Shown here: one piece after another, positions 1 to 64,000 of the stretch | Position numbering within the stretch: position 1 is the stretch's first letter | Layout of the letters: each line of letters opens with the position of its first letter | Assembly (NCBI RefSeq): GCF_058153355.1 | Contig: NZ_CM177019.1 | Length of the DNA stretch: 64,000 nucleotides | Reading direction: 5' to 3' (one strand) | The notes under the pieces: model-generated | Database searches by the model: none | Told to the model about the DNA's origin: nothing | What the model saw: only the letters and a program-made list of their open reading frames with translations | Program-made: the position numbers and the translations under genes

Positions 1-1301
1 GCTGTGGGGTATTTCCAGGGCCTCTCCTTTACCACTCTCGGGAAGGCCCTTTCCCTTCTTGTCGGTAATTTCACAAGTTGTCCCATACTTGCAAGATCGC
101 GCATCAGCTCCGGTATACGTCCCGGTGAAGCGCCCTGCAATGTCATCAGCATTCTCATCACCATTCCGCATGATTCTGAGAAACTCAGTTGATTCGGCCA
201 GTAACCTTTCAGATGTTCCGCCATTTTAATCATCTGATATCTCACCAGATTATAAGCCAGTAAGACACCCCACAGCTCTTGCTCCACAAGCTCCGGCTTT
301 TTACTTCTCAGCGTCAGCCTGCTCAGTTGCATCGTCTGTTTTATCTCCCTGTATCCCAGTTCGATTTCCCAGCGATGACTGTACAGATCCGCCATTTCTC
401 CTCCGGGGAAGCGCATGGCGTCCGTCATCGACGTCAGCAGATGGCAGACTTTTCCTTTGCGCGTCACGGTCAGCAGGCGGGCTGTCACTTCATTTCCCAG
501 TCCCGGCCACTTTTTTCGTGCCTGCGGGCTGGTTTTCAGCTTCACCAGATGATCGCCTTTACCCAGTTTTCTGATCTCTTCATATTGCGCTCCCTTTCTG
601 AGAGGTATCATCCAGTGGCGGTGTTCTCCCGCCAGGCTCCAGGCATTTAACAGTCCCAGTGAGTAATAACCTTTATCCATTAACGTCAGAGTGTTATCGC
701 CGGTTTGTTCTATAAGTTGCTCAGCAAGCTCATTTTCGCTGTTCTTCATCGTGCCGAAGGCTGCAGCCGTCAGCAGATGGCTGGTCAGTTCCATCTGGCA
801 GACCATTTTGACCTGCGGGTAGAGCGCCGGGTTCCCGGCATGTGTCTGGCGGGGGAAGGCTGCATCGTTCTCTGGTGTATCCGGTGTGCGCCAGAACACA
901 CCATCGATGGCCAGCAGGGTCAGGCCGCACCAGTGCGGATGCGGCGTGGCGTTATGCCAGAGCTGCGCTGTTTTCGTGAACACGCGGCGGACAGCCTCAC
1001 TTCCCAGGCGCTGGCGGGCCTGAATAACGGCACTGGGGGCAACGAAGGGGCGATTGCCCGGCAGCATGATGTCCAGGCGATTCACAATCTGGTGAAGAGG
1101 TTCTTTACGCTCAAGCGCCATGCCAACAATACACCAGACCATCATTTCGAGGGGAAGACGGCGCTTGCGTAGCGTTACAGTACCTGATTCGGCAAGGCAA
1201 CGAGAGATGAGTTCGGGGTCGAGGTAATCCCCCAGAGAAGTCAGTGGGTTACGCAGAGAATCGTAACGGGATACCAGATCAAGAGCCTGTCCAATGTGCA
1301 T
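1..1301 (-). CDS. IS4 transposase, last ~9 codons off the window edge
   Basis: Reverse-strand translation from ATG (complement of 1299-1301) gives [57 protein letters not shown]; frame stays open to position 1. Absent from the ORF track because it runs off the edge. Confidence 0.85.
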
Positions 1302-1385
1302 AAAAAAATCCGGAAACAAGTGAGCGTTTCCGGATTCTTACACAGCCACTGGATCGGTCAACTGATCCTTAACTGATCGGCATTA
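1..1385 (-). mobile_element. IS4 insertion sequence, partial (remainder lies before window start)
   Basis: Minus-strand terminus at 1341-1385 reads gtaatgccgatcagttaaggatcagttgacc, matching the IS4 end as recalled; interior is filled by the IS4 transposase reading frame. Confidence 0.8.
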
Positions 1386-2570
1386 CTTCGCCTGTTGCGC
1401 ATTGACCCGAAAAAACTGGCGGCGGATATGCAGAAAGACGCCCGTGGGGCCATGCTGCACGTACTGGATTCTCTGGCGAAAGTGCCGAAAGAAAAACAGG
1501 CTGCTGTGCTGAAAGCGCTGTTCGGGAAGGAATCCCTGGGGGCCATTGCGCCGCTGCTCACGAATCTGGATTTGTTGCGAACCAACTTTAATCGTGTGGC
1601 GGATGCGCAGCAGTATGGCGGCTCAATGCAGAAAGAATATGCCGCCCGTGCCGCGACGACAGAAAATCAGTTGTTGCTGCTGCAGAACCAGATCAATGCG
1701 ATTTCTTCCACGCTGGGGGAAACCTTCCTGCCTTCAATCAATGAAGGCATAAAAGAGATGAAGCCTTTTCTGGAAGAAGTGCGCACGTTTGTCAGAGAAA
1801 ATCCTGAGGTCGTAAAAACCATCGCGAAAACTGGTGCGGCATTACTGACGATGGGCGTGGCGATTGGCACATTGACACGCATAACAAAAATCATGGGTAG
1901 CGTGATGAATATGACGCCGGCAAAGGGATTAATAGCGCTTCTCGTCGGTGGTGCATATCTCATAATTGATAACTGGGAAACCGTTGGACCGGTTATTAAA
2001 AATGTCTGGGAAGTCATTGATGGCACCGCCCGGGCTATGGGGGGATGGGAAACGATCCTTAAAGCTATCGCCATTTTTATGGCGACAAAGTGGGTCACCG
2101 ATGTCACTAAATCAATCAGCATTGTGACGAAGGATATGCGCACACTCGGCAAGGTCACTGCCGCTACCGGATTGTTTGGTAAAGGCGGGGGCGTTATCGG
2201 AAAAGCCGGTGTATATGGGATGCTGGCTTCTATGATGTGGGAGCCCGTCGAAAATGCACTTGAATCAATTCTGCCTGAGGGCGATGTTAACTGGGCCAGG
2301 GATCATGGCATATATCTGGCCTCTGACTGGACCCCGTTTTTTAATCGAAAAAATTATGAGGAATACCAGGCATCCCTTAATCAGCCGCGTCAGTACAAAC
2401 CGAATGTTCCTTTGCTTAATCCGGCGATATCGTCTGTGGCAGCACGTGGTGAAATCAAAGTCACGTTTGACAATGCGCCACAGGGAATGCGCGTTATCGA
2501 TTTGCCGAAAACAGGCGATCCCTTTATGAAAATCACCCATGACGTTGGGTATTCACCTTTCAGGCGTTAA
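1386..2570 (+). pseudogene. Phage tail tape measure protein, C-terminal fragment; 5' end cut by IS4
   Basis: Frame is open from the IS4 boundary (the track ORF at 1395 starts on TTG); Gly/Ala-rich hydrophobic C-terminal region; sits directly upstream of a Mu gp43-like gene. Confidence 0.55.
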
Positions 2571-2585
2571 TAATGAGGTATCAGA

Positions 2586-3977
2586 ATGGATTTTCCTTCC
2601 TTACCTTCTTTGCCCTCTTTGTTTTCTTCATCTTCCGGAACGACCTGGCGCGATAATCTTTACGACGCTTCATTTCGTGGCGTTCCGTTTTCGGTGGAGA
2701 GCGACGAGGGTTCGTTCGGACGCCGCGTTCAGGTCCATGAATACCCAAACCGTGATAAACCGTACACGGAAGATCTCGGGCGTGCCACGCGACGGCTGAC
2801 GATTAATGCGTATCTCGTTGGTGATGATTACGCAGAGCAGCGCGACAGGCTGATTACCGCGATTGAAACCGCCGGGCCGGGGACACTGATCCATCCGCAG
2901 TTCGGTGAAATGCAGGGCTGTATTGACGGACAGGTGACCGTTTCTCACTCCGGCACTGAAGGCCGTATGTGCCGGGTTTCATTTCAGTTTGTTGAGAGCG
3001 GGGAACTGTCATTTCCGGTCGCCGGAGCCGCAACTGCCAGAAAACTGGAGGCGTCGTCCGGATTCCTGGATGAGCTGATTGAAGACATGTCCGGTGATTT
3101 TGAGCTCGCGGGAATACCGGACTTTATTCAGAACGATGTTATTGCCCGGGCAACCGATATGCTGGGAACCGTTCAGACAGCTTTCAAAATGGTTAATTCT
3201 GCGGTTTGTGCCGGAATGAGACTGATGCAGGGTGATTTATCTGTCATTCTGATGCCGCCGTCGGTTGCCAGTGATTTTGTGCATACGTTGCAGGATACCT
3301 GGCGGGCCGGAACCCGGCTGGTGGATAACACACAGGATCTGGTGCAGTCCATAACGACAATGTCCGGCATTACGCTGGATCCAGGACTGGCACCGCGTGC
3401 GGTGTGGCCCACAGATTCCGCATCGGTTATCAGGCAAAAACAGCAGACAAACCTTGTGGCTGCTGTCATCCGGACGACGGCAATCAGCGAAGCCACAAGG
3501 GCGGTCACTTCACTGCCACAACCCGGAAGCCTGGTGAAAAATCAGCAGGCGGTTGTGGCTGTTGGTGGTTCCACTGAACGTCAGTCCGATATTATTCACG
3601 TTTCTCATCCGGCACTTGACAGCGTGGCAGCCAGCACAGGACAGGATGAGAGAGCGCAACCACCCACGCGGGAAAATCTCACCATCATACGCGAATCGCT
3701 GAACGCGGCGATTGAACAGGAGCTCAGGCGTACGGCGGATGACAGGCTGTTTTTTCAGCTGACGTCATTACGTACAGAACTGAACCGGGATATTCAGGCG
3801 CGTCTGGTTCAGACGGAGGAAACCGCAGAGCGAACGCCAGCGGAAGTTCTGCCTGCGCTTGTTCTGGCTGCGTCATGGTACGACGATGCGTCCCGTGAAA
3901 CTGATATCCTGGATCGAAATGCCATCTCTCATCCGGGCTTTGTTCCGGTCAGGGCATTAAGGGTACCCGTCAGATGA
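2586..3977 (+). CDS. Phage DNA circulation protein (Mu gp43/N-like)
   Basis: 463 aa; N-terminal region TWRDNLYDASFRGVPFSVES...VQVHEYPNRDKPYTEDLGRATRRL resembles the DNA circularisation family; position after tape measure. Confidence 0.65.
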   Translation: MDFPSLPSLPSLFSSSSGTTWRDNLYDASFRGVPFSVESDEGSFGRRVQVHEYPNRDKPYTEDLGRATRRLTINAYLVGDDYAEQRDRLITAIETAGPGTLIHPQFGEMQGCIDGQVTVSHSGTEGRMCRVSFQFVESGELSFPVAGAATARKLEASSGFLDELIEDMSGDFELAGIPDFIQNDVIARATDMLGTVQTAFKMVNSAVCAGMRLMQGDLSVILMPPSVASDFVHTLQDTWRAGTRLVDNTQDLVQSITTMSGITLDPGLAPRAVWPTDSASVIRQKQQTNLVAAVIRTTAISEATRAVTSLPQPGSLVKNQQAVVAVGGSTERQSDIIHVSHPALDSVAASTGQDERAQPPTRENLTIIRESLNAAIEQELRRTADDRLFFQLTSLRTELNRDIQARLVQTEETAERTPAEVLPALVLAASWYDDASRETDILDRNAISHPGFVPVRALRVPVR

Positions 3978-5029
3978 ATAATACCGTTTTACTTCGGGTT
4001 TCCGGTCGCGAATGGGGCGGCTGGACATCCGTCCGTATCAGTGCGGGCATTAACCGTATTGCCCGGGATTTTAATGTTGCCATTACCACCCGCTGGCCCG
4101 GAAGCCGGGATTATCAACCCCGGATAAAAAATGGTGAGCTGGTTGAAGTGCTTATCGGGGATGAGCCTGTGCTCACCGGATATGTGGAGGCACTACCGCT
4201 TCGTTATGACGCCAGCAGCGTCAGCATGGGAATTGTCGGGCGAAGCAAAACAGCCGATCTGGTTGACTGCTCTGCTTTGCCACTCCAGCAGAGCGGAAAA
4301 AACCTGCTCAGAATAGTCAGTGAACTGGCTGCGCCATTTGGCATCACCGTTGTTGATGCTGGCGTGCCGCAGACAGCGGTGATTGATGCCCAGCCGGAAC
4401 ACGGCGAAACCGTTGCCGATTGTCTTAACCGGTTACTGGGGCAGGTTCAGACGCTGGCTTATGACGATGAATGCGGGCGACTGGTTCTGGGAAAACCCGG
4501 AACAGGTAAAGCGGCGACGGCGCTGGTGCTGGGAGAGAATATTCTTTCCTGTGACACGGAAAGAAGCATCAGAGAGCGGTTTTCTGAATATCAGGTCAGT
4601 GGGCAGCGCCCGGGCAACGACGATGATTTTGGTGAGGCCACCATTGCCGCAATACGTCAGACCATTCAGGACAGTGGCGTGACCCGTTATCGCCCTTTGT
4701 TGATTCAGCAGTCAGGCACAGCAACGACAGCAACCTGTAAGGCCCGTTGTGAATTTGAAGCGCGCCAACGGGCTGCGCTTACCCGTGAGACAACATATAC
4801 GGTTCAGGGCTGGCGGCAGGGCAGTGGCGCGTTATGGCGTCCGGGGTTATCTGTCATCGTTTTCGACCCGCTGAATAATTTTGATCATGATGAACTGGTG
4901 ATCGCAGAAGTTACCTATAACCATGATGACCGGGGCACGACGACTGAATTACGGGTTGGCCCGGCAGATGCTTATCTCCCCGAGCCTGTTACCGCCAGGA
5001 AGAAAAAAAATGTTGAGGAGGATTTCTGA
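3974..5029 (+). CDS. Baseplate hub protein (Mu gp44/P-like)
   Basis: 351 aa; start overlaps the upstream stop; position in a Mu-like tail module. Confidence 0.6.
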   Translation: MNNTVLLRVSGREWGGWTSVRISAGINRIARDFNVAITTRWPGSRDYQPRIKNGELVEVLIGDEPVLTGYVEALPLRYDASSVSMGIVGRSKTADLVDCSALPLQQSGKNLLRIVSELAAPFGITVVDAGVPQTAVIDAQPEHGETVADCLNRLLGQVQTLAYDDECGRLVLGKPGTGKAATALVLGENILSCDTERSIRERFSEYQVSGQRPGNDDDFGEATIAAIRQTIQDSGVTRYRPLLIQQSGTATTATCKARCEFEARQRAALTRETTYTVQGWRQGSGALWRPGLSVIVFDPLNNFDHDELVIAEVTYNHDDRGTTTELRVGPADAYLPEPVTARKKKNVEEDF

Positions 5030-5562
5030 TGAACGGGTTTTCTCTTCGCAATCTGATTTCCCGGGCTGTCATCACGGCGGTGGATTCCGCCAGAAAGTGT
5101 CAGTCTGTGGGGTTGAAAATGATAGCCGGAGATCAGAAACAACACGTTGAGCACCTTGAGCCTTATGGTTTTACATCTGCCGCACAGAACGGTGCTGAGG
5201 GCGTTGCTTTATTCCCGGCGGGTGATCGTTCTCATGGCGTGGTTGTGGTCGTGGCTGACAGGCGTTACCGGTTGAAAGGACTGAAACGTGGGGAAGTGGC
5301 GCTTTATGACGATCAGGGGCAGTCCGTTATCCTGACCCGTTCCGGTATTGTGGTGGACGGGGCCGGGAAGCCCATAATTTTTAAAAACGCGCCTAAAGCG
5401 CGCTTTGAAATGCCAGTCGAATCCACCGCCGATATTACTGACAATTGCGATAGTGGCGGACTCAGCATGCAGCAAATGCGGCAGGCCTACAATGCCCACA
5501 AACATACCGAAAATGGTGATGGTGGCGGGATCACTGACACGCCGGATCAACCGATGGGCTGA
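5029..5562 (+). CDS. Baseplate assembly protein V / spike (Mu gp45-like)
   Basis: 177 aa; translationally coupled; gpV-like size and sequence character. Confidence 0.65.
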   Translation: MNGFSLRNLISRAVITAVDSARKCQSVGLKMIAGDQKQHVEHLEPYGFTSAAQNGAEGVALFPAGDRSHGVVVVVADRRYRLKGLKRGEVALYDDQGQSVILTRSGIVVDGAGKPIIFKNAPKARFEMPVESTADITDNCDSGGLSMQQMRQAYNAHKHTENGDGGGITDTPDQPMG

Positions 5563-5567
5563 AAATC

Positions 5568-5978
5568 ATGATGATTAATGTTAACGGGCGACCCGTGTCG
5601 ACCGGGGCTTCGATCGACCTTCTGACGCGTGCTGTGATTATTTCGCTTTTTACATGGCGGCGTGCCGGGCGTGATGATGCACCGCAGATATTTGGATGGT
5701 GGGGGGATACTTGGCCTGCGGTTCAGAATGATCGCACGGGGTCGCGTCTGTATCTGTTGCGACGCAGCAAGCTGACAAATAAAACCCCGCAGCTTGCCAG
5801 AGATTATGTCCGTGAGGCGCTGGCGTGGATGGTGGAGGATGGTGTTGCTTCCCGTCTTGATATTAACGCTGTCCGGACCGGGACAGACTCGCTGGCACTT
5901 GCCATTACCATTTACCAGCGTGACGGCAATATTCACAACATTATTTTTGATGATATCTGGAGTGAACTGAATGGCTGA
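5568..5978 (+). CDS. Baseplate protein (Mu gp46-like)
   Basis: 136 aa; size and position match gp46/gpW-like. Confidence 0.55.
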   Translation: MMINVNGRPVSTGASIDLLTRAVIISLFTWRRAGRDDAPQIFGWWGDTWPAVQNDRTGSRLYLLRRSKLTNKTPQLARDYVREALAWMVEDGVASRLDINAVRTGTDSLALAITIYQRDGNIHNIIFDDIWSELNG

Positions 5979-7053
5979 TAGTCAGTTTTATCGCCCCGGC
6001 CTCCCGCAACTTATTTCTATGATCCGGAGCGATTTATTAACCCGCTTTGAGCAGGATACGCTGCTTCGTCGTATGGATGCGGAAGTGTATGCCCGTGTAC
6101 AGGCTGCAGCCGTACACACGTTGTACGGGTATATCGATTATCTTGCCAGAAATCTGTTACCGGACGTGTGTGATGAAGACTGGCTGTACCGGCACGCCAG
6201 AATCAAACGCTGCCCGCGAAAAGAAGCGGTGGCAGCCCGGGGATTTGTGCGCTGGGATGGCGTAGAGGGGACGCCGGTATTGCCAGCGGGAACGCAGATC
6301 CAGCGTGATAATCAGGTGACCTTCACCACGACGGCGACGGTGACCGCAGCCGATGGTCTTCTCCGGGTGCCTGTTGTGGCAGACGAACCGGGATCGGCGG
6401 GGAATACGGATGATGGTATTGCCATGCAACTGGGAACACCCGTCAGTGGTCTGCCGTCCACAGGGTACGCTGACACCATTACAGACGGTGAAGATACTGA
6501 AAATCTGGAAATATGGCGTACCCGCGTTATGGAACGTTATTACTACATTCCACAGGGGGGCGCAGACCCTGATTATGTTATCTGGGCGAAAGAAGTTCAG
6601 GGTATTAACCGTGCATGGACTTTCAGACACTGGAAAGGTACTGGAACGGTTGGCGTGATGGTGGCGACAAACGATCCGGAACATCCGGCCCCGGATGAAA
6701 GCGTGATTAACGCAGTCAGGGACCACATCCTTCCTCTGGCACCTGTTGCCGGAAGCGGATTGTATGTATTCGGTGCCACAGAAAAAGTCATCCCGATGAC
6801 GATTGCGTTATCGAAAGACACACCGCAGATCAGGGCGGCAATTAAAGCAGAACTGAATGCGCTGATGTTCCGGGATGGTGTGCCGGAAGGGCGCATGTAT
6901 CTGTCCAGAATCAGCGAGGCTATCAGTTTATCTGCAGGCGAGGTGGCCCATCGACTCATCGACCCTTCATCGGATATTGACCTGGGGGAAACTGAGCTTC
7001 CGGTACTCGGGGAGATCACATGGCAGGCTTATGACCCGGTAAGGAGTAAATAA
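5971..7053 (+). CDS. Baseplate J-like protein (Mu gp47-like)
   Basis: 360 aa; overlapping start; baseplate J family size and order. Confidence 0.7.
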   Translation: MADSQFYRPGLPQLISMIRSDLLTRFEQDTLLRRMDAEVYARVQAAAVHTLYGYIDYLARNLLPDVCDEDWLYRHARIKRCPRKEAVAARGFVRWDGVEGTPVLPAGTQIQRDNQVTFTTTATVTAADGLLRVPVVADEPGSAGNTDDGIAMQLGTPVSGLPSTGYADTITDGEDTENLEIWRTRVMERYYYIPQGGADPDYVIWAKEVQGINRAWTFRHWKGTGTVGVMVATNDPEHPAPDESVINAVRDHILPLAPVAGSGLYVFGATEKVIPMTIALSKDTPQIRAAIKAELNALMFRDGVPEGRMYLSRISEAISLSAGEVAHRLIDPSSDIDLGETELPVLGEITWQAYDPVRSK

Positions 7054-7643
7054 TGGATACGTTACAGGATGATTATACAAAATTGTTGTATGGCCTGATG
7101 CCGCCGGGACCTGCATGGTCAGATACCGACGGTGTACTTGACGGTCTGGCACCATCGCTTGTGCGTGTTCACCAGCGGGCTGATGAACTGGTGATTGAAA
7201 TCGATCCCGGTCAGTCCACAGAGCTGATTGAACGTTATGAAGAATTGTATGGTTTACCTGATTCCTGTTCTCCTGTCGGAACCCAGACATTACGCCAGCG
7301 TCAGCAACGTCTTGAAGCAAAAGCCAATGTGGCTGGTGGCATAAATGAGCAGTTCTTCCTGGATCAGCTTGAGGCGCTGGGATATACCGGCGTGACGATC
7401 GAACAGTTCCAGCACCTGGATGCAAGCCCCGATCCGGAATGGGGGGATCGCTGGCGTTATTTCTGGCGTGTGACGTTGCCGGTGGATGTCGGTGCTCAGT
7501 GGCAGACATGCACGGACGCCTGCAACACACCGATCCGTACGTGGGGCGATACGGTTGCGGAGTGCGTGATTAATAAATTATGTCCGTCACATACCGTTGT
7601 TTTATTTTCCTATCCAGATGAGGATGAAGATGCACAGGATTGA
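7053..7643 (+). CDS. Tail protein (Mu gp48 / P2 gpI-like)
   Basis: 196 aa; ATGA overlap with upstream gene; conserved position. Confidence 0.55.
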   Translation: MDTLQDDYTKLLYGLMPPGPAWSDTDGVLDGLAPSLVRVHQRADELVIEIDPGQSTELIERYEELYGLPDSCSPVGTQTLRQRQQRLEAKANVAGGINEQFFLDQLEALGYTGVTIEQFQHLDASPDPEWGDRWRYFWRVTLPVDVGAQWQTCTDACNTPIRTWGDTVAECVINKLCPSHTVVLFSYPDEDEDAQD

Positions 7644-8838
7644 TACGCTGACTGCGGTAAAAGATAAGTTTGGTCCGGGTAAGAACGGATTTACTGACGG
7701 AAATCTTCGCACAGGACGTCTTGCCACCTGGCTGAACAGTGCCATGTGGGATGCCATTCAGGAGGAAATCTGTGGTGTCATTGAGAAGTCCGGGATAGAA
7801 CTGAATAAAGAAGAACACGACCAGCTATATAAAGCCATATTATTACTGGTGGGCGGTGCAATTAACGAAGAGGCATTGCTGATAAAAAATAATCTTTCGG
7901 ATGTGGAAGACAAGGATGAGGCTGTTGAAAACCTCGGATTAAAACCCACGGTGGACAAGGCAAAAAATGCCGTTCAGCGTGATGGTGATACCATGACCGG
8001 GGAACTGAAAATCCGTGGTGTTAATGCATTGAGGATTTTTAACGAGGCTTTTGGCCTTATTTTTCGTCGTTCTGAAGAGTGCCTGCATCTTATCCCTACC
8101 AGTGAAGGTCAGGGCGAGAATGGAGATATTGGTCCCCTGCGTCCGCTCACCATTAATTTGCGGACAGGAGAGATATCCATGTCGCATAAAGTGTCTGTTG
8201 GTGGCGGTTCTCAGGTGAATGGTGCGCTGGGTATCGGCGTTCAGAACGCGCTGGGGGGGAATTCAATTGTTCTTGGTGATAACGATACCGGGTTTAAACA
8301 AAATGGTGATGGTCTGCTGGATGTTTATGCGAATGGACAGCATGTATTTCGTTTTCAGAATGGCGTGGCTATTGCTTTTAAGAATATTCAGGCCGGAACT
8401 GCCAGAAAATTCACGTTATCCAGCGCCAACAACTCCACGAAAAATGCAGCGTTTTATTTGTGGGGTAATCCATCCAGGCCTGTTGTTGCAGAGCTTGGTG
8501 ATGATTCAGGCTGGCATTTTTTCAGCCAGAGAAACCCGGATAACAGCATAGTGTTCACTGTTAACGGACAGGTAATTCCGTTAAATTACGGAAACTTCGA
8601 TGCCCGCTATAAATATCGAACAGAGGGGGTACAGGATGTACGGTATGGCCATGAAATGTATTACGGCCCCGGCAGTAACACTGTTTCGTGGAGATTTTGC
8701 GCACCTTCGGGACACGGGCTGTCAGGGATATCGATATCGGATACCGGCCGTAACTCAGCGGATAACGTCAACGGTGTGTATTACCGACCGCTGCAAAAAC
8801 TGATTAATGGCACCTGGTATAACGTAGCGAGTATTTAA
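7630..8838 (+). CDS. Tail fibre protein (Mu S-like)
   Basis: ATG at 7630 preceded by gaggatgaag RBS; 402 aa; Gly/Asn-rich C-terminal region; followed by a Mu U-like assembly gene. Confidence 0.55.
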
Positions 8839-8983
8839 CAATGTTGCATTTAAAAAATATTACTGCGGGTAATCCGAAAACAGCAGAACAATATCAGATG
8901 ACAAAACGATATTCGGTCACCTGGCTTTTTTCAGAAGACGGAAAAAACTGGTATGAAGAGCTGAAGAATTTCGCCAGCGACAC

Positions 8984-8991
8984 AATTAAAA
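8984..8991. repeat. Target-site duplication AATTAAAA, left copy
   Basis: 8-bp direct repeat immediately flanking the IS66-family element. Confidence 0.8.
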
Positions 8992-9021
8992 GTAAGCGGC
9001 TCGCCAGAACCGTATTGATAT

Positions 9022-10593
9022 TTACTGAGAGCTCAGATCAACTTTCCAGGGCAACAGATCGCGTACCCGGTTTGCCGGCCAGTCCTGGATATGTTCAATG
9101 ACGTAACGCAGCCACTTTTCTGGCTCCACATTGTTCAGACGGCATGTGCCGATCAGCGAGTACAACACCGCAGCATGTTCACCACCGCTGTCAGAACCCG
9201 CGAAGAGCCAGTTTTTCCGGCCTACGGCCACTCCCCGTAAGGCGTTCTCTGCGATGTTGTTGTCGATTTCCACCCAGCCATTACTGCAGTACACGTTCAG
9301 TGCATCCCACTGTTTCAGCAGGTATGCGAACGCTTTTGCCGTGTCCGAGTGACGCGACAGTGTTTTCATCTGTTGCTGTATCCAGTCATACAGTGACTGC
9401 ATCAGTGGCGCGGCTCTGGCTTTTCTTGCCGCCAGACGCTGTTCTGCTGAACAGCCCCGGACCTCTGCCTCGATGGCATACAGTTCACCGATACGCTGCA
9501 GGGCTTCCGTGGTGATGTCGGTGGGCACTCTTGCATGCACATCGTGGATTTTTCTCCGGGCATGAGCCATACATGCGGCTTCCGTTATTCTGCCGGATTC
9601 GTACAACGCCCGGTAACCACCGTAAGCATCGGCCTGAAGCACTCCGCTGTAACCGGCCAGATGATTCTGTGGATGGATACCTTTCCGGTCCGGGCTGTAC
9701 GCGAACCAGACCGCCGGAGGCATTTCCGAACCGGCGTTACGGTCATCACGAACGTAGACCCACAGCCGGGCAGTCCTTGTTTTACCGCTGCCCGGCTCCT
9801 GGACCGGAACGGGGATATCATCGGCATGGACTTTACCGGGCATCAGCACATACTGGCGCAGGATGTCATACAGCGGTTCCAGCAGTTCAGCAACAGCACC
9901 TGTCCAGCGCCCCAGTGTGGCACGGCTCAGCTCCACGCCCTGACGACGGTATATTTCTGACTGGCGGTATAACGGCAGATGGTCTGCATATTTTCCAGCG
10001 ACAACATGGGCCAGAAGCCCCGCTCCGGCATAACTGCGTGCAATGGGTTTTGAAGGCACCGGAGCCTGCACGATATGGTCGCACCGGCAACAGGCCAGTT
10101 TCGGACGTTGTGTTTCGATAACCTTAAAGGCGCTGCTGATAAGCTCCAGTTGCTCTGACACATCACATCCCAGAGAACTGAGTTCGCCACCACAGGCCGG
10201 GCAGCATTCCTCTTCCGGACGGATGACCCGGGTTTCACGGGGAAGTGAGGCAGGTAACGGTTTACGGGCTGAAGACTGGCGCAGGGGAGATGGCAGTACC
10301 GGGTCATATTGCTCACCCAGCGTTTCCGCCATTTCTTCCTGAAGAGCGCTGATTCGCTCCTGTGCTTCCTGTATCTGCCGTTCGGTTTTTGCACGAAGTT
10401 TTTCTGAGCTTTTACCGAACTGCATGCGCTGCAGTTTTGCAACCAGCGCCTTCAGCCGGTTGATTTCGGAAGCATAAGCCGCCACCCGCTGTGAGAGCAG
10501 GCGGTTGTATTTCGCCATCTGGCGGATGGTGTCCTGTTGCGTCTGCAACAGTGCCCGCAGGCGGGCATTCTCATGAGCAAGTGAGGTGTCCAT
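9022..10593 (-). CDS. IS66-family transposase TnpC
   Basis: 523 aa; coiled-coil N-terminus, Cys-rich zinc-finger motif CPACGG...CCRCDH, DDE-type core. Confidence 0.85.
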
Positions 10594-10612
10594 ATCCTCA
10601 CTTTACAACGGG

Positions 10613-10960
10613 TTATATGCGGATGCCAGCGCGTTCCGTTCGTTTCGGGTGTTTCCAGTCGATGCCCTCAAGAAGCATGGATAACTGGGCCGGAGTAAGG
10701 TGCACCTTGCCGTCACGGGTGACCGGCCAGACGAAGCGGCCCCGCTCCAGGCGTCTGGTGAAGAGGCACAGTCCGTCACTGTCAGCCCACAACACTTTTA
10801 TCTGGTCACCCCGGCGTCCGCGGAAGATGAACAGATGCCCGGAGAACGGGTCATCCTTCAGGACGTTCTGAACTTTTGAGGCCAGGCCGTTAAAGCCATT
10901 TCGCATATCGGTGATACCTGCAACCAGCCAGATACGCGAACCTGCAGGGAGAGATATCAC
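10613..10960 (-). CDS. IS66-family accessory protein TnpB (Orf2)
   Basis: 115 aa; typical size and position; ATGA overlap with upstream orfA. Confidence 0.8.
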   Translation of the reverse strand: MISLPAGSRIWLVAGITDMRNGFNGLASKVQNVLKDDPFSGHLFIFRGRRGDQIKVLWADSDGLCLFTRRLERGRFVWPVTRDGKVHLTPAQLSMLLEGIDWKHPKRTERAGIRI

Positions 10961-11385
10961 CGTCTCAGCTCCTGTATAAGCAAGGACAGCAGATTTTCAT
11001 TCACTGCCCCGTTCAACCGAAGGGTGCCGTTTCTGAACGTAATCTCACAGGAGATGCTGTGTATTTCCGGTGTTACTGACGGTCTTGCGGTCAGTGGCTC
11101 ATTAGCCGGAGCAGTTGGGAGTTGGGCATCAATAGTGACAGGAATTAACTGAGATTCTCTGCCTGATTCTGATGATGGCAATTTTATCTTCCCCTGCCGC
11201 CATTTCTGACGCCATTTGAACAACAGATTGGCATTAATACCATTGTCCAGGGCCAGTCTGGAAATTGAAACACCTGGCTGGAATGATGCTTCTATGAGTC
11301 GTTGTTTGAATTCAGGAGGATAATTCAGGCACCCTTTAGGCCTTCCCGGAGAGGCATTTTTTTGTATATCTGACATTTTTATCAC
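10957..11385 (-). CDS. IS66-family accessory protein TnpA (Orf1)
   Basis: 142 aa; first gene of the IS66 operon. Confidence 0.75.
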   Translation of the reverse strand: MIKMSDIQKNASPGRPKGCLNYPPEFKQRLIEASFQPGVSISRLALDNGINANLLFKWRQKWRQGKIKLPSSESGRESQLIPVTIDAQLPTAPANEPLTARPSVTPEIHSISCEITFRNGTLRLNGAVNENLLSLLIQELRR

Positions 11386-11460
11386 CCACTATTAATTTAG
11401 TGGTGGATACTTTGTCCAAAGCATCGGGAATTTGCCAGACGGTCCTGATAAGACGCTTAC

Positions 11461-21950: not shown

Positions 21951-23308
21951 TGAAAAGATTATCTATAACCGTCCGTTTAACCTTGCTTTTTATATTGCTA
22001 CTGTCTGTCGCTGGCGCTGGAATTGTCTGGACTCTCTATAATGGCCTGGCAAGTGAGTTGAAATGGCGCGATGATACAACACTCATTAACCGGACTGCAC
22101 AGATCAAGCAGTTACTAATTGATGGGGTAAATCCAGATACTTTACCTGTCTATTTTAACCGGATGATGGATGTTAGTCAGGATATTTTGATCATTCATGG
22201 TGATGGCATCAATAAAATTGTTAACCGAACCAATGTCAGTGATGATATGTTAAATAACATACCTACGACTGAGGCAATCAGTGCAGCTGGCATTTACAGA
22301 AGCATTATTAATGACACAGAGATAGATGCTTTACGAATTAACATTGATGAAATTTCGCCATCATTAACGGTTACTGTGGCTAAATTGGCTTCAGCCAGAC
22401 ATAACATGCTTGAACAGTATAAAATTAATAGCATTATAATTTGCATCGTCGCCATTATACTGTGCTCAGTATTAAGTCCGCTGTTAATCAGAACGGGATT
22501 ACGAGAGATCAAAAAGTTGAGTGGGGTAACGGAAGCATTAAATTATAACGACACCCGAGAGCCTGTTGAGGTTATCGCACTACCGAGTGAATTAAAACCT
22601 CTTGGTCAGGCGTTGAATAAAATGCACCATGCTTTAGTAAAAGATTTTGAGCGCCTTAGCCAATTTGCTGACGATCTCGCTCATGAACTTAGAACGCCAA
22701 TTAATGCATTACTGGGTCAGAATCAGGTGACGCTCAGTCAAACCCGAAGTATCAGTGAATATCAAAAAACAATTGCCGGAAATATTGAAGAGCTGGAAAA
22801 TATTTCGCGGTTAACAGAGAATATACTGTTTCTTGCCAGAGCAGATAAAAGCAATGTTTTGGTGAAACTGGATTCGCTCTCTCTTAACAAGGAAATTGGG
22901 AATTTGTTAGACTATCTGGAATACCTTTCAGAAGAGAAACAGATTCGTTTTCAGGTCGAGTGCAATCAGCAAATCTTTGCGGATGAAATTTTACTTCAAC
23001 GAATGTTATCGAATCTTATTGTTAACGCCATTCGATATTCACCAGAAAAATCGTGCATTCATATAACCAGTTTTCTTGATGCCAACGGCTCTCTTAATAT
23101 TGATATCGCCAGCCCTGGACCGAAAATTAATGAGCCGGAAAAACTCTTCCGTAGATTTTGGCGGGGAGATAATTCGCGTCATTCTGCAGGTCAGGGGCTT
23201 GGCCTTTCTTTAGTCAAAGCAATTGCCGAATTGCATGGGGGAAGTGCTACATATCACTATTTAAATAAGCATAATGTGTTCCGTATTACGTTACCGCAAA
23301 GAAATTAA
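21950..23308 (+). CDS. hprS: Sensor histidine kinase HprS
   Basis: 452 aa; ATGA overlap with hprR; H-box ELRTPINAL and ATPase motifs. Confidence 0.85.
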   Translation: MKRLSITVRLTLLFILLLSVAGAGIVWTLYNGLASELKWRDDTTLINRTAQIKQLLIDGVNPDTLPVYFNRMMDVSQDILIIHGDGINKIVNRTNVSDDMLNNIPTTEAISAAGIYRSIINDTEIDALRINIDEISPSLTVTVAKLASARHNMLEQYKINSIIICIVAIILCSVLSPLLIRTGLREIKKLSGVTEALNYNDTREPVEVIALPSELKPLGQALNKMHHALVKDFERLSQFADDLAHELRTPINALLGQNQVTLSQTRSISEYQKTIAGNIEELENISRLTENILFLARADKSNVLVKLDSLSLNKEIGNLLDYLEYLSEEKQIRFQVECNQQIFADEILLQRMLSNLIVNAIRYSPEKSCIHITSFLDANGSLNIDIASPGPKINEPEKLFRRFWRGDNSRHSAGQGLGLSLVKAIAELHGGSATYHYLNKHNVFRITLPQRN

Positions 23309-23415
23309 CCTATGGCTTCAGTACGCCACAGGTTAACCGTGAAAAAACGCAGCCACGTCGTGAGTACTCACGTGGCTGCGATTGATTATGCGCTTACATT
23401 ACAATGTAACAGGGA

Positions 23416-24267
23416 TTAACCCACGTAAGCTGCCAGCATTTCCTGTGCTGCCAGTTTACCCAACGCATTCGCTGCGAAAGGACTGTCGCCGGTGAGCAGT
23501 TTACGGTCTTTATGAACTCGCCCGGTGATGTCGTCATTAATAATGTTCATGCCCATTTTCTTCAGCTCTTCGCCGAAGTACCAGGTGAGATGACCCGGCA
23601 TATAGCCAATATCTGGCGTTTGTTTGTCTGCGGCGTCTGGGAATGCGCAAATGGAATAACCGTTCAGTGGGTTATCGCTGTGGCGAAGCGCCAGAAATGC
23701 CGCTGGGCCGTGGCAAAGGGAGATAACAAAACGGTCATTTTTGATTGCCCACTGTAAAGCGGCAGCTACGTCCTGGCTTTCTGGTAAACCAATAAGTGCG
23801 CCATGACCACCAGGAACAAAGATTGCTGCATATTCGCTGTCAGCATTGAGGCTGGCGACAATATCCGCGAGTTTCTTCGGATTGCGGAACAACGATTTAT
23901 GCTGCTCAAAGAACGGCATTACCTTTTCATCTTTGTGTGGCATAGCCCAGTATTCAAACTTGGTCATCAGGCCGGAAATGGTCGCCACTTCGAATTCGAA
24001 ACCTGCCGCATGGAGATGATACAACGGTAGCAACGTTTCAATCGGATGGTTACCGGTTGAGAACAATTTGCCATTGTCGGTCGGCAAATAACGTTCGTCC
24101 GCGGCGATCACCAGAATTTTGTGTTTACCGCGATACGGTTTTGGATAGTCCACGCCATCAAGATCAGAGACAGGACTGGTATATTGGCTAAGCGAATATT
24201 CTGAAGGGAAAAATGCATTATCTTCAGCAGTATCGACCTGCGGATCTTTACTTTTTTGAACAGTCAT
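23416..24267 (-). CDS. hchA: Hsp31 glyoxalase / chaperone HchA
   Basis: 283 aa; DJ-1/PfpI family with the catalytic Cys in ISLCHGP. Confidence 0.9.
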   Translation of the reverse strand: MTVQKSKDPQVDTAEDNAFFPSEYSLSQYTSPVSDLDGVDYPKPYRGKHKILVIAADERYLPTDNGKLFSTGNHPIETLLPLYHLHAAGFEFEVATISGLMTKFEYWAMPHKDEKVMPFFEQHKSLFRNPKKLADIVASLNADSEYAAIFVPGGHGALIGLPESQDVAAALQWAIKNDRFVISLCHGPAAFLALRHSDNPLNGYSICAFPDAADKQTPDIGYMPGHLTWYFGEELKKMGMNIINDDITGRVHKDRKLLTGDSPFAANALGKLAAQEMLAAYVG

Positions 24268-24771
24268 AGTGTATTCCTTGTTGTTGCTTAGTTAGGTTAG
24301 TCACTATATTTGCGACTGAGCTGGTCGCTATTTTTAACCAGGCTGGAAAATTGAGTCAATATATCGAAAGCGGTAGGCGACGAGGGAAAATATGTAATGA
24401 TGATGCTGCACTGATGTTGAATGTTTCTCACGCCAAATTTTCCTTTTTGAGTCATGTGGTCACAAGTGACTTCAATGATTTTAGACCATTATCAGAGGTC
24501 TGGGACGACGATGAGAGATTTAGTGCTATGGAATATTGTTATTCTGTTGAATATTTATATCCCGGACTGCTATAGAAAAGGCTTTTTTCATGCACTATTT
24601 TTGCAAATATTTTTATATGGGAGGCGGTTTTGTTGCGGATTAATTCATAAGAATGCGCATTTAGTGAGTTGGCTGGAAGAGTTACTGGTAGATGTTAGTG
24701 AGCCAGGTAGTGCAGGGTAATGTGCCATATCGATATGCTTTGGCAATGGCGCGTTTTGTAGATGAAAAGCC

Positions 24772-24810
24772 AAAAAAAGCCTGAATTCGATGAAAGGACG
24801 AACTCAGGCT
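24772..24810 (-). terminator. Rho-independent terminator of the porin gene
   Basis: Minus-strand hairpin agcctgagttcg...cgaattcaggct followed by a 7-nt T-run. Confidence 0.55.
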
Positions 24811-24852
24811 AGTGTTATGTTTTACAGTAACACGCCGAGGCGTGTTGGCTGA

Positions 24853-26046
24853 TTAGAACTGGTAGACTAAGCCCACAGCAACGATATCATCGGTAGCGAT
24901 GCCGTTTGCTTCGTAGAAGTCATCATCGTTGTCCAGCAGGTTAATTTTGTAATCAACATAGGTGGACATATTTTTGTTGAAGTAGTAGGTCGCACCGACT
25001 TCAACGTATTTAACCAGATCTTTGTTAGTGTAACGCGGGTCGCCGTTGCCGTCATGAGCCCAGCCGCCTAAATCCTTACCTTTAGATTGCAAGTAAGCGA
25101 TGGACGGGCGCAGACCGAAGTCGAACTGATACTGAGCAACAACTTCAAAGTTTTGGGTTTTGTTAGCGATGGCTGATCTTGAATCACCATTAGCAAACTC
25201 GCCACCACCATATGGGGTCATATTGCGAGTTTCAGCGTACATAGCTGCTAAATACACATTATTAGCATCATATTTTGCACCAACAGTCCATGCTTCAGCG
25301 GTTTCACCACCAGCATTTCTGTTGCTATGGTTACGATCATTTAAACCAACTCCAACCTGATGATCTGAACGATCAGAGTTTGAATATGCAGCACCCAGAT
25401 TTAAACCGAAGTCGAAGTCGTAGGATGTAGACATACCGAAACCATCACCATTTTCTTTGGAAAGGCTACGGCCATCACCACTACCGGAACCTTCCTGCCC
25501 GAATGGTCCACCACTTTCATTATTACCCTGATATTGTAAAGCAAAGTTCAAGCCATCAACCTGACCAAAGAAGCCATTATTACGGTAGGTTGCAACACCG
25601 TTGGTACGACCGTTCATGTAGTTGTCGGCACCCGCGTAGGTATCGCCACCAAATTCTGGCAGCATATCGGTCCATGCTTCGATGTCATATACGACACCGT
25701 AGTTACGACCATAATCGAAAGTACCATTCTGACCAAAACCTAAACCTGCGAATGCCAGACGGGTAGCTGAGTTATCTCCATCGCCTTCTGTGCCATTTGC
25801 TTGAAGGTTGTATTCCCACTGACCATAGCCAGTGAACTGGTCAGCGATTTGTGTTTCGCCTTTGAAACCGATACGGGCATATGACATATCGCCATCAGCG
25901 CCCGAGTTGTCAGAGAAGTAGTGCAGACCTACTACTTTTCCGTATAAATCCAGTTTATTGCCATCTTTATTATAAATTTCAGCCGCATTTGCTGCGCCAG
26001 CAACTAATAACGCCGGGACCAGCATTGCCAGAACTTTTCTTTTCAT
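24853..26046 (-). CDS. yedS: OmpC-family outer-membrane porin, apparently intact
   Basis: Start at [21 protein letters not shown] gives 397 aa; C-terminal VGLVYQF; synteny between hchA and yedR. Confidence 0.75.
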
Positions 26047-26674
26047 TATGTATTCCCTTGTGATTATAATCTTCATGAATATAACAATAAGTGCCGTTAT
26101 CCAAAAAAAAGCACATTTGGATACTATTCTATGAAGTTCATTTTATTTTAAGGATTACATGTAACAAATGTATTTAAAAGATTGCAAAATGTTTCTAATC
26201 TATTTAATATAATTCATGCAAATGAATTATGAATATAACCATTCATGATGGTTATGGATGTATATCAATGAGTTATGAATTTTATGGAAAGATAGGGAGT
26301 GTCAATGATTTTTGCGCCAGACGGCCTATGTGATCGCGCGCACATTAATGAAGGCATAAAAAAAGCCGGCATCATGCCGGCCCAAAAAATATAAACAAGA
26401 CGATAAAAGGCTAATAACGGGGTTATCATGACACAGAAATCTAAAAAGGTATAATTGTATTCAGTGCTAATGTATTGTTTGGGTGAATTAATAAAACCAT
26501 TATCCAAGATAAAAATAAATCTTTATTGCTGTTTTTCCGGTAATTATTGCCGTTGCGCAAAAACTATCTATTTGCTCAAAAAATGATTGAGTCTTGACTG
26601 ACTCATCCAATGTGGAAAAATGTGACTTTTATCACATAATAGTACTAAGTCTGAATTTTCCAGGTTATCTCAAA

Positions 26675-26977
26675 ATGGAGTACGGTTCGACAAAGATGGA
26701 AGAGAGACTCTCTCGCAGCCCTGGCGGCAAATTGGCTTTGTGGGCTTTCTATACATGGTGTGGCTATTTCGTCTGGGCAATGGCGCGATACATCTGGGTG
26801 ATGAGCCGGATCCCCGATGCCCCCGTGTCGGGATTTGAAAGTGATTTAGGATCTACTGCGGGGAAGTGGTTAGGAGCATTGGTCGGATTTCTGTTTATGG
26901 CCCTGGTTGGTGCCTTGCTAGGCGGCATTGCCTGGTACACCCGACCTCGTCCCGCACGTAGCAGACGCTATGAATAA
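26675..26977 (+). CDS. yedR: Small inner-membrane protein YedR
   Basis: Start MEYGSTKMEERLSR; two hydrophobic segments; synteny. Confidence 0.7.
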   Translation: MEYGSTKMEERLSRSPGGKLALWAFYTWCGYFVWAMARYIWVMSRIPDAPVSGFESDLGSTAGKWLGALVGFLFMALVGALLGGIAWYTRPRPARSRRYE

Positions 26978-27016
26978 AAACTGCTAAGGTTGCGACTCTT
27001 TGGCAACGGAGCGCGT

Positions 27017-27712
27017 ATGGACTTACAACACTGGCAGGCACAGTTCGAAAACTGGTTGAAAAACCATCATCAACATCAGGACGCGGCACATGCCCTGTGT
27101 CATTTTCGCCGTGTCTGGGCTACGGCACAGAAACTGGCGGCAGATGACGACGTTGATATGCTGGTGATTTTAACCGCTTGTTATTTTCACGATATCGTGA
27201 GCCTGGCGAAAAATCATCCGCAACGGCAGCGTTCTTCAATACTGGCAGCAGAAGAGACGCGTCGCCTGCTGCGTGAAGAATTCGCGCAATTTCCAGCGGA
27301 AAAAATCGAGGCTGTTTGCCATGCCATTGCCGCACACAGTTTTAGCGCGCAAATTGCCCCTTTAACGGTGGAAGCTAAAATCGTTCAGGATGCGGATCGG
27401 CTGGAAGCTCTGGGGGCGATTGGCCTGGCGCGTGTGTTTGCCGTTTCGGGGGCGTTGGGCGTGGCATTGTTTGATGGCGAAGATCCGTTCGCGCAGAATC
27501 GCCCACTTGATGATAAACGTTACGCGCTGGATCATTTTCAGACTAAGTTGCTGAAGCTACCGCACACCATGCAAACCATAAAAGGCAAACAACTGGCGCA
27601 GTACAACGCGCAATTTTTAGTCGAGTTTATGGCGAAGCTCAGTGCCGAGCTGGCGGGAGAGAATGAAGGTATCGATCACAAAGTGATTGATACGTTTTCA
27701 CCGGTTGGCTGA
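27017..27712 (+). CDS. yedJ: HD-domain phosphohydrolase YedJ
   Basis: 231 aa from [12 protein letters not shown] motif in CYFHDIV. Confidence 0.8.
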
Positions 27713-27778
27713 GCGCGTGGCCCTAAATGATGGTAATTATGTTAACCTGTCGACCATCTCAGATGGCCGGTTAAATCT

Positions 27779-29197
27779 ATGCAGGAAAATATATCAGTAA
27801 CCGATTCATACAGTACCGGGAATGCCGCACAGGCAATGCTGGAGCAACTGCTGCAAATTTATGATGTCAAAACGCTGGTGGCGCATCTTAATGGTGTGGG
27901 TGAGAATCACTGGAGCGCGGCAATTTTAAAACGTGCGCTGGCGAATGACTCAGCATGGCACCGTTTAAGTGAGAAAGAGTTCGCCCATCTGCAAACGTTG
28001 TTACCCATTCCACCGGCACATCATCCGCATTATGCGTTTCGCTTTATCGATCTATTTGCCGGGATTGGTGGTATTCGTCGCGGTTTTGAATCGATTGGTG
28101 GGCAGTGCGTGTTTACCAGCGAATGGAACAAACATGCGGTACGCACTTATAAAGCCAACTATTATTGCGACCCGGCGGCGCATCACTTTAATGAAGATAT
28201 TCGCGACATCACTCTCAGCCACAAAGAGGGTATAGGTGATGACGCGGCGGCGGAACATATCCGTCAACATATTCCTGAGCACGATGTTTTACTGGCCGGT
28301 TTTCCTTGTCAGCCGTTTTCTCTGGCTGGCGTATCGAAAAAGAACTCACTCGGACGAGCGCACGGTTTTGCCTGTGATACCCAGGGCACGCTGTTCTTCG
28401 ATGTGGTGCGTATTATCGACGCGCGTCGCCCGGCGATTTTTGTGCTCGAAAACGTCAAAAACCTGAAAAGCCACGACCAGGGGAAAACGTTCCGTATCAT
28501 CATGCAGACGTTGGACGAACTGGGCTATGACGTGGCAGATGCAGAAGATAATGGCCCGGACGATCCGAAAATCATTGACGGTAAACATTTCCTTCCGCAG
28601 CACCGTGAACGCATCGTGCTGGTGGGTTTTCGTCGCGACCTGAATCTGAAAGCCGATTTTACCCTGCGTGAGATCAGCAAATGTTTCCCTGCACAGCGAG
28701 TGACACTGGCGCAGTTGCTGGACCCGATGGTTGAGGCGAAATATATCCTGACGCCGGTGCTGTGGAAGTACCTCTATCGTTATGCGAAAAAACATCAGGC
28801 GCGCGGTAACGGCTTCGGTTATGGAATGGTTTATCCGAACAATCCGCAAAGCGTCACGCGTACGCTTTCTGCTCGTTATTACAAAGATGGCGCGGAAATT
28901 TTAATTGATCGCGGCTGGGATATAGCCACGGGTGAGAAAGACTTTGACGATCCGCAGAACCAGCAACACCGCCCACGTCGGTTAACGCCTCGTGAATGTG
29001 CGCGCTTAATGGGCTTTGAAGCACCAGGAGAAGCGAAATTTCGCATTCCGGTTTCGGACACTCAGGCCTATCGCCAGTTCGGTAACTCGGTGGTCGTGCC
29101 GGTCTTTGCCGCGGTGGCAAAACTGCTTGAGCCAAAAATCAAACAGGCAGTGGCGTTGCGTCAGCAGGAAGCAAAACATGGCCGACGTTCACGATAA
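27779..29197 (+). CDS. dcm: DNA-cytosine methyltransferase Dcm
   Basis: 472 aa; C5-methyltransferase motifs FAGIGG, PCQPFS, ENV. Confidence 0.9.
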
Positions 29198-29648
29198 GGC
29201 TACACGCAGCAAAAATATGCGCGCAATTGCCACGCGCGATACGGCGATTGAGAAGCGCCTCGCCAGTTTGTTAACCGGGCAGGGACTGGCGTTTCGCGTT
29301 CAGGATGCCAGTTTGCCCGGACGCCCGGATTTTGTTCTTGATGAATATCGCTGCGTGATATTTACCCACGGTTGCTTCTGGCACCATCATCACTGCTATC
29401 TGTTTAAAGTGCCCGCGACTCGAACCGAGTTCTGGCTGGAGAAGATAGGTAAAAATGTTGAGCGCGATCGCCGCGACATTAGCCGCTTGCAGGCGCTCGG
29501 CTGGCGTGTATTGATTGTCTGGGAGTGCGCGTTACGCGGGCGCGAAAAATTGACGGATGCGGCACTTACCGAGCGTCTGGAAGAGTGGATCTGCGGCGAA
29601 GGTGCCAGCGCGCAGATCGACACGCAGGGGATTCATTTACTCGCTTGA
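29178..29648 (+). CDS. vsr: Very-short-patch repair endonuclease Vsr
   Basis: ATG at 29178 overlapping the dcm 3' end; 156 aa starting [17 protein letters not shown]. Confidence 0.85.
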
Positions 29649-30557
29649 TGCGTCCTGAATAACTGGCGCAACTACGGGTTTTGCTGGGAAGAGATATTTT
29701 CCCAACGTGACCAGTACCACCGCGAAGACAATCACGCCGAGCGCCAGCCATTCAATCTTAGACAGCGTCTCTCCGCCCAGTCCCGTACCCAGCAAGACCG
29801 CGACCACCGGGTTAACGTAGGCGTAGCTGGTGGCGAGAGCCGGACTGACGTTGCGGATTAAATACATATAAGCGTTAATGGCGATAATCGAACCAAACAG
29901 CGCCAGATAGCCGACCGCAAGGAAGCCTGAAAGGGAAGGGAGCGCCGTCAGTTTTTCACCCGCAATCATCGACGCAATCATTAACACCACGCCAGCCGCC
30001 AGCATCTCAATCGCACCCGCCATCATCCCTACAGGTAAGGTAATGCGCGAGCCATAAACCGAGCCAAACGCCCAGCTAATCGAGCCGATTAAAATCAGAA
30101 TCGCACCCCACGGATTGCCGCTTAAATTTCCACCGCTATTGAGCATGATGATTCCGGCAAGCCCAATGGCGATACCCACCCATTCCAGTTTGCGCGTTTT
30201 AATGCCAAACAGGCGGCTGAAGCACAGGGTAAAGAGGGGCACGGTTGCAACCACTACGGCGGCGATGCCGGATGGAACATTTTGATGTTCGGCAACTGTC
30301 ACCATGCCATTACCGACAGCCAGCAATAACAGGCCAATCAGCGCGGCATTGATCAGCGGACGTAGCGGGGGGAGTTTGTGTCCGCGCAGTAGCAAAAATG
30401 CCAGCAATAAAATACCGGCTGCCAGGAATCGAACGCCCGCCATCATTAACGGAGGCCAGCTTTCCACGCCAATCCGAATGACAAAATAGGTTGAGCCCCA
30501 AATGATATACAACGCAAACAGCGCGCCAAAAAGCGGTAACAACTGGCGGAAACGCAT
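29637..30557 (-). CDS. yedA: EamA-family (drug/metabolite) transporter YedA
   Basis: 306 aa, ten predicted transmembrane segments; 3' end overlaps vsr convergently. Confidence 0.85.
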   Translation of the reverse strand: MRFRQLLPLFGALFALYIIWGSTYFVIRIGVESWPPLMMAGVRFLAAGILLLAFLLLRGHKLPPLRPLINAALIGLLLLAVGNGMVTVAEHQNVPSGIAAVVVATVPLFTLCFSRLFGIKTRKLEWVGIAIGLAGIIMLNSGGNLSGNPWGAILILIGSISWAFGSVYGSRITLPVGMMAGAIEMLAAGVVLMIASMIAGEKLTALPSLSGFLAVGYLALFGSIIAINAYMYLIRNVSPALATSYAYVNPVVAVLLGTGLGGETLSKIEWLALGVIVFAVVLVTLGKYLFPAKPVVAPVIQDASSE

Positions 30558-30729
30558 AATCCCTCACGGTGAAAATAAAAAGGTGGTTCATAGTAAACGT
30601 GAAAATCATTCTGCTGGCGAGAGATATAATTGCACTTGATTGTTAAAAAAATGTTGACCTATGAAGCAAGTATCAGAGCTGCCGTTTTTGCTTCATACTT
30701 ACTCCCTTCAACAATAAAAATGAGAGGGA

Positions 30730-31647
30730 ATGCTTTTGGCCGGGAGTAGTTTACTGACGTTGCTCGATGATATCGCCACACTGCTGGACGATATCTCCGT
30801 GATGGGCAAACTGGCGGCGAAGAAAACCGCCGGTGTACTAGGGGATGATTTATCGCTCAATGCACAACAAGTTTCAGGTGTGCGTGCCAACCGGGAACTT
30901 CCCGTGGTCTGGGGAGTGGCGAAAGGATCGCTGATCAATAAAGTGATTCTGGTGCCGCTGGCGCTGATCATCAGTGCATTTATCCCGTGGGCGATTACGC
31001 CTTTGTTGATGATTGGCGGCGCGTTTCTCTGCTTTGAAGGGGTAGAGAAAGTGCTGCATATGCTGGAGGCGCGTAAACACAAAGAAGATCCGGCGCAGAG
31101 TCAGCAGCGTCTGGAGAAGCTGGCGGCGCAGGATCCGCTGAAGTTTGAAAAGGACAAAATAAAAGGGGCGATTCGTACTGATTTTATTTTGTCTGCGGAA
31201 ATCGTCGCCATCACGCTGGGGATTGTGGCAGAAGCGCCGTTGCTTAATCAGGTGCTGGTGCTTTCAGGCATCGCACTGGTAGTGACCGTGGGCGTCTACG
31301 GGCTGGTAGGGGTTATTGTTAAGATTGATGACCTGGGGTATTGGCTGGCGGAAAAATCCAGCGCGCTGATGCAGGCATTGGGTAAAGGGTTATTGATTAT
31401 CGCGCCCTGGCTGATGAAAGCGTTATCGATTGTCGGCACGTTGGCGATGTTCCTCGTCGGTGGCGGGATTGTGGTTCATGGTATTGCGCCGCTGCATCAC
31501 GCCATTGAACATTTCGCCGGGCAGCAAAGTGCAGTGGTGGCGATGATATTACCGACTGTTTTAAATCTGATACTTGGTTTTATCATCGGCGGCATTGTGG
31601 TACTTGGAGTGAAAGCGGTAGCGAAAATGCGCGGTCAGGCACATTAA
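30730..31647 (+). CDS. yedI: DUF808 inner-membrane protein YedI
   Basis: 305 aa; synteny. Confidence 0.8.
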
Positions 31648-31725
31648 TACTCGCACTGGCTATTATGCAAAATTCGCCATCTTCAACTAAGGTGAACAAG
31701 TTTCACTCGAAAAAAGGAGGCGAGT

Positions 31726-31908
31726 ATGAGCTTTATGATTAGTGAGGAAGTAACGGTTAAAGAGGGCGGCCCGCGGATGATTGTCACCGGCTATTCCAGC
31801 GGTATGGTTGAGTGTCGTTGGTATGACGGTTATGGGGTCAAGCGGGAAGCTTTTCATGAAACCGAGCTTGTTCCGGGGGAGGGGAGTCGTCCTGCGGAAG
31901 AAGTTTGA
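31726..31908 (+). CDS. yodC: Small protein YodC
   Basis: 60 aa; synteny. Confidence 0.7.
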   Translation: MSFMISEEVTVKEGGPRMIVTGYSSGMVECRWYDGYGVKREAFHETELVPGEGSRPAEEV

Positions 31909-32078
31909 AAGAGTATCATTAACATCAGGCCGGATCACATCCGGCCTGATATGCCAATGCCTGCAATGAATGATTGTCGCGTCTTGTTATGTCACCATTA
32001 TAAAATTATGACTGTTTTGCGGTACGCTATCGCCGGGTTATGCCAGAATCATAAAAAAGCAGGTTGGGAGTCGTCAGG

Positions 32079-34603
<2,525 letters not shown>

Positions 34604-34782
34604 TTACCAGGATGATTCTCAAAACAGCACAAATTATCAAAGATGATTTTTTCGGGAGCGATCCCGTTGACGCCAGAGCCACCAAGGGGTGACGCGCGTC
34701 ACATTTCTATTCATAAGTAGCGTTAATCATTCATATCACGAATATTTTCTTGTCAGCGAAAAAAATTGCGGATAAGGTGATG

Positions 34783-34870
34783 AACACATCAGATTTCCTG
34801 GTGTAACGAATTTTTTAAGTGCTTCTTGCTTAAGCAAGTTTAATCCCGACCCCCTCAGGGTCGGGATTTT
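34783..34870 (+). ncRNA. dsrA: DsrA small regulatory RNA
   Basis: aacacatcagatttcctggtgtaacgaattttttaagtgcttcttgcttaagcaagtttaatcccgaccccctcagggtcgggattt matches DsrA as recalled, with terminator hairpin and T-run. Confidence 0.9.
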
Positions 34871-34882
34871 TTTATTGTGCAT

Positions 34883-35110
34883 TCAACGATTCACTTCAGA
34901 GACGCTGAAGTCATGAATATCCAGTTCGAAGGCATCCGCCAATTCACGCCATGTATGATATTCACGTCCATCGACACTAACGTGTTCAGGATCGTGCTGG
35001 CTGCGATGAACTTCGCTTTCGCTAATTTCATTGATCGCCGCCAGCAGGGCATCGACATCGACACTGACCTCACGTTTTGCGGTATCGCTGTACTCTTTTG
35101 CGGTTTTCAT
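34883..35110 (-). CDS. yodD: Small protein YodD
   Basis: 75 aa from MKTAKEYSDTAKREV; synteny. Confidence 0.75.
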   Translation of the reverse strand: MKTAKEYSDTAKREVSVDVDALLAAINEISESEVHRSQHDPEHVSVDGREYHTWRELADAFELDIHDFSVSEVNR

Positions 35111-35181
35111 CATATTTCCTCGCAACCGTTACTCTGTTGTTGCCGCCAGTCGTTAAGTCCGCTGGCATCTCTTAAGTATAG

Positions 35182-35460
<279 letters not shown>

Positions 35461-35503
35461 TCTAATTCAGCCTGACTGGTGGGAAACCACCAGTCAGAAT
35501 GTG

Positions 35504-36127
35504 TTAGCGCATGTTGACAAAAATACCATTAGTCACATTATCCGTCAGTCGGACGACATGGTAGATAACCTGTTTATTATGCGTTTTGATCTTTCGTTTA
35601 ATATTACCTTTATGCGATGAAACGGTCTTGGCTTTGATATTCATTTGGTCGGAGATTTGAATGGTTCCCTGACCTGCCATCCACATTCGCAACATACTCG
35701 ATTCGGTTCGGCTCAATGATAACGTCGGCATATTTAAAAACGAGGTTATCGTTGTCTCTTTTTTCAGAATATCGCCAAGGATATCGTCGAGAGATTCCGG
35801 TTTAATCGATTTAGAACTGATCAATAAATTTTTTCTGACCAACAGATATTCATCAAAATGAACATTGGCAATTGCCATAAAAACGATAAATAACGTATTG
35901 GGATGTTGATTAATGATGAGCTTGATACGCTGACTGTTAGAAGCATCGTGGATGAAACAGTCCTCATTAATAAACACCACTGAAGGGCGCTGTGAATCAC
36001 AAGCTATGGCAAGGTCATCAACGGTTTCAATGTCGTTGATTTCTCTTTTTTTAACCCCTCTGCTCAACAGATACCCGGTTAAACCTAGTCGGGTGTAACT
36101 ACATAAATCCATAATAATCGTTGACAT
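35504..36127 (-). CDS. rcsA: Capsule-synthesis transcriptional activator RcsA (LuxR family)
   Basis: 207 aa; C-terminal LuxR-type helix-turn-helix; long AT-rich upstream region. Confidence 0.9.
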
Positions 36128-36416
36128 GGCATACCCTCACTCAATGCGTAACGATAATTCCCCTTACCTGAATATTTCATCATGACTAAACGGAACAACA
36201 TGGGTCACCTAATGCGCCACTCTCGCGATTTTTCAGGCGGACTTACTATCCCGTAAAGTGTTGTATAATTTGCCTGGAATTGTCTTAAAGTAAAGTAAAT
36301 GTTGCGATATGTGAGTGAGGTTAAAACAAATATTTCGCCACAGGAGTATCCTGGAAGATGTTCGTGGGTATTATTTTTCAGATAATCCTTAGGATAACAA
36401 GATAAACATTAGGGAA

Positions 36417-37202
36417 TCATATTACAGGTAATTCGCTGATAATATCTGCCAGCAAATTAAAAATTTCACTGAATAAATGTTCGCAAAAAGGAGCAATTAA
36501 CGGCATTAATGCCGCCATTAATGAGATACCGACAGTCAGAGTTAATGGAAATCCAATAACAAAAATGGATAATTGCGGGGCCATACGATTCAGTAAACCT
36601 AATGCCAGATTCAGTGTCAGCAGCAGAGTAATGAGCGGTAACGCCAGCATCAGTCCATTGAGGAAAATCATACTCCCTGCTTTGGTGAGTGCCAGAAACG
36701 CATTGCTATTCAACGGCTCGCCACCAATAGGCAGGGTGTGAAAGGTATCCACCAGCAGTGAAATCAGCCATAAATGACCGTTAAATGTCAGGAACAGCAG
36801 TAACGCCAGCATATCCATGATGCGCGCTAAAACGGGCATATTGAGATGGCTGCCCGGATCGACAAACGTTGCAAATGACAGTCCCATTTGCAGACCGATA
36901 ATTTCGCCAGCGGTTCGCACAGCGGCAAAAGCAAACTGCATGGTAAAACCAAGCGCAATGCCGATCAGGATCTGCTGCACGGCCAGCCACAGAGCAAAGA
37001 ACGAAAAAACAGGAACATCGTTGGCAGGTAATGATGGGGCAATGGCGAACGTGATCATCAATGCGATACCCAGTTTGACCCGTTTCGGCACGCTACGTTC
37101 GCTCAGAATTGGCGCGGTAGAAATGAGCGCCAGCACGCGCAGTAACGGCCAGAAGTACAGGCTCAACCAGGAAAGCCATTGATCGCTTGTCACCTGCAAC
37201 AT
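36417..37202 (-). CDS. fliR: Flagellar export apparatus protein FliR
   Basis: 261 aa membrane protein; operon order. Confidence 0.9.
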
Positions 37203-37210
37203 TATACGGG

Positions 37211-37480
37211 CTACCCGATGATATACGGCAGGTTAGTGAACAAGGTACGGACGTAATCCAGCAACAGATTGAGCATCCACGGTCCGGCAATAATAATGGC
37301 GATAAATACGGCGATGATTTTCGGAATAAACGACAGCGTCATTTCATTAATCTGCGTGGCGGCCTGCAAAATACTGATGATAAGGCCCGTGACCAACGCC
37401 ACCAGCAATAGCGGGGCAGCCAGTGCCAGCGCGACTTTCATCGCTTCAGTCCCCATCATCATGACCGATTCAGGTGTCAT
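37211..37480 (-). CDS. fliQ: Flagellar export apparatus protein FliQ
   Basis: 89 aa. Confidence 0.9.
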
Positions 37481-37489
37481 TTTGCCTCT

Positions 37490-38227
37490 CTAGCTGTAAA
37501 AGCTCTGCGCCAGCGAACCGACCAGCAATTGCCAGCCATCCACCAGTACAAACAGCATCAGTTTAAAGGGCAGAGCAATGGTGGCCGGGGGCACCATCAT
37601 CATCCCCAATGCCATCAGTACGCTGGCAATCACCAGGTCGATAATCAAAAAAGGAATGAAAATCGTGAAGCCTATCTGAAATGCGGTTTTCAGCTCGCTG
37701 GTCACGTAGGCCGGGAGTAAAATGCGCATTGGCACGGCTTCAGGTCCCTGCAACGGGCCGGTATTCGCCAGTCTGGCAAACAACCCTAAATCTGCCTCGC
37801 GGGTCTGACGCAGCATAAACTCACGCAGCGGCTGCGCCCCTTTTTCCAGCGCCTCCTGCATTGAGATTTTCTCTTCGCTGAACGGCTGGTATGCATCGAC
37901 ATAAATTTTGTCGATCACCGGCGACATTATAAAAAAGGTCAAAAACAGTGCCAGCCCCAGCAATACCTGGTTGGGTGGTGCGGAGGGCGTGCCCAGCGCG
38001 TTTCGCAATAATCCAAAAACAATGATGATACGGGTGAAACTGGTCATCATCAGTAAAATCGCTGGAATAAACGTCAACGAGGTGATGAACACCAGCGTCT
38101 GCACCGGGAGGGACCAACTTTGTCCTCCGCCAGGCAGCGGCTGACTGGTGATACCCGGCAGTTGTGCGAAGGCGACGGGTGTAACCAGCCAGAGAAGAAC
38201 AGGTGCGACAGACAACAAACGACGCAT
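37490..38227 (-). CDS. fliP: Flagellar export apparatus protein FliP
   Basis: 245 aa; signal peptide. Confidence 0.9.
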
Positions 38228-38592
38228 CAGGATCTCCCGCTACGCTTAAGCAAGTTTTTCATGACCGACTGAAAATCGGTCTGTGGTATCTCTTCCGTTG
38301 GCGCAGAAGGGGGAAGTTTATGCAGCAGATTGATTTGCCCTGCGGTAACGCCGAGCACCAGCCGTGCATCTTCCACATCGACCACCACGACCCTTTCACG
38401 GGCGCCCAGCGAAGCACTGGCGCTAATTTTCAGACCGTTAACGCCAGTTCGTTTGGGGGCAAATCCCAGCCGTTTTACCAGCCAGGCAGCAGCGAGGATC
38501 AGGGCAATAATGGCGATCAGTGCGCCGCTCACCTGCAGCAGCGGTGCAGCAGAAACCGGCGCGGACGGTTGCACAGTAGCGTGGTTATTCAT
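38227..38592 (-). CDS. fliO: Flagellar protein FliO
   Basis: 121 aa; overlapping stop/start with fliP. Confidence 0.85.
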
Positions 38593-38594
38593 CG

Positions 38595-39008
38595 CTAACG
38601 GCTCAGGCGGCGCATTCGCTCAGACGGAGTAATGATATCGGTGATCCGCACGCCATATTTATCGGCAACGACCACCACTTCGCCCTGGGCGATTAAATAA
38701 CCGTTGATCAGAATATCCAGCGGTTCGCCTGCCAGGCCGTCCAGCGCTACGACTGACCCTTGTGTCAGGCGCAACAGCTCTTTGATGGTCATCCGCGTGC
38801 GGCCCAGTTCGACGGTCAGCTTAACCGGAATATCCATAATCAGGTCGATATCCTGCAACGTTCCGCTGACATCACCGCCGCCAAATTGCTGGAATACCGC
38901 GTCTGCAGCGCTTTTACTGCTGGTTGATTTTTGTTCGCTCAACGCTTCAGCCCACAGATCGTCCATTGCGCCGTTGTTATCATCGGCCGGATTATTCAAG
39001 TCACTCAT
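38595..39008 (-). CDS. fliN: Flagellar motor switch protein FliN
   Basis: 137 aa. Confidence 0.9.
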   Translation of the reverse strand: MSDLNNPADDNNGAMDDLWAEALSEQKSTSSKSAADAVFQQFGGGDVSGTLQDIDLIMDIPVKLTVELGRTRMTIKELLRLTQGSVVALDGLAGEPLDILINGYLIAQGEVVVVADKYGVRITDIITPSERMRRLSR

Positions 39009-40009
39009 TTGGGCTGTTCCTCGTTCAGAGAATTCAAAATCGGGTTAATCAAATGTTCAATCCGTAACGCATACTGGCCGTTGAGGGTGCCGTACTGGCT
39101 GGTCAGCACCGGAACGCCGTCAACATGGGCGATGATGCGATCGGGTTTTTCTATCGGCAGGACGTCGCCGGGTTTCAGTTTTAAAATCTGCGACAGACGC
39201 AGCGATATATCGGCAAAGTTAGCGACCAGCTCCAGCTGTGAGTGCTGCACCTGACGCACCAGGTTATCGCGCCAGTTCTGATCTTCATTTCGTGAGTTTT
39301 CCAGCGGCGGGTTAACCAACAATTCCCGTAGCGGCTCGATCATGCTGAATGGCAGGCAGATATTAAATTCGCCGGTCAGGTTGCCAATCTCCACATGGAA
39401 CGGTGTGTTAACCACGATGTCGTTCGGCGAGGTGGTGATATTGGTAAATTTCACCTGCATTTCCGAACGCACGTACTCTACATCCAGCGGATTAATTGCC
39501 TTCCAGGCGTCGCTATAGCCTTCCAGCGCCAGCTTCAACATACGGTTGATGACGCGCTGTTCAGTATGGGTAAACTCGCGACCTTCCACTTTGGTTGGGA
39601 AGCGTCCATCGCCGCCAAACAGGTTATCCACGGCGATAAACACCAGACTCGGCGAGAACACCACCAGCCCTGTGCCGCGTAGCGGTTTCAGGTGGATTAG
39701 GTTCAGGTTGGTCGGCACCGGCAGGTTGCGGGCAAATTCATGGTACGGCTGAATGCGGATGGCCCCGACGGTAATGTCCGGGCTACGGCGCAATAGGTTG
39801 AACAGCCCCATACGGAAATGGCGGGCAAAACGCTCATTAATGATTTCCAGCGCCTGCAAACGTTCGCGTACAACCCGTCGTTGGGTATTCGGATCGTACG
39901 GACGAATGTCACTATCGCCGCTAACACTGGCCGTCGGTTCGTCTTTGACTTCGCTGTCACCATTCAACAGCGCATCAATTTCAGCTTGAGAAAGAATACT
40001 ATCGCCCAT
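39005..40009 (-). CDS. fliM: Flagellar motor switch protein FliM
   Basis: Start at MGDSILSQAEIDALLNG (ATG complement of 40007-40009) gives 334 aa; the longer track ORF is an upstream extension. Confidence 0.9.
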   Translation of the reverse strand: MGDSILSQAEIDALLNGDSEVKDEPTASVSGDSDIRPYDPNTQRRVVRERLQALEIINERFARHFRMGLFNLLRRSPDITVGAIRIQPYHEFARNLPVPTNLNLIHLKPLRGTGLVVFSPSLVFIAVDNLFGGDGRFPTKVEGREFTHTEQRVINRMLKLALEGYSDAWKAINPLDVEYVRSEMQVKFTNITTSPNDIVVNTPFHVEIGNLTGEFNICLPFSMIEPLRELLVNPPLENSRNEDQNWRDNLVRQVQHSQLELVANFADISLRLSQILKLKPGDVLPIEKPDRIIAHVDGVPVLTSQYGTLNGQYALRIEHLINPILNSLNEEQPK

Positions 40010-40013
40010 GTCG

Positions 40014-40478
40014 TTATCGCAGAATAAAAGCGGTATACAGCACGTCGGTGACATCCTGTTTCGGTTGCCCGGCAACAAGCGGGGTGGAAAGTGTGGCTTT
40101 AATCTCAGCAATCAGGCTTTTCTTGCCTTCTTCTGTCGCCAGTACGGCAGCATCCTGACGCGAAAACAGTAACAGCAAGCGGCTACGGACTTCCGGCAAA
40201 TACTCACTTAGCCGCGAGCGGGTAGCTTCATCTTTTAGCCGCAGAGTTATGCCGATATAAAGCACGCGATCCGCATCACCCAAATTGACCGTAAAGGTAT
40301 CCAGCGCATAGAAGACCGGGGAGGGCACGACGCGTTGCTGCGCTTTGTCGTCAGCGGCAACCTGATGCGAATGCCAGTAGCTGTAACCTGCGCTGGCACA
40401 GGCCGCGAGGGTAATGAATACCAGAATCGGGATCCAAAGCGATCGCTTGCTTTTCTTGCTTATCGCGTAATCAGTCAT
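40014..40478 (-). CDS. fliL: Flagellar basal-body-associated protein FliL
   Basis: 154 aa. Confidence 0.9.
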
Positions 40479-40582
40479 GTGTTGCGGTCTTCCTGTGTCG
40501 CTACTGCTTATCGGCTAATTATCCTGCGTCTTGAACGCAACAAAGCGGGGAAAAGACGCGGATTACGGTGCTACCTCTGACG

Positions 40583-41710
40583 TTAGGCGAAAATATCAAC
40601 GCCACTGTTGCCTGTTACGCGCCCTTGTAAAGAGACGGGAACGGGTAGCGCATCGTCGTCTTCACCCGCCAGAGGTTCATGATTTGCTGTGCGCTGGCTT
40701 TGCTGTTGCTGTGAAGCGGCCTGTTGCTGACCACTAAAGCTTTCGCCACTGATGTTGCTTTGCCCTAACTGAATGCCACTTTCTGCCAGCTGCGTACGCA
40801 GTACCGGTAGCGCAGCTTCCAGCGCGGCGCGTACGTGCTGATGCGGTGACACCATCTGGATTTGCGCCTGGCTATCATCCACTTTGAGGGAGATTTGTAC
40901 TTCACCTAAATCCTGCGGGTGCAGACGCAACTCTGCGCTTTGTTGCCCCTGGCGGGTAAACAGCGAAATATGCTGGCTTAATGATTGTTGCCATTCGTGA
41001 GAACCCAGCGGCGCACTCAAAACAGGTGCTGCGACGGTGGGCAGCGGCTGTGTCTGGTGCGGAGTGATGAGCGGGCTGACGGCAGCGGTCACCGGCGAAG
41101 GTGTGCTGATGACTTCCGCTTTACTCTGGGCTTCTGCTACCAGCGGTGTTACTGGCTGAGCTTGCGCGTCGGGGGCGTCATCAGGCTGTGCGGTTGTGAA
41201 TTGCGCAGTAGTCAGTTTTATGTAGAGAGTTGGTTTCTCTGTCGGTAACACGGTTGACGGCGCATCAGCCACTTTGGGCGTATTGTCAAAACCCGGCAAC
41301 ATCGCAAAAAGGGCGCTCAGGCTTGCGGTGACGTCTTCATTAAGCTCATCTGCTTTTTCGTCTTTTGTCGTATTTTTGTCAGCCACCGCAGCCAACGTCA
41401 TCGTCTGAGCGGTGGTTAACGGTGTTGATGTGGATTGTTCGTCGTTGATGACAGGCGGTATTTCATCCTCAGGGATCAGTAAATCCGCTTGTTGCACATC
41501 GGAAAGAATATCGCTAACCAGCGGCTCACCTTTTGTTATGGGTTTATCTGTTGCCACCAGCAACTGAGGGGCTGCTTTGTCGGTTGTTGTTTCACCTGCT
41601 ATTGCTCCACTCAACAATGCGAGAAAATCTTGTGCAGCATCGCTGGCTTTACCGCCGGGCAATATGGCGGTGTCAACGTCAGCGGTAATCACGGGCGCTA
41701 AGCGAATCAT
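40583..41710 (-). CDS. fliK: Flagellar hook-length control protein FliK
   Basis: 375 aa; Pro/Ala/Thr-rich. Confidence 0.9.
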
Positions 41711-42150
41711 TCGGGTTTCCTCATGGTGGCACGTTGGGCGAACTCATCCATCTTTTTCTGATCGAGACGGTTTTCTGCAAGCAGTGCCGCCGTGGATTGC
41801 CGTTCCTGCAGTGTCTGCCAGGCCTGCAAACGTTGTTTCTTTTCTCGCCAGCTGTTCAGGGCAATGTCAACTTTCTGCGTCCACTGATTAAGTTGCTGGC
41901 GATGCTGAGTAATGGCTTTTTCCAGCGTCTGGATAAACTGCTGATAGTTGATCCAGCGGTTACTGGTCATCCCGGCACTCATATCGCTGTTGAGGTTATT
42001 GCGATATTCATTCTGATAATCGATCAGCATTTTGAGTTGTTCCTCTGCCTGCTGGCATCCGCGACGCATTTCACCCAGCAGGCGCGCGGCATCTTCTACC
42101 TCTTTTTCTGCCAGATCTTTCAGGGTCGCCAGCGCGCCATGTTCTGCCAT
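41707..42150 (-). CDS. fliJ: Flagellar export chaperone/stalk protein FliJ
   Basis: 147 aa coiled coil. Confidence 0.9.
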
Positions 42151-42171
42151 CTGCCGTTATCTCCTGCGTTT

Positions 42172-43541
42172 TCACACTGTCGGGAATATGCGCTCCAGCC
42201 CCTGGAGAGACTCTTCCCAGTCCGCGCGTTCAAAAATGCCTTGTTGCAAATAGCCCTCCAGCTGCGGCCACAGAGCGATGGCTTTATCGAGCATTGGATC
42301 GCTGCCTTTGGCATACGCGCCGACGCTAACCAGATCGCGGTTACGCTGAAAACTCGACAACAGCTGTTTGAAGGTGCGCACTCGCGCGTAATGTTGCTCG
42401 CTGATCAACGCCGTCATTGCACGGCTGATCGACGCTTCAATATCAATCGCCGGATAGTGTCCGGCTTCCGCCAGACGACGAGAAAGAACAATGTGACCGT
42501 CGAGGATCGCCCGTGCGGAGTCGGCAATCGGGTCCTGCTGGTCATCGCCTTCGGTGAGCACGGTATAAAACGCCGTAATTGAGCCGCCGCCGCTGATACC
42601 GTTACCGGCACGCTCGACCAGCGCCGGTAATTTGGCGAATACCGACGGTGGATAACCTTTGGTGGCAGGCGGTTCGCCAATCGCCAGCGCAATCTCACGC
42701 TGGGCCATCGCGTAGCGGGTGAGGGAGTCCATAATCAGCAACACATGCTGACCACGATCGCGAAAATCTTCGGCAATGCGCGTGGCATAGGCGGCACCTT
42801 GCATTCGCAGGAGCGGAGAAACATCCGCTGGAGCGGCAATCACCACGGAGCGTGCACGCCCTTCGGCACCGAGGATATTCTCAATAAAATCTTTTACTTC
42901 GCGCCCACGTTCACCAATCAAACCCACGACAATGACATCGGCGCGGGTGTAACGTGCCATCATCCCCAGCAGCACACTTTTACCGACACCAGAACCAGCA
43001 AATAGCCCCATACGCTGCCCGCGCCCAACGGTAAGCAGGGCATTGATTGGGCGCACGCCCGTGTCCAGCACATGTTCAATCGGTGTACGTTGCAAAGGGT
43101 TAAAAGGCGGGGTGATCAGCGCACCTGTTTCGGTCGTATCGGGGGAGGGAAGGCCATCAAGCGGTTTACCGCTGCCGTCCAGTACGCGACCTAACAACGC
43201 CGGACCGAGTGGCAACTGCTTGCCGCTTTGCAGCCCTTCAGCCGAAATGTGTTTGGCATAAACGCGCGCGCCGGGCAGGACACCTTCCACTTCTTCCAGC
43301 GGCATTAAAAACAGCCGTTGACCGTTAAAACCAACCACTTCGCTTTCTACTTCATGCGTTTCCGACCCGTTCTGGCGCTCAATCACACAGGTTGCGCCGA
43401 GCGGCAATTGTAATCCGGTAGCCTCCAGCACCAGCCCGGTGGCGCGGGTTAATCGCCCGTAGCGACGTACCGCAGGCAACTGCGCCATTTTGGCTTCGAA
43501 GTTATCCAGCGTGGTTAGCCAGCGAGTCAGGCGCGTGGTCA

Positions 43542-43542
<1 letters not shown>
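42172..43542 (-). CDS. fliI: Flagellum-specific ATPase FliI
   Basis: 456 aa; Walker A GSGVGKS. Confidence 0.9.
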
Positions 43543-46867
<3,325 letters not shown>

Positions 46868-47081
46868 CGCGCACCTCGTGGCTGATTATGGACGGCGTTA
46901 TTGGCAAAGTGGAACAAGACTCACTCCCGGGTCAGCAAACTCGAAAAATTGACGCTCTCATTATTTGTGCTTTCGTTTTTTTCTATCCGCCAATAAACCC
47001 GTTTTTTTGTTGCTATTTAGCGCCTTTGTCTTATTGACTTACTGGTAGGCTTTGCTACCAGAAATTATCCGGGAGATGAAA

Positions 47082-47396
47082 ATGTCAGCGATACAGGGGA
47101 TTGAAGGGGTTATTAGCCAGTTACAGGCTACGGCGATGAGTGCGCGTGCGCAGGAATCACTGCCGCAACCGACCATTAGTTTTGCCGGGCAGCTGCACGC
47201 CGCGCTCGATCGCATAAGCGATACACAAACCGCCGCCCGCACGCAGGCAGAAAAATTCACCCTCGGCGAACCCGGCGTGGCGTTAAACGATGTGATGACC
47301 GATATGCAAAAAGCCTCAGTTTCTATGCAAATGGGGATTCAGGTGCGTAATAAGCTGGTGGCGGCGTATCAGGAAGTGATGAGCATGCAGGTGTAA
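47082..47396 (+). CDS. fliE: Flagellar hook-basal body protein FliE
   Basis: ATG at 47082 after a gggaga RBS; 104 aa [15 protein letters not shown]... Confidence 0.9.
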
Positions 47397-47729
47397 GTTG
47401 TGTAACCTGTTGTTGATTACATCCGATCTCACCGCGTGGGGCATGGATGGGGCAAACACACTCAATTTCTGGTTTAAAATGGAAACCTGATTCTGAAAGT
47501 TTTCTGCCATCCACGATCTGTAAACGCGATAACATGTTTTGTCTTCGCTTTGCTCATAGGAAGAGTGAACTCTTTCGTTAGCCTGGGGTTCCTTCTGATC
47601 ATTATTGTTCCTGCCTTTATCTCTTGCCACGCCAGAGCCCCCTGGATACACATACACCAGGATGAAAACGGTGAGTTGTGTTCAAACTGTAGTACAATTC
47701 TCTCCAGTATGAACAGGAAAGAATATGCT

Positions 47730-48062
47730 ATGAACCCTTATATTTATCTTGGTGGCGCAATACTTGCAGAGGTCATTGGTACAACCTTAATGAAGTTTTC
47801 AGAGGGGGTTACACGGTTATGGCCCTCTGTTGGCACAATTATTTGTTATTGTGCCTCATTCTGGTTATTAGCTCAGACGCTGGCTTATATACCTACAGGG
47901 ATTGCTTATGCTATCTGGTCAGGAGTCGGTATCGTTCTGATTAGTTTGCTTTCCTGGGGATTTTTTGGCCAACGGCTGGACCTGCCAGCCATCATAGGCA
48001 TGATGTTGATTTGTGCCGGTGTGTTAGTCATTAACTTGTTGTCACGAAGTGCACCGCATTAA
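47730..48062 (+). CDS. emrE: SMR-family multidrug efflux protein EmrE
   Basis: 110 aa MNPYIYLGGAILAEVIGTTLMKFSEG...; four transmembrane helices. Confidence 0.85.
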   Translation: MNPYIYLGGAILAEVIGTTLMKFSEGVTRLWPSVGTIICYCASFWLLAQTLAYIPTGIAYAIWSGVGIVLISLLSWGFFGQRLDLPAIIGMMLICAGVLVINLLSRSAPH

Positions 48063-48230
48063 AAAATAATCATCCTTGAGATAACAAGAATCTGATTTGT
48101 GCATATTATGGCTAATGTTCGGGGCAACTTTATAATTATGATTGCATTTGCGCGATCATTGCGCCTTTTTGCATAATGAGATCAAGGCACATCAAATAAA
48201 ATAACGATAGGTCACAACAAAGAGGTTTTT

Positions 48231-48782
48231 ATGAAAAAACTTATCGTTTCAAGTGTATTGGCATTCATAACATTTTCTGCGCAGGCCGCAGCATTTCAGG
48301 TCACTAGTAATGAAATAAAAACAGGAGAGCAACTTACAACGTCTCATGTATTTTCTGGATTTGGGTGTGAGGGGGGGAATACATCGCCCTCATTAACCTG
48401 GTCTGGTGCTCCTGAAGGCACCAAAAGCTTTGCCGTAACTGTGTATGATCCAGATGCGCCTACAGGCAGTGGATGGTGGCACTGGACTGTTGCTAATATT
48501 CCAGCAACGGTAACATATTTGCCCGCTGATGCAGGAAGACGTGATGGTACAAAACTTCCGACTGGTGCTGTCCAAGGCCGAAATGATTTTGGCTATGCGG
48601 GATTTGGTGGAGCATGTCCTCCCAAAGGAGATAAACCCCATCATTACCAGTTTAAAATATGGGCTCTAAAAACTGATAAGATTCCTGTGGATTCTAATTC
48701 CAGCGGAGCGTTAGTTGGTTATATGCTTAATGCCAATAAAATTGCAACCGCTGAGATAACACCCGTTTATGAGGTAAAGTAG
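48231..48782 (+). CDS. ybcL: Periplasmic PEBP-family protein (YbcL-like)
   Basis: 183 aa; signal peptide; PEBP/UPF0098 motifs. Confidence 0.75.
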   Translation: MKKLIVSSVLAFITFSAQAAAFQVTSNEIKTGEQLTTSHVFSGFGCEGGNTSPSLTWSGAPEGTKSFAVTVYDPDAPTGSGWWHWTVANIPATVTYLPADAGRRDGTKLPTGAVQGRNDFGYAGFGGACPPKGDKPHHYQFKIWALKTDKIPVDSNSSGALVGYMLNANKIATAEITPVYEVK

Positions 48783-48791
48783 GATAAGAGT

Positions 48792-49589
48792 ATGCTGGCA
48801 AAAGATAGGACTAACCTAAAGATTGAAGAAATACGGATGCATAAACATCATGAGATTCACAGGGTTAAGCCTCTTATGCCAGCTTTATGTCGTATCCGTC
48901 AGGGAAAAAAAGTTATCAATTGGGAGACGCATAGTCTAACTGTTGATAATAATCAGATAATATTATTTCCCTGTGGATATGAATTTTATATTGCGAATTA
49001 CCCAGAAGCAGGTCTTTATCTTGCAGAAATGCTTTATTATCCCATTGATCTAATTGAAAAGTTCCAAAATCTTTATGCGATAACCGATCAAATTCGTAAC
49101 ACGACAGGTTTCTGCTTACCTCAGAATCCCGAGTTAATATATTGTTGGGAGCAACTAAAAACATCTGTTTCCCGAGGCTTCTCAACGCAAATTCAGGAAC
49201 ACTTAGCAATGGGCGTTCTACTTTCATTAGGAGCACATCATGTTAATTGTTTACTTTTATCAGATAGTAAACAATCATTAATAAGTCGTTGTTATAACCT
49301 AATGCTATCCGAACCTGGAACAAAATGGACAGCAAACAGGGTAGCGAGATATCTCTACATTTCTGTTTCCACATTGCATCGCCGTCTGGCAAGCGAGGGA
49401 GTAAGTTTTCAAAGTATATTGGACGACGTGAGGTTAAATAATGCGTTGTCTGCTATACAAACGACAGTAAAACCCATCAGCGAGATTGCCAGGGAAAATG
49501 GTTACAAGTGTCCTTCTCGTTTTACTGAAAGGTTCCATAATCGTTTTAAGATAACACCAAGAGAGCTAAGAAAAGCGTCCAGAGAGTAA
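48792..49589 (+). CDS. AraC-family transcriptional regulator (YbcM-like)
   Basis: C-terminal AraC-type helix-turn-helix; true start may be an internal Met near 48837. Confidence 0.7.
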
Positions 49590-50090
49590 AAGTATTTTAT
49601 GAAGGAGCAACAGCATCGATTTTTATTTTGGAAAATCAATACGGCATACTCAACCTATTGGAGCCTGAACAATCCGGTGACTTCTGCGCTAATCGGGGAC
49701 GTTTATAAGCACATATAATTGATACTCTCTTCCTCCATCACAATTTCAGAAATGCACGTGTGATTTTTTGGCATCCGGCGTTTGGACTATGTGGAGTTCA
49801 AGAGTGGGAAAGTTACAAGAGGTTGAGGGGATAATTAAAGGGATGCTTATGACATTAGATATCCGGTTAGGTACGGATATCGTTGTTATTAAATCTAATT
49901 GATACGTTAATTGTTCACTGAGTATTATTAAAAATGGGGCGTTGAAACGCCCCAGAAAATAAAGGGTAATATATAACAGAAGGTTTATATAGTCAGAAGC
50001 AAGATAGCGCTTCTAAGGAAAGTGGCTTGAGGGGGCCACTTATATGTTGGGGAGGCAAAGCCTCCCACAACATATCTTTGAGTAATCAGA

Positions 50091-51173
50091 TTAGAACTGG
50101 TAAACCAATCCTACAGCAACGATATCATCGGTAGCAACGCCAGATGCTTTCGTGAAATCGCTCTTATCAATCAGGTTGATTTTGTAATCAACAAAAGTGG
50201 ACATATTTTTGTTGAAGTAATAGGTTGCACCTACATCAATATATTCAACCAGGTCCTGATCACCCCACGCACCCAAGTCTTTTCCTTTAGATTGCAGGTA
50301 AGCAACGGACGGACGCAGACCGAAGTCGAACTGATATTGTGCAACTACTTCGAAGTTTTGTGCTTTGTTGGCAATATGGTTATTACCAAAAACAGTCATG
50401 TTCTGGGTTTCAGAATAGGTGGTAGCCAGATAGATGTTGTTCGCATCATATTTCAGACCAGCTGCCCATACTTCAGCATTTTGACCAGATGCATTCAGGC
50501 TGTTGTTACCGTAGATAACCTGATCATTAGTGCGGTCAGATTTAGCATAGGTTGCACCTACACCGAATCCTTCATACTCATAAGTAGTGGAGAAACCGAA
50601 ACCATCACCGTTAGCTTCAGTTACGTCAGTGCGGTCATTTTTACCCTGATACTGAGCAGCAAAGTTCAGACCATCAACCAGACCAAAGAAGTCGTTGTTA
50701 CGATAAGTTGCAACACCTGTGGTGCGACCAGTCATGAACACATCTGTTTGGGTCCAGGTATCGCCACCGAATTCTGGCAGAACGTCGGTCCATGCACCGA
50801 TATCGTATGCTACACCGTAGTTACGGCCATAATCGATGGAGCCGTAGTCACCGAATTTCAGGCCAGCGAAGGCAAGACGGGTTTTATCTTTGGAAGAACC
50901 TTGAGATTCAGCACGGTTGCCTTTGAATTCATATTCCCACTGACCGAAACCAGTCAGTTGATCGTTGATTTGGGTTTCGCCTTTGAAGCCCAGACGAACA
51001 TAAGTTGTGTCGCCATCATCTGCATCGTTAGAAGAGAAGTAGTGCTTAGCATTAACTTTTCCGTACAGATCCAGCTTGTTACTGTCTTTATTGTAAATCT
51101 CTGCTGCCTGAGCAGACATCGCCATCAGTACTGATGCAGCTACAGCAGAAATTGCCACTGTTAATTTTTTCAT
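50091..51173 (-). CDS. OmpC/NmpC-family outer-membrane porin (prophage-type)
   Basis: 360 aa; signal peptide [24 protein letters not shown]-terminal VGLVYQF; several downstream hairpins. Confidence 0.8.
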
Positions 51174-51504
51174 CGTGAGCCCTTTTATTTGAACTATTAT
51201 TTAAAAATGATGTCACTGCACCACAAATATTCATCTAATCAATGAGATTATTTCAAGATGTAAGTTTTAGTTTCTCATTTAAATTGTGAAGTAGATCCCT
51301 ATTTTTATCTGAACTGTTTCTATTGCACACAATGCATGACTATTTTGTGAACGAATATAAATTTGGTAGTCAAATTATATTAAAGGTTGTTATTTATGAT
51401 TGACTCATAATTTATTTATTTAATTTAAATAGCCTAAAAATAACCATGGAGATTATTTGCATGATATTTGTTTAGATTTGTTAATGTAGTTGAGGTGATT
51501 TTAT

Positions 51505-52177
51505 TTAATACGCAATATAGCGCCGCTTGATATTAGTTCTATTTTTTTTTTGCGTAAGATAGATGAGACAAACTGAGACGCATAATGGTTTGCAAGGCTC
51601 TAATACTTTGATGTTGAGGATGTGATGGGGCATGTACGTGCATAGTACAATGATGTCCATGCCGGTGTGGATAATCTCCAGGCTTATCCGGTGCGCCGTA
51701 AAACCCCGTCCTTCAGGGCGGGGATATAAGGCGCGGTTTTCCACCTGACCAGGTGTTTGCTGTTGTTCAATGTATTGGCGGATGACGGATATTGGCGCAC
51801 CTCCGCAGCTACTGGCAAAATAGCCGGGACTCCACAAAACGCCTTTGTAGTAATACCTGACTGCAATATCTGGTCGATCTCGTCGCAGTAATCTACCCGA
51901 TACGCCTTTGTGGCTGTTTACCAGACTGGATATCGCCAGTTTGGGAGGATAGTTAATTAACAAATGGACGTGATTCTGGTTCGCCATCCATTTCAACCAG
52001 TTCAGCTTCAAAATCAGCACATACATTTGAAAAGTAAGTGCGTAGTTTTTCTGTCGCGTCATGGTCAAAAATCTGACGTCGGTATCTGGTGACAAAGACC
52101 CGGTGAACATGCATCAGAAAAACACAGTGCCTTCCACGCCGGATATCGGTTTCTTTTTTCACAGACCAAAGTATCAT
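51505..52177 (-). pseudogene. IS200-type Y1 transposase TnpA, frameshifted (3' limit approximate)
   Basis: N-terminal ORF 51953-52177 and a C-terminal part in another frame (NQNHVHLLINYPPKLAISSLVNSHKGVSGRLL...APISVIRQYIEQQQ); one extra base near 51970-51980 separates the frames. Confidence 0.6.
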
Positions 52178-53440
52178 TTGGCCTGTGAAACGACTACAAG
52201 CATTTAAATTCCAGTTAAGACCAGGTGGTCAACAGGAGCGTGAAATGAGGCGCTTCGCAGGCGCATGTCGTTTCGTTTTCAATCGTGCTCTGGCACGTCA
52301 GAATGAGAATCATGAGGCCGGTAATAAATACATCCCTTACGGGAAAATGGCTTCCTGGCTGGTTGAGTGGAAAAATGCCACTGAAACGCAATGGCTTAAA
52401 GATTCGCCCTCACAGCCATTGCAACAGTCACTGAAAGACCTTGAGCGGGCTTACAAAAACTTCTTCCAGAAGCGGGCTGCTTTTCCCCGATTCAAAAAGC
52501 GGGGACAGAATGATGCATTCCGCTACCCGCAGGGCGTTAAGCTCGATCAGGAAAACAGCCGTATTTTTCTGCCGAAACTGGGCTGGATGCGCTACCGGAA
52601 CAGCCGTCAGGTCACGGGTGTTGTGAAAAATGTCACGGTCAGCCAGTCCTGCGGTAAGTGGTACATCAGTATTCAGACAGAAAGTGAAGTATCCACTCCG
52701 GTTCATCCTTCAGCATCAATGGTCGGGCTGGATGCTGGCGTGGCTAAACTCGCCACGCTGTCAGATGGCACAGTCTTTGAGCCTGTAAACAGTTTTCAGA
52801 AAAACCAGAAGACGCTGGCGAGACTTCAGCGACAGTTAAGCCGCAAGGTCAAATTCAGCAACAACTGGCAGAAGCAGAAACGCAAAATACAGCGACTGCA
52901 TTCCCGTATCGCAAATATCCGCAGGGACTACCTTCACAAAGTCACAACGACCGTCAGCAAAAACCACGCAATGATAGTCATTGAGGATTTGAAGGTCAGC
53001 AACATGTCAAAGTCAGCAGCGGGTACGGTCAGCCAGCCGGGGCGCAATGTCCGGGCAAAATCAGGTTTAAACCGTTCGATACTGGATCAGGGCTGGTATG
53101 AAATGCGCCGCCAGCTTGAGCACAAGCAGCTCTGGAGTGGCGGTCAGGTGCTTGCTGTTCCGCCAGCGTACACAAGCCAGCGTTGCGCGTGCTGTGGTCA
53201 TACAGCGAAAGAAAACCGCCTGTCACAAAGTAAATTCAGATGCCAGGTATGTGGATATACAGCGAACGCCGATGTAAATGGCGCTCGTAACATTTTAGCG
53301 GCGGGGCACGCCGTTCTTGCCTGTGGAGAGATGGTGCAGTCAGGCCGCCCGTTGAAGCAGGAACCCACCGAAATGATTCAGGCGACAGCCTGAACGTAGC
53401 AGGGATCCACGTCCTTCAGGGCGTGGAGGATGTCAACAAA
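51660..53440 (+). mobile_element. IS200/IS605-family element (divergent tnpA and tnpB); boundaries approximate
   Basis: Matching subterminal hairpins ccccgtccttcagggcgggg (51704-51723) and ccacgtccttcagggcgtgg (53407-53426); Y1-type tnpA plus tnpB. Confidence 0.7.
52185..53393 (+). CDS. TnpB (IS605 OrfB-family RuvC-like nuclease)
   Basis: 402 aa; C-terminal zinc finger CACCGH...[18 protein letters not shown]; full length. Confidence 0.85.
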
Positions 53441-54105
53441 CAGGTTGAATTAACTTCGCGCCCTGGTTTTTGACATTACCCACCGCGCGCGACACAGGGT
53501 GCCAGGTGAACTGGTTTGCTGGAACACAGCCACTGGCAGAAATTTCAGAGGCTTCTTTACCGCTAATCTCTTGCCGCATCCATTCCCGCGCAGCTTCTGG
53601 CGACAGTACCAGCGGGCGGCGGTCATGAATATCTACCAGACCCTGGTCTGCTGCTGCAGTGACAATTAAAAATCCTTCGGCTTCGTCACCACGCTCAAAC
53701 GGTGTGCTACCTATCGCGGCTATAAAAACAGGTTGTCCATCAGCGCGATAGATAAAATAAGGCTGTTTTTTTGTCGCCTTCTTTTTTCCACTCAAACCAG
53801 CCATCGGCAAAACAGATTGCCCGACCATGTTGCCAGAGCGGTTTAAACATACGACTGGTTGCCGCAGTTTCTACGCGGGCGTTAATCAGCGGCGGTTTAT
53901 CCCACCATCCGGGAGCATATCCCCAGAAAACCGGATCCAGATGAAGGTGTTCATCACGTTCACTGAGCAGAAGAACTTTGGTTCCCGGCGCGACGTTGTA
54001 TCTGCCAATGGGTTCGGGATCGTAGGGAATATCGCGTTCAATATCTTCCGCGAGAAGCGCAAGGTAATCTTCACGCGTTTGGGATTGGGCAAAGCGTCCA
54101 CACAT
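53433..54105 (-). pseudogene. yedK: SOS-response-associated peptidase YedK, frameshifted
   Basis: N-terminal ORF (MCGRFAQSQTREDY...) and C-terminal ORF (...QPYFIYRADGQP...) in different frames; a 7-T run at 53766-53772 (7 A on the coding strand) where the recalled E. coli gene has 6. Confidence 0.7.
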
Positions 54106-54213
54106 AGCAACCTCCTGAGATCATACTGAAAAGAATAGGAGAGGGGGCGGGTAAAATCTATGTGATGCAGAGGTAACGATGTTCCCGCTGTTGGCCACAG
54201 CGGGAATGAGGGA

Positions 54214-54447
54214 TTACTTCTGAATTAAATAACGAATGGTCGGCCCGTCTTGCTGAATATCCAGCACCGTATAGCCGTGATTACGCGCATCCAGTGGAAT
54301 ATTATTGATCGACTGCGGACAGTCGCTCACCACTTCCAGGATCTCACCTTTTTTTAATTGCGGCATCGCCTCAAGGGTTGCGACTGCCGGATAAGGGCAG
54401 GGTTCACCCACCATATCAAGGCGGTAATCAGGAACGATATTTTTCAT
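54214..54447 (-). CDS. yedF: TusA-like sulfurtransferase-family protein YedF
   Basis: 77 aa; CPxP motif (GEPCPYP). Confidence 0.85.
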   Translation of the reverse strand: MKNIVPDYRLDMVGEPCPYPAVATLEAMPQLKKGEILEVVSDCPQSINNIPLDARNHGYTVLDIQQDGPTIRYLIQK

Positions 54448-55649
54448 GCGATCTCCTTAGCAGTCTGCGGTGCCGCACGGCGGAAGAAGCGTTTTTCCCA
54501 GCCGATAATCAACATCAGCGCAGCAAACAGCAGCAAATATGTCACCAGCAGGCCACCCATCGGACCAAAGGTTTTCAGTAGGTTGATTTTGTCCCAGTCG
54601 GTGGCCAGCGCCGGAGCGAAATCATCCCAGTAATACGCCAGAATCGTTGAGCCGATCACGTTGCCCAGACCGACCCACCAGTAGTGCACCTGGCCTTCTA
54701 CCGCGCGGTACATCCAGCCGGTTTCGCAACCGCCTGCCAGCACGATGCCAAAACCAAACAGTAAACCACCGATTACCGCGTTCGGCCCCGCCCACATGAT
54801 TTTGGGTTCAACGCCTAACTGGACGTAACTGAAGATCCCGATGGCACTTACCGCCATACCGATAATGATTGCTTTCGCCATGTGGGTACGTCCGGTGATC
54901 CACATATCGCGGAACGCCGAAGTAAAGCAGATTTGCGCACGTTCAATCAGTAAACCAAAGCCGACGCCAAACAGCATTGCCAGCCCCAGTTTTGGTTGGT
55001 TCATCGCCGTCAGCAGCGCCCAGCCCAGCATGCCGAAAAAGACCAGCATCCCGAGACGAAAACGACGCCGCGCCTGATCCGGTTTTTGCGTCAGCGGTGA
55101 GGCGGCAGAAACTTTCTGCATTTTCACGGGAATACGGAAGATGGGCAGCAGGGTAAAGCGCGCGCCAAACCATGAACCAATGGCAGTGGCGATGGCAAAG
55201 AACCAGGCATGCAGCGAGAACTGAGGAATGCCGGTAAAGAACGCCGCCAGGTTACAGCCCATTGCCAGACGCGCGCCAAAACCGGCGATAATGCCGCCAA
55301 TGATGGCCTGCATAATGCGGATACGGCTGCGCGGCATGCGTAGTTTGACATTGTTGGCCCACAGCGCTGCAGCAAAGCAGCCGCCAAACATACCGAGGAT
55401 CATCATGCCGTCGATGCGGGTTAATGGCGATCCTTCCAGATGAATAATTTTAAAATAACCCCACTCTTCAGCATGGACGCCGAACAGCTGCAGGAGCTGA
55501 CCGCCCCAACGGGTAAATTCACCCGTGACAGCCCAAAAGGTGCCAGTGATGCCAAAGTAGTAAGTGGAGAGAATACCCGCCGCGATGACCGCAGGGATGG
55601 GTGCCCAGAATTTAATCAACCAGGCGTGTTTGAATTGCTGCCATGACAT
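54444..55649 (-). CDS. yedE: YeeE/YedE-family inner-membrane transporter
   Basis: 401 aa polytopic membrane protein; ATGA overlap with yedF. Confidence 0.85.
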   Translation of the reverse strand: MSWQQFKHAWLIKFWAPIPAVIAAGILSTYYFGITGTFWAVTGEFTRWGGQLLQLFGVHAEEWGYFKIIHLEGSPLTRIDGMMILGMFGGCFAAALWANNVKLRMPRSRIRIMQAIIGGIIAGFGARLAMGCNLAAFFTGIPQFSLHAWFFAIATAIGSWFGARFTLLPIFRIPVKMQKVSAASPLTQKPDQARRRFRLGMLVFFGMLGWALLTAMNQPKLGLAMLFGVGFGLLIERAQICFTSAFRDMWITGRTHMAKAIIIGMAVSAIGIFSYVQLGVEPKIMWAGPNAVIGGLLFGFGIVLAGGCETGWMYRAVEGQVHYWWVGLGNVIGSTILAYYWDDFAPALATDWDKINLLKTFGPMGGLLVTYLLLFAALMLIIGWEKRFFRRAAPQTAKEIA

Positions 55650-55832
55650 GTATGTAGCCTCTGAACTCAGAAGGTTTGAAACAAGAGTCGCGAATCATAC
55701 ATCAAGCAAATTTATTTTCGGGGTAATAATTCACAAAAATAATAGTTAGATCAAATTTCTCTCTGAACCTGGAAAGGCTGGCGACATCAGGGCTTTAATG
55801 CCACAATCCTCTTTTCTTCTCATGCAGGACGA

Positions 55833-56249
55833 ATGATGAAAAAACTCGCAATTGCAGGCGCGCTCATGTTGCTGGCGGGCTGTGCCGAAGTCGAAAACTA
55901 TAACAATGTCGTTAAAACCCCCGCGCCGGACTGGCTGGCGGGCTACTGGCAGACCAAAGGGCCGCAAAGTGCGCTGGTCAGTCCGGAAGCGATAGGCAGC
56001 CTGATTGTCACTAAAGAGGGCGATACCCTGGATTGCCGTCAGTGGCAGCGGGTGATTGCTGTGCCGGGTAAGTTGACATTGATGTCTGATGATCTCACTA
56101 ACGTTACCGTAAAACGTGAGCTGTACGAGGTTGAGCGTGAAGGTAACACCATTGAGTACGATGGAATGACGATGGAGCGTGTGGATCGCCCGACGGCAGA
56201 GTGTGCCGCTGCGCTGGATAAAGCGCCGTTACCGACGCCATTGCCGTAA
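55833..56249 (+). CDS. yedD: Lipoprotein YedD
   Basis: Lipobox LLAGC; about 137 aa. Confidence 0.8.
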   Translation: MMKKLAIAGALMLLAGCAEVENYNNVVKTPAPDWLAGYWQTKGPQSALVSPEAIGSLIVTKEGDTLDCRQWQRVIAVPGKLTLMSDDLTNVTVKRELYEVEREGNTIEYDGMTMERVDRPTAECAAALDKAPLPTPLP

Positions 56250-56282
56250 TGAAATCTCCCCGGCTTGCCGCCGGGGATGAAT

Positions 56283-57770
56283 TTAAATCACCTCTTCGAT
56301 AACCCACACGCTGACGCTGCCGCCGTTGCAAAAGAAGGTCGCTTCGCCGTTTTCGTCGGTCACTACGCTCTCTTGCCGATTCCCCAGAAAATCACGCCAG
56401 GTTTTATTGCCGTAATTCTCTCCCAGATGAATGGTTTTTTCGCCATCATCTCCGTTCGACATGACCACCACGCAGCCGGGATATTCGTCGGTGCCACTGC
56501 GGCTAAAGGCAATGCAGTTCGGATGGTCGAAAAATAACGTCTGTACACCGTGGGCGAAACGCTGACGGGCGAGAATTAACTCATCAAGTTGTTCGATTAT
56601 TGGCATATCTATCGGATAGGTTTGCCCGTCACCGCCGACATCTTCGTAATGCGCGCCATAGAGGTCAGGATAGAACACCGAAGGAACGCCATTTTCCCGC
56701 AACAAAATTAAGGCATACGCCAGCGGTTTAAACCACGGTTCGACCGGCGCTTCGAGGGCTTGCAACGGTTGGGTGTCATGGTTGGCAACGAGGGTTACGG
56801 CGTGAAAAGGATCGGCTTCCACCAGCGTCCCAGTGAAAATCTGCGTCATGTCGTAGTCGCGTCCCATGCGCGATGCTTCATGGAATTTCATCTGCAGCGG
56901 CGCATCGAACAGCATGGTTTTGCCTTCCACCTGATCAATATACGTTTGCAGCTTATCAACTTCATGCGACCAGTACTCCGCCACAATAAACAGCGGCTTT
57001 GGCGCAACTTCTTGTACGTGTTCGACCCACTCTTTATAAAACCAGGCTGGAATATGTTTGACCGCATCAAGACGAAAACCGTCGCATTGCGTTTGTTCCA
57101 TCACCCAGCGCGCCCAGTATTTAATCTCTTCCGTCACGGCATGATTGCGAAAATCGATATTCTCGCCCATCAGATAATCGAAATTACCGAGTTCATCATC
57201 AACCTGATCGTTCCAGCCTTCGCCGGTGTAGTCGTTAACAATTTTAAAAATGCCATCTTCATTGGGGTTTTCGATATGGTCGATACCGCTAAAACATTTG
57301 AAATCCCAGATAAACTGCGAGTATTGCCCGGCACGGGCGGGGAAGGTGTAACGCGTCCAGCCTTCGCATTCAATGATTTCTTCATCAATTTGCGTACGGT
57401 CGTCAGCATTAACGCGCTGCACGCGAATAGCTTCTTTTTCATCCGCGCCCATTTTGTGATTGACTACCACGTCCAGCAGCACCGCAATGTCATTACGTTT
57501 CAGAGCGTCAATGGCGGCCAGCAGTTGTGCTTTATCGCCATATTTAGTAGGGATGCTGCCTTTCTGATCAAACTCGCCTAAATCAAATAAATCATAGGAG
57601 TCGTAGCCGACCGAATACCCGCCCGATGCGCCTTTATAGGCGGGCGGCAACCAGACCATATTGATACCAATATCATTAAAACCGTCGGCGCGCTCGGCCA
57701 GTTCAGGCCAGAGCTTACCGCCTTCCGGGTAATACCAGTGAAAACATTGTAACAGCGTGGGATTACGCAT
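56283..57770 (-). CDS. amyA: Cytoplasmic alpha-amylase AmyA
   Basis: 495 aa; glycoside hydrolase family 13 motifs; no signal peptide. Confidence 0.9.
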
Positions 57771-57847
57771 TCTTCGACTCCATTCAAGGGGAACATTAGA
57801 AGCGTAGCCGTAATCGGATTATTCGCGAGCCATCGGCTCGTTAAGAT

Positions 57848-58213
57848 TCAAAAGAGGTTATCCTGCGGAGCCAGCACAAAGCCGCCCTGATCGCCATAGG
57901 CACTTAACACCGATTTTTGTACCGATGACTGACCGACCAGTTTCGCCAGTTCATCCATCCGAATCTGCAATAACTGCTTTACCCTGCTTTCGTTGTCGAG
58001 AATCAGGCGCAGCATCGGGCGGAGTTGCTCCTGCATCGTGGTGGACGGATCAATCTCTTCAGTCAGATGTGCAATCTCCTGCACCGCATTCACATACGCC
58101 ATTTCGCTGGCGATGAGTTCGTCCCATTGTTCTTCTGTTGCCAGGCGTAACATGAGCTGGCTTTTTTCGACGAGTTGTTGCCAGGCGAAATACAAATGCG
58201 GTGCATGGTTCAT
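57848..58213 (-). CDS. fliT: Flagellar chaperone / anti-FlhDC factor FliT
   Basis: 121 aa. Confidence 0.85.
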
Positions 58214-58623
58214 CAGACTGGGTCCTGAATCAAAGAAGGGGAGAGTAAAGACTCTTTCCAGGCATCGGCAATATTGCGCATTAATGCTTCCACTTCTTCG
58301 ACTGCGGAGACATCGTTGCGTAAATTGGCTTGCAGCAAGCGCCTGACCATATAGCTATAAAGAGCAATCAAGTTTTGGGTTAGTTCGTCTTTGCTCTCTT
58401 CATCAAGACTCACCCGCAGCCCGTTCTCAATGATGTTGATCGCTTTTGACAAAGAGACGCCTTTGCCTTGCTGATTGTTGTCCTGCATAAACAGGCGCGC
58501 TCTAACCAGTGCGCTCAGCACTCCATCAAATAGCATGGTGACCAGCTGCTGCTGGCTGGCGCTCATTACGGCGCTTTCGACGCCAATTTGTGCATAGGCC
58601 TGGGTGCCTTTTGCCGCGTACAT
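58213..58623 (-). CDS. fliS: Flagellin-specific chaperone FliS
   Basis: 136 aa. Confidence 0.9.
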
Positions 58624-58638
58624 AGTTTCTCCTGAAGA

Positions 58639-60054
58639 TTATTTCGAGTTGCTATTTGAGGTGTCGAACTGCTGTGTCAGATAGCTACTGGTGGAGTTAA
58701 GCGAGTTCATTAACACATCTAATTGGGTGAACTGGGCTTTATAGCGCGTCATTAAGGTATCGATACGCTCACTGGCTGCGTTGTACTGGTCGGTCAAATT
58801 ATTCAGCGTTTTGCTGACGCCATCTTTTGCGGCCTGGATTATCCCGGTGGAAGAGAGCCAACTGGTCAGGTTGCTACTAATGCCGGTAGTTACCCCTGTA
58901 CTTTTACCGTCACCTATAAACATTTCACCGATGCCAGCGGCATCTTTTTTTAGTGCCGTTTGCAGTTTGTCGGTCGCGATTTCCAGCTTGCCGGTACTGG
59001 CATCGCTGGTAATGCCAATCTGTGCCAGCGTTTTATAGTTTGAACTGCTGTGAGTATTGGCGAGCAAGGTTTTAAGCTGAGTCTGGATGGTACGCAGTGT
59101 GGAGTCACCAAGTAATGCTCCATTACTGGAGTCCTGACTTTCTGCTCCGGCATCGACAGCGGTGTATTTGGTTAAGCTACTGAATGTATCCTGCAATGTG
59201 TTATAGGCATCCACCCATGCTTTGACTGCATTTTCAGCTTTGGATGTGTCTTTACTGATGGTCAGTGTCTGATTACCGGTGGTGACGTCATTCAGGTTGA
59301 GTGTGATATCTTCCAGCGCGTCGCTGATAGTGTTACTGCTGTTTTCAATCTCAACGTTATTGACTGTTAGTTTGGCGTTTTGCGCGGTGACGCTTTCAAT
59401 CATGCCATTGCTGCTATCACCCGACGTTCCGTTGTAACCCATAAAACTTTCCAGGGCGCTGTCGCCGCTGACGCTAAGTTTCATAGCGTTATCGTTGCCC
59501 GTATCGTTAGCGGTGATGGACAGACGATATTCGCCGTTTCCCACATTGATGATACTGGCGCTGACACCAGCTTTGGCGTTGTTAATGGCATCGCGAATGC
59601 CGGAAAGTGACGAGTTAGCCGCGCTGATATCAATCGTGACCGGATCTTTACCGCCGCCTTGCTGGATGGTCAGTACGCTATCGCTGGTAGCGATGGCAGC
59701 TTTACTGTCTTTTTGACTAATTTTTGTGGTCAGCGTTTGTGCCTGCGCCAGTTGGCTAACGCTAATGGTGAATTTCCCGGCAATCGCGCTGCCCGTGGTG
59801 GTGGCGCTGAAAGCCGATGAACTGCTGGTGGTTGAAGTGGCGGTAAATAAATCGGCTTTATTCAGTGCTGTGTTGGCTGTCTGGAAACTCTCTAGTGCAC
59901 TTTTCAGCGTCCCGTAGGCGCTCAGTTTCGCGGTGTAAGAGCTTTGCTGTTTTGATATCGGCGTCAGGGTAGATTTTTCTGCCGCCTCCAGACTGTCAAG
60001 GATGCTGCTTAAGTCCAGCCCCGACCCAACCCCAAGCGTTGAAATACTAGCCAT
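58639..60054 (-). CDS. fliD: Flagellar filament cap protein FliD
   Basis: 471 aa starting MASISTLGVGSGLDL. Confidence 0.9.
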   Translation of the reverse strand: MASISTLGVGSGLDLSSILDSLEAAEKSTLTPISKQQSSYTAKLSAYGTLKSALESFQTANTALNKADLFTATSTTSSSSAFSATTTGSAIAGKFTISVSQLAQAQTLTTKISQKDSKAAIATSDSVLTIQQGGGKDPVTIDISAANSSLSGIRDAINNAKAGVSASIINVGNGEYRLSITANDTGNDNAMKLSVSGDSALESFMGYNGTSGDSSNGMIESVTAQNAKLTVNNVEIENSSNTISDALEDITLNLNDVTTGNQTLTISKDTSKAENAVKAWVDAYNTLQDTFSSLTKYTAVDAGAESQDSSNGALLGDSTLRTIQTQLKTLLANTHSSSNYKTLAQIGITSDASTGKLEIATDKLQTALKKDAAGIGEMFIGDGKSTGVTTGISSNLTSWLSSTGIIQAAKDGVSKTLNNLTDQYNAASERIDTLMTRYKAQFTQLDVLMNSLNSTSSYLTQQFDTSNSNSK

Positions 60055-60096
60055 ATAGATTCCTTAATCATGCGACGTATAGAACGAATATCGAGG

Positions 60097-60123
60097 TTAT
60101 CGGCGTAAGCGGGGCAAAGTTTA
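60097..60123 (-). promoter_or_regulatory. Sigma-28 (FliA) promoter for fliD
   Basis: Minus strand reads TAAACTTT-N11-GCCGATAA, close to the sigma-28 consensus TAAAGTTT-N11-GCCGATAA. Confidence 0.65.
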
Positions 60124-60196
60124 CGATTTATTTTTTGGTTTAATGACACGAACAGCAACGAGGAAGGGGAGTATTTCGACCGCTAGAAAAAAATTC

Positions 60197-60223
60197 TAAA
60201 GGTTGTGAGTGACCAGACGATAA
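60197..60223 (+). promoter_or_regulatory. Sigma-28 (FliA) promoter for fliC
   Basis: TAAAGGTT-N11-GACGATAA about 75 bp upstream of the fliC start. Confidence 0.6.
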
Positions 60224-60299
60224 CAGGGTTGACGGCGACGAAGCCGAAGGGTGGAAGCCCAATACCTAAACCGTAGACTTGAAAACAGGAAAAGAAATC

Positions 60300-61781
60300 A
60301 TGGCACAAGTCATTAATACCAACAGCCTCTCGCTGATCACTCAGAACAACATCAACAAAAACCAGTCTGCGCTGTCGACGTCTATCGAGCGTCTGTCTTC
60401 CGGTCTGCGTATCAACAGCGCAAAGGATGATGCAGCGGGCCAGGCCATTGCTAACCGTTTCACCTCTAACATTAAAGGCCTGACTCAGGCTGCACGTAAC
60501 GCCAACGACGGTATTTCTCTGGCGCAGACTACTGAAGGCGCGCTGTCTGAGATTAACAACAACTTGCAGCGTGTGCGTGAGTTGACTGTACAGGCGACGA
60601 CCGGGACTAACTCTGAATCTGACCTGTCTTCTATCCAGGATGAAATCAAATCCCGTTTAAGCGAAATTGACCGTGTTTCTGGTCAGACTCAGTTTAACGG
60701 CGTGAACGTACTGGCTAAGAATGACACCCTGTCTATTCAGGTAGGTGCAAATGACGGTCAGACTATCAATATTGACCTGCAGCAGATCGATTCTCATACA
60801 CTGGGTCTGGATGGTTTCAGCGTTAAAAACAATGATGCAGTGAAAACCAGTGCTGCGGTGAATACTCTTGGGGGTGGGGCAAGTTCTGTTGCTGTCGACT
60901 TCGCAACAACCAATTTGACTGCTATCGCTGGTCTCGGTGGCGGTGCTATCAGCGAAATTGCTAAAGACGATAATGGTGATTACTACGCGCATGTTACAGG
61001 GACTACGGGTAGTACTGCTGATGGTTACTATGCTGTCGATATTGACAAGGCTAACGGTAAGGTCGCTCTGAAAGATGGTAACGTAGATACACCGACAGGT
61101 ACGCCAACGACGACAAGCACATATGACTTCACAGACGCTGGTCAAACCGTTTCCTTTGGCACTGATGCTGCAACAGCAGGTATCAGCACTGGCGCTTCTC
61201 TCGTCAAACTTCAGGATGAGAAAGGCAATGATACTGCTACTTATGCAATCAAAGCACAAGATGGCAGCCTGTATGCCGCCAACGTTGATGAGACTACCGG
61301 TAAAGTCACTGTCAAAACCGCCAGCTATACCGATGCTGACGGCAAAGCAGTGACCGATGCCGCTGTAAAACTGGGTGGCGACAATGGCAAAACCGAAATT
61401 GTTGTCGATGCTGCGTCAGGTAAAACTTACGATGCTGGTGCACTGCAAAACGCTGATCTCTCCAGTGCAACCAACACGGTAACCGCAATCCCGAACGGTA
61501 AAACCACGTCTCCTCTGGCTGCCCTTGACGACGCAATCAGCCAGATCGACAAATTCCGCTCCTCCCTCGGTGCGGTACAAAACCGTTTGGATTCCGCCGT
61601 CACCAACCTGAACAACACCACTACCAACCTGTCTGAAGCGCAGTCCCGTATTCAGGACGCCGACTATGCGACCGAAGTGTCCAACATGTCGAAAGCGCAG
61701 ATTATCCAGCAGGCCGGTAACTCCGTGCTGGCAAAAGCCAACCAGGTACCGCAGCAGGTTCTGTCTCTGCTGCAGGGTTAA
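60300..61781 (+). CDS. fliC: Flagellin FliC
   Basis: Start MAQVINTNSLSLITQNN; conserved N- and C-terminal domains (C-terminal ...QVPQQVLSLLQG) around a variable middle; 493 aa. Confidence 0.9.
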   Translation: MAQVINTNSLSLITQNNINKNQSALSTSIERLSSGLRINSAKDDAAGQAIANRFTSNIKGLTQAARNANDGISLAQTTEGALSEINNNLQRVRELTVQATTGTNSESDLSSIQDEIKSRLSEIDRVSGQTQFNGVNVLAKNDTLSIQVGANDGQTINIDLQQIDSHTLGLDGFSVKNNDAVKTSAAVNTLGGGASSVAVDFATTNLTAIAGLGGGAISEIAKDDNGDYYAHVTGTTGSTADGYYAVDIDKANGKVALKDGNVDTPTGTPTTTSTYDFTDAGQTVSFGTDAATAGISTGASLVKLQDEKGNDTATYAIKAQDGSLYAANVDETTGKVTVKTASYTDADGKAVTDAAVKLGGDNGKTEIVVDAASGKTYDAGALQNADLSSATNTVTAIPNGKTTSPLAALDDAISQIDKFRSSLGAVQNRLDSAVTNLNNTTTNLSEAQSRIQDADYATEVSNMSKAQIIQQAGNSVLAKANQVPQQVLSLLQG

Positions 61782-61824
61782 TCGTCCTAACCTGATTAAC
61801 TGAGACTGACGGCAACGCCAAATT

Positions 61825-61926
<102 letters not shown>

Positions 61927-61955
61927 ATGAATGGTAATTTGTCAGCAACGTGCTT

Positions 61956-61980
61956 CCCCGCCACCGGCGGGGTTTTTTCT
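61956..61980 (+). terminator. Rho-independent terminator after fliC
   Basis: ccccgcc-acc-ggcgggg hairpin followed by tttttt. Confidence 0.6.
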
Positions 61981-62100
61981 GTCCGCAATTTACCGGTAAC
62001 CCCCAAATAACCCCTCATTTCACCCACTAATCGTCCGATTAAAAACCCTGCAGAAACGGATAATCATGCCGATAACTCATATAACGCAGGGCTGTTTATC

Positions 62101-62820
62101 GTGAATTCACTCTATACCGCTGAAGGTGTAATGGATAAACACTCGCTGTGGCAGCGTTATGTCCCGCTGGTGCGTCACGAAGCATTGCGCCTGCAGGTTC
62201 GACTGCCCGCGAGCGTGGAACTTGACGATCTGCTACAGGCGGGCGGCATTGGGTTACTTAATGCCGTCGAACGCTATGACGCCCTACAAGGAACGGCATT
62301 TACAACTTACGCAGTGCAGCGTATCCGTGGCGCTATGCTGGATGAACTTCGCAGCCGTGACTGGGTGCCGCGCAGCGTGCGACGCAACGCGCGTGAAGTG
62401 GCACAGGCAATAGGGCAACTGGAGCAGGAACTTGGCCGCAACGCCACGGAAACTGAGGTTGCGGAACGTTTAGGGATCGATATTGCCGATTATCGCCAAA
62501 TGTTGCTCGACACCAATAACAGCCAGCTCTTCTCCTACGATGAGTGGCGCGAAGAGCACGGCGATAGCATCGAACTGGTTACTGATGATCATCAGCGAGA
62601 AAACCCGCTACAACAACTGCTGGACAGTAATCTGCGCCAGCGGGTGATGGAAGCCATCGAAACGTTGCCTGAGCGCGAAAAACTGGTATTAACCCTCTAT
62701 TACCAGGAAGAGCTGAATCTCAAAGAGATTGGCGCGGTGCTGGAGGTCGGGGAATCGCGGGTCAGTCAGTTACACAGCCAGGCCATTAAACGGTTACGCA
62801 CTAAACTGGGTAAGTTATAA
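62101..62820 (+). CDS. fliA: Flagellar sigma factor sigma-28 FliA
   Basis: GTG start; 239 aa MNSLYTAEGVMDKHSLWQRYVPLV...; sigma-70 family regions 2-4. Confidence 0.9.
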   Translation: MNSLYTAEGVMDKHSLWQRYVPLVRHEALRLQVRLPASVELDDLLQAGGIGLLNAVERYDALQGTAFTTYAVQRIRGAMLDELRSRDWVPRSVRRNAREVAQAIGQLEQELGRNATETEVAERLGIDIADYRQMLLDTNNSQLFSYDEWREEHGDSIELVTDDHQRENPLQQLLDSNLRQRVMEAIETLPEREKLVLTLYYQEELNLKEIGAVLEVGESRVSQLHSQAIKRLRTKLGKL

Positions 62821-62865
62821 CGTCAGTAAATGCCGCACTTTAATTTTGACTACCAGGAGTTCTTA

Positions 62866-64000: not shown

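Follow-up and report, generated by a model that had tools for sequence, protein, structure and literature searches.

A simple IS4 insertion very probably split the tail tape-measure gene of a phiP27-like prophage that carries an intact ipaH gene

At the left edge of the stretch of DNA analysed here (64 kb, termed the window throughout), the reading frame of a phage tail tape-measure gene comes directly out of one end of an IS4 element, and the locus raises the question of how the gene came to lie there without its beginning. It may have been interrupted by a simple insertion, it may have lost its 5' half to a deletion or rearrangement, or it may be a complete gene that is naturally short. We suggest, with high confidence, that an IS4 copy moved by its transposase InsG inserted in codon 244 of the gene, duplicating 12 bp and splitting the reading frame in two, with loss of tails and retention of the ipaH cargo. 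The features on either side of the boundary are the following.

1..1385, minus strand (orientation given by the transposase): IS4 copy, 1385 of 1426 bp, 100% identical to the copy of E. coli FCI1
3..1301, minus strand: insG, the transposase gene of IS4, of which 433 codons from the ATG at 1301 are visible, recognised by Pfam
1368..1385, no strand: 18-bp terminal inverted repeat of IS4 at the transposase-start end, reading ...CTTAACTGATCGGCATTA, read directly
1386..1397, no strand: right-hand copy of the target-site duplication, 12 bp, CTTCGCCTGTTG, established from the window and sister contigs
1386..2570, plus strand: 3' part of the gene for the tail tape measure (codons 244-637 of 637, with the stop), established by alignment and profiles

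The identity of the element is plain. In megablast searches, 1385 of the 1385 bases at 1..1385 are those of the IS4 copy of E. coli FCI1, the best match; matches covering at least 80% of this interval occur in 2,485 of 5,426 complete E. coli genomes, with at least 99% identity in 1,803 records, and many other IS4 copies reach 99.9%. The complete element in the best-match record (L021) spans 160..1585, 1426 bp from TAATGCC... to ...GGCATTA, and the first base of the window corresponds to base 42 of IS4, which places the 41 bp of the far end beyond the left edge of the window. What is seen is hence 1385 of about 1426 bp of an element cut by the window edge, with no sign of internal deletion. The insG frame runs through all 433 visible codons without a stop, as the sequence-only reading had claimed, and its final 9 codons and stop codon lie to the left of the window; RefSeq places the start at a TTG at 1319 and not at the ATG at 1301. 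The visible product is identical to residues 7-439 of WP_000483766.1 (translated from L021), and contains the Pfam domains PF13006 Nterm_IS4 (2.9e-33) and PF01609 DDE_Tnp_1 (8.4e-32) together with a Y(2)R(3)E(6)K (YREK) motif at residue 307. A single open reading frame with no frameshift and with the YREK motif, as is typical of the IS4 DDE transposase, is thus present over these 433 codons.

The ends of the element agree with this assignment, which rests on near-identity to the reference and on terminal inverted repeats of about 18 bp. The near-end repeat, TAATGCCGATCAGTTAAG (the reverse complement of 1368..1385), matches the far end, TAATGCCAGTCAGTTAAG, at 16 of 18 positions, the far end lying outside the window and being known from sister contigs and other IS4 copies. 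Two variants of the far-end repeat exist, TAATGCCGATCA and TAATGCCAGTCA, of which TAATGCCAGTCA is the commoner in E. coli copies. Elements of the IS4 subgroup have ends of the form -AATR... and duplicate 10-13 bp of their target (PMC2266710, Table 1). Compared with IS4 of E. coli (insG), the type element of the IS4 family, the copy described here has the same bases, transposase domains, YREK motif and terminal repeat, and its 12-bp duplication falls inside the range of the subgroup; its location alone differs. No further IS4 copy, and no repeat of any kind longer than 200 bp, was found in a search of the 64-kb window. We also note an inverted repeat, AATCCGGAAAC-(8 nt)-GTTTCCGGATT, at 1304..1340, between the end of IS4 and the insG start codon, which is present in every IS4 copy.

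The boundary with the phage DNA is equally sharp. IS4 ends exactly at 1385, as had been claimed from the letters, and every match to prophage DNA, whether in E. coli genomes or in Logan/NCBI contigs, starts at 1386; with 1385 of 1385 identical bases on one side and so sharp a breakpoint, a chance origin of this boundary is excluded. To its right, 1386..2570 corresponds to residues 244-637 and the stop codon of an intact 637-aa protein (L002 4835..6748), with one substitution. The alignment to full-length tape-measure proteins that the sequence-only reading had proposed therefore leaves a 3' piece of 394 codons, with codons 1-243 absent from the window. The frame has no stop from 1377 on, the last one being a TGA at 1374-1376 within IS4, which bears out the claim that the gene lacks its 5' part and is open up to the junction.

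We considered whether this reading frame, taken from 1395 or 1428 to 2570, might be a shorter gene that is complete and has its own start, either a naturally short tape measure or one half of a two-part protein. Its first in-frame ATG is at 1428, from which gene callers predict a 380-aa product in sister contigs, and PHROGs holds an N-terminal tape-measure family (phrog_14441) separate from a C-terminal one (phrog_17727). Close relatives at 96-99.9% DNA identity, however, encode one continuous protein of 637 aa (650 aa in phiP27), and the 3' fragment is open to the end of the insertion sequence, lacks the native start, and has neither a start codon nor a ribosome-binding site of its own. The profile matches tell the same story. 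The TIGR01760 (NCBIfam) match reaches 138.6 bits (cut-off 28.8) yet is confined to profile positions 201-348 of 349, and that of PF10145 (PhageMin_Tail) is confined to positions 160-201 of 201 and stays below its cut-off. As PF10145 spans residues 88-290 of the intact tape measure, the insertion falls inside this conserved domain. In PHROGs the fragment is a 'tail length tape measure protein' (4e-109), with matches to PHROG 17727 and PHROG 28, but phrog_17727 begins about 40 profile positions before the IS4 junction, which is a different break point. A complete short gene is thus very improbable, and alignment to the 637-aa homologues excludes the outcome that the sequence-only reading had named as one that would overturn it, a downstream gene complete from its own start.

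The surroundings of the fragment point in the same direction. An intact tape-measure gene would lie between a tail assembly chaperone gene and the baseplate genes; here the downstream neighbours are as expected, and the upstream neighbour is IS4 and not the chaperone gene. A promoter and terminator scan of 1..2700 returned promoter-like sites at chance level (2, with 2.6 expected); the one within the IS4 end faces the transposase, and no outward-facing promoter that would drive the 3' fragment was found in that interval. Judged from its sequence, 1386..2570 is a pseudogene fragment of the tape-measure family and not a functional member of it. As an observation on the family itself, the N-terminal phrog_14441 (241 positions) and the C-terminal phrog_17727 (443 positions) indicate that split annotations exist in other phage or prophage genomes; in a scan of 1386..2567 and of L002 4835..6745, the PHROGs break point lies some 25-40 residues upstream of the IS4 junction.

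Where, then, is the 5' half? A search across the 64-kb window for it and for the upstream tail genes found none. The insertion sequence could accordingly mark a rearrangement or deletion, for example through recombination between IS4 copies, in which case the 5' half and the genes upstream of it would be lost or no longer adjacent. In addition to the absence of any upstream tail gene from the window, this explanation can draw on the position of the left end of IS4 beyond the window edge, and on the many IS4 copies and frequent rearrangements of Shigella genomes (PMC7373316; bioRxiv 10.1101/2020.06.12.147751). What decides the matter is the left junction, and because the window starts 41 bp inside IS4, this junction was read from sister short-read assemblies.

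Exact look-up of the DNA-circularisation protein of the window gave no match in contigs longer than 20 kb. The sister contigs were located instead by exact look-up of the tail assembly protein that is encoded just upstream of the tape measure in intact relatives, and two of those recovered stop shortly after tape-measure codon 243 (L018 and L019). The first (L018, from SRR8656992) ends ...CAGAAAAAAGCG CTTCGCCTGTTG TAATGCCAGTCAGTTAAGCAACTGACTG. The second (L019, from GCA_043012465.1) ends inside the same 12-mer, and its partner contig (L005) begins inside it. A look-up of the 247-aa 5' product led to the same left junction in SRR31441161 (L028). In L018, in a further contig of SRR8656992 (L027) and in L028, the sequence reads AGCG, then CTTCGCCTGTTG, then TAATGCCAGTC, the last being the IS4 far end; the 28 bases that follow the 12-mer are those of the far end in the variant found in most E. 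coli IS4 copies. The right junction, which in the window reads GGCATTA, then CTTCGCCTGTTG, then CGCATTG, was likewise recovered from separate read sets (L007 and L008), at 99.99-100% identity to the window over about 7 kb. Of these, L008, also from SRR31441161, opens with 26 bp from the near end of IS4, followed by CTTCGCCTGTTGCGC..., and shows no difference from the window across 6,978 bp (100% identity). Both junctions, each with the 12-bp CTTCGCCTGTTG, are hence present in the single sample SRR31441161, whereas intact relatives have this 12-mer once.

The target duplication is therefore 12 bp, with its right copy in the window and its left copy in the clonal relatives (L018, L027 and L028), and the other IS4 end and a duplication of 11-13 bp, which the sequence-only reading had proposed to look for, are both in evidence in those relatives. 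The same 12-bp duplication at both junctions is what a simple cut-and-paste insertion leaves, and a matching duplication is the signature of such an insertion with no later recombination. In sister genomes whose tail module is identical to that of the window, the 5' part has not been deleted: these assemblies have the 5' half, the IS4 far end and the matching duplication, which makes a rearrangement quite unlikely. From these clonal relatives we infer an identical left junction for the genome of the window, in which the 243 missing codons would most likely be found immediately past the left window edge. The sequence-only reading, in which IS4 truncates the tape-measure gene, is supported with one refinement: the sister assemblies indicate a simple insertion that splits the gene without deletion. 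'Split' is the more accurate word than 'truncated'.

The multi-copy nature of IS4 also invites the suspicion that the junction is an assembly artefact, with an IS4 copy misplaced during repeat resolution, and the IS4/tape-measure junction is indeed found in no complete E. coli RefSeq genome, where no match covers at least 80% of 1..4000. Nevertheless, at least two further read sets (L007 and L008) independently gave the right junction (26-28 bp of IS4 joined to the tape measure), and two gave the complementary left junction, so that an artefact is the least credible of the explanations considered here.

We posit, then, that InsG-driven cut-and-paste placed the 1426-bp IS4 into codon 244 of a 637-codon tape-measure gene and duplicated 12 bp of target, CTTCGCCTGTTG. 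The left flank in the genome of the window would be expected to read ...TCGCAGAAAAAAGCG, then CTTCGCCTGTTG, then the 41 bp of IS4, TAATGCC(AG/GA)TCAGTTAAGCAACTGACTGGCTCTTTTTCGGG. The 5' piece would comprise the 243 native codons followed by LRLL, encoded by the left copy of the duplication and repeating residues 244-247, for a product of residues 1-247 that would end at the TAA with which the element opens (its first three bases). The remaining 394 codons, with no start or ribosome-binding site, would make up the 3' piece.

The same 12 bp bear on where IS4 inserts. A target rule of the form AAA-N20-TTT is given for it in the older literature. In each of four other IS4 sites (L021, L023, L024 and L026) a quasi-palindrome stands between an A-run and a T-run, and most of these sites resemble terminator hairpins; their duplications, in our own reading, are 11, 11, 12 and 14 bp. 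The tape-measure site, AAAGCGC-N10-GCGCATT, has loosely the same symmetry. A reading of IS4 targets in terms of site symmetry may be given moderate weight on the basis of these five sites, and strong specificity in the target arms is known for some elements of the IS4 subgroup (PMC2266710).

The interrupted gene belongs to a tail module that is otherwise easily recognised. Collinearity with the tail modules of phiP27-like prophages, at 96-99.9% DNA identity, extends from 1386 to about 8365, in the order tape measure, DNA-circularisation, baseplate hub, gp45-, gp46-, gp47- and gp48-like genes and tail fibre, and the first intact gene downstream of the tape measure is the following.

2586..3977, plus strand: DNA-circularisation gene (Mu gp43-like), Pfam PF07157

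The baseplate genes that follow it reach 7643. The module is collinear with a prophage of STEC379 and with L48-L53 of phiP27, the Stx2e phage that is the closest sequenced phage (96.7% over the tail module). The prophage is phiP27-like, with HK97-type head genes and Mu-type contractile tail genes; a scan for a tRNA serving as attachment site found none. In phiP27 itself L47 (P27p47) is annotated as a tail length tape measure of 650 aa, and other close relatives have 637 aa, with intact examples at L001 5272..7185, at L002 4835..6748 and in STEC379 (WP_112015833.1). Relative to phiP27 L47 and the STEC379 protein, the gene order here is the same, and the difference is that only codons 244-637 are present, with no start.

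This module has been hit more than once. A second, independent insertion in it had been claimed in the earlier reading, and the claim is borne out by an IS66-family element with an 8-bp duplication, AATTAAAA.

8992..11460, minus strand: IS66-family element (tnpA, tnpB, tnpC), delimited by the gap in collinearity with L001 and by NCBIfam
9022..10593, minus strand: IS66 tnpC, NCBIfam IS66 transposase, 479 bits
10957..11385, minus strand: IS66 tnpA, NCBIfam IS66 TnpA

The element has the ends GTAAGCG...CGCTTAC and is flanked by the two copies of its duplication at 8984-8991 and 11461-11468. It splits a tail-fibre assembly gene (start at 8841) after about 50 codons; over those 50 N-terminal codons the product matches its L001 counterpart.

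The tape measure sets the length of the phage tail and primes, or nucleates, polymerisation of the tail tube. With this protein split, the prophage would be unable to build tails, and the IS66-family insertion in the tail-fibre assembly gene would disable the tail module a second time. Tail function has presumably been lost, infectious particles are very likely no longer produced, and selection would now act on the cargo only. It could be argued that the two halves (residues 1-247 and the 380-aa product from the ATG at 1428), or the C-terminal fragment alone, still function, given the separate N- and C-terminal tape-measure families of PHROGs; yet the fragment has no start signal, no promoter and no conservation argument in its favour, and the IS66-family element breaks the module as well, so that a working split protein seems most improbable.

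Decay of the phage contrasts with the state of its cargo, a gene found at the prophage's distal end, next to zinT.

14053..15696, minus strand: ipaH, intact, encoding a type III secretion effector and E3 ubiquitin ligase, NCBIfam NF046045 IpaH_Shig
18084..18767, minus strand: zinT, ZinT equivalog match

The ipaH match to NF046045 scores 563 bits (cut-off 550), and past ipaH the order is zinT, msrP, dgcQ and the fli region. An ipaH gene at a prophage end next to zinT indicates the chromosome of Shigella or of an enteroinvasive E. coli. Both IS insertions hit phage structural genes, and the ipaH cargo is intact. Chromosomal ipaH genes are reported to be surrounded by prophages or prophage remnants and by pseudogenes (PMC9046306), a picture that the locus fits exactly. 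IS4 is one of five insertion sequences that have expanded in all Shigella species, and it is present in enteroinvasive E. coli too (PMC7373316); and the insertion described here is the same in kind as the IS-driven pseudogenisation reported for these organisms (Hawkey et al. 2020, PMC7373316). A fully known element is seen in a fully known role, and the case is one of ordinary gene decay with no new kind of element; what sets it apart from the known decay is one particular insertion site, common to a few sequenced isolates.

Several practical consequences follow. The open reading frame at 1386..2570 should be annotated as the 3' part of a tape-measure pseudogene interrupted by IS4, and the prophage as a defective one whose tail module has been hit by two insertion sequences independently and which retains ipaH. 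The insertion site can be used as a lineage marker in IS-based typing of the clone, of Shigella or enteroinvasive E. coli, in which it occurs. The locus adds a further case in which insertion sequences erode a prophage but leave a virulence gene untouched.

The remainder of the window offers a few minor observations. The fliF, fliI and fliC reading frames that were checked match their family profiles from end to end, and the window has two genes for porins of the OmpC family, at 24853..26076 and 50091..51173, both on the minus strand. Among chromosomal genes near yedE and amyA, a 402-aa reading frame at 52185..53393 (plus strand) matches the TnpB RNA-guided endonuclease of elements of the IS200/IS605 type (NF040570, 383 bits).

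Follow-up and report, generated by a model that had tools for sequence, protein, structure and literature searches.

The AT-rich gap between yedS and drpB (yedR) in the window, the 64,000-nt stretch of contig NZ_CM177019.1 (assembly GCF_058153355.1) analysed here, carries at positions 26358-26447 of the minus strand what is almost certainly the orthologue of E. coli rseX, the gene for a ~90-nt Hfq-dependent, trans-acting small RNA. The first-pass annotation had expected RseX between yedR and yedS without pinpointing it. The Rfam family RF01401 now places it there, with a match over the entire model (positions 1-94 of 94) that scores 99.8 bits against a gathering threshold of 50, with E = 1.3e-12 over both strands of the 64-kb window and E = 1.9e-14 in a permissive local rescan of 25900-26800. 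The alignment of K-12 rseX on which that expectation depended is also found: the 91-nt K-12 gene (b4603; NC_000913.3 2033649-2033739) aligns colinearly to 26358-26447, the same bases as the Rfam match, and the terminator scan finds the anticipated hairpin with a T-run in the interval. rseX and yedS point in the same direction, with 311 nt separating the 3' end of rseX from the start codon of yedS downstream. The predicted RNA runs from a 5' end at 26447 (UUUUUAGAUUUCUGUGUCAUG...), for which we rely on the annotation of K-12 and on 5' RACE data cited in PMC8313858, to a U7 tail ending at 26358. The rseX described here is an already known gene in a known place, now with exact coordinates; its identity, coordinates, strand, terminator, -10 hexamer and synteny, and the purifying selection acting on it, are read from the sequence of the window.

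No other Rfam match above gathering was found in the interval, either in the whole-window scan or in the permissive rescan of 25900-26800. Matches to RyhB, AniS, Esr41, Bp1_781 and RnaG were rejected, as they score 19-22 bits against gathering thresholds of 50-153; all except RnaG, which lies at 26428-26543, fall on the RseX terminator and are probably due to a general resemblance among terminators. Two open reading frames were set aside as well, one of 80 aa that overlaps rseX (26265-26507, minus strand) and one of 43 aa (26455-26586, plus strand), each with a TTG start and each spanning a fast-evolving spacer.

The region had been described as an AT-rich gap, and such a gap, non-coding, is indeed present: over 26000-26700 the GC content ranges from 24.5 to 38%, and the genes on either side have 45-55%. 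The right edge proposed for the gap, 26674, is exact, as the ATG of drpB (yedR) stands at 26675; this start codon has been established experimentally for K-12 (PMC7648144). The left edge, 26077, should be shifted. It had been drawn from the longest possible reading frame (ATG at 26076), whereas the conserved porin ATG is at 26046, in agreement with the K-12 annotation of yedS and with the signal peptide and an AAGGGA Shine-Dalgarno sequence. The corrected intergenic region between yedS and drpB spans 26047-26674 and measures 628 bp. On one side of it drpB (26675-26977, plus strand), divergent from rseX, encodes a 100-aa cell-division protein and matches the NCBIfam equivalog NF038392 with 151.7 bits against a cutoff of 50. 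On the other side, 3' of rseX, yedS (24853-26046, minus strand) encodes an OmpC-family porin of 397 aa. The yedS gene was thought to be intact, and it is: its 397 codons contain no stop, and the translation gives a full-length match to the NCBIfam OmpC-subfamily model NF007841 (539.2 bits, cutoff 484), with residues 1-397 spanning model positions 1-368 of 368. In K-12, yedS is an annotated pseudogene. The distal part of the window's yedS (approximately 24800-25500) is only ~67% identical to N96, the genome with the closest match to the intergenic region, and this suggests highly variable porin alleles.

The sequence of RseX is unevenly conserved along its length. Like the K-12 gene (b4603; RF01401), the rseX of the window lies between drpB and yedS, on the same strand relative to yedS and behind the same -10 hexamer, and nucleotides 29-90 are identical to K-12 at 62 of 62 positions, terminator and AUGAU loop included. 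Unlike K-12, the window has one U fewer in the tail, a poorer -35 element and an intact yedS, and its RseX carries seven substitutions in the 5' third, where 21 of nucleotides 1-28 are identical. All substitutions relative to K-12 fall within nucleotides 7-9, where UUA is replaced by GAU, and nucleotides 24-27, where GCUU is replaced by AACC. The second cluster coincides with the loop (nucleotides 24-29) of a 5' hairpin formed by nucleotides 14-38 (26410-26434, minus strand) in the Rfam consensus structure. The stem cells of this hairpin are 96-100% paired across nine sequences, with an alternative 7-bp register providing an equally good fit. Downstream of the hairpin, a U/A-rich linker of nucleotides 39-64, CCUUUUAUCGUCUUGUUUAUAUUUUUU (26384-26409, minus strand), is single-stranded in both the minimum free energy (MFE) and the Rfam structures and shows no change between the window and K-12; judging by these models, it is likely the Hfq-binding and pairing region of the RNA. 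The linker is followed by an intrinsic terminator at 26358-26383 (minus strand), recovered by both the terminator scan and the MFE fold, in which GGGCCGGCA-UGA-UGCCGGCUU precedes a U run. The terminator has nine pairs, six of them G-C, a loop of three and a U7 tail, and the base of its stem displays one compensatory change in Citrobacter, from G-C to A-U. We detected no covariation in the 5' hairpin across the nine sequences, with both registers and the terminator included in the analysis, a result that is uninformative because the RseX stems hardly vary among the sequences. The MFE of the whole RNA is -19.2 kcal/mol (z = -2.2 against shuffled sequences). The terminator would end RseX in a Rho-independent manner, with the U tail and the preceding U/A-rich linker forming the usual Hfq-binding module. 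In all Escherichia sequences, though not in Citrobacter, conservation continues for ~35 nt directly after the terminator (26325-26357, minus strand; UAUGCCUUCAUUAAUGUGCGC..GAUCACA).

The predicted sigma-70 promoter of rseX is weak, as its -10 hexamer is good and its -35 poor. The -10 hexamer, TACAAT (26454-26459, minus strand), occupies positions -12 to -7 from the K-12-annotated 5' end; the 12 bp preceding +1 are identical to K-12, and T1 and T6 of the hexamer are kept in all Escherichia sequences. The -35 element, CCAAAC at 17-bp spacing, is worse than TTAATC of K-12, and the consensus promoter scan reported no minus-strand promoter at rseX. The poor -35 is in keeping with the reported absence of detectable RseX from the wild type (PMC8313858).

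The divergence from K-12 is not confined to the intergenic region. A 6-kb locus around rseX (23602-29596) is 92.4% identical to K-12, and the notion that the gap alone has diverged was rejected, as the neighbouring yedJ-dcm-vsr segment (26990-29650) is likewise only 90-95% identical to most E. coli, namely to 5128 of 5367 genomes, with identity of at least 99% to only three. This range of identities indicates that the whole window belongs to a divergent Escherichia lineage. It is ~99% identical to a handful of strains labelled 'E. coli', such as 2013C-4282 and WL297. Such a lineage provides a natural comparison, in which the 3' two-thirds of RseX are fixed and variation is tolerated at the 5' end and in the hairpin loop. 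The spacers adjoining rseX evolve quickly: the stretch 5' of the -10 hexamer (approximately -118 to -13; 26460-26564) is 73% identical to K-12, and that between the rseX terminator and the yedS leader (26216-26336) is 76% identical and is poorly conserved in A3 too. The fixation of nucleotides 29-90 between spacers of 73-76% identity indicates purifying selection; at the intergenic rate of divergence, the chance of 62 bases remaining unchanged is ~5e-4.

The same contrast extends to other species. Scanning one genome per species with a sequence pattern recovered rseX in seven further loci, all confirmed by Rfam at 71-95 bits and belonging to E. albertii, E. whittamii, two other Escherichia species, two divergent 'E. 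coli' and Citrobacter amalonaticus. The other seven of the 14 pattern matches, none of them enterobacterial and found in Bacteroidia, Fibrella, Succinivibrio and other metagenome-assembled genomes (MAGs), have no Rfam rseX match and were dismissed as chance. Across six other Escherichia genomes, 57-62 of the 62 positions of nucleotides 29-90 are identical, against 24-40 of 48 in the stretch from -60 to -13; in these species the flanks are 81-92% identical, and the identity of the spacers next to rseX goes down to 50-76%. The order drpB, rseX, porin is common to K-12, N96, the six other Escherichia genomes and Citrobacter amalonaticus, where the porin is yedS-like. Among complete E. coli genomes the rseX region is present in 4876 of 5426, so that ~10% are without it. 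The allele of the window is rare: over 141 nt, 16 of the 4876 genomes match it with at least 99% identity, and one matches it at 100%.

These distributions bear on the question of whether rseX is a decaying relic, a pseudo-sRNA that is never expressed and persists only because the locus is recent or has accumulated few mutations. Several observations lean in this direction: native RseX was not detected in wild-type cells (PMC8313858), the -35 element is weak and the scan reported no rseX promoter, about a tenth of complete E. coli genomes do not have the region, and the neighbouring yedS is a pseudogene in K-12. A young or little-mutated locus is at odds, however, with the unevenness of its conservation, whereby nucleotides 29-90 retain 57-62 of 62 positions across Escherichia and the spacers drop to 50-76%, and with the maintenance of rseX and its synteny in Citrobacter. 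RseX is also expressed once H-NS is removed (PMC8313858). We consider a relic highly improbable, and regard rseX as a gene maintained by selection.

The conserved block might instead act mainly in cis on yedS, as an attenuator or insulator composed of a short transcript and a terminator, which would make the trans effects of overexpressed RseX secondary. This appears unlikely. The arrangement is suggestive, as rseX lies on the yedS strand with its 3' end 311 nt before the start codon, the tandem layout is conserved into Citrobacter, and the ~35 nt after the terminator are also conserved in Escherichia. Against this, the terminator is a strong one (six G-C pairs, U7-8 tail), and neither MFE folding nor the terminator scan shows an alternative antiterminator fold. 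The strength of the terminator argues against simple read-through into yedS. Past the fast-evolving spacer, yedS has a highly conserved promoter-like leader of its own with OmpR-type half-sites, and plasmid-borne RseX acts in trans on ompA, ompC, fimB, ihfB and fepA (PMC8313858, PMC11979758). A trans-acting role of RseX remains our preferred reading of the conserved block.

The promoter and leader block of yedS (26047-26215, minus strand) is 98.2% identical to its K-12 counterpart, whereas identity in the spacer next to it is 76%. In an eight-species alignment this leader of ~170 bp is nearly invariant from Escherichia to Citrobacter and is more conserved than either RseX or the coding flanks. 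The leader contains GAAACAT (26195-26189) and GTTACAT (26165-26159), 30 bp apart, which resemble OmpR-type half-sites. The motif GWWACAT is thus observed twice in the leader, with 0.05 occurrences expected, and is also found twice upstream of K-12 ompC. An 8-bp inverted repeat, TATCCAAA-N10-TTTGGATA, is present at 26098-26123 of the leader.

A sigma-70 promoter-like site is found on the strand opposite to rseX, at 26428-26455 (plus strand). It consists of ATGACA, a 16-bp spacer and TATAAT, and matches the consensus at 11 of 12 positions. The site and the rseX promoter stand back-to-back, the -35 of the site falling within RseX nucleotides 15-20. The conservation of the RseX 5' end (GUGUCAU and the upstream ATTATACC) could in part reflect a functional promoter at this site, which would give drpB a long leader or compete with the rseX promoter. 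Such a contribution is conceivable, though we think it rather doubtful. The site is the only match of at least 11 of 12 in the 64-kb window, both of its hexamers are kept in all Escherichia sequences, and the predicted starts of the two promoters are ~15 bp apart. Conversely, 6% of shuffled AT-rich intergenic sequences also yield a site of at least 11 of 12, and the mapped drpB promoter is a distinct one, located between the old GTG start (26612) and the ATG at 26675 (PMC7648144). The -10 hexamer of the site is lost in Citrobacter, and TGTGTCAT is invariant there too; the function of the RNA alone can therefore explain the conservation.

The promoter-proximal block of drpB (26565-26674, plus strand) is 97.3% identical to K-12. 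The consensus promoter scan places promoter-like sites in it at 26594-26621 and 26613-26640. On the rseX strand, this block also holds a terminator-like hairpin, TGAGTCAGTCAAGACTCA then ATCATTTTTT (26588-26605, minus strand), which overlaps the plus-strand TTGACT, a -35-like hexamer.

What RseX does is known from K-12 and is taken here from published work, which supplies its Hfq dependence, its targets and its control by H-NS. RseX, 91 nt long, is reported to reduce OmpA and OmpC (PMC7648144, PMC8313858) and also to bind and repress fimB and ihfB (PMC8313858). Its 3' end represses fepA in a manner that requires exposed bases of the terminator loop, Hfq and RNase E; the study in question saw no evidence of direct pairing and leaves the mechanism undefined (PMC11979758). 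The terminator and the AUGAU loop are unchanged in the window relative to K-12. So is the segment CCGUUAUUAGCC, which faces the Shine-Dalgarno sequence of ompA in the predicted duplex. The duplexes that RNAduplex predicts for RseX with the K-12 ompA and ompC leaders have energies of -28.3 and -28.6 kcal/mol, with z-scores of -0.9 and -1.7 against shuffled sequences; the K-12 leaders stand in for those of this genome, whose ompA and ompC lie outside the window. Taken together, both RseX alleles paired with the K-12 ompA and ompC leaders and with the window's yedS leader do not outperform shuffled sRNAs (z between +0.4 and -1.7), and duplex energies of this kind provide no evidence for or against pairing. 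yedS itself does not emerge as a target of RseX from the RNAduplex comparison with its leader.

H-NS silences RseX in K-12, with StpA as a backup, and the RNA is detectable in hns mutants and undetectable in the wild type (PMC8313858). The GC content of the gap, 24-38%, fits a region bound by H-NS. rseX shares this one AT-rich region with the normally silent alternative porin gene yedS, standing directly upstream of it in the same orientation. yedS is probably the counterpart of the Salmonella porin gene ompS1. The latter is silenced by H-NS and StpA and activated by LeuO (PMC4264507). From the tandem position of rseX beside a silent yedS and from this mode of ompS1 control we infer that the two might be de-repressed together, in which case the major porins would be lowered when the alternative porin is made. 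Co-regulation of rseX with yedS is thus suggested by gene arrangement and by analogy. More speculatively, rseX, its terminator and the yedS leader may constitute a single H-NS-silenced 'porin-swap' cassette, shared from Citrobacter to Escherichia. Lifting the silencing would let the sRNA remove OmpC and OmpA as YedS is made, and the opposite-strand promoter would help keep rseX off in the silenced state. We regard this scheme as tentative and more probably wrong than right.

The arrangement has parallels among known porin regulators. MicF and MicC are, like RseX, small Hfq-dependent RNAs that repress major porins and are encoded beside a different porin gene: micF adjoins ompC in K-12, and micC adjoins ompN. 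Unlike rseX, which is in tandem with yedS and upstream of it, both are divergent from the neighbouring porin gene. They show no sequence similarity to RseX, and the interval contains no Rfam match to either. The repression of fepA through exposed terminator-loop bases is a feature that RseX shares with the 3' ends of SdsR and ArrS (PMC11979758), which are unrelated to it in both sequence and locus.

Among the RefSeq matches listed for positions 26340-26480, rseX is annotated as an ncRNA in K-12 MG1655 only. In the PGAP-annotated RefSeq genomes among the matches listed, the feature under the rseX match is 'none', and the absence of rseX from PGAP annotation looks like a systematic gap. The gene can now be annotated at exact coordinates in GCF_058153355.1, which mainly serves to fill this gap. 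The yedS-yedR intergenic region is in use as a marker of the host source of E. coli, in a paper that makes no mention of rseX (PMC11267920). Telling the functional parts of the region from the freely varying spacers helps to interpret such source-tracking markers.

Elsewhere in the window, Rfam matches above gathering were found for CssrB (15824-16003, plus strand, 230 bits), IS009 (16760-16963, plus strand, 129 bits) and DsrA (34783-34869, plus strand, 103 bits), the last in the position that synteny with K-12 predicts. A second porin-like sequence is present at approximately 50089-51098, and its DNA shares 65-76% identity with yedS-type porins as well as with the 5' end of K-12 ompC.

Follow-up and report, generated by a model that had tools for sequence, protein, structure and literature searches.

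We analysed a window of 64,000 nt from contig NZ_CM177019.1 (GCF_058153355.1), with the interval from fliE to yedK under study. The flagellar gene fliE (47082-47396, plus strand), recognized from its open reading frame and from the annotation of homologous loci, is 97.4% identical to its K-12 counterpart and is followed by core sequence common to K-12 (47397-47533); homology to K-12 stops at 47533. At the other end, the DNA-repair gene yedK lies on the minus strand (53433-54105) as two open reading frame pieces, each of which matches SRAP. The intervening island begins with a left flank (47534-47653) seen only at the fliE-yedK locus and ends with a right flank (51512-51668), a single-copy sequence also confined to this locus. 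The G+C content across 47.6-51.6 kb is 0.28-0.46, compared with 0.51-0.57 in the flanks. The interval encodes EmrE, a small multidrug efflux pump, the periplasmic PEBP protein YbcL, the AraC-type regulator YbcM and a porin, followed by an element of the IS200/IS605 family. All of these had been placed here by an earlier note made from the sequence alone, and each was found at that position with a strong family match.

The first three cargo genes are on the plus strand. The emrE gene (47730-48062; Pfam SMR, E 1.6e-34) encodes a protein 97.3% identical to K-12 EmrE that retains Glu14. It is followed by ybcL (48231-48782; Pfam PBP, E 5.6e-42), the product of which is Raf-kinase-inhibitor-like, scores 400.8 bits against the NCBIfam equivalog (cut-off 277) and is 95.6% identical to K-12 YbcL. 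The variant of YbcL from uropathogenic E. coli that suppresses neutrophil migration is said, from work by Lau and colleagues in 2012, to need threonine at mature residue 78, which we take to be residue 99 of the precursor. The window's YbcL does not carry this threonine and has alanine at precursor residue 99, where K-12 has valine and the B2 strain N1 has threonine. The third gene, ybcM (48792-49589; Pfam HTH_18, E 1.5e-16), encodes a protein 91.7% identical to K-12 YbcM. When emrE, ybcL, ybcM and the porin gene were each compared with the DLP12 copy, dN/dS was 0.04-0.13; judged by these ratios, the four cargo genes are evidently under purifying selection and maintained. Each appears to have its own expression signals, so that none would need phage antitermination, and the four genes may well be expressed and useful in the window's strain.

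The porin gene (50091-51173, minus strand; Pfam Porin_1, E 1.3e-153) is full length and encodes a general porin of 360 aa. Alignment bore out its assignment as NmpC-type: the protein is 89.9% identical to K-12 NmpC reconstructed by removal of IS5 and 58-62% identical to OmpC, OmpF and PhoE. Identity rises to 99.2% with the PhiR34_1 phage porin and to 100% with WP_000737290.1. The RefSeq label 'porin OmpC' stems from a subfamily model and does not imply orthology; among solved structures, OmpK37, OmpC and PhoE come closest. Like the phage-borne porins NmpC, Lc and 'OmpD', the window's protein is a classical Porin_1 member, and its differences from K-12 NmpC are bunched in a small number of segments that are presumably surface loops. 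A terminator-like hairpin with a stem of 8 pairs (6 of them G-C) and a following T-run lies 3' of the gene (49935-49954, minus strand), and the A+T-rich region upstream (51174-51511, minus strand; G+C 0.28-0.33) is presumed to hold the promoter. Published nmpC primers for adherent-invasive E. coli (AIEC) match the window exactly, with a predicted product of 863 bp, and the same porin allele was found as protein in AIEC outer-membrane preparations by MALDI (PMC9409007).

Comparison with the K-12 prophage DLP12 upheld the proposed DLP12-like origin of this DNA. The stretch 47654-51511 is collinear with DLP12 in four ordered blocks of 85-93% DNA identity. Block 1 (47654-48064, plus strand) comprises the last bases of ren with the adjoining intergenic sequence (47654-47729) and emrE, and is 92.7% identical to positions 4240-4650 of the DLP12 reference locus L004. 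Block 2 (48076-49796) matches 6739-8459 of L004 and ends in a stump of the 5' part of ylcH (49706-49796, plus strand; ylcH occupies 8369-8470 of L004). Block 3 (49806-50132) matches 10242-10571 and contains the last ~99 bp of the antiterminator gene quuD (49806-49904, plus strand; 9957-10340 in L004). The porin upstream region 51174-51511 is homologous to the intergenic region between nmpC and essD in DLP12; homology to DLP12 stops at L004 position 13163. The order is thus the same in both: the end of ren, emrE, ybcL, ybcM, ylcH, the end of quuD, an nmpC-type porin on the opposite strand and the porin upstream region. Relative to DLP12, the window lacks the ybcK block (~2.1 kb), the ybcN-to-quuD block (~1.8 kb) and IS5, and the porin gene that IS5 interrupts in K-12 DLP12 is intact here. 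The traces of phage backbone inside the island are the two stumps and the last bases of ren; the remaining stumps of ylcH and quuD mark the piece as phage-derived. The inducible phages PhiR34_1, PhiR68_2 and PhiR70_1 carry the order ren-emrE-ybcK-ybcL-ybcM-nin-Q-porin-S-R-Rz, and PhiR34_1 and its relatives show ~91% identity across 93% of the island.

Pfam searches of the open reading frames adjoining fliE, including those on the minus strand, found no integrase domain; no convincing direct repeats indicative of an attachment site flank the island borders; and no replication, lysis or structural genes were found between 47397 and 51688 by open reading frames and Pfam. Because the latter genes are missing from 47397-51688, we regard the island as a remnant rather than a prophage. 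The only integrase trace is one of annotation, an intG or 'integrase' fragment next to fliE in K-12 and some RefSeq records. The left flank (120 bp) matches neither K-12 nor DLP12 nor any of the phage loci compared, and the right flank (157 bp) has no phage or K-12 match. Compared with DLP12 and PhiR34_1, the window's remnant has no integrase, ybcK, nin region, most of Q, or lysis and structural genes, and it sits at fliE-yedK; DLP12 itself is located at argU in K-12.

The IS200/IS605-family element is IS609 (51688-53436, plus strand; 1,749 bp, the ends being ambiguous by 1 bp). Its ends were set from the IS-free loci L005 and L006 together with independent copies elsewhere, which start matching the window at 51683/51684 and have TTAT in common. 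This TTAT target (51684-51687, plus strand) belongs to core sequence common to K-12, and the empty site reads GGCTTAT up to the insertion point and CAAACAGG beyond it. IS609 has no terminal inverted repeats, made no target duplication and is inserted 3' of a fixed tetranucleotide. Its subterminal hairpins, at the left end (51704-51724) and at the right end (53407-53427; UUCA loop), both on the plus strand, are 90% identical in direct orientation. The element is 97-98% identical to the O157:H7 and O55:H7 copies that RefSeq annotates as IS609, as well as to the insQ copy adjoining ydcO. It shares with them the family layout of divergent tnpA and tnpB and subterminal hairpins; it differs in having a frameshifted tnpA and in giving yedK its stop codon. 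The Y1 transposase gene tnpA (51745-52177, minus strand) consists of two open reading frame pieces, each matching Y1_Tnp, because a +1 T at ~51974 breaks the frame; this insertion is absent from L008, a 99.99%-identical genome, and from L002. With tnpA frameshifted, the window's copy is unable to move by itself. At yedK, IS609 of the window and that of strain R32_14_1F are 99.6-100% identical, which points to a single ancestral insertion.

The earlier note had the element ending a few bases from the yedK stop. The position is right, although 'near' understates it: comparison with the empty site revealed that the last bases of IS609 form the stop codon of yedK and add an extra Cys to its product. 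The yedK reading frame is itself broken by an extra T (+1) within a T-run at ~53766, and L008 has this frameshift too. Both this frameshift and that of tnpA had been missed at the first reading.

The tnpB gene (52185-53393, plus strand; 402 aa) is intact. TnpB contains OrfB_IS605, Cas12f1-like TNB and HTH domains in Pfam, and scores 383 bits against the NCBIfam guided_TnpB model (cut-off 100) and 191 bits against ISDra2 TnpB structures. The RuvC Asp-Glu-Asp triad (D183, E267, D363) is intact and the zinc-finger pairs C334/C337 and C353/C356 are present; domain set, triad and cysteines are the same as in ISDra2 TnpB (8BF8, 8EXA, 8H1J). With an offset of +2, these catalytic and cysteine positions correspond to ten critical residues described previously (PMC12781874). 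A putative omega-RNA scaffold end that includes the right-end hairpin was located at 53330-53436 (plus strand) from folding and from a weak, sub-threshold Rfam match to HgcC (21.9 bits, E 0.094, below the gathering score of 50); the fold z-score of this region is -3.6. HgcC has been linked with a UUCA loop (PMC4615843). As in ISDra2, the structured RNA-like region spans the tnpB 3' end and the right end, and an omega-RNA may be encoded there. The TnpB-omega-RNA pair may be active. The target-adjacent motif of the window's IS609 would be TTAT, compared with TTGAT for ISDra2.

We then considered 5,426 complete E. coli genomes. The left junction of the island next to fliE was present in 2,620 (48%), whereas 2,697 (50%) had DNA of the K-12 type; the right island flank occurred once in each of 1,554. 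A junction at which the porin had been lost through a 1,222-bp deletion was found in 1,073 genomes, and 456 had the porin with an IS-free junction. Porin and IS609 occurred together, as in the window, in a single genome. The interval came in six or more structural forms, some of them nearly empty, and larger deletions were present in O104:H4. The K-12-type content, named in the earlier note and found there, consists of yedL, the leucine-rich-repeat effector pseudogene yedN/espR3, and intG. It occupies the same chromosomal slot, the core breakpoints of both types lying at 47533 towards fliE and ~20 bp beyond the stop codon of yedK, yet the window's island is unrelated to it in sequence and genes. 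The one O157-type strain examined has intact copies of the type III effector genes espR3 and espR4. The synteny comparison therefore agreed with the note that different lineages carry different debris here, and the polymorphism of the interval suggests that it may serve as a recombination hotspot. With the island at 48% and K-12-type DNA at 50%, the cargo genes are not core genes, and the outcome that the note had named as refuting its reading did not arise.

We consider it highly probable that the fliE-yedK interval holds two separate mobile-DNA relics, a prophage remnant of ~4.1 kb (47534-51668) and a later IS609; the homology, boundaries, deletion junctions, insertion site and population frequencies are observed directly. 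Could the four genes instead be core Escherichia genes at a conserved position, with the DLP12 copies as secondary phage pick-ups? The identical position of the left junction in 2,620 complete genomes and the purifying selection on the cargo genes would fit such an origin. However, the island is present in only 48% of the genomes while 50% have unrelated K-12-type DNA and some are nearly empty, its G+C of 0.28-0.46 departs from the 0.51-0.57 of the flanks, and ylcH and quuD stumps are not expected in a chromosomal source. Contradicted by both the allele frequencies and the phage-gene stumps, this origin is highly improbable. The chance that misassembly or chimera formation in the window produced the arrangement is vanishingly small: two independent assemblies are 99.99% identical across the whole region and contradict it, and the junctions are common to thousands of complete genomes, although the tnpA frameshift, private to the window sequence, could be a sequencing error.

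A more serious competitor is that no prophage ever resided here and that a pre-rearranged piece from elsewhere, for example from argU, was copied into the site through illegitimate recombination or recombination between homologous flanks. Since integrase, attachment-site repeats and structural and lysis genes are all gone, decay in place and import of such a pre-truncated piece are indistinguishable by content; argU is a known site of DLP12-type phages in K-12, and the 120-bp and 157-bp flanks are not phage-like. Against import, the integrase fragment annotated beside fliE in K-12 and others suggests that the site has hosted integrative elements, and stepwise deletion has been directly observed at this locus, both as the 1,222-bp loss of the porin and as the larger deletions of O104:H4, which makes decay in place the simpler account. 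We therefore regard import as quite unlikely and infer that the prophage decayed at its present site.

In the two-relic reading, a DLP12-type lambdoid prophage would have lost every phage function and retained only four cargo ('moron') genes. The remnant would now be immobile and vertically inherited, as one of the two major alternative contents of fliE-yedK in E. coli. After that, IS609 would have inserted 3' of TTAT, splitting the yedK stop codon after its second base, through the single-strand 'peel and paste' mechanism used by IS200/IS605-family elements. The 1,222-bp deletion would subsequently have removed the porin from most of the lines that inherited this insertion, and the window's lineage would represent an earlier state in which both IS609 and the porin were kept.

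The feature as a whole is of an ordinary, known and already annotated kind, present in some form at the same place in about half of E. coli. We also considered whether the IS609 copy at yedK acts as a locus-specific selfish 'guard', which seems rather improbable. The predicted omega-RNA guide would then be the 16-20 nt 3' of the right end, beginning CAAACAGGTTGAATTAAC. All the IS-free alleles examined (K-12 type and B2 island type) have TTAT followed by the exact guide sequence over 18 nt, so TnpB would cut any chromosome or incoming recombinant DNA that restores an IS-free yedK end. Read-through of the guide transcript would be antisense to the yedK 3' end. Such a guard would have helped to keep the insertion, and the island linked to it, in over 1,000 genomes.

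The interval between fliE and yedK holds a decayed prophage that is reduced to cargo genes, together with a common insertion sequence. The ORF list placed fliF at 45209-46867 (minus strand) and fliE at 47082-47396 (plus strand). The ORF list and family scans then gave emrE (47730-48062, plus), ybcL (48231-48782, plus), ybcM (48792-49589, plus), a gene for a 360-aa Porin_1 porin (50091-51173, minus), tnpA (51745-52177, minus) and tnpB (52185-53393, plus) of the IS200/IS605 type, and yedK (53433-54105, minus), encoding the SRAP abasic-site protection protein; yedF and then yedE lie beyond in the ORF list. This agrees with the gene list that the earlier note had drawn up. The G+C content is 0.28-0.46 across 47.6-51.6 kb and 0.51-0.57 in the flanks. 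Homology to K-12 reaches 47533 on the fliE side and restarts about 20 bp past the yedK stop; in agreement with the earlier note, the corresponding K-12 slot contains intG and yedL along with the pseudogene yedN. No paper on the interval was found in a literature search on its two flanking genes. Elsewhere in the window, a second non-classical porin gene (24853-26076, minus strand; 407 aa) adjoins hchA (23416-24267); its product exceeds the NCBIfam OmpC-subfamily cut-off, and the window therefore carries two accessory porins.

Comparison with the DLP12 prophage of K-12 gave four ordered aligned blocks: 47654-48064 (the ren end and emrE; 92.7% identity), 48076-49796 (ybcL and ybcM with 91 bp from the ylcH 5' end; 89.6%), 49806-50132 (~99 bp from the quuD 3' end and the nmpC 3' end; 87.3%) and 50149-51511 (the remainder of nmpC with the region upstream of it; 85.4%). 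Missing relative to DLP12 are ylcJ-ybcK (~2.1 kb), ybcN-ninE-ybcO-rusA-ylcG with most of quuD (~1.8 kb), and IS5. Both stumps, of ylcH and of quuD, are fragments of phage backbone, and the island is therefore derived from a phage rather than the phage from the island. The inducible lambdoid phages PhiR34_1, PhiR68_2 and PhiR70_1 have the gene order ren-emrE-ybcK-ybcL-ybcM-nin-Q-porin-S-R-Rz and are ~91% identical to the island over the 93% of it that aligned. The earlier note's observation of a DLP12-like fragment here, and its interpretation, were both borne out. Nothing in the phage collection, in K-12 or in DLP12 matched the outermost segments, 47534-47653 and 51512-51668; they are single-copy and restricted to the fliE-yedK locus. 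An integrase remnant adjoining fliE was considered and dropped as evidence, as a Pfam search at E-values up to 10 detected no integrase domain in the three minus-strand ORFs beside fliE. No attachment-type repeat was found at the island.

Two other readings of the island, as a set of core genes and as an assembly artefact, were rejected, the latter on independent assemblies and the former on allele frequencies among 5,426 complete E. coli genomes. The fliE-island junction is present in 2,620 of these and K-12-type interval DNA in 2,697; the slot is polymorphic across E. coli. The island right flank was found in 1,554 genomes, and 1,073 carry a 1,222-bp deletion (49911-51132) that removes the porin and whose junction lacks obvious microhomology. 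An island-yedK junction without IS609 occurs in 456 (ATCC 11775, Nissle 1917 and others), and the island with IS609 in 1,027, counted at 80% or more coverage of a 7.3-kb query. Further alleles comprise a near-empty interval, an interval of the O157 type that carries espR4 and espR3, and an O104:H4-type with larger deletions extending into tnpB and yedK. The island of O104:H4 2009EL-2050 (L017, 8180-9600) has lost its porin region together with most of tnpB and the 3' portion of yedK; this outbreak-lineage genome shows further decay starting from the IS609-bearing allele. An exact 30-mer scan with the fliE-island junction over one genome per species, in which one mismatch loses a match and which is uninformative on other Escherichia species, gave a single match, to an E. 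coli-like contig in a 'Lachnospiraceae' MAG. This 5.2-kb contig (L015, SFGN01000137.1; 'Lachnospiraceae bacterium') is 95.6-98.5% identical to the E. coli locus in aligned blocks and carries the island with the porin and without IS609; it therefore looks like a mis-binned Escherichia contig.

The element beside yedK could be delimited by comparison. Independent E. coli copies, some annotated as IS609, align to 51683/4-53436/8 at 97-98% identity, and island genomes without the IS read ...CAGGCTTAT|CAAACAGG... at the site, which sets IS609 at 51688-53436, inserted 3' of TTAT with no target duplication. The insertion lies inside the yedK stop codon: the yedK strand changes from ...GTT TGA TAA to ...GTT TGT TGA, with one Cys gained and the new stop supplied by the element. 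Subterminal hairpins at 51704-51724 and 53407-53427 are 90% identical to each other, the right one having a UUCA loop. The sole Rfam match in a scan of 46.8-54.3 kb was a sub-threshold HgcC hit at 53330-53449; HgcC RNAs have a tetraloop like that at the IS609 right end (PMC4615843). TnpB matches the ISDra2 TnpB structures with 191 bits and retains D183, E267, D363 and both CxxC pairs. Directly past the right end, 53437-53456 reads CAAACAGGTTGAATTAAC, and K-12 and B2 alleles that lack the IS carry this sequence unchanged, preceded by TTAT. To a TnpB guide derived from the window's copy, such alleles would present a perfect target.

Among the 5,426 complete genomes, porin and IS609 occur together as in the window only in strain 2017.17.01CC, where IS1 lies within tnpA. 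The window's IS609 at yedK shares 99.6-100% identity with that of a strain that has lost the porin, which points to one ancestral insertion predating the porin deletion. The window is a rare intermediate that has kept both, and this gives the order of events as IS insertion first and porin loss later.

Both tnpA and yedK are split into two ORFs, a feature that the earlier note had passed over, and both pieces of each match the family model. The extra T in tnpA (~51974) is absent from the near-identical assembly GCA_043012465.1 (99.99%) and from other strains; it either arose very recently by mutation or reflects an error in sequencing, and TnpB is intact in both cases. The extra T in yedK, in a T-run at ~53766, is common to the window and GCA_043012465.1, which makes it probable that yedK is a true pseudogene in this lineage.

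The cargo proteins are close to their K-12 DLP12 copies (EmrE, 97.3% identity; YbcL, 95.6%; YbcM, 91.7%; the porin, 89.9% to NmpC with IS5 removed), and the four genes show dN/dS of 0.04-0.13 against them. Residue 99 of the YbcL precursor (48525-48527) is Ala in the window; at this position K-12 has Val and a B2 strain has Thr. Given a 21-residue signal peptide, it is mature residue 78, which we take to be the position deciding suppression of neutrophil migration in uropathogenic strains. A review goes only as far as stating that one single residue is decisive for this suppression (PMC4810123). The porin is 99.2% identical to that of PhiR34_1 and 100% to WP_000737290.1 of B2 strains, compared with 60.5% for OmpC, 58.2% for OmpF and 62.2% for PhoE; its RefSeq label 'OmpC' arises solely because it passes the subfamily model. 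The published nmpC primers for NRG857c, an AIEC strain, have exact matches in the window, with a predicted product equal to the reported 863 bp, and NmpC has been seen by mass spectrometry in AIEC outer-membrane preparations (PMC9409007). Taken together, these AIEC data suggest that the window's allele can be expressed.

Every component is of a known kind and routinely annotated, RefSeq having the genes in thousands of genomes. Neither a decayed prophage with retained cargo genes nor IS609 departs from the textbook. The discovery value is small, and what the locus offers is of modest, descriptive interest: with about half island and half K-12 type, the interval shows two cleanly separated states, and the decay steps are readable. 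Only the rare pairing of IS609 with the porin, the IS-derived yedK stop codon, the yedK frameshift and the Ala at residue 78 of YbcL are slightly unusual, and no new mechanism is needed for any of them. As YbcL and NmpC are under study in pathogens (urinary-tract isolates and AIEC, respectively), allele typing of the interval could help strain comparisons.

Follow-up and report, generated by a model that had tools for sequence, protein, structure and literature searches.

Our analysis of the 64,000-nt stretch of DNA presented above (hereafter, the window) reveals one copy of IS609, an already known and ordinary small mobile element of the IS200/IS605 family that occurs in E. coli and related bacteria. 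Very probably, this copy combines a dead tnpA with an intact tnpB, intact ends, and an omega RNA that guides TnpB to the empty site of the element. The element occupies positions 51688–53436 on the plus strand and comprises 1,749 bp, or 1,748 bp without a single extra base in tnpA. In particular, it contains tnpA, which encodes a Y1/HUH transposase (51748–52177, minus strand), and tnpB, also designated insQ (52185–53393, plus strand). The two genes are divergent, with start codons 7 bp apart, an arrangement also found in IS605; in IS608 of Helicobacter pylori, tnpA and tnpB run in the same direction. The span originally singled out, 52185–53440, covers only part of the element. We name the element IS609 because some records label its tnpA an IS609 family transposase, in the wording of PGAP "IS200/IS605-like element IS609 family transposase". 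RefSeq annotates E. coli copies as tnpA plus insQ, the latter as "RNA-guided endonuclease InsQ/TnpB family protein", beside yedK.

The boundaries of the element follow from a comparison with E. coli K-12, which is unoccupied at yedK. The K-12 empty site reads ...CAGGCTTAT|CAAACAGG..., with the core CTTAT|CAAACAGG, and, over a longer interval, ...AATAATCTCCAGGCTTAT|CAAACAGGTTGAATTAAC...; the occupied site in the window reads ...GATAATCTCCAGGCTTAT, followed by IS609, followed by CAAACAGGTTGAATTAAC. This comparison sets the boundaries at 51688–53436 and indicates that the target was not duplicated. Together with the points at which independent copies diverge, the empty site defines an element that lacks both terminal inverted repeats and a target-site duplication. 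Specifically, the tetranucleotide TTAT (51684–51687, plus strand), which is the target, the site of cleavage on the left (CL), and the predicted transposon-adjacent motif (TAM), lies in flanking DNA, outside the element. The same tetranucleotide stands immediately to the left of all six independent E. coli IS609 insertions compared, and all six terminate in GGAGGATGTCAA. The left flank is TTAT or TTAC in relatives from other genera, and each of the 34 relatives recovered from other species ends in the same 12 bases, GGAGGATGTCAA, beyond which the sequences are fully divergent. Insertion 3′ of a specific tetranucleotide with no duplicated bases, such that the site would be restored precisely on excision, is a feature of the IS200/IS605 family that the element shows.

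The insertion point, 3′ of TTAT, lies within the stop codon of the neighbouring host gene yedK, which encodes an SRAP peptidase (53433–54105, minus strand) and is a DNA-repair gene. The stop codon is split by the insertion, and what follows the last original codon, a Cys codon and then a TGA, now comes from the end of the element; the TGA is read on the minus strand from the TCA at 53433–53435, so that the yedK ORF ends at 53433. As a result, the YedK C-terminus reads ...PVC* in the window and ...PV* in K-12, the insertion having added one Cys. Independently of the insertion point, yedK in the window is a pseudogene: relative to the E. coli copy L001 it has an extra T within the T-run at 53766–53772, which shifts the frame and leaves two ORF pieces, both matching Pfam SRAP. 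This indel sits in a homopolymer of 6–7 bases, a typical site of error, and casts doubt on the indel accuracy of the assembly.

The first-pass annotation had treated the locus as unusual, a view that the distribution of the element does not bear out: IS609 is annotated in thousands of E. coli genomes, and the combination of a decayed tnpA with an intact tnpB is common among its copies. With the element alone as query, and counting genomes in which at least 80% of the element length is matched, IS609 is present at one locus or another in 4,858 of 5,426 complete E. coli genomes. The loci include ydcO, yedK, a TetR gene near ytfB, a position near yeaQ, and a position near nrdR. A megablast search with 51200–53700 as query returns the same element with the same flanks at yedK in 1,092 of the 5,426 genomes, or about a fifth. 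The element in the window is 96.9–98.5% identical at the DNA level, over 100% of its length, to the E. coli copies listed, and its nearest E. coli relative is 99.8% identical across the element. It shares its gene order, its ends, and its TTAT target with IS609 of E. coli generally, including the K-12 copy beside ydcO, and the differences from other E. coli copies are confined to copy-specific changes: the tnpA insertion, a CAG in place of the tnpA stop codon (common to many copies), and the yedK site. A search of the 64-kb window for other IS609 copies, solo right ends, or repeats found none.

Both ends of the element carry a subterminal hairpin on the plus strand. The left-end hairpin, CCCCGTCC-TTCA-GGGCGGGG (51704–51723), was read from the sequence and is conserved in relatives; the right-end hairpin, CCACGTCC-TTCA-GGGCGTGG (53407–53426), has an 8-bp stem and, as RNA, a UUCA loop. 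The two hairpins have the same loop and differ by one compensatory change, from C-G to A-T. Subterminal hairpins on one strand at both ends, with no terminal inverted repeats, are expected of the IS200/IS605 family, and both hairpins are conserved in relatives. The right-end hairpin has two roles: as DNA, it is the hairpin recognized by TnpA, and, as RNA, it forms the final helix of the predicted omega RNA. The left guide tetranucleotide (GL) AAAA (51700–51703, plus strand) abuts the left hairpin foot on its 5′ side, and the last four bases of the element are the right cleavage site (CR) TCAA (53433–53436, plus strand), with the cut 10 nt past the hairpin foot.

These features can be read by the rule established for IS608, in which TnpA recognizes a cleavage site only indirectly, through its pairing with a tetranucleotide just 5′ of the respective hairpin (PMC3201880). 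In IS608, TTAC is both left site and target, and TCAA, located 10 nt past the hairpin, is the right site (PMC3201880). Under this rule, AAAA at 51700–51703 would pair with TTAT. Relatives with a TTAT flank have AAAA, and four of the five relatives with a TTAC flank have AAAG. This covariation of TTAT with AAAA and of TTAC with AAAG supports both the left boundary and the mechanism of target choice. The window element thus resembles IS608 in having imperfect subterminal hairpins, in inserting 3′ of a tetranucleotide (TTAC in IS608, TTAT in the window), in having a TCAA right site 10 nt past the hairpin, and in having, 5′ of the left hairpin, a guide tetranucleotide that matches the target (AAAG with TTAC in IS608, AAAA with TTAT in the window). 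It differs from IS608 in the distance from the left cleavage point to the hairpin foot (16 nt in the window versus 19 nt in IS608; PMC3201880), and in its TnpA, which belongs to a different protein lineage.

The tnpB gene is intact and encodes a protein of 402 aa from a GTG start. The protein, which had been described from the sequence as full length with a C-terminal zinc finger, contains three Pfam domains, HTH_OrfB_IS605 (E 1e-14), OrfB_IS605 (E 2e-34), and a Cas12f1-like TNB zinc ribbon (E 5e-23), and the four cysteines of the zinc finger, C334, C337, C353, and C356 (CxxC...CxxC). It aligns over its full length with the solved TnpB of ISDra2 from Deinococcus radiodurans (8exa, 8h1j; E 2e-55). 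In this alignment, the RuvC catalytic D-E-D residues correspond to D183 (GLDAG), E267 (VIEDL), and D363 (NADVN), and the zinc finger is aligned as well; the loss of catalytic residues that the first-pass annotation had held out as decisive against its proposal is therefore not observed. Nuclease activity has been measured for ISDra2 TnpB, and for the window TnpB we infer it. IS609 TnpB has been purified for biochemical characterization (PMC12781874). By homology, IS609 TnpB would be a nuclease with TTAT as its TAM, since the logic established for TnpB, applied to the target of this element, makes TTAT the predicted TAM. The TAM of ISDra2 TnpB is TTGAT.

A conserved structured RNA region overlaps the 3′ end of tnpB, stops at the element boundary, and is followed by variable flanking sequence. 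For ISDra2, the guide RNA is reportedly encoded by the tnpB 3′ end together with the right end of the element, with the flanking DNA supplying the guide. The predicted omega RNA scaffold of the window element (53285–53436, plus strand; 5′ limit approximate) likewise spans the tnpB 3′ end and the right end. We aligned the last 190 nt of the element in the window to the corresponding stretch of 27 relatives drawn from other species (n = 28). The RNAalifold consensus of this alignment has 44 pairs in 8 helices, with compensatory changes in 15 pairs. Of the alignment cells at paired positions, 96.4% can pair, versus 41–48% when partners are slid by 1–3 columns, and none of 500 shuffles reached the observed values. 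The last helix, helix 8, is the right-end hairpin and has compensatory changes in five of its nine pairs; the suggestion that the hairpin at 53407–53426 belongs to a guide-RNA scaffold thus holds at exactly those coordinates. A long-range helix between approximately 53290–53295 and 53428–53433 shows one-sided variation only. Most of the scaffold lies within coding sequence, so part of its conservation reflects the protein, and its right-end hairpin also serves TnpA at the DNA level.

The covariance-model search that had been proposed as a check of the scaffold gave a clear match. Specifically, a model built from 21 relatives only, all outside Escherichia and Citrobacter, matches 53285–53436 end to end, at 167 bits (E ~2e-51), and, elsewhere in the 64-kb window, hits only the left-end hairpin. 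At gathering thresholds, Rfam places no family at the locus. Weak Rfam matches at 53266–53449 comprise HgcC (RF00062; 21.9 bits versus a threshold of 50 bits) and sot0042 (RF02656; 17.0 bits versus a threshold of 88 bits). We reject membership in either family, the scores being far under threshold and the matches being explained by a common terminal UUCA hairpin; a weak match to RAGATH-18 (E 0.13) is regarded as chance. The sotRNA and HgcC RNAs, which are archaeal families, share with the window a terminal 8-bp stem and a UUCA loop followed by GGAGGA.GUCA, and the likeness is confined to this terminal hairpin region. Transcripts that overlap a tnpB 3′ end are also found in K-12, from an element that we take to be IS609/insQ. 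An 8-bp stem with a UUCA loop typifies transcripts of this kind, those in E. coli K-12 RNA-seq being similar (PMC4615843), and the window carries the same motif.

The predicted guide, CAAACAGGTTGAATTA (53437–53452, plus strand), consists of the first flanking bases after the right end and lies antisense to the final yedK codons. The expectation that the guide would read into the yedK 3′ flank is in agreement with these boundaries, the element ending at 53436 and the guide starting at 53437. A guide length of about 16 nt is assumed from ISDra2. The sequence TTAT followed by CAAACAGGTTGAATTA is exactly the K-12 empty site. A search of the 64-kb window for a second guide target returned only two matches, each with 3 mismatches, which is chance level (0.68 expected).

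Read in the light of established work on TnpB, from ISDra2 and from elements of Geobacillus and Helicobacter, these features suggest the following mechanism. The tnpB transcript would be processed to an omega RNA with a scaffold at approximately 53285–53436 and a guide starting at 53437 (CAAACAGGTTGAATTA...). Precise excision by TnpA would re-create CTTATCAAACAGG, and TnpB with its omega RNA would cut a chromosome in which TTAT precedes the guide sequence, as it does in the empty site produced by excision; the element would then be regained by recombination with a sister copy. For this copy, expression of the omega RNA, its binding by TnpB, and TAM- and guide-dependent cleavage are accordingly predictions from homology and conserved structure. 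The mechanism corresponds to a published homing model, in which TnpB cuts the scarless empty site left by TnpA and sister recombination restores the element (bioRxiv 10.1101/2023.03.14.532601). With its own transposase dead, the copy in the window no longer excises itself, and its nuclease is therefore probably targetless and idle in this genome. The statement in the first-pass annotation that the element cannot transpose thus stands in part: its own tnpA is frameshifted, but both ends are intact, so mobilization in trans by an IS609 TnpA is possible. The copy would be non-autonomous, still open to mobilization by IS609 TnpA made elsewhere and otherwise bound to decay. The 64-kb window contains no intact IS609 tnpA.

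The best-surviving alternative, improbable but with some weight, is that the copy is an inert relic, in which tnpB is open only because too little time has passed for its decay, with neither protein nor RNA being produced or active in this genome. The start codons of tnpA and tnpB are so close that any tnpB promoter must sit inside tnpA, and a consensus promoter/terminator scan of 51500–53600 detected no plus-strand σ70-like site upstream of tnpB, which fits a relic; the scan is crude, and its hits show no excess over shuffles. The dead tnpA fits as well, since without excision there is no empty site to cut. In addition, tnpB in the window differs from L001 (WP_176263772.1) by two synonymous and no non-synonymous changes, the proteins being identical, so that its integrity says little about selection on this copy. 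Among nine E. coli copies, pN/pS is 0.26 for tnpB and 0.36 for tnpA, from few substitutions; the two genes both appear moderately constrained, and the difference between them is unclear. Against a relic, tnpB is open in all nine sampled E. coli copies (L009 ends four codons early), whereas tnpA is often broken, and transcripts of the tnpB 3′ end are present in E. coli K-12 RNA-seq (PMC4615843).

We prefer a copy of IS609 with a dead tnpA and an intact tnpB. The tnpA gene is a pseudogene with a +1 frameshift at 51973/51974 and a lost stop codon. Its remnants are two minus-strand ORFs, 51953–52177 and 51505–52110, both of which match Pfam Y1_Tnp, at profile positions 1–50 and 26–121, respectively. 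The single-base change that had been placed near 51970–51980 is an extra plus-strand T at 51973/51974, which converts GTGATCTGG, as in same-locus E. coli copies, to GTGATTCTGG; the extra base is absent from L001, L003, and L002. Removal of the extra base yields a 143-aa protein with an HUH motif (HVHLL) and a catalytic Tyr context (RQYIEQQ). At 51745–51747, CAG replaces the ancestral stop codon TAG, which is present in relatives; as the stop codon is lost, even an unframeshifted tnpA ORF would read through the left end into flanking DNA. We also considered programmed frameshifting in tnpA and rejected it, since none of the other copies examined has the extra base.

In this element family, it is common and unsurprising to find tnpB intact and the tnpA beside it broken or missing. 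Disruption of tnpA affects three members of the E. coli sample of nine (by the frameshift in the window and by an internal stop in two others), and the tnpA stop codon is lost, with CAG for TAG, in four copies besides that in the window. One of the copies with an internal stop comes from E. coli B and lies at ydcO, a site that is occupied in K-12 strains as well. The nearest E. coli relative of the window is free of the frameshift, but its tnpA has independently been lost to an IS1 insertion. The IS1 insertion and the internal stops in other copies indicate that loss of tnpA is recurrent. In other genera, too, tnpA is frameshifted, truncated, or absent in many relatives whose tnpB is full. More broadly, tnpA is near only about 25% of tnpB genes, and most such elements are deemed non-autonomous (bioRxiv 10.1101/2023.03.14.532601).

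This background bears on a second alternative, that the extra tnpA base is an assembly or sequencing error, which would make this an ordinary IS609 whose transposase works. The TnpA obtained by removing the base is identical to the annotated intact TnpA of strain R32_14_1F (L001), and the change is therefore either very recent or artefactual; the yedK indel in a neighbouring homopolymer points the same way. We nonetheless consider an error unlikely, and less likely than a relic: the tnpA change is from T to TT, outside any homopolymer run; loss of tnpA recurs in reality, as in the copies with IS1 or internal stops; and, even unframeshifted, the copy would have no TAG stop, its ORF would run into the flank, and PGAP marks such CAG-stop copies as pseudogenes.

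The weakest alternative, a host takeover in which TnpB and its RNA serve, for example, as a guide-RNA-directed regulator or as an antisense RNA on yedK, in the manner of the nuclease-dead TldR proteins, could draw on the age of the insertion, which about 1,090 E. coli genomes retain at the same position, and on a predicted guide antisense to the yedK 3′ end. It is highly implausible, since several other loci carry the same element and scaffold with guides unrelated to this one, neither transposon end is damaged, the D-E-D residues and zinc finger are complete, which they are not in TldR, the window's yedK is a pseudogene, and the sequence of this copy is not distinguished from that of other copies. 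For its catalytic triad, zinc finger, and two intact ends, we also reject assignment to the TldR-type nuclease-dead TnpBs. There is, correspondingly, very little to recommend the idea that yedK-linked IS609 is kept for host benefit, whether because the guide RNA affects yedK expression or because any cell or chromosome losing the region is eliminated by the nuclease.

Beyond its correct annotation, the locus has little importance and raises no new question. The annotation should give IS609 at 51688–53436, with tnpA marked as a pseudogene, tnpB as intact, and the omega RNA and its guide as predicted; yedK, too, should be marked as a pseudogene, one that takes its stop codon from IS609. Within the IS200/IS605 family, the locus is a clean textbook case, in which target and left guide covary and the insertion site defines the guide, and it could be a natural test substrate for IS609 TnpB.

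The insertion of IS609 alters the 3′ end of yedK. Specifically, the original yedK stop codon is cut by the insertion (53433-53438), and the new end of the gene comprises a Cys codon and a TGA stop codon, both supplied by the TCAA terminus of IS609. YedK is therefore extended by one residue (...PVC*) in every genome that has the insertion at yedK: its length is 223 aa in these genomes, versus 222 aa in K-12.

In the window, yedK (53433-54105, minus strand), which encodes a SRAP/abasic-site DNA-protein crosslink peptidase, is present as two ORFs separated by an indel at 53766-53772. Comparison with L001 (E. coli R32_14_1F, which has IS609 at the same site) reveals one extra T in the T-run at 53766-53772 (an A-run on the coding strand) that accounts for the split. 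Either a genuine slippage mutation or a homopolymer error in the assembly could explain the extra T. The window contains two frameshifted genes, and none of the complete E. coli genomes compared matches the locus at more than 99.3%. Elsewhere in the window, above-threshold Rfam matches are located at 15824-16003, 16760-16963, 26358-26447, and 34783-34869: CssrB ("Chromosome-encoded Shigella sRNA B" in Rfam), IS009, rseX, and DsrA. Taken together, the CssrB match, the pair of frameshifts, and the lack of a complete E. coli genome above 99.3% may point to Shigella or a near enteroinvasive relative as the lineage.

The DNA to the left of IS609 belongs to a variable island, the yedK-fliE stretch. 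In K-12, yedL-yedN-intG is located between yedK and fliE, and homology to K-12 ends 18 bp past the yedK stop codon. In the window, a gene for an OmpC-like porin (50091-51173, minus strand) is located between ybcM and IS609; its counterpart in L002, the nearest E. coli relative (E. coli 2017.17.01CC), is labelled ompC. In L001 and L003, a further E. coli strain with the same IS609 insertion, the interval between ybcM and tnpA contains no annotated gene and is too short to accommodate the porin gene.

Within IS609, tnpA starts with ATG on the minus strand and tnpB with GTG on the plus strand; the two genes diverge, with 7 bp between their start codons (52177-52185). Any tnpB promoter would therefore have to be located inside tnpA, and any tnpA promoter inside tnpB. 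A search for a consensus σ70 site for tnpB did not reveal one. Short unannotated matches to the ends of IS609 are present on E. coli plasmids, some covering the right end alone (79% identity, 140 nt) and others the left end alone; these could represent solo ends, or else miniature forms derived from related elements.

At its 3′ end, tnpA has CAG at 51745-51747, where the ancestral gene has TAG, and the ORF lacking TAG continues across the IS609 left end and into the DNA beyond it. Many of the IS609 copies in E. coli, inserted at different loci, also have CAG at this position; most of the relatives in other genera, and two of the E. coli copies, retain TAG. The identical loss of the stop codon at several loci suggests that the stop-less variant spread by transposition, or that sequence was exchanged between IS609 copies by gene conversion.

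In L002 (3550-4751), the corresponding IS609 copy contains an IS1 within tnpA and lacks the frameshift of the window, indicating that tnpA of the same IS609 copy has been inactivated independently, by IS1 in L002 versus a frameshift in the window. The TnpB proteins of the two are identical.

Follow-up and report, generated by a model that had tools for sequence, protein, structure and literature searches.

Evidence for a single-adenine insertion splitting the Escherichia coli gene yedK

The window, that is, the whole stretch of 64,000 nucleotides of contig NZ_CM177019.1 (assembly GCF_058153355.1) that was analysed, carries on its minus strand a copy of yedK, whose 3' end runs into an IS200/IS605-family element. 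The features considered below are the following:

53433-54105, minus strand: yedK pseudogene (SRAP, abasic-site processing protein), 673 nt against the normal 672
54111-54116, minus strand: ribosome-binding site of yedK, AGGAGG, intact on reading the sequence
53766-53772, minus strand: frameshift site, seven A on the coding strand (seven T on the plus strand), six A in normal alleles
53782-53787, minus strand: neighbouring run of six A (run 1), unchanged in the window, taken as control homopolymer
53740-54105, minus strand: ORF1, 121 aa, that is, 113 native residues and an aberrant eight-residue tail, TALFYLSR
53433-53765, minus strand: C-terminal half of yedK, residues 114-223 including His160, in the +1 frame
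51689-53437, plus strand: IS200/IS605-family element, 1,749 bp with a 1-nt boundary ambiguity, delimited by empty-site comparison
52185-53393, plus strand: tnpB/insQ, intact, 402 aa (Pfam OrfB_IS605, Cas12f1-like_TNB and HTH_OrfB_IS605)
51505-52177, minus strand: tnpA (Y1 transposase), frameshifted, with Y1_Tnp in two frames

The frame opened by the yedK start codon (ATG, 54105-54103) begins with MCGRF, with Cys2 straight after the initiator Met as in SRAP proteins, holds Asn75 and Glu105, reads EGDKK just before the aberrant tail, and ends at a premature TGA (53742-53740). Around the frameshift site the coding strand reads GGC GAC AAA AAA ACA GCC. The +1 frame resumes at CAG (53765) and continues to a stop at 53435-53433; this second half has neither the N-terminal Cys2 nor an evident translation start. 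The two open reading frames matched the Pfam SRAP profile (PF02586, cut-off 27.1) over positions 1-120 of 214 (ORF1, E=1.2e-26, 94 bits) and 111-214 of 214 (ORF2, E=2.4e-21, 76.7 bits), jointly spanning positions 1-214. When one A is removed, yedK encodes a single 223-aa protein, matching the solved YedK structures (6KCQ, 2ICU, 6NUA and others) over residues 1-222 with E of about 1e-153; it is about 97% identical to the crystallised YedK and differs from the K-12 protein by six substitutions.

The original prediction had named the gene, its coordinates and the 7-base run, all of which agree with our reading of the sequence and with Pfam; its placing of MCGRF with Cys2 on the N-terminal frame and of the C-terminal half in another frame past the run is borne out by the ORF1 translation and by the +1 frame, respectively. 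Its proposal of a +1 insertion that disrupts yedK at an A6 homopolymer is supported. Asn75, Glu105 and His160 do not lie on one polypeptide, His160 being encoded only in the +1 frame, and in place of one unbroken frame of about 222 aa there are 673 nt with a premature TGA. The window's yedK is a member of the SRAP family by descent, as a pseudogene, and not a functional member.

The 3' end of the gene was shaped by the insertion sequence. The empty sites (L007, L009, L005 and L023-L032 among the comparison loci) read ...CAA CCT GTT TGA TAA GCC..., which places the element between TG and A of the native yedK stop (TG/A TAA), with its right end at 53436/53437, a 1-nt ambiguity and no duplication at the junction. 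The IS-bearing gene now ends in GTT TGT TGA: in the Cys223 codon (TGT, 53438-53436) the final T (53436) comes from the element, as do all three bases of the new stop (53435-53433). Thus, IS-bearing E. coli YedK has 223 residues and IS-free YedK 222, because the right end of the element adds Cys223 and TGA. The element had been predicted to end about 7 bp past the yedK stop; the empty-site comparison contradicts this, as the present stop lies inside the element. The related E. coli loci that we compared have the same junction together with the intact 223-aa form of yedK, so the insertion is unrelated to the frameshift. Coherently with the IS200/IS605 family, the element carries genes for a Y1 transposase, TnpA, and for TnpB (NCBIfam guided_TnpB, 383 bits, cut-off 100), has a subterminal hairpin near each end (at 51704-51723 and at 53406-53427, each with z about -2.6) and shows no terminal inverted repeats or target-site duplication.

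Just beyond the element lies a gene for an OmpC/PhoE-like porin of 360 aa (50091-51173, minus strand). A porin occupies this position downstream of yedK in some E. coli, while others have ybcM or directly fliE after yedK, and the structure of the region downstream of yedK is variable. The porin sequence is very common (15,741 index blocks), and its look-up yielded examples of the empty site and of yedK with five A. Elsewhere in the window, in prophage-like DNA, a gene for an IpaH-family type III secretion system E3 ubiquitin ligase stands beside an IS66 transposase gene (14053-15696 and 9022-10593, both on the minus strand). It scored 563 bits against NCBIfam IpaH_Shig (cut-off 550), which suggests an EIEC/Shigella-like background. 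Despite IpaH, fliC and the flagellar genes of the window look intact.

Then, we compared the length of the run with that of other E. coli. Against complete RefSeq E. coli genomes, the best matches of the flanking 25 kb of the window were 96-98%, and the two closest complete-genome yedK alleles (99.3% and 98.1%) have six A and are annotated as intact. The six A given for E. coli in the original prediction are right, the closest alleles having that length, and the comparison with related strains that it had proposed gave relatives of the same haplotype with six A and an intact 223-aa protein. As run-length query we used 87 nt centred on the 7-A run, which matched 5,374 complete RefSeq E. coli genomes. 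None of the 5,374 reached at least 99% identity to this query, which would not separate 7-A alleles with differing flanks, such as those of K-12 type, and all 60 among the matches listed spanned 86 nt. A second 87-nt query, shifted by 9 nt and taken from another 7-A locus (L006), gave the same outcome, with no 7-A complete genome; it was redundant, since the flanks of 40 nt on either side are identical between the haplotypes. Six A with a single open reading frame are thus found in more than 99% of E. coli and in essentially all of the approximately 5,374 complete genomes.

The seventh A is present in sequences other than that of the window. The exact 121-aa product of ORF1 occurs in the public protein collection and on 15 contigs; the 131-aa second frame of the window had no exact match in the look-up of the same collection. 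A Logan contig (L011, from SRR31441161), which recurs in two samples, matches the window at 100% identity over 53409-60105, that is, 6,697 bp including the seven A. A 129-kb contig of the TPA assembly GCA_043012465.1 (L041) aligned to 49184-56393 with no mismatches, seven A and one gap, an indel unrelated to yedK. TPA assemblies are built from Illumina reads, and we assume that both contigs rest on short reads obtained separately from the assembly of the window.

The alternative is that the extra A is a homopolymer error of sequencing or assembly and that yedK is in truth intact in the strain, with six A. The same 121-aa product does turn up in frameshift-riddled assemblies too, namely two UG-prefixed records and GCA_026134665.1 (L003, L004 and L008), which are error-rich long-read assemblies with amyA, yedE, fliF, fliH and other neighbours split; the seven A that they show are probably homopolymer errors, and these records should be left out of any count of natural alleles. 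The genes adjoining yedK in the window are full length. The closest intact relative (L013) is 99.03% identical to the window over 20.5 kb with only three indels, and a point in favour of error is that all three are a gained A and lie within 2.2 kb. One of them, in tnpA at 51975-51976 on the minus strand (CAGATC to CAGAATC), destroys a GATC (Dam) motif and is private to the window, being absent from the otherwise identical 7.2 kb of L041 and from all 6-A relatives; an exact look-up of the resulting 74-aa tnpA fragment in the public protein collection found none. Either a basecalling error linked to methylation or a true mutation of this isolate could explain it, and at least one base near yedK may thus be an assembly error. 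On the other side, L011 (6.7 kb, two samples) and L041 (7.2 kb) carry seven A with no other yedK difference, L041 has the intergenic A10 as well, a tract whose length ranges naturally from 7 to 10, and clean contigs of four other Logan runs carry seven A on other haplotypes. Since L011 and L041 both have seven A and the window is not noisy here, we consider the yedK frameshift very probably real in the window's clone, as far as sequence data can tell, and an error very improbable; of the two readings that the original prediction had left open, real inactivation is the one favoured.

We also considered whether the three clustered A gains indicate a noisy assembly and rejected this for the most part, because L041 shows two of the three as well and the A9/A10 tract varies naturally in length. 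This tract is an intergenic run of ten T (ten A in the orientation of yedK) at 51542-51551, between the left end of the IS and the porin gene. It is hypervariable by nature, with a length of 10 in the window and in L041 and of 7, 8 or 9 in other strains.

Regarding the age of the insertion, the repaired 223-aa protein, with the seemingly private Ser189 and Lys217, has an exact match in the public collection, on 19 contigs. L013 and five other loci have six A and, across yedK, a single upstream SNP relative to the window; L013, L015, L020 and L021 share with the window the arrangement yedK-tnpB-tnpA-porin. Ser189 and Lys217 must be older than the frameshift, because the intact 6-A allele carries both; for the same reason we rejected the idea that they represent decay after inactivation. 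As an intact 6-A twin of the haplotype exists in relatives, the frameshift is, judging from these alleles, a recent event on an otherwise intact haplotype.

The same run has changed length elsewhere. Seven-A alleles occur on haplotypes 14-26 SNPs from that of the window and in varied contexts, some with and some without the IS, and likewise for the porin. Those of the L006 and L007 types each have 6-A counterparts in complete genomes that differ solely by the one-base gap, which argues for at least three independent +1 events. Twenty complete genomes, LF82, NRG 857C and MP1 among them, have five A at the same run and match at 100% identity; the frequency of five A is about 20-26 in 5,374 complete genomes, against 0 in 5,374 for seven A. 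In our set the 5-A loci are L036 (E. coli LF82), L037, L025, L027 and L033-L035, on two haplotypes 28 SNPs apart. The 5-A product has 127 aa and is listed in 874 index blocks, and RefSeq labels the yedK genes of LF82 and of an O170:H18 strain "frameshifted" pseudogenes. By their predicted product, the 5-A strains are natural yedK-null strains.

Other homopolymers of the gene behave in the same way. At the control A6 run (53782-53787), predicted +1 products were found on four contigs and -1 products on five, while the T5 run of yedK gave a predicted frameshift product on one contig; frameshifts are thus commoner at the A6 runs than at T5. Since several homopolymer runs of yedK are hit, A6 more than T5, this is ordinary slippage in a dispensable gene, and the frameshifted tract is no special switch. 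Across E. coli, nucleotide variation in yedK is concentrated in the 3' half, with only five variable sites before the tract and dozens beyond. Haplotypes as far as 21 SNPs from the allele of the window share an identical 121-aa N-terminal protein.

According to the mechanism that we propose, the second A6 tract of yedK (codons Lys112-Lys113) would have grown to A7 through the gain of one A by replication slippage. Ribosomes that initiate at the intact start codon, behind an intact ribosome-binding site, would leave the frame after Lys113 and stop eight codons later, and the resulting 121-aa fragment would retain Cys2, Asn75 and Glu105 and lack His160 as well as everything in the C-terminal half of the SRAP fold. 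Work on YedK (PMC9436759) assigns the thiazolidine cross-link with the abasic site to Cys2; ring opening and Schiff-base formation require Glu105, and His160 takes part in ring opening, with H160A at least 10-fold slower. Since ORF1 lacks His160 and half of the fold, and the second half lacks Cys2 and a start, no functional abasic-site cross-linking protein should be expected from the window's yedK, as far as the truncation allows us to infer. As yedK is dispensable, such alleles turn up sporadically and at times become fixed.

This expectation would fail if the frameshift were leaky or programmed, so that useful YedK was restored by slippage of RNA polymerase or by tRNA-Lys slipping +1 in the ribosome on AAA-AAA-A. 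A P-site tRNA-Lys on the 7-A run can re-pair perfectly one base downstream, re-entering the frame at CAG, and poly-A tracts are known slippage sites, although selection against slippage-prone runs is evident, in many bacterial genomes, only from about 9 nt, and the run here is shorter, at 7 (PMC1088944). The frameshift configuration is also not conserved among homologues in the approximately 5,374 complete genomes, with the 6-A single frame prevailing in more than 99% of E. coli, and the site has neither a prfB-like in-frame stop nor a closely spaced Shine-Dalgarno stimulator. Any rescue would be expected at the per-cent level at most. We thus regard a leaky or programmed gene as extremely improbable.

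A further reading is adaptive loss, in which the A6 tract would serve as a mutational on/off switch and loss of YedK would be favoured in some pathovars. The repeated, independent +1 and -1 events at one tract would fit such a switch, as would the expansion of the 5-A clade (874 index blocks), with the allele fixed in AIEC LF82, and the pathovar-type content of the window (IpaH). However, the adjacent A6 and T5 runs show like events, with a frequency that falls with run length, and seven A are absent from the 5,374 complete genomes. Known contingency tracts are far longer than A6, and in place of a long hypermutable tract with common ON and OFF lengths we found 6-7 nt, with control runs that behave alike. 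In the literature searched we found no in vivo phenotype of an E. coli yedK deletion, and no phenotype data that would speak for a benefit of its loss. A mutational switch is therefore very improbable, and we likewise give very little credence to positive selection for YedK loss in host-adapted or pathogenic lineages (five A in the AIEC LF82 clade, seven A in the IpaH-carrying clone). Were loss selected, the benefit could be relief from toxic DNA-protein cross-links or, alternatively, a shift of damage tolerance towards mutagenic bypass.

The window's yedK is an ordinary homopolymer-frameshift pseudogene that involves no new mechanism. It resembles homopolymer-slippage pseudogenes in general, from which it shows no notable difference: a single base gained in a short mononucleotide run of a non-essential gene, recurrently and at low frequency. 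With E. coli YedK (the HMCES orthologue; 6KCQ, 6NUA and 2ICU) it shares the position downstream of yedE-yedF; it differs in the frame broken after Lys113 and in belonging to an allele family that ends in an extra Cys223 through the IS in the stop codon. The yedK pseudogene of LF82, NRG 857C and about 20 other complete genomes involves the same gene and the same A6 tract and leaves a similar truncated N-terminal SRAP fragment (127 aa there, 121 aa here), with the difference that it arose by -1 (five A) and the window's by +1 (seven A), on different haplotypes and with independent origins. Public assemblies already contain the exact 7-A allele, and its 5-A sister already bears the annotation "frameshifted".

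The significance goes little beyond annotation. In the window's strain, yedK should be annotated as a frameshifted pseudogene, and the strain would be expected to be without YedK-mediated protection of abasic sites in single-stranded DNA. Several lineages contain natural yedK-null E. coli, with seven A here and five A in LF82, NRG 857C and MP1, and these offer ready-made material for testing what bacterial SRAP proteins do in vivo, which is still poorly defined.

Two observations concern the transposase genes of the element. The tnpA allele has lost its stop (TAG to CAG), giving a 224-aa read-through in relatives against 143 aa (L002, L016 and L038 compared), and PGAP marks the related copy of E. 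coli 2013C-4282 (L001) as incomplete. An Rfam search near the 3' end of tnpB returned sub-threshold matches only, three of which, HgcC (E=0.044), RAGATH-18 and sot0042, converge on 53266-53449 (plus strand), at the tnpB 3' end and the right end of the element. This is where the TnpB guide (omega) RNA would be expected, a lead rather than a demonstration; the guide of such a putative RNA would be the flank CAAACAGGTTGAATTAAC..., antisense to the last yedK codons.
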